Source: Promethearchaeia archaeon (lineage in GTDB: Archaea; Asgardarchaeota; Lokiarchaeia; Sigyniarchaeales; SOKP01). From it: a stretch of 38,456 bases of DNA. The notes under the pieces are model-generated. The model was not told the origin of the DNA and did not search any database. It was given only the letters and a program-made list of their open reading frames with translations. Location: NCBI GenBank assembly GCA_046483985.1, contig JAWOCD010000042.1, forward strand, positions 1-38,456. Direction: 5' to 3'. The position numbers were made by a program, and so were the translations under genes. Each line of letters starts with the position of its first letter. Position 1 is the first letter of the stretch. Below, in pieces: positions 1 through 38,456 of the stretch.

Positions 1-1
1 A

Positions 2-616
2 TTAGGTGCCCATACCCTCCAGTATCAAATAAAGACTCATTGGAAAATCTTTTCTAAAGGAAAACATAACTTAAAGGTTAATTGGTCAATAAAAATTCTC
101 AGAGGGCAGATGTACTCGAAGAGAGGGCGCCCTACCAAGGATGAGATAAAACGCGCCTGGAGCGCCTATCACGGTCGGCAATGGCGACAGAACTATGAGA
201 AATATAAAGAATATAAATCGGGAAGAGAAGGAACCGCAGAACTGTTTGTCAATCCCGAAACAGATAAAGTTTCGCTTGGTGCGGGCTCACATGTATGGAT
301 GAGCAAAATGTTAGCACCCGTATTGAAATTGTTTAAGGGAAAATGTATAAGTTCTAATGTGGTAGAGAGCGTTCATTCCCGAATAAAGCGCCATCGCCGT
401 CTTAGAAAACAACAAGACCCGGTTTATCAGCATCAAGAATTTGTATTTCATGCCTACCTCCAAGAGCACGGACATCTTCCTCCGGTATTGCTTCATGGGA
501 AATACTTGTGGAAATATTTAACGAAAAAAAGGAAGCGGGAATGGATCTCATACAAGCTACGCTCTACTGAGCAAAATATGGTCCAGTCCTCGCTGTTGGC
601 GTTTGCACTTTCTTGA
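2..616 (+). mobile_element. C-terminal part of a probable DDE transposase (5'-truncated by the window edge)
   Basis: Frame is open from base 2. The motif SSNVVESVHSRIKR resembles the N-x-x-E...K/R helix carrying the catalytic E of DDE transposases. A possible right end GGTATAATCACC lies at 638-649. Confidence 0.55.
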
Positions 617-679
617 AAATATTTTTATAAAATGAAAGGTATAATCACCAAGAAAAGAGATAAAAAAAATTTAATAATT

Positions 680-3600
680 TTACTTATAGGTTAATTTATA
701 GATAAATCTTATGAGAAAAGCAATAATCCCCGTTATGAACATGCCAAATCCTAGATTCATGAAAAAGACGGCTCTTAATGGATATCCGCCTGCCATGATA
801 AATTGCAACACCGTTGTAAGAAGAATAGCTAATCCGGTTACAATATAGAAAATCAATTGCCACGCTTTGCTTTTAACGATCATCCGTCCGATGCCTTTAA
901 AGAAATATACAATACCATGTGCAATACCAAGTGGAACACTCCATATTATTCTACCGATGGTTTTTAGGACCGATGCCGCTCGTTCACCTATGTGATCTTC
1001 AAACCATATCCTCGCATCATAAAATCCTTCTCTGGATTCGACTAATCGTTGACCGAAATTATCAATTTTCTCCGTTAACCCGTAATAGAATTTTGTTAAT
1101 CTCTCTTTAACCGCTAAGCCCGTTGCTGTTGCTTTCGATTTTCTTCTCATCTGTTCAAGATAATCACCTTTACGAGAATAAATAAGATAGGTGACTACTC
1201 CAATTCCTCCTACAATTGCGATGAAAACCAAAAGTGTCCAAACATTTATCGTAACACTATATTGCCAGGATGCATCAAGACCTATATCTTCGATGTCATT
1301 ATATTCTGTACCAAATTTATCCCATAACTTATAATTTCCTGCTTTATCCTCCGCTCCTAAGACATAATAGACATCGACTAAGAAAGCTTGTCCCGGGATT
1401 TCTCCTTCAAAGGTGTCGGAATTTCCCGATTTCCGTTCAAGGTAAGCTTTATTCCAATTTACTCCCTCATCAACAGAGTATAATATAAATACGCCCTCTT
1501 TATCATCTAACCCAGACCCTGCATCATAGACTGTGGCTTCCATTTTGACAGCACTAAACTGTGGGATCCATTGGGAATATGCATCCTCAAAATCCTTTTC
1601 CACATTACACGTTGGAGCAATATTATCGATAATATAAAAGCTTTCAGTAGCGGTTAAAACATTCTCCTTGACATCATATGTTTCAACAGAAATTGAGATA
1701 TCATCTCCATAACTTAGGTCTAAGTCTTCATCAATTTGAATTGTATATTCGGTCGTTAAATATCCATCCGAAGATTGAAAATCCGACGCTAAGATATGAT
1801 CGTTGTTTATGTCTAATTGAGGAATATCGACGATAACATGAGATAAATCAGCTCCTCTTGGGCTTTCTTCCTCTATTTTTATCCTAAACTTTCCCGTCAA
1901 CCCTAATCCTAGTCCCTCATCGAACAAAAGATCAATTGAAGTCGGTAGAGAGTGGGTGTCTACAACATTGAGGGTATATTCTTTATTATTATTATTATCA
2001 TAACTAAATGTTTGATTTCGATCACTAACAAAAAGTCTATAATGATATGTGGTATCATATGATGCTTTTGGTAATGTAACGGTATATAAATCACCAACAT
2101 CGTGCTCGAGATCTTTTGAAGACCAAGCGCCATCAGGATAATTTTTCGTATAGAGAATTATCGCCTCATCCAAATTCGACTTCGACGATTGATTGTTAAT
2201 TTCAAATGTAAGTTCTAAATCTTCACTGTGTTCCAATTGGTCGGGATTATATCCTGTTGCAGTTATTTCCGGTCTTTTAATGTCAATAGTAAGCAGAGCA
2301 CGGCCTATTCCTGCTAAACCGGTCTGAACATTATATTCTCTATCACCAGAACCATCCCAATAACTATTGCTCACATTAAGTTCTTTATTCATCCACTCTA
2401 AACCGCCAGAAACATATTGACCAATTCGGTTAGAATTATTTATTGCATAATATTTATCTAAAAATTCCAAAGCTCCACTGCCGCCTTGCGAGTAGAAAGG
2501 ATAGTTCCTTTGAGAGGTTGAATACCAGTGAGTGAAAATTTTTCTGTTTGCAATTTTTCGCATTTCTGTTCTGTTTGAGCTTGTTAACCAGTTGGCAATC
2601 AAGGAGGCATTCTGGAGGAAATGTGTATTGGAAGTTTCAACTCCTAAGTCCAGTAAAAAGTCTCCAATTCCACCGTTATAATCCATTCCGGAATAAGCCC
2701 ATCCGTTTCCTATAGTTGCATTCGATTCTGGAAACCATATGGCATTCCCGTAAAAAAGGCTTTCATTATGACTATTATTAATTAACCAATTTGCAGCTCT
2801 TATAGCACATTCCAGATGAGGTTGAGTTGTTTTGTTGTCGACAACTTGGTCAAGTCTTAACAAAAACTTTCCAATGCCTAAGGCTCCATAACGTTGTCCC
2901 AAGAAATAGGTTCCCTTTTGTGACCAAGCACTCTGGTTATTGAGCTTACTTTGCTTATATAGGGTGAAATTTCCGGCCTGAATTGCGCTTTGTAAATAAC
3001 TCTCATTGTTAGTTCCTTCATACATGTCTAAATAATATGTACCTATTCCAGCAGCACCTGTGTAATATGAACTTGAGTTATAATCCTCTCCGCTATAGTC
3101 TATGGTGATATTTAATGAATCCACATTTATTTCATGGTCGGATGAACTTGAACTATTTATCTTTATTTGGAATAATGAATCTGATATAATAAAATCCTCA
3201 AAATTATCAATCGGATGTTCAAATGAGCTTATTGAATCATCTGGTATTTCATCTTCTTGAAGGGGTATCCAAGAATTATTTGAACTTGCATACAGATATA
3301 TACCGGATCCGTCAAGACTTGTATTTGCGCCGATAGTAATTGATATATTTAACTCTGTTATATATTGGGAAATATTCTCTTCATCAGATGGAATTCCGGC
3401 ATCTTCTAAGTCTGTCCAATAATTCGTTTCTGTATAATTCGTATTATCTGTCTGGACATCATAAGTGTTCCCATCGTAGGTATTCAAATTTGAGAGTGAA
3501 GTATCTTCTTTTTCTGTGCCGTTAATAACCTTATTCATTGAGGGATTTGCCATTGCGTTGGTTAACGTAACTTTTTCTTTTTCCCACCATGCCCATCCGT

Positions 3601-4195
3601 TTCCTTCTCCCACAGGCTGAGCAATCTCAGATAAATAATTATCTATCTCTTCGGCGTAGTCTAAATGAGTTTCATTGCCAGTTTCTTTATGTAAATTAAC
3701 AAAAAAACTTCCGATACCAGCAGACCCTTCATAATAACCGGTATAATTGGCTGTATTTCCTTCTAATTTATTAGGCCATTTTCCAGGGTCATATTCACTA
3801 AAATTATTCTCTTTTTGGTAGATTAACCAATCTGCAACATCCACAGCCCATTGTGTGTAGGTATCGTTAGAAGTAGACTGAGCTAATTCTATAAAATATT
3901 GTCCTATCCCTGCAACTCCTTTTTGTCCCAAAATTGAACCAGACTCATTCCATTTATTTTCATTCCATTTATTCCGTAATACTTGTCCTATCTGTTCAGC
4001 AGTAGTTAACTGATCATTGTTAGATGTGTCTGAACTTAAAGGAGTCCCTATAGTTGTAGTATCTTTACTTTTAACTGAGGCTGAACCCACATTTTCATCC
4101 ATCATAGGATTAATGTTTAAAAACGAGAGAAAAATCGGGCTCAAGAATAATATTCCCAGTACAACAGAAAATAGTTTAAGGTTTTTCGAATTCAT
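680..4195 (-). CDS. Secreted/membrane-anchored LanC-like (alpha/alpha toroid) protein with beta-rich domains and C-terminal TM helices
   Basis: N-terminal hydrophobic signal; seven GxxG helix-start repeats (GVAGIG, GSAGIG, GAAGIG, GALGIG, YNGGIG, GGSGAL, GLAGIG); many NxS/T sequons; TM segment WTLLVFIAIVGGIGVVTYLIY plus further C-terminal hydrophobic segments. Confidence 0.6.
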   Translation of the reverse strand: MNSKNLKLFSVVLGILFLSPIFLSFLNINPMMDENVGSASVKSKDTTTIGTPLSSDTSNNDQLTTAEQIGQVLRNKWNENKWNESGSILGQKGVAGIGQYFIELAQSTSNDTYTQWAVDVADWLIYQKENNFSEYDPGKWPNKLEGNTANYTGYYEGSAGIGSFFVNLHKETGNETHLDYAEEIDNYLSEIAQPVGEGNGWAWWEKEKVTLTNAMANPSMNKVINGTEKEDTSLSNLNTYDGNTYDVQTDNTNYTETNYWTDLEDAGIPSDEENISQYITELNISITIGANTSLDGSGIYLYASSNNSWIPLQEDEIPDDSISSFEHPIDNFEDFIISDSLFQIKINSSSSSDHEINVDSLNITIDYSGEDYNSSSYYTGAAGIGTYYLDMYEGTNNESYLQSAIQAGNFTLYKQSKLNNQSAWSQKGTYFLGQRYGALGIGKFLLRLDQVVDNKTTQPHLECAIRAANWLINNSHNESLFYGNAIWFPESNATIGNGWAYSGMDYNGGIGDFLLDLGVETSNTHFLQNASLIANWLTSSNRTEMRKIANRKIFTHWYSTSQRNYPFYSQGGSGALEFLDKYYAINNSNRIGQYVSGGLEWMNKELNVSNSYWDGSGDREYNVQTGLAGIGRALLTIDIKRPEITATGYNPDQLEHSEDLELTFEINNQSSKSNLDEAIILYTKNYPDGAWSSKDLEHDVGDLYTVTLPKASYDTTYHYRLFVSDRNQTFSYDNNNNKEYTLNVVDTHSLPTSIDLLFDEGLGLGLTGKFRIKIEEESPRGADLSHVIVDIPQLDINNDHILASDFQSSDGYLTTEYTIQIDEDLDLSYGDDISISVETYDVKENVLTATESFYIIDNIAPTCNVEKDFEDAYSQWIPQFSAVKMEATVYDAGSGLDDKEGVFILYSVDEGVNWNKAYLERKSGNSDTFEGEIPGQAFLVDVYYVLGAEDKAGNYKLWDKFGTEYNDIEDIGLDASWQYSVTINVWTLLVFIAIVGGIGVVTYLIYSRKGDYLEQMRRKSKATATGLAVKERLTKFYYGLTEKIDNFGQRLVESREGFYDARIWFEDHIGERAASVLKTIGRIIWSVPLGIAHGIVYFFKGIGRMIVKSKAWQLIFYIVTGLAILLTTVLQFIMAGGYPLRAVFFMNLGFGMFITGIIAFLIRFIYKLTYK

Positions 4196-4345
4196 ATTGA
4201 AACCTATTTTTTCATTTTTATTAATAGAGTTTTAAATTAAATATAATAACATATTTCATTTAAATCAATATAAATTTTTATTTATGCCTTCACTAAAAGA
4301 ACATTTTCCTAATTTGAAAGTATATTAAAATTTTAATATAAGTCT

Positions 4346-4882
4346 TTAATAAAGACTCTTCCCATGGGTATCTTGAGCAACGATTAGGGGACCAAAGTTC
4401 CTTACCTTTAGGAACCATACGGCTTCACATAAACCAAGATCTTTCCACTCGACATGCTTAATCTTTTCAATTTTCTGATTGATAATTGCTCCACACCCTC
4501 CGGTATAACTTAAATATGCCACTTGAAGCTCCTTTGTTTTCAGATTGCGCATCCCTCCTTTACCGATAATGAATCGGATATCAAGTTGTTTAATGACTTC
4601 ATTTTCTAACTCGTCCATCCTCTGACTGGTCGTTGGACCTCCGGATACTATCCGATAATGACCCTGTTTTTCTTCAATAATAGGTCCGCAGTGATAAATT
4701 GCGCAACCTTTTAAACTATAGAATGACTCTGGCAACTTTTTTCCTTGATTTTTATACTCAATAATCCGTTTATGTACTTGATCTCGGGCGGTTACTACCT
4801 TGCCGGTTAGGTAGATGATATCTCCAACCTTTAAGGGAGATAAGTCCTTCTTTTCAATAGGTAAGGATAGATTATATTCCAT
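4346..4882 (-). CDS. Fe-S fumarate hydratase/tartrate dehydratase beta subunit
   Basis: Motifs LKVGDIIYLTG, TARD, HCGP, GPTTSQRM, IGKGG, FGPLIVAQD; overlaps the alpha subunit gene. Confidence 0.92.
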   Translation of the reverse strand: MEYNLSLPIEKKDLSPLKVGDIIYLTGKVVTARDQVHKRIIEYKNQGKKLPESFYSLKGCAIYHCGPIIEEKQGHYRIVSGGPTTSQRMDELENEVIKQLDIRFIIGKGGMRNLKTKELQVAYLSYTGGCGAIINQKIEKIKHVEWKDLGLCEAVWFLKVRNFGPLIVAQDTHGKSLY

Positions 4883-5759
4883 ATTTGATTTCTCCTTTTT
4901 GATTTATTTTTAATGAAGCAATTCGGTGTGAATAACATTGCACAATAAGCCCTACAGGATAAGAGGCCGGGTGTCTCATGGCTACTTCAATACGGGCATC
5001 TAAACACGTCACGTTTCCGCCCAACCCCATGACTCCGATATTTAGGTTATTTATGCTTTTTATCAAATTCCTTTCTATCTTTGCTACATCGGCTCGAGGA
5101 TTCCTAGAATCCAATGGTCTTAACAAAGCTTTTTTAGCTAAAGTCATACACTTAGAAGCATCACCCCCTAATCCAATTCCTAATATAATAGGCGGACACG
5201 GCATTCCACCAGCATTTTTAATGGTTTCCAGTATTTTCTCTTGAAAAATTTCAAACCCATTCGATGGATTTAACATAAATAGTTTTGAAATGTTTTCCGC
5301 GCCACCCCCTTTCGCTAGAACAGTTATTTTTAAATCAGATGAATCTTCTATGATATTAAGATAAATGGGCGGAACATTTATTCCAAGGTTATTTTCTGGG
5401 TTCTCATTAGTGATGGGATCCACACTATTCCCCCTCAAAGGAATGGTTTCATTCGCTTTTTTGACCGAATCCTCGATTATTTCTTGAAAATTAGAGATAA
5501 TTGGGAACCCACTCCCTAATTCAATAAAAAAATTCAATACCCCTGTATCTTGACAAATAGGAATCTCATTCCTAGCACCGTATTTGAAATTTTTTAATAT
5601 GAGTTCCAATTGTTTTTTTGCAATCCCATTAGATTCTCGTTTTTTAAGAGTTTTTAAACGATTAATTATATCTTGGGGTGCTCGAGTCACTGCCTCCTTT
5701 ATAATCTTAATAAGTCCGATTTTTATGGTATTCTCTAATTCTTCTTTTTTTTTCTGCAT
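4872..5759 (-). CDS. Fe-S fumarate hydratase/tartrate dehydratase alpha subunit
   Basis: Motifs PICQDTG, KGGGAEN, PCPP, GVMGLGG, RHPAS, QCY. Confidence 0.92.
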   Translation of the reverse strand: MQKKKEELENTIKIGLIKIIKEAVTRAPQDIINRLKTLKKRESNGIAKKQLELILKNFKYGARNEIPICQDTGVLNFFIELGSGFPIISNFQEIIEDSVKKANETIPLRGNSVDPITNENPENNLGINVPPIYLNIIEDSSDLKITVLAKGGGAENISKLFMLNPSNGFEIFQEKILETIKNAGGMPCPPIILGIGLGGDASKCMTLAKKALLRPLDSRNPRADVAKIERNLIKSINNLNIGVMGLGGNVTCLDARIEVAMRHPASYPVGLIVQCYSHRIASLKINQKGEIKYGI

Positions 5760-5835
5760 AAAATTCTAAAAACTTTTATTGATTTGCTCTAATAGATATA
5801 TAGATAATTGAATAATAAATATAATACATTATGGG

Positions 5836-7782
5836 TTGAAATTGGTTAATTTGGTTAATGCGGACCTCGAAAATATTGTGAATATTATTGAAACTAAATT
5901 AAAAGAGGAGAAATTTAATCTGAAAACCCAAAAGAGAATTTTCGAGAATGTGCTTAAGAATAAACCCAAAATTTTCGAGGCCTTTCGAAACGAGGTTCAG
6001 AGTTTCTGGAATCAATTTCGAGCTAAAAATAAGAATTATGTGATTAAGAAAACCTACACATCCTTCTTTTATTCTCGTTTTCAAGAGATTTTTGGCCAAT
6101 ATTTATCCCAATTTTTTGGCTTTGATAAGACATCTTTAGAATTAAAGAGTAAGGAAAAATTATCAGAAAAAACACTCTTATTGGAATTTAAGTATGAAAT
6201 ATCTTCCTATGAAGTTAAATTATTTAACGATCTTTCCGACAGGATCCAAGACTCGTTTCATGGTCTTGAATTTTTTATCGGTTTTTTATTCTATATTACT
6301 TCAATTTTTGGGATGAGTATCCGGGAGATCTTAGACAGAAAAATATTTATTGTTCTTGATGGAGCGATATTTAATCACCATCAGGATAGAACCACTTTGG
6401 ATTTTTTAATCGTCGTCAAAGAAGGTAAGGATGAAGTTTATGAAAATTACATAAAGATGGCTCTATTTTACTTCTTAAAAAAAATTAAAAAGACCCCGAA
6501 AAAGTTTTGCAATAATCTTTTGGAAGGCAGAGAGAGATTATATCAGATAGCTCAAGAAAATTATAAAAACGTTAAGGAAGAACTGGCAAATTTATTGTAT
6601 TATTTCTATAAAAAATGTAAGCTTCTTAATAACATCTCACCGATTTTAGACTTCCTTAACTTTGTGGGTTCAAGGGTGGAAGATTCAAAATTTTCCAAGG
6701 CAGAGATAATCAAATCTGAATTTTTAGCAAACTTTGAATACACCATGGAAAAAAAAAACTCTATCCTTCGCATTTTTGATTTTCTGGATAAAAAATCATC
6801 TTTATATTGTACATTTCAAGCTAATAACCTTCCTTCAGCAAAACTCCAGTTAGAATTATTTCTTCTGTATATGACATATTATTTTGGGAGTGGTCTTGAA
6901 GCATTGGAGTTAGGTCACCTTCTTTATTTACCAGACGTTTTTAAAGAAGCGTTAAATGAATTTAATCAAGCGGATTCTCATGCCCCTATTGGTTCAAAAA
7001 CCATCAGTGATATTAATCAGTTTATTAACTTTTTCTCTACTTTAGCTAATTCTAATTACATTAACTTTTTTTTTGAGAAGATATTTGACCGCTCAGTATA
7101 TGACTTAAATTATTGGTTTTTTCGTACTTTTTTAAAAAGTTTCAATAAGAAACTCAGACAAATCATCGAAGAGGAAAATGAAATTCTGGCAGACAATCCT
7201 CATAATTCTCCTTTAACATTTGATAATATATTAGGTCACACTTGTCGCATTATTTATACATTAATTGAAAAAATATTTCTCAAAGAAGATCCAGAAAAGG
7301 CCTCTGAGAATTTTCACGACCCGCATGGTAGATATATCGGAAAAAATATAGCTTTAAGAGTTTTGGAAATACAAATGTTTCAAGATATTAATTTTTCTGA
7401 TGATATTTGGCCAGAATATCTCCTCACAATAAATAAAGATCATATTAATGAGGACATCCAGGAATATGAAGACTTTCAAATTCCCGAAAAACATTTTTAT
7501 TCAACTCAAGACCTTGTTCGCTTCCTAATCACCTATAATTTCAAATCTTCTTCAATTGAATCCTATTTTGAGGAGTGGTTTATCAAATTTCTCATTAATC
7601 CTTTGAATGAATTTATTCTATCAATAAAAAATAAGGTGGAAGATCCAGAAAATAAAATCGAGGTCTATGAAGCATTAATTGATTATTTTATGAAAGATCT
7701 GGATCAACAAGATGAAGAAAAGATAAAGGAAATTAAGAATATCTCTCAGAAATTAGCGCCGTATTGGAAATTAATCGCTTAA
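5836..7782 (+). CDS. Hypothetical helical protein (648 aa)
   Basis: Long ORF filling the space between neighbours; no recognised motif. Confidence 0.75.
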   Translation: MKLVNLVNADLENIVNIIETKLKEEKFNLKTQKRIFENVLKNKPKIFEAFRNEVQSFWNQFRAKNKNYVIKKTYTSFFYSRFQEIFGQYLSQFFGFDKTSLELKSKEKLSEKTLLLEFKYEISSYEVKLFNDLSDRIQDSFHGLEFFIGFLFYITSIFGMSIREILDRKIFIVLDGAIFNHHQDRTTLDFLIVVKEGKDEVYENYIKMALFYFLKKIKKTPKKFCNNLLEGRERLYQIAQENYKNVKEELANLLYYFYKKCKLLNNISPILDFLNFVGSRVEDSKFSKAEIIKSEFLANFEYTMEKKNSILRIFDFLDKKSSLYCTFQANNLPSAKLQLELFLLYMTYYFGSGLEALELGHLLYLPDVFKEALNEFNQADSHAPIGSKTISDINQFINFFSTLANSNYINFFFEKIFDRSVYDLNYWFFRTFLKSFNKKLRQIIEEENEILADNPHNSPLTFDNILGHTCRIIYTLIEKIFLKEDPEKASENFHDPHGRYIGKNIALRVLEIQMFQDINFSDDIWPEYLLTINKDHINEDIQEYEDFQIPEKHFYSTQDLVRFLITYNFKSSSIESYFEEWFIKFLINPLNEFILSIKNKVEDPENKIEVYEALIDYFMKDLDQQDEEKIKEIKNISQKLAPYWKLIA

Positions 7783-8271
7783 ACCTAATAGGTCAAAGAA
7801 TGGCTCGGGATCCTTATCAATATCGATAATCGGGAAATCTCCATACCGTTCTCTATTTCCCCTTGTGATTAATCCGGAAATTACTTTTGTGCTCCTTGTT
7901 ATTTGTTCTTCTATTTTTTCCACTTTTCTGACGCACAATACGGTCGGCACTTCTAGATCCCTAAAACCTTCTGCAATGAAAATATCTACTGGAAATGGTC
8001 CATTTCCAATCCACTGTTCCAACTTCTCAATACTCAGATCCTTTTTAACAAAAATCGTTGTTTCTCCGTGAATGTTCTTAGTTATAGAAAAATTTGCCCC
8101 AGCTTCTCCATATCTGTGGGTATCTTTTCCCTCCGTATCCATTTGGTGGAGATGAATATTTTTAACAACCGCACTCTTCAGATTAAACCTTTCTTCCAGG
8201 AGAGAAATTAAAGTTTCAATAATATAGGTCTTTCCAGACCCACTTAATCCGATAAAGTTTATCTTTTTCAT
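7771..8271 (-). CDS. mobB: Molybdopterin-guanine dinucleotide biosynthesis protein B
   Basis: P-loop GLSGSGKT; motifs DTEGKDTHR..AGA and DIFIAEGF. Confidence 0.9.
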   Translation of the reverse strand: MKKINFIGLSGSGKTYIIETLISLLEERFNLKSAVVKNIHLHQMDTEGKDTHRYGEAGANFSITKNIHGETTIFVKKDLSIEKLEQWIGNGPFPVDIFIAEGFRDLEVPTVLCVRKVEKIEEQITRSTKVISGLITRGNRERYGDFPIIDIDKDPEPFFDLLGLSD

Positions 8272-8360
8272 TTCTTGCTTTACCTTATTTTTTCGTCTTC
8301 AAATATAAATAATTATGGAGATTTATTTATTTATTGCAAAAAAGATATATATATGAAAAT

Positions 8361-10346
8361 ATGTCCCAACAAAAGTATAAAGAAAAGATCGTATTTGATG
8401 CAAATTTCTTTATTTGCATGCTTTCCATTAAGGCACGTAATATCTTATTTAATCTTCATAGAGCAGCCGAGGATCTTGGCTATGATTATCATATCTCAAA
8501 TATGGTATTTGATGAGATCAAAGCTTCTCAAAAATTTAAACAAGATTTTCAAAAATATATTAATATTGATGATATAAATGATGAGGAAATAGAGAAGATT
8601 AAAGAAGATCTCTTGAAATTCAATATTCGATTTCCCGCCCAAGACCCCGATGTGTCATTGATTGTGCTTGGCGATCATTTATTGAAGGAGAATGATGCTT
8701 CAGTACATCTTGTTACTGATGATTTTAAATTGGCAAAAAATACAAATCTTCTCTATAAAGGAAAGATAAATATATTGTCGTTATCCAGTTTTCTTTTAAA
8801 AGTTCAGCGAGGTATAACGAAAAAACAAATGAGGAACTATTTTAAGAATGTTTGGAAAAATAGTTTAAATTATACATTATCCTATATGATAGAGCGATCA
8901 AAACGATATCCGGCTGAAGATAAAATTACGTGGTTAATCGAACGAGCAGTTTCTGTAACTGAAGACTCGATAATCTCTCAAGATATTGAGATTCAGAATC
9001 CTGCCATGCAATTTTGTATTGGATCAGGTAAATATGCGGAAGAATTTGAAATTGCGGAAAAATATATCGAAAATCAACCTCTTCCCCCAAGTGAAGAGGA
9101 GGAAATTCAAAATCTCACTAATTTTTTGGAAAATTTAAAGATCTCTAGAGAATATTTAAAACGGGCGAAAGATGCAATAATTAAAAGTCAAACTAAGGAT
9201 TCTATACGATTTTTAAAAAAAGGGAATGGGTTTCTTGTTTCTTTACTTCAAATTTGTTCGGGGCAATTAGGGAATCAAAAAGATTATGAAATAATGGAGT
9301 CATTAATTTGTTCAGAAATCTCCAAAATGGAATTTTTACGGGCATTTCTCCTTGTATCATTGGGAAAAATTAGTAGATCCATTGATTCGCTGGAACGGGC
9401 CGCCTTATTTTCGACAATTATTCACAATTATCAAACTTGTCTTATCCTGAATTATTTAAAAGCTTTAATTTTATTATTCCACGGCTTATATAAACAAGCG
9501 ATTATGCAATATAACTTTACTGAAGAATTAGCTGATCTCTATAAAGATGATAAACTTGACCTTAAATGCAAAATAGGAAAAGCTATAACTATGTATATTC
9601 AAGGAGATCAAAGAGATGTGGCCCAAAATATCATGGAAGAGATTTCCACTATGGATCTGGAAGATAATTTTTTAGATGCCATCATTGTCTTTAGCGAGTT
9701 GGGGGATTATTTTCTGGCATTGGGCCATTCTCAGATAGCAACTAATCTTTATAATGAAGCCTTAGAAATTGCGATTGATTATAAATTGGACTTTAAGACC
9801 GAGATTTTAATTGGTAAATTAAAACGCTCCTACATAGCAACAGTTTTGGACGGATATTCAACTGAAGATATGATGAGTGATAAAATAAATCTCCTGCTCG
9901 ATAAGGCATATTCAGTAAAGGATGTTGATAAATATAATGAGCAAATTAAAAAGATTGGAAGTTTTAATCAGTTATTATATACGGACTTTCCCTATTTAAT
10001 CGGAAAAGACAAAATTATTTCATATAAGGATATGCCTGAAGGTTTGCAAGAAGAATATTTAGAAGTTGTAAAATTTGAGAAATTAAACGAAGACAAAATC
10101 TTATTTATAATTTCACATTATGAACTTGGGCTTTTGGGAATTAAATTGAGAACTAAACAAAGAATTACTGGGGTTGCAGAAAATTATTCTTTAAAAATAA
10201 AACCGACCGCCCGAATAAAAATTTATGAGCCTACTCCGGAATCGAGAGAATTATACCTTATTAGAGCAGTTGTGGAAATCCTAAACTCCGAAACTTGTGA
10301 AATAAAATATAGTCTTCCCTCATTTTTTGAATCAATGAATCTTTAG
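8361..10346 (+). CDS. PIN-domain nuclease fused to TPR-like repeats
   Basis: PIN motifs IVFDANFFI, VFDEI, DPDVSLI, LVTDDFKLA; helical TPR-like repeats (ELGDYFLALG...YNEALEIA). ATG at 8361 preferred over TTG at 8334. Confidence 0.7.
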   Translation: MSQQKYKEKIVFDANFFICMLSIKARNILFNLHRAAEDLGYDYHISNMVFDEIKASQKFKQDFQKYINIDDINDEEIEKIKEDLLKFNIRFPAQDPDVSLIVLGDHLLKENDASVHLVTDDFKLAKNTNLLYKGKINILSLSSFLLKVQRGITKKQMRNYFKNVWKNSLNYTLSYMIERSKRYPAEDKITWLIERAVSVTEDSIISQDIEIQNPAMQFCIGSGKYAEEFEIAEKYIENQPLPPSEEEEIQNLTNFLENLKISREYLKRAKDAIIKSQTKDSIRFLKKGNGFLVSLLQICSGQLGNQKDYEIMESLICSEISKMEFLRAFLLVSLGKISRSIDSLERAALFSTIIHNYQTCLILNYLKALILLFHGLYKQAIMQYNFTEELADLYKDDKLDLKCKIGKAITMYIQGDQRDVAQNIMEEISTMDLEDNFLDAIIVFSELGDYFLALGHSQIATNLYNEALEIAIDYKLDFKTEILIGKLKRSYIATVLDGYSTEDMMSDKINLLLDKAYSVKDVDKYNEQIKKIGSFNQLLYTDFPYLIGKDKIISYKDMPEGLQEEYLEVVKFEKLNEDKILFIISHYELGLLGIKLRTKQRITGVAENYSLKIKPTARIKIYEPTPESRELYLIRAVVEILNSETCEIKYSLPSFFESMNL

Positions 10347-10428
10347 AATGTAGAATAGGCTCTTTTCGCTTTTAAAACTTAAAACAAAATAAGGAGACGT
10401 TAAAAAATTAATTTTTCTTTTATCCCAA

Positions 10429-10710
10429 TCAGTGACGATGATTATCTCTTTTTGATTTTGCGCGTTGAGAAATTTGACCACTATGAATTGCGCATGAAAT
10501 GCAATAATATTTTCGCGTTGATCCACCTAAAATAATTGTCCCTTGATCTTTCAGTTCATGATACATTCTTGAATCAACTAAGCGAGTACGTCGGGTCACT
10601 TTCTTAGCCTTACTTCGAGGGATAACACGACCACATTTAGCGCACTGTACAGTTTGGTGAGATCCTTTGCTTGAACCCGTTTTTCCGCCAGACTTGCGTT
10701 TCTTAGCCAT
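10429..10710 (-). CDS. rps26e: Ribosomal protein eS26
   Basis: MAKKRKSGG; VQCAKCGRVIPRSKAKK; YCISCAIH zinc site. Confidence 0.95.
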   Translation of the reverse strand: MAKKRKSGGKTGSSKGSHQTVQCAKCGRVIPRSKAKKVTRRTRLVDSRMYHELKDQGTIILGGSTRKYYCISCAIHSGQISQRAKSKRDNHRH

Positions 10711-10829
10711 TTTAAGTCTCTAACCTCCTTTTTTTATAATTTTTTTAATACCAAATCCTATATAAGTAATAAGAAAACAACCCTAAATAATTTATTTTTT
10801 ATGAGATAAAATTTTTTTGTTCTTGTTTT

Positions 10830-11534
10830 TTATTCATTTAGCCAATTGAAGGCAAACTGAATTCTTTGCCCAACAGTTAATACCAACAGAAAGATATAAA
10901 GAAATATAAATCCAAAGAAGAAGGGTGTAAGAGGAGTTGTATTAATAAAGGAAATTTTAATTAATAATGGATCCCGGGTGAAATTCATTATGAAAAAATA
11001 AGCCCATATTTCAATAATAATAGCACCGAAGACAACTAGAATTCTTTCTGCTCGTTCCATCAAACCAACCCCCTTCATTTCTACGCCCTCAGATTCTGCC
11101 CGCGATCTTATATAAGATATCATTATAGTGAGAAATAAAATTAAAAAACCAGTAATGTATGAAATAAAACCCCCAAAGATGAGCCCCATAATAATAACTG
11201 CATCTGAGATTCTATCAAGATTTGAGTCCAAAAAGGCTCCTGCTGGACTTTCTTGTCCTGTCCTTCTTGCGACCTCTCCGTCAAACACATCGAAAGTCCC
11301 TCCAAGAAATATAAAAAAGGGAGCTGGCCAGGCAATCCAAATGGGATAATATATTCCTTTTATCGAAAGAAAAAAGGCTCCAATTATTATGCATGTCAAA
11401 CCAATATAGGATAATAGATTTGGAGTAACATTATGCTCTATCAGAAAGTTTACGGGCCAATCTAGAAATTTATCCAATGTGTTGCGCTGACTTTCTCGTT
11501 TCTTTTTCGCTTCTTGAATATTTTCCTTAGACAA
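10830..11534 (-). CDS. CDP-alcohol phosphatidyltransferase (archaetidylinositol phosphate synthase-like)
   Basis: TPNLLS; signature DVFDGEVARRTGQESPAGAFLDSNLDRISD; SYIRSRAE; GLMERAER. Confidence 0.9.
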   Translation of the reverse strand: MSKENIQEAKKKRESQRNTLDKFLDWPVNFLIEHNVTPNLLSYIGLTCIIIGAFFLSIKGIYYPIWIAWPAPFFIFLGGTFDVFDGEVARRTGQESPAGAFLDSNLDRISDAVIIMGLIFGGFISYITGFLILFLTIMISYIRSRAESEGVEMKGVGLMERAERILVVFGAIIIEIWAYFFIMNFTRDPLLIKISFINTTPLTPFFFGFIFLYIFLLVLTVGQRIQFAFNWLNE

Positions 11535-11591
11535 TTTAATGATCCCAAGAGGGCTTTGTTTAATTCTCAGTTATAATGAATAATTCGCTAC

Positions 11592-12254
11592 TCAAAATAA
11601 GTTTTCTTTTTTGGTAAGTATGATTTTAATTAACCTTATGGTATGTGAGCCTAAATAAGATTTTTTTCCTAAACTTAATTCTTTAAAATTATATTCTGCT
11701 AACTTGGTTGATTCAATAAAATCTCCTTGTTGATTTCCTATCAAAAATACGGATTTTTCTGGAATTTTCCGCGCCTCCATAAATTTTGATAACTCTTCCC
11801 CCGTTTCCTTGAGAATGTATATTTCATATTCTTTATTTTTTAAATCCTCTAACGCAGAAAGAATTTTTTGATTAGAATTGATTAACCCGTCTAATAATTC
11901 AATTTTTTTTTCATTAATTTTCTTTATTCCCATGTCTCGTTTTATTACTTCTACGAAATAATCTGTAAACTTAATTTCCGATTTGGGAAATTTAGCATAA
12001 TTTAATTCATCTGTATCGAAGATGTAAGTACCATATTTACCTAAAAATACCCAGATCTGAATGTTATCGCTAAAATACCCTTGATTAAGAAGAGCAGCTA
12101 AGATATTGCGAGAAACGACGTCTAAGCGCCCAGATGACCCAGGGATATCTTTAAGAGTAAATTGTCTGAGATTAATAGTATCAGATTTTATGAAGAAAAT
12201 CATTTCTAACTTGAAGTATGTTTTAGAATTAAAAATCTTACTTATTTTAGAAAT
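11592..12254 (-). CDS. trmY: tRNA (pseudouridine54-N1)-methyltransferase, SPOUT family
   Basis: DIPGSSGRLDVVSR; FLIGNQQG; LSLGKKSYLGSHTI. First ATG is at 12203, but an in-frame ATT at 12254 lies 7 nt after AAGGTGA. Confidence 0.8.
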   Translation of the reverse strand: MSKISKIFNSKTYFKLEMIFFIKSDTINLRQFTLKDIPGSSGRLDVVSRNILAALLNQGYFSDNIQIWVFLGKYGTYIFDTDELNYAKFPKSEIKFTDYFVEVIKRDMGIKKINEKKIELLDGLINSNQKILSALEDLKNKEYEIYILKETGEELSKFMEARKIPEKSVFLIGNQQGDFIESTKLAEYNFKELSLGKKSYLGSHTIRLIKIILTKKENLF

Positions 12255-12407
12255 TGAACGGTCACCTTTATACTCGGGGTTTTCGCTTTTAAAAAATACA
12301 AATAATTATTATAATTTTCTTTTTTCCTTCTTTTAATTTCTATCTTACGATATATGAACTTTCGTCAAAATAAAAAGAATTAATTTCCTATTTTGATTAT
12401 TGTAACT

Positions 12408-13451
12408 ATGACTACGAAACCTACCTTTGGAAATTTGATAGCTTCTAAGACTCTGAATAAAATAGATAAGTATATGCTTATTACTATGAAGGAGCCGTGG
12501 AAAATTATCGATGATTCTCTTATCAATAGCCCGACTCTCAAGATTTATAATAATAGTATGGATATTGAGCATTTAGAAACGTTTGCCGACTCATTTACGG
12601 CATTTATTGACGAAGACTTCACAATTGTGGGTCTTGGGGGAGGTACCGCTTGCGACACAGCGAAATATATAGCTTGGAAAATGAAAGAAGAATTTGACTT
12701 GGAATTAGACCTGATCTTAATCCCTTCCATTATTTCAGTTGATGCTTTTTTATGCTCTTCCATCGCGATTAGAGCGGATAATAAGGTCAAATATATTGGG
12801 GAGAGTAGACCTAAAAAAATTCTTATTGATTATGATATCATAAAAGAGGCACCCCCATATTTAAATCGTGCTGGAGTGTCCGATACGATTTCAATTACTT
12901 CAGCATTAGGGGATTGGAAACTTGAGCGGGATGAGGTAGACGGAAAGTTTGATCGTGTTGTGTTCCAAAAAGCGAAACAGATTGTTTCAGACTTGATGGA
13001 CGCCCGAAAAGAAATTAGAGACGTATCAGAAGAAGGGATCAAAGCTTTAGTCAACGGACTTTATGAAGAAGTGGTATTATGTGAATCTTGGGGCAACTCT
13101 CGACCAGAAGAAGGGAGTGAACATTTTCTTGCATATTGCCTTGAATCTATTACTGGTGATCATTATATTCATGGGAATCTCATCGGAATGACCGTGTTAA
13201 TTAGTCTCTTCCTACAAGAAGAGTACGCAGAATTTTCCACAGAGACAATAAAAGCATTTTTTGACGATATCCAAATTAAGATTAAACCAGAAGATCAAAA
13301 TATTAAATACGGGGATATCAGAAAGGCCCTTAAGCAAGTTCAAGAATATATCGTGCGAGAGGATTTAGCGTATTCCATCTATAGTTCTCCTCGCCTTAAA
13401 TTGAATAAGATCAAGATAGATGAGGTTCTTTCCTTTTTGAAGGATTTATAA
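12408..13451 (+). CDS. sn-glycerol-1-phosphate dehydrogenase-like protein (EgsA/AraM family)
   Basis: GLGGGTACDTAK, PSIISVDA, RAGVSD, SRPEEGSEH and HG metal/NAD motifs. Alternative TTG start at 12393. Confidence 0.75.
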   Translation: MTTKPTFGNLIASKTLNKIDKYMLITMKEPWKIIDDSLINSPTLKIYNNSMDIEHLETFADSFTAFIDEDFTIVGLGGGTACDTAKYIAWKMKEEFDLELDLILIPSIISVDAFLCSSIAIRADNKVKYIGESRPKKILIDYDIIKEAPPYLNRAGVSDTISITSALGDWKLERDEVDGKFDRVVFQKAKQIVSDLMDARKEIRDVSEEGIKALVNGLYEEVVLCESWGNSRPEEGSEHFLAYCLESITGDHYIHGNLIGMTVLISLFLQEEYAEFSTETIKAFFDDIQIKIKPEDQNIKYGDIRKALKQVQEYIVREDLAYSIYSSPRLKLNKIKIDEVLSFLKDL

Positions 13452-13531
13452 TACTGGAAGAATTGAAAAAAATCTACCCATTTAGGATGGAGTTCCTTAT
13501 TGGTGCTTTGGCTTTTTTTCTTATTTTTTAC

Positions 13532-13756
13532 CCATAGAGTGCGAGAAAGCACCGTCCTTCAGAGCGCTGATGAATCGCCCATATATTTATAAAGGAGCGC
13601 TACTATAATGTAATTGATGGACGATAACCAAGTTCATCCTCAACCGTAGGGACTACGGGGTTAGCGTTTGGAGAGGATGTAAGACCGATGTTATCTGTAT
13701 CGGCGATTCTCGATGAATTACGAATCCATCGCTCTTTAAGGGGCGTGGTAGTTCAA
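13532..13756 (+). mobile_element. Non-autonomous IS200/IS605-family mini-element, copy 1 (left end + promoter + omegaRNA-like right end)
   Basis: Preceded by TTAC (13528-13531); AAAG then left-end hairpin; TTTATAAA at 13586-13593; right end GAAT-hairpin-TCAA; close inverted copy at 21567-21789. Confidence 0.85.
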
Positions 13757-14152
13757 TATAGTTTAAATGGGAAAACGATGATAGAATAATTCGGCATATC
13801 GAGGGCACGTATGAAAACAGATGATTACGTGTGCAAAATAATGCCAATATCTTGAGTTTTATAATTGATATTTCTGCAAAAAATAATGGGCTCTTAACCG
13901 AGTAAGGGAAAGTTCCCCACAATGAGGTAGAGTCAGTACCCAGGTTGCAGACAAATTATTTTCCCTCACGCATAGAAATTATTTGCCTAACACGAGAGAA
14001 CATTTTTGATTTTACGGATAATCCGTGAATTGAAAAAATGAGTTAGTGATTTAGGCTACAATATATGCTCCCTTCTTTCAAAATGAGATTTTTGTAACAT
14101 AAATTTTGTGCTAAAGGTTAAGAAAATTAGCTTTTTTCGTAGAAATAGAAAA

Positions 14153-14638
14153 TTAGAGCATTCCTAAAGAGTCAGAATTAAATAATTCTTTGAGCTCTTT
14201 ATTAATCCCTTCTTGTTCGCTGGAGCTTTCTAGATAGCGCTTAAGTATTTTTGCTATCTTGGGTGCCCAACGCTTGAGTAAAGCTCTAATTAATCCAATT
14301 TGCACGTTGAGATCGGTCGCCACGCAGAGCACCCCTTCGTCCACTTGCACTGAGAAAATGATTCCCTCATTATATTCGGTAATTTGAAGGTTAATATCAC
14401 CATACCCTAATATCTGACCTTGCTCCTCTCCTGCAGTAAACACAGCGCCTCCAATAGCACCAATCTTTTCCACTGATACGTTATCCTCGGAAAAACGGTA
14501 TTTCGATTGACTTAGGATAGTAATGCCGGTATCATCGATGATGAGTACGTGTTTTATCCCTGGCGTACTATTTATAATGCGATGTAAGATCTTTTTCAGC
14601 AACTTTTCATCTTGAGAAAAATCTTGAGAGGTGCTCAT
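14153..14638 (-). CDS. Roadblock/LC7-domain protein
   Basis: PGIKHVLIIDDTGITILS, helix IGAIGGAVFTAGE, and strand-strand-helix end, typical of the roadblock/MglB fold. Confidence 0.85.
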   Translation of the reverse strand: MSTSQDFSQDEKLLKKILHRIINSTPGIKHVLIIDDTGITILSQSKYRFSEDNVSVEKIGAIGGAVFTAGEEQGQILGYGDINLQITEYNEGIIFSVQVDEGVLCVATDLNVQIGLIRALLKRWAPKIAKILKRYLESSSEQEGINKELKELFNSDSLGML

Positions 14639-14845
14639 ATTTTTACGGAACCCATTATTAGATATTTCTTCTTATATTTCTATTGGGTATTTATGTTTAA
14701 AAAGTTTTAAAAAATACTTTCCATTTATCAAAAATTTGGTTTAAGAAATTAAAAATGATTTTTATTTAAATATTTGATGGGTCTTATATATATATCGATC
14801 TATCAACACGAAAAAGGAGATTTTTGGCCTAATTTATAAAATCCC

Positions 14846-15199
14846 TTAAAATAAATTCTGATTTCGCACAATTTTTTTCAGTGATTTAAACCGATTAATA
14901 TATTTATACGACTTCCGAAGGAGTAATAACATCCGAACATTTTCTTCTTTCCCGATATCTCGTTTTACTTGCATGTACTCTGACTCGCCCTCTGGGATGA
15001 TATCTCTCGTATCCGTTATTGCACTTAAAGCTAATTCATTTTCACGGATATGAAACTTCTCTGGCATTTCACTAGCGATGGGAAATCCATTTTTATCGGT
15101 AATGATACCTGCCACAAAGTTGGGAAATGTTTTTCTCACTTCAGAAAGAAAACCCTTAACATCTTGCTCTTTAAGTAATTTATCCAACCTACTCACCAT
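14846..15199 (-). CDS. Roadblock-like protein
   Basis: Roadblock N-terminal pattern AGIITDKNGFPIAS; C-terminal half divergent. Confidence 0.6.
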   Translation of the reverse strand: MVSRLDKLLKEQDVKGFLSEVRKTFPNFVAGIITDKNGFPIASEMPEKFHIRENELALSAITDTRDIIPEGESEYMQVKRDIGKEENVRMLLLLRKSYKYINRFKSLKKIVRNQNLF

Positions 15200-15340
15200 T
15201 AATATTTTTCTTTACTCTAAATATTGTTTGAACTTTATTTAAGGAGAGTAATATGAAGATAACACGGTGACATTGCCATTTCAGAGTAGATACATTTAAA
15301 AAAGAGAATTGATAGAAGAGAGAAGAATAAGTAATATTAA

Positions 15341-16231
15341 TTACAAAGTAAGGGTATGGGTGAGTATATTGTAAATCTTATTCCAATATTCCTCAATTTC
15401 CCATGATGTTTTTTCCTTAAACTTATTTGAGATTTCTTGAAGAATGTTCTTTATCTTTAGGGAGTGGAAGTAGGAAATCTTTGGAGCAATTACTGCAAGC
15501 ATATAATTTTTTTCCCCTCCGCGAAACGTATCATCATAACATGAATCGAAGAAAATATAACTTTCCAATTGAAAATTTTCAATTTTTGCGTGAATGCTTT
15601 CAGATTTGCTTATTTTTTCTTGACCATAAATTGTGGTCGCAGCACCATATAACTGACGACTGATCTCTTCTATGGGATAACTCTCGTCTATATCTTGTGG
15701 ATAAAAATTTATGAGTTTCGGCCCCAATTTGTCGTCCCATTCAACGTGAATTAATATAATTTTTTTCCGGTCCTCCTTAGTTAGATTGGTTTTGAAACTA
15801 TCCTTATATTTTAAAAAACGCTTTTTAATTTGGTTGTTCATTTTTTCATTTCTCTTATTCCTCTGAAATCTTCCCATAATGGTCGCTAATAAATCCTCCT
15901 CATCAAAGGGTTTTGTTAGATAATCATCTGCTCCTAATAATTTTCCTAAGCGAATATCCTCTGGCGAATCTAAAGCAGTTAGAAAGATAAACTGTATATC
16001 ACAATAGGTGGGATCTTCAGATAAAGCCTTAAAGAAATCGTATCCATCCATTTCGGGCATCATGATATCGCTGACAATCAAATCAGGTAATTCTTCTACT
16101 CTTTCCAGTTTTTTTAATGCATCTTTTCCATTCTTTGCAGTTATAACCTTCCATTCATTACGTTCTAAGACTGACTCAATATATCCCAAAATATCTGCGT
16201 TATCTTCGACAACGAGGATTAAAGGCTCTAT
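15341..16231 (-). CDS. Response regulator receiver domain fused to a longin/uDENN-like domain
   Basis: Receiver motifs PLILVVEDN (upstream of the called TTG; proposed ATA start at 16231), PDLIVSDIMMPEMDG, FLTA, GADDYLTKPF. C-terminal domain begins ILIHVEWDDKLGPKLINFYP. Confidence 0.8.
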   Translation of the reverse strand: MEPLILVVEDNADILGYIESVLERNEWKVITAKNGKDALKKLERVEELPDLIVSDIMMPEMDGYDFFKALSEDPTYCDIQFIFLTALDSPEDIRLGKLLGADDYLTKPFDEEDLLATIMGRFQRNKRNEKMNNQIKKRFLKYKDSFKTNLTKEDRKKIILIHVEWDDKLGPKLINFYPQDIDESYPIEEISRQLYGAATTIYGQEKISKSESIHAKIENFQLESYIFFDSCYDDTFRGGEKNYMLAVIAPKISYFHSLKIKNILQEISNKFKEKTSWEIEEYWNKIYNILTHTLTL

Positions 16232-16628
16232 TTTTATCCTACCTTCATTAATTTTTATTCCAATTCATATAATATTATAATTCAAAGATTTAATCATTTA
16301 CGTATATATAAGTTTTGATTATTTAATTTTTATTTCATATAGTGAGAAAAAAATGGAAAAACAAAGAAAAACATCTATCCTATTGGCAGAAATAATGTTC
16401 ATAGGGAGCAGAATAATAATATCATAGTTTTGTAGAATATGTTTGGCTTTTAGAGATCCAATATATTTCCCTCTTCCACAGGATAATCCCATCTTTATGG
16501 ATAAGGTTCATAAATTTCTAAAATAAGAGTACCACTTGAATTTTGAGAGAATTTTTAGGTCTTTCGAAGGAAAAAATAAAAGAGAAAATACAAAAATTTA
16601 AAATAGTTCTGAAAGCCTAAAAAATGGT

Positions 16629-17696
16629 TTATTTTTTGTTTCGTTTAGATTTTTTTAAGGAAATCCCTAATTTTAAGTTATTGACTAGTTCCGCAAATCG
16701 ATTGCGCACTGTCACCTCAGTCACTTGGCTAATCCGCGCAATCTTTCTTTGTGTCCTTCTCTCTTTCGAAATGATTGATGCCGCATAGATCGCAGCCGCG
16801 CAGACTCCAGTGGGTCCTCGACCAGAGGTTAATCCGCGCATTTCGGCACGTTTAATAATTTTTTTGGCATTTTTTTGGCATCTTTGACTAAGTTCTAGTT
16901 CGGAGATGAACCGGGGCAGGTAATCCAGTGCTTTTGTGGGATTGAGGTTGAGGTGAAGTTCTTTAGAAATAAATCGAAAGGATCGACCAATTTCTTTTTT
17001 ATCTACCCTTGCTACTTCTGCAATTTCATTTAACGTTCGGGGGATTCGGTATCGTCGACATCCTGCATATAATGCTGCAGCTGCTACACCTTCAATACTT
17101 CTTCCTCTAATTAAATGCTTTTCAACGGCATCTCGATAAATTTTCGCTGAACATTCTCGTAAATTTTTGGGAAGGTCTAAGTTTGAAGCCATTCTATCTA
17201 ATTCCGATAGAGCAAAAGTCAAATTGCGCTCAGTAGCGTCACTTACTCGAATACGACTTTGCCATTTTCGTAGTCGATAAATTTGTCCTCGCATTTTTGC
17301 GGGAATCTCATTTCCGAAGATGTCTTTATTTTTGTAATCAATCATGGTACTGAGCCCTTTATCGTGGATCATATAGGTCATAGGAGCTCCAGTTCTAGTC
17401 CGTTTTTTCTTTTGTTCTGCATCGAATGCCCGCCATTCGGGCCCGTGGTCGATGTGATTTTCGCCGTGCACGAGACCACACTCTACACACACTTTTAAAC
17501 CCCTTTCGGGATCGAAGGAGATTGTATGGCCGCATTCAGAGCAAACATTCCCTTTTGCATTTAAATCTTCAGTAGGTTTCCTTAACTCATTTGAATTCCA
17601 ACTTGAAATATTTTTAGATCTTTCAGAAGGGGTAATACCATCCGTATTGAGTTCTTCGGGAGAAGAATCTCGATTTATTTTTTTTTTACTTGAAAT
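16629..17696 (-). CDS. tfb: Transcription initiation factor IIB (TFB)
   Basis: Zinc ribbon CSECG...VCVECG, GPEWRAF, cyclin repeats ([21 protein letters not shown]). Frame extends upstream of the called GTG to an ATT at 17696 behind AAGGTG. Confidence 0.95.
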
Positions 17697-17734
17697 ATTC
17701 TTACACCTTAAATTGCTGGTATGTTCGGGGGTGA

Positions 17735-17992
17735 TTAATTCATTTTAACGTAAAGTTTATTATGTGGGTTAAATTCATCTTGGGAACTGACTTTTACGGA
17801 AATAAAAGGAGATATCGTGGGGCCGAAGATGTCATGAATACGTCCAATTTTCTTATACTTTTCATTAAAAACAGGACGTTTGAATACACATTCTAACTTA
17901 TTTTTCCAACTCTTAACTCTGAAAATGTGTTTTTTGTTGGATGACTGACCTAAATAATGAGATCGTAATTTAACCCATTTCATAGTATGCAC
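17735..17992 (-). CDS. gar1: H/ACA RNP protein Gar1
   Basis: Motif [21 protein letters not shown]; adjacent to tfb, a common archaeal gene order. Confidence 0.85.
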
Positions 17993-18275
17993 GTAGACAT
18001 AGATTAATAATTGTTATATAGATAAATTCTAATAATTGAACATATTTAAATGTAATTATTTTTCTGTTACATCTTTTATTTAAACGATCCTTTTACCAAA
18101 TAAAAGCATCTCTAAAAAGAGTTTTTTCTTGAGTCAAATCCTTTCAGATTTCAATATATTCCCATATAAGTGGGAAATAATTAATTTAATGCAATATCAA
18201 AACAAATAGAATAAGAAACTTAAATTATATATATTGGATACAAATAATGTATAAGGTTTTATTGATCAAAAAAAC

Positions 18276-19391
18276 TTAATCCCGAAGATGATAGGTAAAA
18301 CTTTTTTGTAATTCGTACTCCGTTTTACAACCACATACTGCATTATCAATCTCCAAATGCTTTAGATCTTGTGTCATGACAAACTGCTGCAATAACTCTT
18401 TCATTTCATAATTACATCCATATCTTTGGCAATTATGGATCCCGCGTTTAGTTCCCGCCCCAGAGGGGTCGGAAATTAGCCGGAGGGTTTTGAGATCTCC
18501 CTGAGTTATTCCCTCTTGGATCGCAGTAAAGAGGGAATAAAACCAAGGCGCCCTATATATTTTCTTTCTCCAGAGATATTCTACATAAGAACCTTTCTGA
18601 ATATTTACGGGATTGATTGAAATGGTATTAATATCCGTGGTTTTGAGGGTATTTAATGAATTAACACAATCATCAATTGCGGCTTGTTCATTAAAAAAGG
18701 GAGGTTTAAATAGCAAATAGACACGAACTCCAATATCCAAATCATGAAGCAAGGCTACTTTATCGAGAAACTCAGAGAATTGAAGACCCTTATTAATATA
18801 TATATTTCGGATAAAATCATTAACCGTTTCCAGTCCTATCCCAATCTCAAGATATTTTCCGGACAATTTTTCTTTAAAATCGTTCATTTTATCTCTAGTT
18901 AGATACTCTATTCGCGATTCAACTACAATTTCTTTTATATTTTTAAGCTCAGCGAGTTTTCCATAAATATGGTTGCGAACTTCTGGAGAGATTTCCCCCT
19001 CGTCGAAAAAGCTTCCGGAATTAAATATTTTTACCACATATTGCTTAGAATCTTGCTTTATCTGCGCTCTAAACTGGGATAATGCATGTTCAAACTGAGA
19101 AATGATTAAGGAATCTTTGACTGGATCATAAGCTGAATCTTTTATGTAACCGCACATTGAACATCCTCCTTTTTCGCCTAATGCCCAGCTACATCCGCGG
19201 GTTTTTAGAATAATGGTGAGTTCCTTTCCTTGCTTATTTAAGAGCCGATCTTCTTTTACCCAAAATGCAACTGGTTTTGCCAATTCCTTTTCTGATGGAT
19301 GCTTTTTCCGCTTGAGGAACTTATCCCGACTAAATTTAATTTCTTCTTGGATTAATTTTTTTAGTTTTGCTTCCTTAGTCGACTGTTTCAT
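18276..19391 (-). CDS. raSEA: Archaeosine biosynthesis radical SAM enzyme (RaSEA)
   Basis: TRGCSW...GCSMCGY (CX6CX2C), FNSGSFFD, VESR, IGLET, LLFKPPF, HNC; overlaps arcS. Confidence 0.88.
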   Translation of the reverse strand: MKQSTKEAKLKKLIQEEIKFSRDKFLKRKKHPSEKELAKPVAFWVKEDRLLNKQGKELTIILKTRGCSWALGEKGGCSMCGYIKDSAYDPVKDSLIISQFEHALSQFRAQIKQDSKQYVVKIFNSGSFFDEGEISPEVRNHIYGKLAELKNIKEIVVESRIEYLTRDKMNDFKEKLSGKYLEIGIGLETVNDFIRNIYINKGLQFSEFLDKVALLHDLDIGVRVYLLFKPPFFNEQAAIDDCVNSLNTLKTTDINTISINPVNIQKGSYVEYLWRKKIYRAPWFYSLFTAIQEGITQGDLKTLRLISDPSGAGTKRGIHNCQRYGCNYEMKELLQQFVMTQDLKHLEIDNAVCGCKTEYELQKSFTYHLRD

Positions 19392-21459
19392 ATAATTTCA
19401 CTACCCTTCCAGATTGTGTATTTTTAATATAATTTGAACCGACAATCATTTTTCCAACGCCAACAATCTTTTCTTTAGTCTCATTTGAAATTATGACGAT
19501 CTCATTGGGTTGGAGGTTTTTATCATAGTCTAAGATGCCCGGCTTGAATAAAGTGTTTCCTCTTAAGTTATCTCCGTTAAATATAATGAGATTTTGCAAA
19601 TCTTCCAACGGTTTTAAACGTTTTGCGCCTTCTATAGAGATCTTAAATTGACCCGTGGATCTTTTGAAAATCCCTAATTCTTGATGGGTTGATGGATCGG
19701 TGAGGTGGATTTGTCGGTGTCTTTGATTAATCCTTACTTGTACTGCCTCTTGATAGAATTTTTTCCCCGTTCCTTTCCCGAACTGGTAATCCAAAATCTT
19801 TAGAATTTTTCTATTCCACTCATTTAAGAGGTAAGATTGAGTGGGCCTTTTGAGAGGAGGCTGATATCGTTGAAGGCTTTTCTTTATTGAGACCTCCAAT
19901 GAATTTAAGGATGCTTGTGTAGTGGACCTTTTTTTAATTGGAGTATACTCTATATCCCTCTCTAATTTTTGTTCAGCCTTTTTTATAATTCTTTTATATT
20001 CTCCTTCAACATGACCGATAATGGGGATTTGGGCATCATACTTTTCTAATAAATTGATCAACATATTCGCCGCTATTTGGATTTCTTCATGGTCCCAATC
20101 TCCCGTCACAGAAATATCATAAAAGGCAACAGGGTAAAGGTTTTCATATTGTCTTGGGATTGCTCCAAGCGGGGATGTCAGAATTATCTCTTGAAAAGCA
20201 TATCTATTCTCAAATTTTCGTAGAACGCGTAAAAATCTTCGATGAGATTTTGATTTTGAATAGGGCTTCTTCGCAGAACAAGGAAATAAAAGGATAATCT
20301 TCGTATATGGTTCTGGTTCAAATCTTTTTATTGTATTTTTTCGATAATATTCAAAATCGGGCCGATGGTAAGAAGATGGGCCAATACATTTGAGAACTTT
20401 GTTTTTTTGAGAAATTGGGGTTTCTTTTTCAATCCGTCCAGAGTAATCCTTATCTAATATTTTAAGCAGTGATATGGCATTCAAATTATGAAAAGTAGTT
20501 TTTTCTAAGTAATTGCGGAAATCCTCTTTTTTCAATTTTTGTTTGATTTTCTGTATATGAAACTTAGTAAATATCAAATTATGGAGATAGAGAAATAAAA
20601 TTTTATTCTTCTTCTCTATTTTTCCCTCTTTTATATTAATTAAATAATCTCGGCAAATCCTGCATGCGCACGGCAAATATTCCAATTGGTCAAAATAATA
20701 AGCTGTTTCTGTGGTTAAATATTTATTTTTAGAGGATATATACGAAAGGTAGGAGGTATCAAATAAATCTATACCCAAATATATGAGGAGCGGATAAAAT
20801 TCCGGTAAAATACGTCCGTTTGCTAAGAAAATTATATTATTATCGACTTTATTTTTCAATGTTACTATGCTTGCAATTACGCTCCGAAATTTTCTTAACT
20901 TATTAAATAAATCTTCAATTCTAACTAATTTAATTCTCTGTTCGGTTTGGATTAGTGAAATATAATGCTCTTTTAAATCGGAAAACCCAAATAATTTAAT
21001 GGTAATCCCAAAACTTAATAATGGATAGGTATTAATTATTTTTTTTACCCTCTGGGTATAGTTTTTTATCGCTTGGGATGCAAACTCCTTGGAGGGTGCT
21101 CGAGTAGGGATATTAAATGGAATCACACACAGAATATCTTTTTCAACTAAAAACGCAGATTTCTTTTCTAAAACCTTTTGAAATCTCTCTAATTTTCCGT
21201 AATGCGTATAAATACAATACTGTTCTTCAAATTTTTCCCCTAATAAGCATGAATTTAAATGCTTTTCATGAGAAATAATAAAAAAATGAGGATCATTAAA
21301 TTCCCTCAAAAAATGAAAATTATGCAACAACAAATCATTTAGATGAACGGCAATATCAGGAGTATAATTGTAAATTTTCTCCTTATTCCGTGTTTTTAGA
21401 ACTCTTCCGATTCGTGCGAATCCCGTTCGATTCTTTAAAAGTTCAAATATATAACTCAT
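19375..21459 (-). CDS. arcS: Archaeosine synthase alpha subunit (ArcS) with TGT-like and PUA domains
   Basis: ARIG, YLGIDLFD, PCACRIC, PCSAKKPYSKSKSH, TSPLGAIPR, YDISVTGDW, DYQFG, C-terminal PUA-like domain. Confidence 0.9.
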   Translation of the reverse strand: MSYIFELLKNRTGFARIGRVLKTRNKEKIYNYTPDIAVHLNDLLLHNFHFLREFNDPHFFIISHEKHLNSCLLGEKFEEQYCIYTHYGKLERFQKVLEKKSAFLVEKDILCVIPFNIPTRAPSKEFASQAIKNYTQRVKKIINTYPLLSFGITIKLFGFSDLKEHYISLIQTEQRIKLVRIEDLFNKLRKFRSVIASIVTLKNKVDNNIIFLANGRILPEFYPLLIYLGIDLFDTSYLSYISSKNKYLTTETAYYFDQLEYLPCACRICRDYLINIKEGKIEKKNKILFLYLHNLIFTKFHIQKIKQKLKKEDFRNYLEKTTFHNLNAISLLKILDKDYSGRIEKETPISQKNKVLKCIGPSSYHRPDFEYYRKNTIKRFEPEPYTKIILLFPCSAKKPYSKSKSHRRFLRVLRKFENRYAFQEIILTSPLGAIPRQYENLYPVAFYDISVTGDWDHEEIQIAANMLINLLEKYDAQIPIIGHVEGEYKRIIKKAEQKLERDIEYTPIKKRSTTQASLNSLEVSIKKSLQRYQPPLKRPTQSYLLNEWNRKILKILDYQFGKGTGKKFYQEAVQVRINQRHRQIHLTDPSTHQELGIFKRSTGQFKISIEGAKRLKPLEDLQNLIIFNGDNLRGNTLFKPGILDYDKNLQPNEIVIISNETKEKIVGVGKMIVGSNYIKNTQSGRVVKLYETVD

Positions 21460-21566
21460 TGGGGGATAGGAAATTTTAAAAGCTAAACGTTAAATTTTAA
21501 CTATATTAATGTAGTTCAGCAAGTAAATTATACTTTGCGATAAATTCTCTCTATAAGTTTTTAAAG

Positions 21567-21789
21567 TTGAACTACCACATTCTAAGGGGCGATGGATTCA
21601 TAATTCATCGAGAATCGCCGACACAGATAACTTCGGTCTTACATTCTCTCCAAACGCCAGCCCCGTAGTCCTTGGGGTTATATGATGAACTTGGTTATTG
21701 TCCATCAATTAAATTAGAGTATCATTCCTTTATAAATATATGTGCGATTCATCACCGCCCTGAAGGCGGTGCTTTCTCGCACTCTATGG
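21567..21789 (-). mobile_element. Non-autonomous IS200/IS605-family mini-element, copy 2
   Basis: Reverse-complement near-copy of 13532-13756; TTAC target (gtaa at 21790-21793); left-end hairpin CACCGCC-TTCAG-GGCGGTG; ends in TCAA. Confidence 0.85.
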
Positions 21790-21899
21790 GTAAAAACTAT
21801 TTGAATCGCTATTATTGGAAATGTCCCCTTGAAAAGTCAATAGGAGATTATTCATTTTGAGGGCTCCGTTGATTCAATTAATAATACCCGAAAAACAAT

Positions 21900-22676
21900 T
21901 CATTTGTACTTTTTAATAAAATTAACCACGACAGGGAAATATTTATCTTGAAAGGTGAACATCGTATTATGGCTAGCACCCTTAATTTCGATAAATTTTT
22001 TATTAATATTTTCTGGTAAGGTATTATAGATCTTTTTTCCCTCCTCTATCGGAACGATCCAATCCCTAGTGCCGTGGAGAATCAGCACCGGTTTATTAAT
22101 TTTTTCTATTCTCCCTATATTAGAATAAGGCTTCATCTTTTCGCGAGTTAGATCTGAGTAACCTAAGCCAAATAACCTGGTCATTATATGGTAGGTATCA
22201 GCAAAACCACTTTCGAAAATTATTCCCTTTAAATTCTCAGGATTTTTTGACCCAATTTCTGCCGCACATACGCTTCCAAGAGACCTCCCTTCCAAAAAAA
22301 GAGAAGAGTTTTCCAAGTTATGCCGATTTTTCCATTTAGTAAATTGGTTATACGCGGGATAGGCATCTTCAAGTAAGCTTAGATAGGAAGGTTCTCCGTC
22401 ACTGAATCCATAACCACGAAAATCTATAACGGCTAAATTTACTCCGATCTTAAAATATAAAGAAGAAAGATCTCTATAATCCATCGCAATTTCTCCATTT
22501 CCATGGAATAGTAAAACTGTTGGAAGCTCATAATTGTAGTGGAACAAAATCCCTCCCAATTGAATATCTTCAGCAACTTGAACCTTAAATGGTTTTATCT
22601 TCTCTCCTTCAAGGGGTTCTTTTGTTTTTCTGGGAAAAAAGACGATCCTCGAAATTCGTTCATCATCTAAGAGAAT
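21900..22676 (-). CDS. Alpha/beta hydrolase (ABHD13/17-like)
   Basis: FHGNGE, DFRGYG, GRSLG nucleophile, HGTRDWIVP, GASHN. Open frame continues upstream of the called TTG (ILLDDERISRIVFFPRK) with only ATT/ATA/ATC starts. Confidence 0.85.
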   Translation of the reverse strand: MLLDDERISRIVFFPRKTKEPLEGEKIKPFKVQVAEDIQLGGILFHYNYELPTVLLFHGNGEIAMDYRDLSSLYFKIGVNLAVIDFRGYGFSDGEPSYLSLLEDAYPAYNQFTKWKNRHNLENSSLFLEGRSLGSVCAAEIGSKNPENLKGIIFESGFADTYHIMTRLFGLGYSDLTREKMKPYSNIGRIEKINKPVLILHGTRDWIVPIEEGKKIYNTLPENINKKFIEIKGASHNTMFTFQDKYFPVVVNFIKKYK

Positions 22677-22756
22677 CTTATATCATCTCGCAAAAAGCAA
22701 GATTTAATGAATAAAAAATATTTTGCTAATTAAAAAATATTTATGGTGAATTAAAA

Positions 22757-23227
22757 ATTTCTCAAAATTTTGTTTTAAAATTTATTAGTGGCGAAGAAAC
22801 AAACGATAATAGAAGACGTGTTCATACTACCTTTGAACCTAATAATGAAAATCTTGAACCACTGCAATTCCAACTTCCGTCTTCTTACGGGGGACCAACC
22901 GATCAAAAAGATCTTAATATAGAATATACACCAGAACATTATTTTATTGCCGCCATCTCTGGGTGTTTTTTTACCACGTTTTCGGTGGTGTCTTATAATT
23001 CCGATTTCCGTTATAATTCCCTAAAGATTAAAGCGGTGGGGCAATTGGGAACATCAACGGGCAAAAAAATGATGGAAAAAATTGAACAGGATATAGAACT
23101 TAGTATCCCCTCCAAGGTGAATGAACGAAAAGCGAAAAGAATCTTGGAAATCACAGAAGAAAGATGTCCATTAGCAAAATCAGTTAAAACAAAAATCAAA
23201 AACCAATTTGAGATTTCTATAGAGTAG
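22757..23227 (+). CDS. OsmC/Ohr-family protein
   Basis: YGGP...YTPEHYFIAAISGCF (first Cys, upstream of the called GTG) and ERCPLAKSV (second Cys); ATT start at 22757, 7 nt after GGTGA. Confidence 0.8.
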   Translation: MSQNFVLKFISGEETNDNRRRVHTTFEPNNENLEPLQFQLPSSYGGPTDQKDLNIEYTPEHYFIAAISGCFFTTFSVVSYNSDFRYNSLKIKAVGQLGTSTGKKMMEKIEQDIELSIPSKVNERKAKRILEITEERCPLAKSVKTKIKNQFEISIE

Positions 23228-23264
23228 AACCATAAAAAAAAAAAAAGATGGTTACGGCTTATAT

Positions 23265-23669
23265 TTATAATGAGAGGCCAATAATGGTTACTCCAAATAG
23301 GAACTCAATAATCAATATTACTATAACATATAATATAATAGCAACGATTGATACTATGATTGCCCCTCCAAAGGTTCTTGTGTGTCTTGCGTAGATTACC
23401 AACCATATGATAAATATTGTAACTAATAAATGCAGCCATCCTCCTATGAATAGTCCTATAATTGCAATTAAAATCACGATGATTAATGATGTAACAAATA
23501 CTTGACCAAATCCTTCTTCACCGTGCTTAGAACTGACAAATTTTAGGGCCAATAGTATGAAAATGGTCATGACCACAAGCATTATAAGATAAGTTATAAA
23601 AAACCATACGGCGCTTTCTAAGGTTGCAAATTGACTCCCCCAATCATCTTTTACTAATTGAAAAATCAT
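23265..23669 (-). CDS. Small multi-pass membrane protein
   Basis: About four hydrophobic segments; AGGTGG upstream. Confidence 0.75.
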   Translation of the reverse strand: MIFQLVKDDWGSQFATLESAVWFFITYLIMLVVMTIFILLALKFVSSKHGEEGFGQVFVTSLIIVILIAIIGLFIGGWLHLLVTIFIIWLVIYARHTRTFGGAIIVSIVAIILYVIVILIIEFLFGVTIIGLSL

Positions 23670-23776
23670 TTATATTACCACCTACTTTTTATGATTATCA
23701 TTTTGTATATAAATCTAGCATCTTTACTTTAAAAATCGTTAATCATAAATGTGAATAACATGAAACTCAAGTCACT

Positions 23777-24742
23777 CTATAGTATATCCTTTTTACTTTT
23801 AAAATCGGTAAAGTTAGTATAGGGGATATGCTCGTTTAAAATAAATGTACTAAACGTATCTTCAATGTGATAGGTTTTATAGAGTTTTCCTAAAAATGAG
23901 TTATAATCTTTAATTTTTTTTATTCTCACAATGGCAAATAATCCATCCCCAATTCTAAAGAGATCGGTGATATTTTTATTTTGTTCAAGTTTAATAGCTA
24001 AGACATTGTATTCGCCGGGATCCTTCGGTTTTATCTGGAGAGAATATTTTCCCTTAAACCCTACCTTAGATGGACAGAAGTTAATGCAATAGTTCAAAAT
24101 TACATCATTTTGCTCCAGATTTTTGATTCTATTATAGATAGTTGACTGAGAAATTTTAATTTGGTATTCTTTTGCCAAAATATCTTTTAAATCATAAGTT
24201 GATAGTAACTTTTTTTCTTGTTGGGATTTTAGAATCTTCAAAAGTAAAAAGTCGATATCATCTAATTCATCTTTTGGTTCAATAGTATTGGGGGAAAGTC
24301 GAATTCCGTTTATTTTATAGATATTAATCGGTTCAATGATCCGATATTTTTTAAAGTAAGACTTCCCCATAATTTTATCCACAATCTTTAGAGTTTCCTT
24401 AAATTGGAATACATCTTTGAAAGCAAAGATGGCTAAAAGGGAATATTCGCCTAGTAAACCGTCTAAAACCGTCAATTGAGGGATATTCTGGAGAGAATCC
24501 ATGAGTTTTGGTTCATTTGGATTCGTTTTTATCTCCATTATGACATATTTCAAATATAGAGGATGAATATTAATCGTATAGTTATTAATTATTTTATCCT
24601 CACGTAGCTGGTCTAATCTGGAGTTTAAAGTTTTTCTAGATATATTTAATTCATCAGAAATCTTAGAAAAGTTTGGTTTAGTCTTATTTGATAAAGCTCT
24701 TATAAGTGTGAGTTTCTCATCCTGAGATATATTATATTTCAT
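23777..24742 (-). CDS. Tandem-duplicated Lrp/AsnC-family transcriptional regulator
   Basis: Two wHTH+RAM-like units (ISRKTLNSRLDQL...IINNYTI; ISQSTIYNRIKNLE...ILNYCI); divergent from ahcY. Confidence 0.8.
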   Translation of the reverse strand: MKYNISQDEKLTLIRALSNKTKPNFSKISDELNISRKTLNSRLDQLREDKIINNYTINIHPLYLKYVIMEIKTNPNEPKLMDSLQNIPQLTVLDGLLGEYSLLAIFAFKDVFQFKETLKIVDKIMGKSYFKKYRIIEPINIYKINGIRLSPNTIEPKDELDDIDFLLLKILKSQQEKKLLSTYDLKDILAKEYQIKISQSTIYNRIKNLEQNDVILNYCINFCPSKVGFKGKYSLQIKPKDPGEYNVLAIKLEQNKNITDLFRIGDGLFAIVRIKKIKDYNSFLGKLYKTYHIEDTFSTFILNEHIPYTNFTDFKSKKDIL

Positions 24743-24885
24743 TTTCCGAAATCATTTTTAGTTAATTATTTGTGTATTTATTTTATATTATATTTTACAA
24801 ATAATGAAAATTAGATTTAAATTTTACTTAAAATTAAAATTAATACCGAACAAATGAAATAAAAATTATGTATTAGTGAGAAAAA

Positions 24886-26154
24886 ATGGTTGACTATAAA
24901 ATAGCTGATGAGTCATTAGCCGAAAAGGGGAAAGAAGCTCTTTATATTGCAAATAATAAGATGCCTGTTACATCTGAGGTAATCCGGTCTCGTTTTGGCG
25001 AGGAAAAACCTTTAGAAGGGATTATTGTTGCTGGATGTTTACATATTACCAAAGAAACTGGAAATCTCGCCAGAACACTAAAAGCTGGTGGAGCTGATGT
25101 ATATTTATGTGGAAGTAATCCTCTTTCTACTCAAGATGATGTTGCAGCAGCGTTAGTTAAGGAAGGAATAAATGTATTTTCATGGCATGGAAATACTACC
25201 GAAGAATTTTATTGGTGTATTCGTCAATGCTTGAAAGCAGAACCAAATATACTTATAGATGATGGGGGCGATATGATTGTGACAGCACATGAGGAATTCC
25301 CTGACCTTATTGAAGGAGGTACTATTTTAGGTACTCAAGAGGAAACTACCACTGGTGTGAAACGATTTAGAGCAATGGCTGAGAAGGGAGTCTTAAAGGT
25401 GCCGCTTTTTCCAGTTAATGATGCCAGATGTAAAAATCAGTTTGATAATGAATTAGGTACAGGTCAAGGCATTATTTCTGTTTTTAATGGGATGCATATT
25501 CTTTTTGCAGGGAAAAAAATAGTTATTGCTGGATACGGCCATTGCTCATCCGGTATGGCGCTGCGGGCACGAGGATTAGGAGCCCATGTGATAGTCACGG
25601 AAATTGATCCTATAAAAGCGTTAAAAGCTCGGTTTGCAGGGTATGAAGTGAAACCAATTCGGGAAACTTTACCTAGCGCGGACGTGATTTTAACAGCAAC
25701 TGGATGTAAACATGTAATCCCTCCTGACGAAGACATATTTGACCAGATGAAAGATGGTGTTATTCTGGGTAATCTTGGCCATTTTGATATTGAAATCCCC
25801 ACCAAGGAGTTATATCAATACGCAGAAGAAATTAATCCCGTTCGAAAAGATGTAGAGGAACTTGTATTTCCAACGGGTAAAAAAGCCTATCTCTTAGCAA
25901 AAGGACGCCTTGCGAATCTAGTTTTGTCAGAAGGACATCCCAGTGAAGTGATGGACATGTCTTTTGCCCTTCAATCCCTGATGTCGGAGTATATTGTTAA
26001 AAATAAGGGAGATTTTGAGCCAGGAATTATAGAAGTCCCTAAAGAAATTGACGATAAAGTTGGTTATCTGAAATTAAAATCAATGGATATTGAAATTGAT
26101 GAGTTAACCGAAGAACAATATAATTATATTCACGGCTATGAAGAAGGAACCTAA
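24886..26154 (+). CDS. ahcY: S-adenosylhomocysteine hydrolase
   Basis: GCLHITKET, SNPLSTQDD, DDGGD, EETTTG, VNDA..K, GHFDIEI, GRLANL, GHPSEVMD. Confidence 0.97.
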   Translation: MVDYKIADESLAEKGKEALYIANNKMPVTSEVIRSRFGEEKPLEGIIVAGCLHITKETGNLARTLKAGGADVYLCGSNPLSTQDDVAAALVKEGINVFSWHGNTTEEFYWCIRQCLKAEPNILIDDGGDMIVTAHEEFPDLIEGGTILGTQEETTTGVKRFRAMAEKGVLKVPLFPVNDARCKNQFDNELGTGQGIISVFNGMHILFAGKKIVIAGYGHCSSGMALRARGLGAHVIVTEIDPIKALKARFAGYEVKPIRETLPSADVILTATGCKHVIPPDEDIFDQMKDGVILGNLGHFDIEIPTKELYQYAEEINPVRKDVEELVFPTGKKAYLLAKGRLANLVLSEGHPSEVMDMSFALQSLMSEYIVKNKGDFEPGIIEVPKEIDDKVGYLKLKSMDIEIDELTEEQYNYIHGYEEGT

Positions 26155-26225
26155 TTTTTTTTTATCCTTTATCTGATTTAAATCCACAATTACTTTCTTT
26201 ATATTTTTGTCTGCTGATACTCTGA

Positions 26226-26600
26226 TTATCTTGCTTCTATCAGCTTATTCCGCTTCCAATGAAACCAAAGATCTGCTAGCAATTGGATTGTCCCAGGGAT
26301 GAGTGCAAAATAAGCTCCCAAAATAATGTATATTATTGATATCACAATATACCAGATAAGCGCACTTCTTAGAAATGATGTTATTGGGTCCATACTAAGC
26401 ATTGGATATAAAAGAATGATGCTAAGAATATTTATCACAATTATTATATATGTTGAGACCGTAGCATTGAATCTAAAGCTCTCGGGAAACTGGATATTCC
26501 ATATAATTGCTAAAATTATCGCCACAATATTACAGAGGAGAATCCATATCATAAACATGGGTATAAAGGTTTTAGGAGCATCCTTCCTTTTAAGTGACAT
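26226..26600 (-). CDS. Hypothetical membrane protein
   Basis: Three to four hydrophobic segments; ATG start. Confidence 0.65.
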   Translation of the reverse strand: MSLKRKDAPKTFIPMFMIWILLCNIVAIILAIIWNIQFPESFRFNATVSTYIIIVINILSIILLYPMLSMDPITSFLRSALIWYIVISIIYIILGAYFALIPGTIQLLADLWFHWKRNKLIEAR

Positions 26601-26699
26601 AGGATGATGAATGAGATTTTTCTAAAAAAAACTTGATATTATAATTTATATATATGTTTATATTTCTTCGTTTGGTACCAGTTAGAACGAAGATGGCCA

Positions 26700-26795
26700 A
26701 TGCCCGAGAATGAAGAAATTCAGCCAAATACCTACCAGTTCATTCTGATCTGTTTAGTTTTTGGCTCCTGGTTCGCAATTGATATAATCATTTAA
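26700..26795 (+). CDS. Possible 31-aa single-TM small protein (not in the ORF track)
   Basis: MPENEEIQPNTYQFILICLVFGSWFAIDIII*; TATA-like TTTATATA near 26645. Confidence 0.3.
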   Translation: MPENEEIQPNTYQFILICLVFGSWFAIDIII

Positions 26796-26844
26796 ATGAA
26801 GTCGGGTTTCTTTGAAGCCTTGCTTTTGAGTTTTTTTTCTAATC

Positions 26845-27540
26845 TTATTGATTTCTACAGAATTTTGCGGAATCTGCTGTTTCGTCGAAATTATTGGAAT
26901 TTAAATAATCAATGATTTTCTCAAAAAACTTATTTCCTTGTGGGATGGTTATTTTTGAAGAAAAAAGTACGCTAACAAAAAGAATGCTGGAGTTAATTCT
27001 AAGAGTATCGATAAAAATCTTACGTCCATCGTCTAATTCAAAAAGGTTTTTAGTGATGTTTCCGTTTAGATCTTCTCTTTGGAATTCCAGCTGTTTTTTT
27101 ACATCTCCAAAAATTTCATGGGGTAACGAGAGATAAAGGACTTTTCGACTTTTGGTAGTGAGAGCGCCTCCTAATATCTCTGAAAGCGTTATTGCTTGCT
27201 CCAAGTTTTCGATGATTTTTTTAATTATTAAGGATAATTTATAGTCTATAACGAAATTTAGCTCTTTTTTATCCGTTTCATAAATTTCCATATTATCTAT
27301 CTCGAAGTCGTTTTTCTGATATCCACGAATTCGAAAATTTTTGTCAACAAATGCTTGAAATCCATGTTCACATATAAAACTTCTCGGAATCGAAACAGTA
27401 ACTAAATGGGATGTCTCTTTTACCAACTGTGTTGGCAAATTAATAACTTTAGAAGCTTGACATTGAGGACATACAACTTGGATTTCTTTATTTTCCTCTT
27501 TAGAGAGATTTCCTTCCAACAAGATTGGATCACATCGCAC
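26845..27540 (-). CDS. Hypothetical protein: N-terminal Cys/His zinc-binding domain plus roadblock-like C-terminal region
   Basis: CPQC...ICEHGFQAFVDKNFRIRGYQ; later ILGGALTTKSRKVLY resembles a roadblock strand-turn-strand. Confidence 0.6.
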   Translation of the reverse strand: MRCDPILLEGNLSKEENKEIQVVCPQCQASKVINLPTQLVKETSHLVTVSIPRSFICEHGFQAFVDKNFRIRGYQKNDFEIDNMEIYETDKKELNFVIDYKLSLIIKKIIENLEQAITLSEILGGALTTKSRKVLYLSLPHEIFGDVKKQLEFQREDLNGNITKNLFELDDGRKIFIDTLRINSSILFVSVLFSSKITIPQGNKFFEKIIDYLNSNNFDETADSAKFCRNQ

Positions 27541-27645
27541 TAGGTAATTGATAAAATAAAATTATGAGATCCTTTATATTGTTAACCCTTAATATTTATT
27601 AAAAGTAAAATCTTCCCTTAGTAAACTAAAAATAGAAGTATTAGA

Positions 27646-28695
27646 TTAATTTTTATTAGGATTCAGTATTTTTTCTGCGGTGAAATCCCCATAGATCTCT
27701 TTTGCAAGGTTTCTTAAGCCTTCTATTCCGAGCGGTTCTGTTTTTAACCGATTGGATCTCCATATCTCAAGATTTTCAAACTCGTTTTCAATGTCTTTTG
27801 TATATTTTAATTGATTTGAGCGAAGAGAATGACAGAAATCACATTCGGCGCTGGCAGAGTCTGGAATAAGCATATTAATATGGACGCCCTCAAGGTCGAT
27901 ATACTTTTTGGTTAAATCTCTTGCACGTTTTATCTCTTCAAAGCTTGGCTTTTCCGCAATAGTTACCAATCGCAGTGATCCTTTTTCCTTAATTAATTCT
28001 GTAATCCTCTCCCCCCGTTCCTCTAATTGCTTAAGCATTTCCAATATCTCCTCCGCTAATGCCTTTCTTTCCTCTTTGTTTCCGAATGGTTTGATGATTT
28101 TCGTGGCAATCTTGGTTACTCCACGAATAGTCCCCTTGATAGAATTATAGACGTTGAGGGAATACTTCAATAATACCTTTACCGTATCTTCTGGAATCTC
28201 AAACAGAGCCACCATATTTCCAGTGGGAGGAAAATCCGCAACAATGATATCAAAATCAATTCCATCTGCGGTTTTATCCCGATAAATCGAGTCCTCAGCG
28301 TCTAATATTTTTTGAAAAAACATTGAATTTTTTAGGGCAATGGGAATGGAATCGGCATTGAAAGTTTTATCAATAAATTCCTTGATTTGCGGTAAATTCC
28401 CGATTACCGGCATCTTTTTCATAAGTTCTCTCATCTTTCCTGCAAACTCTGCCGTATATTGTTCGGCATATTTATTGGGATCGGGTTCTATCCCCCAAAG
28501 ATTCGATTTTAATTTGGTCAGCTTATCGCCAATCGGTTGTTCAAACATATCGCTAAGGTTATGAGCCATGTCAAAAGAAATTAATAAAATCTTTTTATCC
28601 GGTAGCAAATCGGAGATCGCTACTGCTGTAGCCGCGCTGATTGTACTTTTTCCTACACCGCCTTTTCCGCCAAGTACTAAGATCTTCTCTATCAT
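27646..28695 (-). CDS. ArsA/Get3-family ATPase
   Basis: Deviant Walker A GGKGGVGKST, DMAHNLSD, DFPPTG (DTAPTG equivalent), C-terminal CDFC. Confidence 0.88.
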   Translation of the reverse strand: MIEKILVLGGKGGVGKSTISAATAVAISDLLPDKKILLISFDMAHNLSDMFEQPIGDKLTKLKSNLWGIEPDPNKYAEQYTAEFAGKMRELMKKMPVIGNLPQIKEFIDKTFNADSIPIALKNSMFFQKILDAEDSIYRDKTADGIDFDIIVADFPPTGNMVALFEIPEDTVKVLLKYSLNVYNSIKGTIRGVTKIATKIIKPFGNKEERKALAEEILEMLKQLEERGERITELIKEKGSLRLVTIAEKPSFEEIKRARDLTKKYIDLEGVHINMLIPDSASAECDFCHSLRSNQLKYTKDIENEFENLEIWRSNRLKTEPLGIEGLRNLAKEIYGDFTAEKILNPNKN

Positions 28696-29697
28696 TTTTA
28701 CCTTATCATTCTGAGAAACTATTTCCTCATATATTGCGTAATAAGAAAAAATTATTCTCTCATAAAAAATTAATCCATAAGTTTCAGAGTATTAATATGT
28801 TTAATCTCTCTCTACAATTTCGTGAGACATAGAGATTTTAATCCTTCCTATTTGTCAATTCATACTCTATGGGTATTATAATTTATCTTAAATTTCTCAA
28901 AAAGAGATTGAATTTGGAGAAACTCTTTTTCTTTTATCAGTATTGATCCTCTACTTAATTTTATGCCTTTAATCTTCGCTAATTGGTATATCCAAGGTCT
29001 TTTCTAAATCGAGAAAGAGATCAAATTAGAAATACCGGTTGTTTTCTGGAAAAAGCTAAAAATCCAAAGAGGATAATTGAGTCGATCTCAGAAAATGTGA
29101 CCGTTCTTTTGGATAAATCTATCTATCTCGCTTAAAGTCTGATTATAATGTCTTAAAGGAATTGAATTCTCTTCATTATATGCATCTTGTTTAAATTTCT
29201 CGTATAATTTTTGGTGATTTATAATGAATTCTCAAGTTGTTTGTTAGAAAAAGGATTCTCGGGAAAGAAAATAATGCGAATAGATGCCGAGTTTTTTGAC
29301 TGTCTTTTGATATACACGAATATTCGTCCAAAAGGAGTGGTCATTTTAAGTTTTATCATATCTCTTTCCTTTTGAGAGGTTATTTTTTCGATGATCGCGT
29401 TATTCCAATATTTATTCATCAGTTATCTTATGTAATGTATCTTTAAAAAGGGCAATAATATGGACGTATGATGACTAACTCGTTTTAATATTATAATCTC
29501 AATACACCTTACAAAAAATTTAATTGGATGTAGAATTTTTATTACATAGTTATTAATTAAAAATTAATTAAAATAAAAGTTTATACATTATTCAAATTTT
29601 AACATTACTGTACTAGTTTAAGCTTATCTTACTAACCAAGTACCACTATAGCAAGAATAAGCATGAAATTTGACTCAAGAAATTGAAACATTTATAG

Positions 29698-30953
29698 ATG
29701 GAAGTGATTAAGATTACAAAAAAGCAAACTGATTTCACTACAAAATATATTATTGAAGCGCGATTCAAAATAAAAGGAGTGGTTGAAAAAAGCGATATTG
29801 TAGGGGCTATATTCGGCCAAAGATAAAAAAGATTTTGCCATATCGGCAGATCGGCTAAACGGAAGGTCTACTTTTAGATCTCGATTTGAGGGATCTCCAA
29901 AAATCGGGAAGGATCGGACGAATAGAAGTAGAAAATAAATCCAAAGGGGGAATCTCACAAGGAACAATAAAGATTCCTAGTAGCCTCACAAGACGCGAAA
30001 CAGCATTACTTGCAGCAACTGTCGAAACAGTCACTAGGGTTGGTCCCTGTGAAGCAGAGATTAAACTGGAGGAAATACGTGACGTTAGAGAGACGAAACG
30101 GAAAAAAATAATTTCGCGTGCCGCGGAATTATTAAAAGAATGGGATCAAAAATCCTTAGATAAGAGTGAAATTGAAGAGAAAATAGACGAAGATATTAAG
30201 TTAGGAGAAATCATCACATGGGGTCCAGAAGATTTACCTGCTGGTCCAGAAATAAACGAAAGTAAAGAAATTATTATCGTAGAAGGAAGAGCAGATGTAT
30301 TGAATTTACTCCGTATCGGCGTAAAAAACAGCGTTGCTGTGCAAGGTACTCATATACCTGAATCAATTAAAAAATTGATGAAGAAGAGTAAACCAAAAAG
30401 AACGATAACTGCATTTCTCGATGGAGACCGAGGAGGAACCTTGATCCTAAAAGAAGTTATGCAAGTTGGGAGATTAGATTATGTTGCACGGGCACCAGAG
30501 GGATATGAAGTCGAGGAATTAACCCGAAAACAGATGATCAAAGAATTACAAAACAAGCAACCCGTAGAAGAAATCGGAAAATTACCAGAAGATATCAGTG
30601 CTGAGGAAAAGGAGAAGCCGGTGAGAGAAAAAAGGGAGTTATCCAAATTGGAGAAATTGCTCATAGACCTTAATGCGGGTGACCCGTCAATAATTGTTAA
30701 GGCAATTGAGGATATTGAACCGGGAATGGCAAAGGGGTTTGATTATAATCTTGAAGAACTCTTTTCAATGAAAGTACGGGAGTTATTCGAAGAAATTCGA
30801 AACTATGAGAAGACAAAATTTCTCATTTTTTATGGCATTCTCTCAGAACGTCTGCTTTCACTCACATTAAATTTGGATGTTGAATTTATCGCGTGCAAGA
30901 ATAAAGAAGAAGATTTGAAGATTCCACGCCATATTCACGTTCATTTCTTCTGA
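29698..30953 (+). CDS. dnaG: Archaeal DnaG (TOPRIM; exosome-associated), join(29698..29820,29859..30953), interrupted by a putative 38-nt intron
   Basis: Exon 1 ends KYIIEARFKIKGVVEKSDIVGAIFGQ; exon 2 starts TEGLLLDLDLRDLQKSGRIGRIEV. TOPRIM motifs IIVEGRADV and FLDGDRGG are intact. Confidence 0.92.
29821..29858 (+). other. Putative bulge-helix-bulge mRNA intron in dnaG
   Basis: 38-nt insert with in-frame TAA; GGCC/GGCT 4-bp helix, each strand followed by an AAA bulge; removal restores GQTE. Confidence 0.75.
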
Positions 30954-30994
30954 AATTTTTTATTTTCTTTTTTTTTAGTTTTCATATTTTTGTT

Positions 30995-31423
30995 TTATTG
31001 TTTTTTCCATTCCACATTTACATCAAGGGGTATCCCTTGTCTAATTGAATTGGAAAGAACGCAATATTTTTGAAATTCACGGATACTCTGTTTGATCTTT
31101 TTCTCATCATAGGCATCTTTCGGAATAAAGTCAATATGTCCTTCGATTTTCTCGAATTGTAATAAATTTTCTCTATCTTCCCGATGCGTCAATTCCCCGT
31201 CTATTGTAATCGATATATCTTGAACCTCAATTCCATTTTTCTGACAGGAAAAGGCGAATGTACTTCCCATACACCCCCCTATCCCGAGAAGAAAGTATTC
31301 CACAGGGGATGGTCCCTTATTAGTCCCATGAAAACTCTCGGGTTCGTCCATATGAATATGTGTAAACTCTCGTGCGGAGCCGAGAAAGTGGAGATTTTCC
31401 GAATGTTTAATATGTACTTTCAT
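30995..31423 (-). CDS. OsmC-family protein
   Basis: MDEPESFHGTNKGPSPVEYFLLGIGGC...YCVLSNSI. Confidence 0.88.
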   Translation of the reverse strand: MKVHIKHSENLHFLGSAREFTHIHMDEPESFHGTNKGPSPVEYFLLGIGGCMGSTFAFSCQKNGIEVQDISITIDGELTHREDRENLLQFEKIEGHIDFIPKDAYDEKKIKQSIREFQKYCVLSNSIRQGIPLDVNVEWKKQ

Positions 31424-31625
31424 ATATTTAAATGAGTGTTTTTTTACATATAAGATTTAAATATTCTCAAATTCTTCAATTTCTAATATCTCTAAAAGAA
31501 TCTTCTTAATTCATTTCCATGCTTTTTAGTCATTTAGGGTGTAGATCCACTCTCAAATAAGAATTTAATAGAAAAAATAAATATATGATGAATATAAATC
31601 CTAACAGGAAGTTGGGGAAATTGCT

Positions 31626-31874
31626 CTAATCACCTAACGGTAAGGCTACAGAAAAAATCAACTGAATTACATAACTAAGCGCGCCTAATATGGCTAATCC
31701 AATTGCGCATATTTTAAAAACGAGAAAATATTCTTCCCGATCGGGTTTATTCGCAATCTTTAAGACCCTTTTTACCCCTCGAATGAATTTCTTAATTTTT
31801 TCGTAGAGAGTTTCTCCTTGTTGTGTCTGAGACTTCGATTTATACTTTGCATACTTCGGGTATTCGTTTGACAT
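31626..31874 (-). CDS. secE: Protein translocase SecE/Sec61-gamma
   Basis: RVLKIANKPDREEY plus C-terminal TM helix. Confidence 0.9.
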   Translation of the reverse strand: MSNEYPKYAKYKSKSQTQQGETLYEKIKKFIRGVKRVLKIANKPDREEYFLVFKICAIGLAILGALSYVIQLIFSVALPLGD

Positions 31875-31915
31875 CTTGTTATATTAACCCATAATTCAAT
31901 TTAAGATTTATTGTA

Positions 31916-32818
31916 TTAATCTTCTATTTCCAAGATTTTTGAGACAAAATAATCGGGCTCAAAATCCTTCAGATCATCATAACCTTGACCTACTCCCACA
32001 AAGATGATCGGCTTGCGAGTTTCATGAGCGATGGATAAAGCTGCCCCTCCCTTAGAATCTGCATCTAATTTGGTTAAAATATTGGCATCAATTCCCACAT
32101 TTTTTTGGAATTCCTTGGCTTGGTGGAGGGCATCATTTCCGGCTAAGGAATCTCCTATAAACACCCGTAAATCTGGTTCGGCTATTCTCATAATTTTTTC
32201 TAGTTCAACCATGAGGTTCTTATCCGTCACTTGTCTTCCAGCGGTATCAACTAACACTACGTCAATATCTTTTGCTTTTGCATGGTCTATTGTATCATAG
32301 GCAACTGATGCTGGATCTGACTTATACTTATGTTTTATTACCCGTACGTTAACATTATTCATATGGTGATTAAGTTGTTCAATTGCCCCAGCTCGAAAAG
32401 TATCTGACGCGGCTGCAACAACGGAAAATCCGTGATCCTTCAGATATTTCGCGATTTTAGCCATTGTGGTTGTTTTTCCCGTGCCATTTACTCCCAAAAA
32501 TACGAGTACATATGGAGCCCCATTTTTTGTTTTATCTTTAATTTCATGGAGCAGTTCAATTTCTTGATCTGGCGTTAGAATTTCTAAGATGACCTCTTCA
32601 AGGACATCATTTAACATATTTGATGTTGATTTTAATCGACCTACTTCTTCACCCTTAACTTCATCGATAATTTTTTCGCATATCTCATCCGCAGTATCCA
32701 CTGCTACATCGTTAGAGTAGAGGATTATTTTTAATTCTTCGAGGGCATCTTCTAACTTCTCCTCTGTTAGAGTTTTCTTGACAAAACTAGAAAACGCGTT
32801 TTTTAATTTGTCGAGCAT
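31916..32818 (-). CDS. ftsY: SRP receptor FtsY
   Basis: GVNGTGKTTT, DTFRAGA, DTAGR, TKLD, GVGQ. Confidence 0.96.
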   Translation of the reverse strand: MLDKLKNAFSSFVKKTLTEEKLEDALEELKIILYSNDVAVDTADEICEKIIDEVKGEEVGRLKSTSNMLNDVLEEVILEILTPDQEIELLHEIKDKTKNGAPYVLVFLGVNGTGKTTTMAKIAKYLKDHGFSVVAAASDTFRAGAIEQLNHHMNNVNVRVIKHKYKSDPASVAYDTIDHAKAKDIDVVLVDTAGRQVTDKNLMVELEKIMRIAEPDLRVFIGDSLAGNDALHQAKEFQKNVGIDANILTKLDADSKGGAALSIAHETRKPIIFVGVGQGYDDLKDFEPDYFVSKILEIED

Positions 32819-32839
32819 TTTTTGATAAAAAAATAGATC

Positions 32840-33304
32840 TTATTCTTTTTGAAGATCTTGTTGTTGAGAGTATGCTTGTCGCTGTCTTTGCATGTTTGCA
32901 GCCTTTGCATACGATTGCTGAAATTGTTGGGAGAGACTCTTCAATTTGGATTCTGTTTCCTCGATTTTTTTTTTCAGATATTCGATTTGCTCTTCGTGAT
33001 TATCAATGAGTTCTTCGATATGTTCTAAAGCCTCATCAGGAGTTTTTTCTATAACAACATCTTGACTGACATATAATAAAACTTTTTCTGGATTGGTTGC
33101 TTTTGCTTTCATTTCTGCTATTCCTCCTATTGGGATTAAGATCTCATCTCCCTCCTGTACCGTTTTGAGGTTCTCAACAGTTTTTTGCGTTTGTTTAATA
33201 CTTGAAAGACTTGCATTCACTAATTCTAACTGTTCAGAAAACATTTCGTTTTGTTCTCTTAAGCGTCGAAACTGCGTAAGTTGTTGACCTTGTGGATTTT
33301 GCAT
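32840..33304 (-). CDS. pfdA: Prefoldin alpha subunit
   Basis: Coiled coils flanking EILIPIGG...KVLLYV...VIEK; conserved position upstream of ftsY. Confidence 0.9.
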   Translation of the reverse strand: MQNPQGQQLTQFRRLREQNEMFSEQLELVNASLSSIKQTQKTVENLKTVQEGDEILIPIGGIAEMKAKATNPEKVLLYVSQDVVIEKTPDEALEHIEELIDNHEEQIEYLKKKIEETESKLKSLSQQFQQSYAKAANMQRQRQAYSQQQDLQKE

Positions 33305-33321
33305 ACTAAATACACTTCCTT

Positions 33322-33570
33322 TTATAATTGAGATAGTTCTCGAATAAGAAGATTTTCAACTTCTTCTGGCTTGATTTCTTTTATATCTTTTATATGAATT
33401 TGTCGTCGGGACAACCCTATTGAACTTACCTCGCAATAGGCTTTTTCAAGAGCATCCTCCTTGTTAAGGGCTCTGCATTCCTTGCGAAATAGATATTTCT
33501 TATGCTTCAAATGGTAGGTTCCTGTTACGCGAAAAATCTTCACTCTAGTTTCAGTTGACAATATATTCAC
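33322..33570 (-). CDS. rpl18a: Ribosomal protein eL20 (LX/L18a)
   Basis: KIFRVTG...FRKECRALNKEDALEKAY...RRQIHI; synteny with eIF6. Confidence 0.88.
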   Translation of the reverse strand: MNILSTETRVKIFRVTGTYHLKHKKYLFRKECRALNKEDALEKAYCEVSSIGLSRRQIHIKDIKEIKPEEVENLLIRELSQL

Positions 33571-33688
33571 ATCTAAATTATTTAAGTTGTTAAATAACTT
33601 ATTTTTTATAATTAACCCAAAAATAATAAATTTTGTATTTATAAAATCTAAAATTTCTTTTCTCGAATAGATTGATTTTTTCTAAATT

Positions 33689-34360
33689 TTACTGAATTTT
33701 TAATACGTTCGTTAATCGCATCATTTCGGGACCCGTAGAATCTTTTCCGAATACACCAGTTTTGTCATTCACAACCGTTCCAGAGTTTAAATAGGGAACT
33801 CCCCGATTCACAGTAGATACATCCGTTTCAACTCGAAGTACAGAGGATATATATTCTATCTCATCATCTCGTGCCAAGGGGTGGACTAAACATCCTTGAT
33901 TATTTGCAATTGCAATGGACCCGGGAAGTAGAGTTCCTGCAAAATTGTAGACTACTGTTTCCACGTTTAATATATCTTCTATCTTTTCTCTCTTTTCTTT
34001 TAATAATGAGCTTATAATCGCTCCTTTATCATTGCAAACAATTAAATTTCCGTACGCATTATCTAATGATTGAATGGTTCCTTGTCTGAACCCGTTTCCT
34101 ACATGGGATTTTAACTTTTCTAACTCGTCATCTCGAATAATCTCGGGAACAATGATGCCATATTTATTCGAGGTAGTGTAGACACCCAACAGATTGGAAT
34201 TATTAATGGTTAAGGGATATAAAGGAACTTGAAACACAGATTTGAGCTTTTTTAAGATTCTCTCTTGTAAATTGGTCGGATATAACACGAATTGATTGTT
34301 TGCCGTTAGATAAACGCCAACCGTGTTTTTACCAAGTATTTCTAATTTTAAGATTGCCAT
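33689..34360 (-). CDS. eif6: Translation initiation factor 6
   Basis: VGVY, GNLIVCNDKGA, ANNQGCLVHP, TVNRG, STGPE. ATG at 34360 preferred. Confidence 0.94.
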   Translation of the reverse strand: MAILKLEILGKNTVGVYLTANNQFVLYPTNLQERILKKLKSVFQVPLYPLTINNSNLLGVYTTSNKYGIIVPEIIRDDELEKLKSHVGNGFRQGTIQSLDNAYGNLIVCNDKGAIISSLLKEKREKIEDILNVETVVYNFAGTLLPGSIAIANNQGCLVHPLARDDEIEYISSVLRVETDVSTVNRGVPYLNSGTVVNDKTGVFGKDSTGPEMMRLTNVLKIQ

Positions 34361-34433
34361 GAATTTCGGAAGAGAACCTTTATGTATTTTTATAAAGTAA
34401 AAAAAGATTGGATAGACCAATAAGTTAGTTTTA

Positions 34434-34901
34434 TTATGCTAAATATAGTACAACCAAGCCTTCAGTATTTTTAGTGGCCCGAATTTTCAATCTTCTAGGT
34501 GGCTTCTCGATACCTCTTGACCATATCTTTTCATTGACCTCTTGGGAGACCACTAATGCTTCAGGTTTGAAATGTCGCTCAAAAAAGTCTTTTAAATAGA
34601 CCATTGCCTTTTTTGCGCGCCGACTACGCGATCCCTTAAATCCCTTCGCTAAAGGAACAGTATAAATCCGTTCATCGATAATTTCTTCTTCTGGAATATA
34701 TTCTTCTTCATATTCCTCTTCGATGAGTCCTTCCTCAGCTTCGAAGACTTCGCCGATTTCCTCCTCCTCTGATACTTCTTCTTCAAGAGAAAATTCGGGG
34801 ATTTCTTTTATCTCTTCCTCTTCAAATTCTTCTTCAATTTCCTCTTCTAATTCATCTTCAAGATCATCTAAACTAACTTCTTTTTCTTTCTTTTTTGCCA
34901 T
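34434..34901 (-). CDS. rpl31e: Ribosomal protein eL31 with long acidic N-terminal extension
   Basis: ERIYTVPL...RRAKKA...VNEKIWSRGIEKPPRRLKI. Confidence 0.93.
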   Translation of the reverse strand: MAKKKEKEVSLDDLEDELEEEIEEEFEEEEIKEIPEFSLEEEVSEEEEIGEVFEAEEGLIEEEYEEEYIPEEEIIDERIYTVPLAKGFKGSRSRRAKKAMVYLKDFFERHFKPEALVVSQEVNEKIWSRGIEKPPRRLKIRATKNTEGLVVLYLA

Positions 34902-34925
34902 AACGATTTAACTACCTTTACTGTG

Positions 34926-35087
34926 TTAATCCTTCTTTAATTTTCGATTACGCCACTCTCTACGGGTATAGGGAGATGTCCGCACTTCTCCGTCTGTTTT
35001 CATAATGATCCAACTTGGAATTGTTTTGCTTTGTTTAAGCTTTTTTCCTCTTCTTCGCTTGGAGGCTACATCTTTATTTCGTGCCAT
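34926..35087 (-). CDS. rpl39e: Ribosomal protein eL39 (53 aa; missed by the ORF track)
   Basis: MARNKDVASKRRRGKKLKQSKTIPSWIIMKTDGEVRTSPYTRREWRNRKLKKD; located between PDCD5 and eL31. Confidence 0.92.
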   Translation of the reverse strand: MARNKDVASKRRRGKKLKQSKTIPSWIIMKTDGEVRTSPYTRREWRNRKLKKD

Positions 35088-35145
35088 TTTTAATAACCTA
35101 ATTTAAATAATTTTCTTGTAATTAATAAATTTACTAAATATTTTT

Positions 35146-35493
35146 CTAAAATTTCTTTATTTTAAAATCCGTCTTCTTCTGTTTCTTCTGCAACTGCTTC
35201 AGTAACTTCTTAAATTTTTTGTCCGATAAAGGGGCAGAACCGCGCAATTTACCCATTTTATACAACTGAAGTAACTGCATCTCAATTTGCTGGGCAAATT
35301 GGGGTTTCACCATCCGAATATTCTCTAATCGTTGTCGTCCTTTCTGTGAAAGAATTTTTCGCATCATTTGGAACTTCTTACTTTCTAACTCTTGTTGTCG
35401 TTGTTTGGATGACTGTTGCTGAGCGGCTTGTTGTTTTAATTGCTCTAATTTCTTTTGTCTAATCTCTTGAAGCTTTTTTTCTTTCTCACTCAT
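35146..35493 (-). CDS. PDCD5-like DNA-binding protein
   Basis: LQEIRQKKLEQL...ILSQKGRQRLENIRMVKPQFAQQIEMQL. Confidence 0.9.
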   Translation of the reverse strand: MSEKEKKLQEIRQKKLEQLKQQAAQQQSSKQRQQELESKKFQMMRKILSQKGRQRLENIRMVKPQFAQQIEMQLLQLYKMGKLRGSAPLSDKKFKKLLKQLQKKQKKTDFKIKKF

Positions 35494-35538
35494 ATTTTCT
35501 CTCACTCGAAGGTATTTTTAAACTATTTTAGTTTAATT

Positions 35539-35961
35539 TTATTGAGATCTTTTTATTGAGTAGGCAGTTCTTTCTATAAGACTCACTCCTTCTGGAGTGC
35601 AGACTCGTCCTTGACTTGGTAATAATTCTACTAAATCTGCATCCCCTAATTGCTGAAGCCCTACTCGTATAATCTTTCCTGAGCCTTTTGCTTTATGTTT
35701 AAGCCCACGTTTATCTTTTGTTTTGCCGCCGTATTGTTTGCGCAATCGATTCACACCAATAGGGCCGAACTTTTTAACCTTCCGTAATAAGGATGCACAG
35801 CGAACATACCAGAAATTTTCTGAGTCTATAGGGGCTAATTCTTTAAAATACGCTGTTTTCCAGAATTGACTTCCCTCTGGTGGTTCGATTTCAGGATATT
35901 CCTTTAATATCTCCGCCATTTCATTGATCAATAAATTTGGTCTTACCGAGTAAATTGACAT
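35539..35961 (-). CDS. rps19e: Ribosomal protein eS19
   Basis: KELAP..ENFWYVRCASLLRK, GVNRLRKQYGG, GSGKIIR. Confidence 0.95.
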   Translation of the reverse strand: MSIYSVRPNLLINEMAEILKEYPEIEPPEGSQFWKTAYFKELAPIDSENFWYVRCASLLRKVKKFGPIGVNRLRKQYGGKTKDKRGLKHKAKGSGKIIRVGLQQLGDADLVELLPSQGRVCTPEGVSLIERTAYSIKRSQ

Positions 35962-36053
35962 TTTTTTGCTAAATTCTTTATTTCTTCATTCTTTAATATA
36001 TATAAATTTAAAGTAGGATAAATTAAAAATTTTTTCTATTAAGGATTTCTAAG

Positions 36054-36323
36054 ATGTCTTCTAAAGAAGATTTTAAGAATGTACTTCTTTCAAAACCGCA
36101 CTGTAATATCGGAAAATTAGGTATTACTGAAGATATGATAAATCATATTGAACAATTACTTAAGGATCATAAAATCATTAAAGTGAAAGTCCTAAAATCC
36201 TTTGCCTATGATAAAGATATTGATAACATTTCGGAAAAAGTTGCGAGAAAAAGCGATGCCTATTTGCAAGATGTACGCGGAAAAACATTTATCTTATCGA
36301 AAAAGAGAATAAAAGACCTCTAA
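36054..36323 (+). CDS. yhbY: YhbY/CRM RNA-binding protein
   Basis: NIGKLGITE...LKDHKIIKVKVL...VRGKTFIL. Confidence 0.85.
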   Translation: MSSKEDFKNVLLSKPHCNIGKLGITEDMINHIEQLLKDHKIIKVKVLKSFAYDKDIDNISEKVARKSDAYLQDVRGKTFILSKKRIKDL

Positions 36324-36359
36324 GACTTTAATAAAAAATCAATTCTTCTTTGAGGCTCT

Positions 36360-36719
36360 ATGAACAGATATAACAAAAAGAACCGGATTATTAGGAAAAT
36401 TGCCAGAAAACGAATGAAGTTTTTATTTGAGCTGGCGGCGGAAACCATTGTCGAGAACCGGTATTTAGCAAATCGATATGCATATTTGGCACAGCGATAC
36501 GCACAAAAAGCCAAAATACGGGTCCCTACTAGATGGAAACGCTTGATTTGTCATAATTGTAAATCTTTTTTAAGTCCTGGCGTGAATTGCCGATATCGGT
36601 TGCAATCGAGAAAAGGGAAAGGGTCCCACATATCCATGACTTGCTTGGAGTGTGGTGAAATCACCCGGTACCATATAAAAGCCAAAAAGACGAAAAATAA
36701 AAGTAATAAAAATAACTAA
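36360..36719 (+). CDS. rnp4: RNase P protein component 4 (Rpp21)
   Basis: IARKRMKFLF, LANRY, KRLICHNC, TCLECG. Confidence 0.92.
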   Translation: MNRYNKKNRIIRKIARKRMKFLFELAAETIVENRYLANRYAYLAQRYAQKAKIRVPTRWKRLICHNCKSFLSPGVNCRYRLQSRKGKGSHISMTCLECGEITRYHIKAKKTKNKSNKNN

Positions 36720-36750
36720 TATATAAGTAAAAATTTATGGTTATCCAAAC

Positions 36751-37425
36751 ATGCCTTTAATTCTCTTATTGGTTGAATGCAGTCTCGAAATAATTCCGCG
36801 CAAAATCAGAAGCCATCCCGCAGTGCAAAGGAATTTAAATGATAAAAATTACATGTCTCAACTTCTTGATAATGCACTTCACCATTCAGCCATGAGCAAT
36901 TTAAAGAACCGCCAGAAAAGAGGAAGACCTGATATAACACACCTATGTCTATTAAATGCCTTAGGCTCTACGCTTAATAAAAGCGGTAATTTGCGTATTT
37001 TTATCCATACCTATCGTGGAAAAATTTTTGAAGTTAGCCCAGAGGTCAGAATTGCACGAAACTTCAACAGATTTAAAGGATTAATCGCGAAATTATTAAT
37101 TGATGGAGAGATTCGGATTAAAAATGGGTTTTTATTTAAGCGTTTCCGAGGAAGTCTAGAGAAATTGATTCAATCATTTAAAGACCCAAAAGTGTCTTTG
37201 CTTACAGAGACGGGTCAACAAATTGAGCATCCGTTAGAATTTTATGACTCGAATTTAGAAAAAAATCAAATTCTCTTCATTGGAGGCTTTCAAAAGGACA
37301 AATTTTCCGAGAAAATCCTTCAATTAAGTAGGAATCACATCTCTATTTCTCAATATAGCTTAGATGCGTGGGTAGCCGTGAATAAAATGATTACTTATTA
37401 TGAACTTACATTTAATATCTATTGA
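36751..37425 (+). CDS. nep1: rRNA small subunit methyltransferase Nep1/Emg1
   Basis: LLDNALH, RGRPDITHLCLL, RIARNFNRFKGL, IGGF. Confidence 0.92.
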   Translation: MPLILLLVECSLEIIPRKIRSHPAVQRNLNDKNYMSQLLDNALHHSAMSNLKNRQKRGRPDITHLCLLNALGSTLNKSGNLRIFIHTYRGKIFEVSPEVRIARNFNRFKGLIAKLLIDGEIRIKNGFLFKRFRGSLEKLIQSFKDPKVSLLTETGQQIEHPLEFYDSNLEKNQILFIGGFQKDKFSEKILQLSRNHISISQYSLDAWVAVNKMITYYELTFNIY

Positions 37426-37521
37426 GACGTTTGAATAATTGAAATGGAGATTTTTAAAAATCCAAAAAACTTCTCGTATTTTTTGAATCTACAAATCTCT
37501 TAAAAAAAAGATGGAATAGAA

Positions 37522-37592
37522 TGCAGCAACCGGGGATTGAACCCGGGTCTCTGGCTTGGAAGGCCAGAATCCTACCGCTAGACAATTGCTGC
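37522..37592 (-). tRNA. tRNA-Gly(TCC), intronless
   Basis: GCAGCAATTGTCTAGCGGTAGGATTCTGGCCTTCCAAGCCAGAGACCCGGGTTCAATCCCCGGTTGCTGCA folds as a cloverleaf with anticodon TCC; CCA not encoded. Confidence 0.96.
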
Positions 37593-37803
37593 TTTCTAAC
37601 GATCAATGCCAAGAATATTTTATAACTTTTGTATTGAGAAATATTAAGATCTAAAAATTACCATTTTTTTTTAACTTTGGTATTCCTTAATCGTTGTACA
37701 TCTTATCAATAATCCATTTCAAAAAGTCTAATTAATATAAGAATCTATGAATTTTAATTTCGTATAATCCCAAAAAATAAATGTATGAATTTTATTATTT
37801 GTA

Positions 37804-37874
37804 TGAAAAAAACGCCCCTATTACATCAACCATTTAATTATCCCCTCTAATAATTTAGTAGGGCGTTTTTTTCA
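37804..37874. repeat. Imperfect ~16-bp inverted repeat
   Basis: TGAAAAAAACGCCCCTA ... TAGGGCGTTTTTTTCA with a ~38-nt spacer. Confidence 0.6.
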
Positions 37875-38089
37875 CCTACTAAAGAGTTTTATCTATTTCT
37901 AAATGATTTGTAATTTCAGTAAATAGATATATTTCTTTGATTACTACAGACATCTTGGATTCGCTAATAATGGTAAAAAAGTAATCAGTAAGTCGTATTC
38001 CATAAAGAAAAACGGTTAAATACTCCAAAAATCCCAGTTATATCAACATGTTAATTTCTAAAAGCATTGTATTTCTTAATTAACGATCT

Positions 38090-38131
38090 GCGAAAGAAGT
38101 CCCCATCCCTTTAGGGAGGGGATGAATTTCG
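38090..38131 (+). mobile_element. IS200/IS605 left-end hairpin
   Basis: CGAAAGAAG-TCCCCATCCCT-TT-AGGGAGGGGA-TGAATTTCG; same architecture as the mini-element left end; lies upstream of a tnpA fragment. Confidence 0.75.
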
Positions 38132-38192
38132 TATTTATACGAACATTTTTATATTTGGTTTTTGGTATTATCTTAGTAACCAAGTGAATAGA

Positions 38193-38363
38193 ATGGGATA
38201 CGAACTTGATAAAGGTGCTCATTCGGTGTATTCATTAAACTACCATTATATCTGTTGTGTAAAATCTCGAAGAAAGATATTCCATACCGATGAAATAATC
38301 AATAGATTAAAAGAAATTAATATATCGTTAGCGGAAAAAAATGATATTAAAATGGATTTTTAA
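38193..38363 (+). pseudogene. tnpA: Truncated IS200-family Y1 transposase TnpA (56 aa)
   Basis: MGYELDKGAHSVYSLNYHYICCVKSRRKIF matches the TnpA N-terminus; stops before the HUH motif. Confidence 0.85.
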
Positions 38364-38456
38364 TTCATTGAGAATTGCCGACACAGATAACATCGGTCTT
38401 ACATCCTCTCCAAACGCCATCCTCGCACTTCCTGCGATTATATGATGAACGTGGTT
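38352..38456 (-). mobile_element. Partial third copy of the IS200/IS605 mini-element (omegaRNA-like part)
   Basis: Aligns with 21592 onward (ATGGATT..TAATTCAT.GAGAAT.GCCGACACAGATAAC.TCGGTCTTACAT.CTCTCCAAACGCC). Most of the terminal hairpin and the TCAA are absent; runs off the window end. Confidence 0.85.

What the first reader, a model, noticed from the sequence alone, without database searches (positions are those of the whole stretch)
29811..29871. Candidate bulge-helix-bulge mRNA intron splitting dnaG
Seen: the ORF track starts dnaG at 29886, but the conserved N-terminus (KYII...GVVEKSDIVGAIFGQ) is encoded upstream at 29698-29820 in another frame. A 38-nt insert (29821-29858, AGATAAAAAAGATTTTGCCATATCGGCAGATCGGCTAA) with an immediate in-frame stop separates it from TEGLL. 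The junctions fold as GGCC(29815-18)/GGCT(29853-56), a 4-bp helix with an AAA 3-nt bulge on each strand. An intron-side GAT/ATC stem and an internal TTGCC/GGCAG hairpin follow. Exon-exon pairing is imperfect (C-C next to the bulge, then TTC/GGA or GAA, and GTAGG/TCTAC). Established: archaeal tRNA splicing endonuclease cuts after the second nucleotide of each bulge. Applied here this gives GGC CAA|ACG GAA = G-Q-T-E, restoring the canonical GAIFGQTEGLL motif. BHB mRNA introns are best known from crenarchaeal cbf5. Inference: this is an EndA/ligase-spliced mRNA intron in an Asgard housekeeping gene. Since archaeal DnaG is an exosome-associated RNA-binding subunit, splicing could couple RNA decay to endonuclease activity. 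Both exons are otherwise free of lesions.
Basis: partly seen in the sequence, partly recalled or inferred. Interest (0 to 1): 0.93.

Follow-up and report, generated by a model that had tools for sequence, protein, structure and literature searches.

The report
tRNA-type mini-intron splits Asgard dnaG
The only dnaG gene of this Loki-type Asgard archaeon is broken by a 38-base insert shaped like a tRNA intron; related genomes keep such an insert at the same codon boundary with matching base-pair changes, so the mRNA is very probably cut and rejoined by the tRNA-splicing enzymes, which the papers I could search confirm for one archaeal protein gene (cbf5).

Summary
Observation confirmed. A 38-nt insert (29821-29858) splits dnaG between profile positions 26 and 27 (GAIFGQ|TEGLL). 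It is the only dnaG in a 97%-complete Promethearchaeota MAG. Inserts of 29-43 nt sit at the same boundary in 14 of the 24 other same-family genomes sampled, and in genomes of three other families. In 22 distinct sequences the 4-bp central helix (Gly-codon wobble base plus the C of the Gln codon, against the intron 3' end) pairs in 100% of cells. One position shows five pair types. Both exons are under strong purifying selection. The genome encodes a crenarchaeal-type EndA catalytic subunit and two RtcB ligases. Best reading: a bulge-helix-bulge (HBh'-class, weak outer helix) mRNA intron removed by EndA and RtcB (confidence 0.88). No RNA evidence could be obtained. The "direct repeat" is a by-product of palindromic GGCC. 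The regulatory idea has no support. New here: related lineages carry BHB introns at two other sites, 21 nt upstream and 10 nt downstream. Presence differs between genes 96% identical. This scan has already noted tRNA-type mRNA introns on other Asgard DNA and elsewhere in this genome. In the papers I searched only cbf5 is confirmed.

The parts
29698..29820 (+). dnaG exon 1 (ATG 29698; conserved DnaG N-terminus from 29743; ends with codons GGC CAA = G-Q)
   Evidence: NF003108 profile positions 1-26 match 29743-29820. In pairs of intron-bearing genomes pN is 0-0.24 against pS 0.32-0.89.
29815..29818 (+). Central helix H, 5' strand (GGCC: last two bases of... Gly codon GGC plus the C of CAA)
   Evidence: Pairs with 29853-29856. 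It is 100% paired in 22 distinct sequences, and the wobble-base pair shows CG, AU, GC, UG and GU.
29819..29821 (+). 5' bulge AA|A; predicted cut after 29820
   Evidence: The cut position follows the rule used for the cbf5 BHB motifs (between the 2nd and 3rd bulge residue, PMC2738675). It gives GGC CAA|ACG GAA. The A-run makes cuts 1-2 nt earlier on both sides give the same product.
29821..29858 (+). 38-nt intron; the exon-1 frame reads AGA TAA, so translation stops at once if it is unspliced
   Evidence: Same-site inserts of 29-43 nt occur in relatives, all with an early in-frame stop.
29822..29824 (+). Inner helix h', 5' strand (GAT)
   Evidence: Pairs with ATC 29850-52. It is 95.5% paired across 22 sequences; G026 has the compensated form GAC/GTC.
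29835..29849 (+). Internal intron hairpin (UUGCC, 5-nt loop, GGCAG)
   Evidence: The equivalent GCC-loop-GGC hairpin is present in most of the 35-43-nt versions.
29850..29852 (+). Inner helix h', 3' strand (ATC)
29853..29856 (+). Central helix H, 3' strand (GGCT)
   Evidence: It changes to GCCT, GTCT, GTTC or GTTT in step with the exon Gly codon.
29857..29859 (+). 3' bulge AA|A; predicted cut after 29858. The bulge is not closed by a canonical outer helix.
   Evidence: Next to the bulge, C29814 faces C29860. Phe TTY can pair with Glu GAR in all 22 sequences, but that leaves a 5-nt bulge and the pairing is dictated by coding.
29859..30956 (+). dnaG exon 2 (TEGLL... Toprim domain ... stop TGA 30954-56)
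   Evidence: NF003108 positions 27-283 plus the C-terminal piece; Toprim Pfam hits. dN/dS is 0.05-0.16 between intron-bearing genomes.

Best explanation
The 38 nt at 29821-29858 are an archaeal bulge-helix-bulge (BHB) intron inside the dnaG coding sequence. In the transcript, the exon bases GGCC (29815-18) pair with GGCU at the intron's 3' end. Together with the intron stem GAU/AUC, this presents a 3-nt bulge at each junction. The tRNA-splicing endonuclease (EndA) cuts after the second base of each bulge, and RtcB joins the exons. The result is ...GGC CAA ACG GAA... and a full-length DnaG of about 405 residues. The unspliced RNA stops two codons into the intron. Shown here: the anatomy; the exact restoration of the protein profile; the same-site inserts with covariation in relatives; purifying selection on both exons; and the presence of EndA and RtcB genes. 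Inferred: that cleavage and ligation actually occur, and at these bonds. The motif is of the relaxed HBh' class, with four central pairs and an intron-side helix but a weak exon-side helix. That class needs a broad-specificity endonuclease of the two-subunit crenarchaeal/Asgard type.
For: 1. Exact split: profile positions 1-26 and 27-283 abut at 29820|29859.
2. Single copy: no other dnaG in a genome that is 97% complete.
3. Same-site inserts: they occur in 14 of the 24 other family-f1 genomes sampled and in G026 of family f3, in 11 further named Promethearchaeota MAGs, in the nearest relative at 85% amino-acid identity (35 nt), and in families f6 and f10.
4. Central helix: it is paired in 100% of cells in 22 distinct sequences, against 9-53% for slid controls. 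One position has 5 pair types and 7 double changes, and 0 of 500 shuffles reach the covariation score.
5. Unique register: in every other family, only one of the frame-restoring cut registers has 4 of 4 (or 3 of 4) central pairs plus a 4-9 bp stem.
6. Selection: exon-2 dN/dS is 0.05-0.16, and exon-1 pN is far below pS. The codons right at the junction (ACN GAR GGN) vary synonymously.
7. Precise absence: intron-less relatives read exactly GGN CAR ACN.
8. Enzymes: the EndA catalytic subunit is most like A. pernix 3P1Z_B/3AJV_B (E = 3e-35) and aligns through the region I take, from memory, to be the Crenarchaea-specific loop. Two RtcB genes are present. Asgard EndA is reported as the (alpha-beta)2 type with the broad-specificity L1 loop (PMC5829648).
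9. Other cases in this genome: an EF-2-family gene carries a canonical 30-nt BHB insert.
Against: No RNA evidence exists. Two exact searches for spliced junctions in JGI metagenome contigs found nothing. No full-length protein more than 90% identical to an intron-bearing lineage turned up among the 120 best database hits. The exon-side helix next to the 3' bulge is poor (C.C or U.C mismatch), so the 3' bulge is not canonically closed. The BHB fold is not the local minimum-free-energy structure; it lies 3-11 kcal/mol above it in nearly all of the 22 sequences. The EndA beta subunit was not identified here.
Confidence: 0.88

Rival explanations
1. Pseudogene: a small insertion has inactivated dnaG and the gene is decaying.
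For: The insert brings an immediate stop and a frameshift. Gene callers report only a truncated 354-355-aa product.
Against: It is the only copy in a 97%-complete genome. The insert is kept at the same site in more than 25 genomes, with both exons at dN/dS 0.05-0.16 and synonymous sites near saturation. There are no other lesions. Helix covariation has no meaning for a dead gene.
Confidence: 0.02
2. Translational bypass (hop) or other recoding: the ribosome skips the 38 nt, as in phage T4 gene 60.
For: A stop lies right after the break. There is a hairpin in the gap. In this genome there is a near-repeat TCGGCCAAA/TCGGCTAAA.
Against: Landing on the repeated GGC would be followed by TAA, not ACG. 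In other lineages the 3' element is the complement of the exon bases, not a copy (GGAC/GTCT, GGGC/GCCT, GGTC/GACC), so no matched take-off and landing codons exist. Gap lengths range from 29 to 43 nt.
Confidence: 0.03
3. Split gene: exon 1 makes a 42-aa peptide and exon 2 is translated separately from an internal start (TTG 29886), or only the N-terminally truncated protein is made.
For: An in-frame TTG lies 9 codons into exon 2. Annotation pipelines call it that way (P0002-P0004).
Against: The nine codons TEGLLLDLD upstream of that TTG are conserved as protein with synonymous variation. There is no conserved start codon at a fixed place. This model does not predict the covarying helix that bridges exon and insert. 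Intron-less relatives encode one continuous protein.
Confidence: 0.04
4. A real intron, but removed by machinery other than EndA/RtcB (self-cleaving or an unknown nuclease), or a misassembly.
For: The BHB is relaxed on the exon side and is not the MFE fold.
Against: At 38 nt it is far too small for a group I or II intron, and there is no Rfam match. The conserved geometry is exactly 4 bp flanked by 3-nt bulges. More than 25 independent assemblies carry same-site inserts, which rules out misassembly.
Confidence: 0.03

Closest known systems
BHB intron in the cbf5 (pseudouridine synthase) pre-mRNA of Crenarchaeota (Watanabe 2002; Yoshinari 2006; Yokobori 2009, PMC2738675)
   Same: Both are short introns inside a protein-coding ORF. 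Both have a mostly unconventional (relaxed) BHB, with the predicted cut between the 2nd and 3rd bulge residue. The hosts have hetero-oligomeric endonucleases. The distribution is patchy and implies gain and precise loss. Annotators have mistaken such genes for frameshifts or truncations.
   Different: The gene differs (dnaG, at the GAIFGQ|TEGLL motif of the N-terminal domain) and so does the phylum (Promethearchaeota/Asgard). Three intron sites lie within about 31 nt of coding sequence in different lineages. Splicing of cbf5 has cDNA and in vitro support; this one has none yet.
Archaeal pre-tRNA BHB introns, including the many non-canonical ones of Asgard tRNA genes (bioRxiv 10.64898/2026.10.13.758758; PMC5829648)
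   Same: The motif is the same (4-bp helix, two 3-nt bulges, intron hairpin). The size range is the same. The presumed enzymes are the same (EndA alpha-beta type, RtcB).
   Different: The host RNA is an mRNA with no tRNA body to help recognition. [quoted passage not shown] The tRNA preprint does not contain the word mRNA.
HAC1/XBP1 unconventional mRNA splicing in eukaryotes (Ire1 plus tRNA ligase/RtcB)
   Same: An mRNA intron is removed without the spliceosome, by an endonuclease plus the tRNA ligase, and this changes the reading frame. This comparison rests on my own knowledge.
   Different: The nuclease is different (Ire1, stem-loop sites) and that system is regulated by stress. No regulation is shown here.
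Phage T4 gene 60 translational bypass
   Same: There is a short untranslated gap with a stop and a hairpin inside an ORF.
   Different: It requires matched take-off and landing codons, which are absent here. The comparative pattern is complementarity, not repetition.

Membership tests
Archaeal BHB (EndA-type) intron | Central helix of 4 base pairs between exon bases upstream of the 5' cut and intron bases upstream of the 3' cut | tested here: met
   GGCC 29815-18 pairs with GGCU 29853-56. It is paired in 100% of cells in 22 distinct sequences, with 5 pair types at one position.
Archaeal BHB (EndA-type) intron | Two 3-nt bulges on opposite strands; cutting after the 2nd bulge base restores the product | tested here: met
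   AA|A at 29819-21 and AA|A at 29857-59. Cuts at 29820|21 and 29858|59 join profile positions 26 and 27 exactly.
Archaeal BHB (EndA-type) intron | At least one flanking helix of 2 or more pairs (h' on the intron side or h on the exon side) | tested here: met
   h' is GAU/AUC, 95.5% paired, with a compensated GAC/GUC form. This places it in the HBh' class under the rule of bioRxiv 10.64898/2026.10.13.758758.
Archaeal BHB (EndA-type) intron | Strict hBHBh' form: an exon-exon outer helix directly closing the 3' bulge | tested here: not met
   C.C or U.C faces the bulge. TTY/GAR pairing leaves a 5-nt bulge and is forced by coding. The distal GTAGG/TCTAC helix is not conserved. It is therefore the relaxed, not the strict, form.
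Archaeal BHB (EndA-type) intron | Host encodes a splicing endonuclease able to cut relaxed motifs, and an RtcB ligase | tested here: inconclusive
   The EndA catalytic subunit is present and closest to the A. pernix alpha subunit. Two RtcB genes are present. The beta subunit was not identified here. That Asgard EndA is (alpha-beta)2 with the L1 loop comes from PMC5829648.
Archaeal BHB (EndA-type) intron | Exact excision seen in RNA (spliced junction, circular intron) | not testable with these tools
The junction searches were empty.
cbf5-type archaeal pre-mRNA intron | Intron lies inside a protein-coding ORF, breaks it, and removal restores a conserved motif | tested here: met
   The conserved GAIFGQTEGLL motif is restored.
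Translational bypass (T4 gene 60 type) | Matching take-off and landing codons flanking the gap | tested here: not met
   The landing GGC is followed by TAA. Other lineages have no repeated codon at all.
Group I / group II self-splicing intron | Ribozyme core of hundreds of nt | tested here: not met
   The insert is 38 nt, and there is no Rfam hit at E <= 1.

The most novel reading that the evidence does not exclude
The start of dnaG may be a hot spot colonised again and again by a mobile family of BHB mini-introns. Related lineages carry introns at three sites within about 31 nt: D-I|V, G-Q|T-E and TEGL|LG. The upstream-site intron shares 20 of 24 bases with the 3' half of the intron at this site. 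It is about 93% identical between genomes whose dnaG exons are only about 74% identical. It is also present or absent between genes 96% identical. On this reading, Asgard BHB introns actively move into and between protein-coding genes. That would be a prokaryotic model of intron gain in the closest archaeal relatives of eukaryotes.
Probability: 0.3. Interest if true: 0.85.

Novelty: new member of a known kind. Interest (0 to 1): 0.7.

Why it matters
In the papers I could search, splicing of an archaeal protein-coding message by the tRNA-splicing enzymes is confirmed for one gene, cbf5 of Crenarchaeota (2002-2009). The 2009 paper states that no other gene had been confirmed.

A well-supported case in a conserved, single-copy information-processing gene of Loki-type Asgard archaea has several consequences:
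- Standard gene calling truncates or splits such genes in these genomes; here DnaG loses its conserved N-terminus.
- The tRNA-splicing machinery probably has essential mRNA substrates in the closest archaeal relatives of eukaryotes.
- The patchy, multi-site distribution offers a tractable system for studying how small introns are gained, moved and precisely lost in coding sequence.
- It gives exact, cheap predictions for RT-PCR, in vitro cleavage and proteomics.

Tried and rejected
- Spliced junctions: exact 30-nt junctions of G000 and of the Zodletone-type lineage gave 0 hits each in JGI metagenome contigs.
- Spliced proteins: I looked for full-length proteins near-identical to intron-bearing lineages among the 120 best database hits. 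The best was 89% identical, so none was informative.
- Folding: unconstrained folding does not recover the BHB (z = -0.74). I therefore relied on comparative counts and a constrained fold.
- Canonical outer helix abutting the 3' bulge: it is mismatched. The alternative TTY/GAR register is always pairable, but this is uninformative because the codons force it.
- The direct-repeat reading (target-site duplication or hop) is rejected, because the partners covary as complements.
- Rfam gave nothing.
- My first genome-wide BHB plus ORF-repair scan was far too permissive (38,086 structural hits, 1,069 after ORF filters). Only the strict subset of 17 was inspected. Of these, only the EF-2 case was cross-checked against a protein profile.
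- The careful maximum-likelihood tree did not finish. The quick IQ-TREE and a FastTree were used, so the number of gains and losses is only bounded: at least 2 forced, 8 most parsimonious.

Full report
**What is in the window**

The + strand carries an ORF from ATG 29698 that reads MEVIKITKKQTDFTTKYIIEARFKIKGVVEKSDIVGAIFGQ. It then runs into AGA TAA. From 29859, in another frame, the sequence reads TEGLLLDLDLRDLQKSGRIGRI... through a Toprim domain to a stop at 30954. The longest conventional ORF starts only at TTG 29886.

Against the NCBIfam model of archaeal DnaG (NF003108), the first piece matches profile positions 1-26 and the second matches positions 27-283. The 38 nt at 29821-29858 therefore interrupt the gene between two adjacent residues, with nothing lost or duplicated.

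**Whose genome it is, and copy number**

The window is contig 13 of a 4.06-Mb assembly that is 97% complete. This is its only dnaG. The closest named records are Promethearchaeota (Loki-type Asgard) MAGs.

**Comparative evidence at this site**

- Of the 24 other genomes sampled from the same family, 14 have an insert at exactly the same codon boundary and 10 have none. In the genomes without it, the DNA reads GGN CAR ACN without a scar.
- One genome of a second family (G026) also has an insert at this boundary.
- Eleven more examples came from named MAGs.
- The nearest relative, at 85% amino-acid identity, has a 35-nt version.
- Lengths range from 29 to 43 nt. All versions stop translation within two or three codons.

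I aligned 22 distinct junctions (A1) and counted pairs for the BHB model.

- The central 4-bp helix is formed in 100% of cells.
- The pair made by the wobble base of the Gly codon occurs as C-G, A-U, G-C, U-G and G-U, with seven double changes.
- Sliding the 3' partner by 1-3 columns drops pairing to 9-53%. No shuffle of 500 reaches the observed covariation score.
- The intron-side helix GAU/AUC is 95.5% paired, and G026 has a compensated GAC/GUC.

This is what a structure recognised in RNA predicts. It is not what a target-site duplication or a hop predicts. The near-direct repeat in this genome exists only because GGCC is self-complementary.

**Function of the gene**

Between intron-bearing genomes, exon 2 has dN/dS of 0.05-0.16, with synonymous sites near or at saturation. 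The 26 conserved codons of exon 1 show pN of 0-0.24 against pS of 0.32-0.89. The codons immediately after the junction (ACN GAR GGN CTN) vary synonymously. This argues against translation starting at the downstream TTG. The gene is neither dead nor split into two products.

**Machinery**

- The genome encodes a 200-residue EndA catalytic subunit.
- Its best structural relatives are the alpha subunits of the heterotetrameric Aeropyrum pernix enzyme, 3P1Z_B and 3AJV_B (E = 3e-35).
- The alignment runs without gaps through the stretch ...GAPLGISKPR.... From memory, I take this to be the Crenarchaea-specific loop.
- Two RtcB genes are present.
- A 2018 paper reports that Asgard archaea have the (alpha-beta)2 type with the L1 loop, which confers broad substrate range (PMC5829648).

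This matters because the motif here is relaxed on the exon side. The base next to the 3' bulge is mismatched. The only consistent exon-exon pairing (Phe TTY with Glu GAR) leaves a 5-nt bulge and is dictated by the codons.

By the rule used in a 2026 preprint on Asgard tRNA introns, four central pairs plus one flanking helix makes this an HBh'-class motif. The BHB-constrained fold is stable (-15.0 kcal/mol here) but lies above the unconstrained minimum.

**Wider distribution and a new observation**

I sampled 200 further genomes of the phylum and read the junctions.

- The same boundary is occupied in two further families. In f6 the insert is 32 nt with GGCC/GGUU. In f10 it is 31-34 nt with GGUC/GACC in one genome and 3 of 4 pairs in two others. 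The intron bodies are unrelated.
- Seven genomes of family f14 carry a canonical BHB intron (28-31 nt, 4-9 bp stem) 10 nt downstream, splitting TEGL|LGEDL.
- In each case, exactly one of the frame-restoring registers has the BHB geometry.

Truncated database proteins beginning M-x-K-VGAIFGQTEG led me to a third site, 21 nt upstream (D-I|V). It occurs in four lineages and has AGAU paired with GUCU, GUUU or AUCU.

- This upstream intron shares 20 of 24 bases with the 3' half of the intron at the present site (hairpin AAGYC-ANUUC-GRCUU, then AAU-YGKCU-AA).
- It is 28/30 to 29/31 identical between genomes whose dnaG exon 2 DNA is only 73-74% identical.
- It is present in one MAG and absent from others whose exon 2 is 95.5-96.2% identical.

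On quick trees, intron state is scattered. These facts point to frequent precise loss, to gain or relocation, or to both. I cannot separate these here.

**Context in this genome**

A strict scan of my own found other ORF-repairing BHB inserts. These include a 30-nt one in an EF-2-family gene whose profile match reads through two stops. Earlier notes of this scan list the same and further cases in this genome and in other Asgard genomes. I used them as leads only.

**What is missing**

There is no RNA evidence. Two exact junction searches were empty. No spliced-form protein was found.

**Literature**

Searches of the held library found cbf5 as the only confirmed archaeal pre-mRNA intron (PMC2738675). 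They found nothing on dnaG or on Asgard mRNA introns. Journals not held in the library were not searched.

**Verdict**

This is a new member (new gene, new phylum) of the cbf5-type class of EndA-spliced mRNA introns, supported by strong covariation but not yet by RNA data. The suggested link between splicing and exosome regulation is unsupported speculation.

Noticed in passing
L095:351-381, L096:169-198, L051 and L052 (about 35 nt upstream of the GxxFGQTEG motif): A second dnaG intron site lies 21 nt upstream (GAT AT|...|A GTC, i.e. D-I|V) in four lineages that lack the intron at the present site. It has BHB geometry, with AGAU paired to GUCU, GUUU or AUCU. The intron body closely resembles the 3' half of the intron studied here (20 of 24 bases). 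It is far more conserved (about 93%) than the host exons (about 74%).
   Followed up: partly
L080-L083, L089-L091 (family f14 genomes G122, G050, G087, G144, G111, G060, G147): A third dnaG intron site lies 10 nt downstream (GGC CTA C|...|T CGG, splitting TEGL|LGEDL). These are canonical BHB introns of 28-31 nt with 4-9 bp stems, and GCCU or GUCU pairs with GGGU or GGGC.
   Followed up: partly
window 29841-29858: The intron ends with a near-tandem repeat (ATCGGCA G ATCGGCT AA; TTCGGCTTAATCGGCTAA in most relatives). The exon GGCC could therefore also pair with the hairpin's 3' strand. A cut there would give a non-productive product (Q-I-G-stop). It could be an alternative fold, a trace of origin by duplication, or nothing.
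   Followed up: no
G000 contig C115:48042-48071 (+): A 30-nt in-frame insert with two stops sits in an EF-2-family gene. It has the full hBHBh' form: AUUG/CAAU, a 9-bp stem and a 3-bp outer helix. The aEF-2 profile match reads straight through it.
   Followed up: partly
G000 contigs C32:149428-149457 (-), C45:48366-48395 (+), C101:46681-46711 (-), C126:19476-19506 (+), C17:73757-73784 (+), C66:68657-68688 (+): Further 28-32-nt inserts have BHB geometry, and their removal joins two open frames. They come from the strict subset of my own scan, except C45, which is from the permissive list (two G-U pairs in its central helix). The first two match earlier notes (AMP phosphorylase, WecC-like dehydrogenase). 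The others were not checked by homology and may be chance.
   Followed up: no
G125:C35, G099:C3, G127:C6 (L092-L094): The dnaG matches in three other genomes of the phylum contain 2-5 stops further inside the gene (profile positions 1-311, 1-324 and 1-325). These could be more introns at other sites or broken genes. I did not examine them beyond the N-terminus, which is continuous.
   Followed up: no
window 27646-32818: The neighbourhood is an ArsA/GET3-like ATPase (27646-28695, -), dnaG (+), an OsmC-like protein (30995-31423, -), SecE (31626-31874, -) and FtsY/SRP receptor (31916-32818, -). The gene names for the window rest on likeness to relatives' loci with Pfam hits, not on a scan of the window. 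Part of this order recurs in relatives: dnaG-OsmC-SecE in L095, dnaG-SecE-FtsY in L096, and ArsA-dnaG in L072. A tRNA-Gly(UCC) without a called intron lies at 37522-37592.
   Followed up: no
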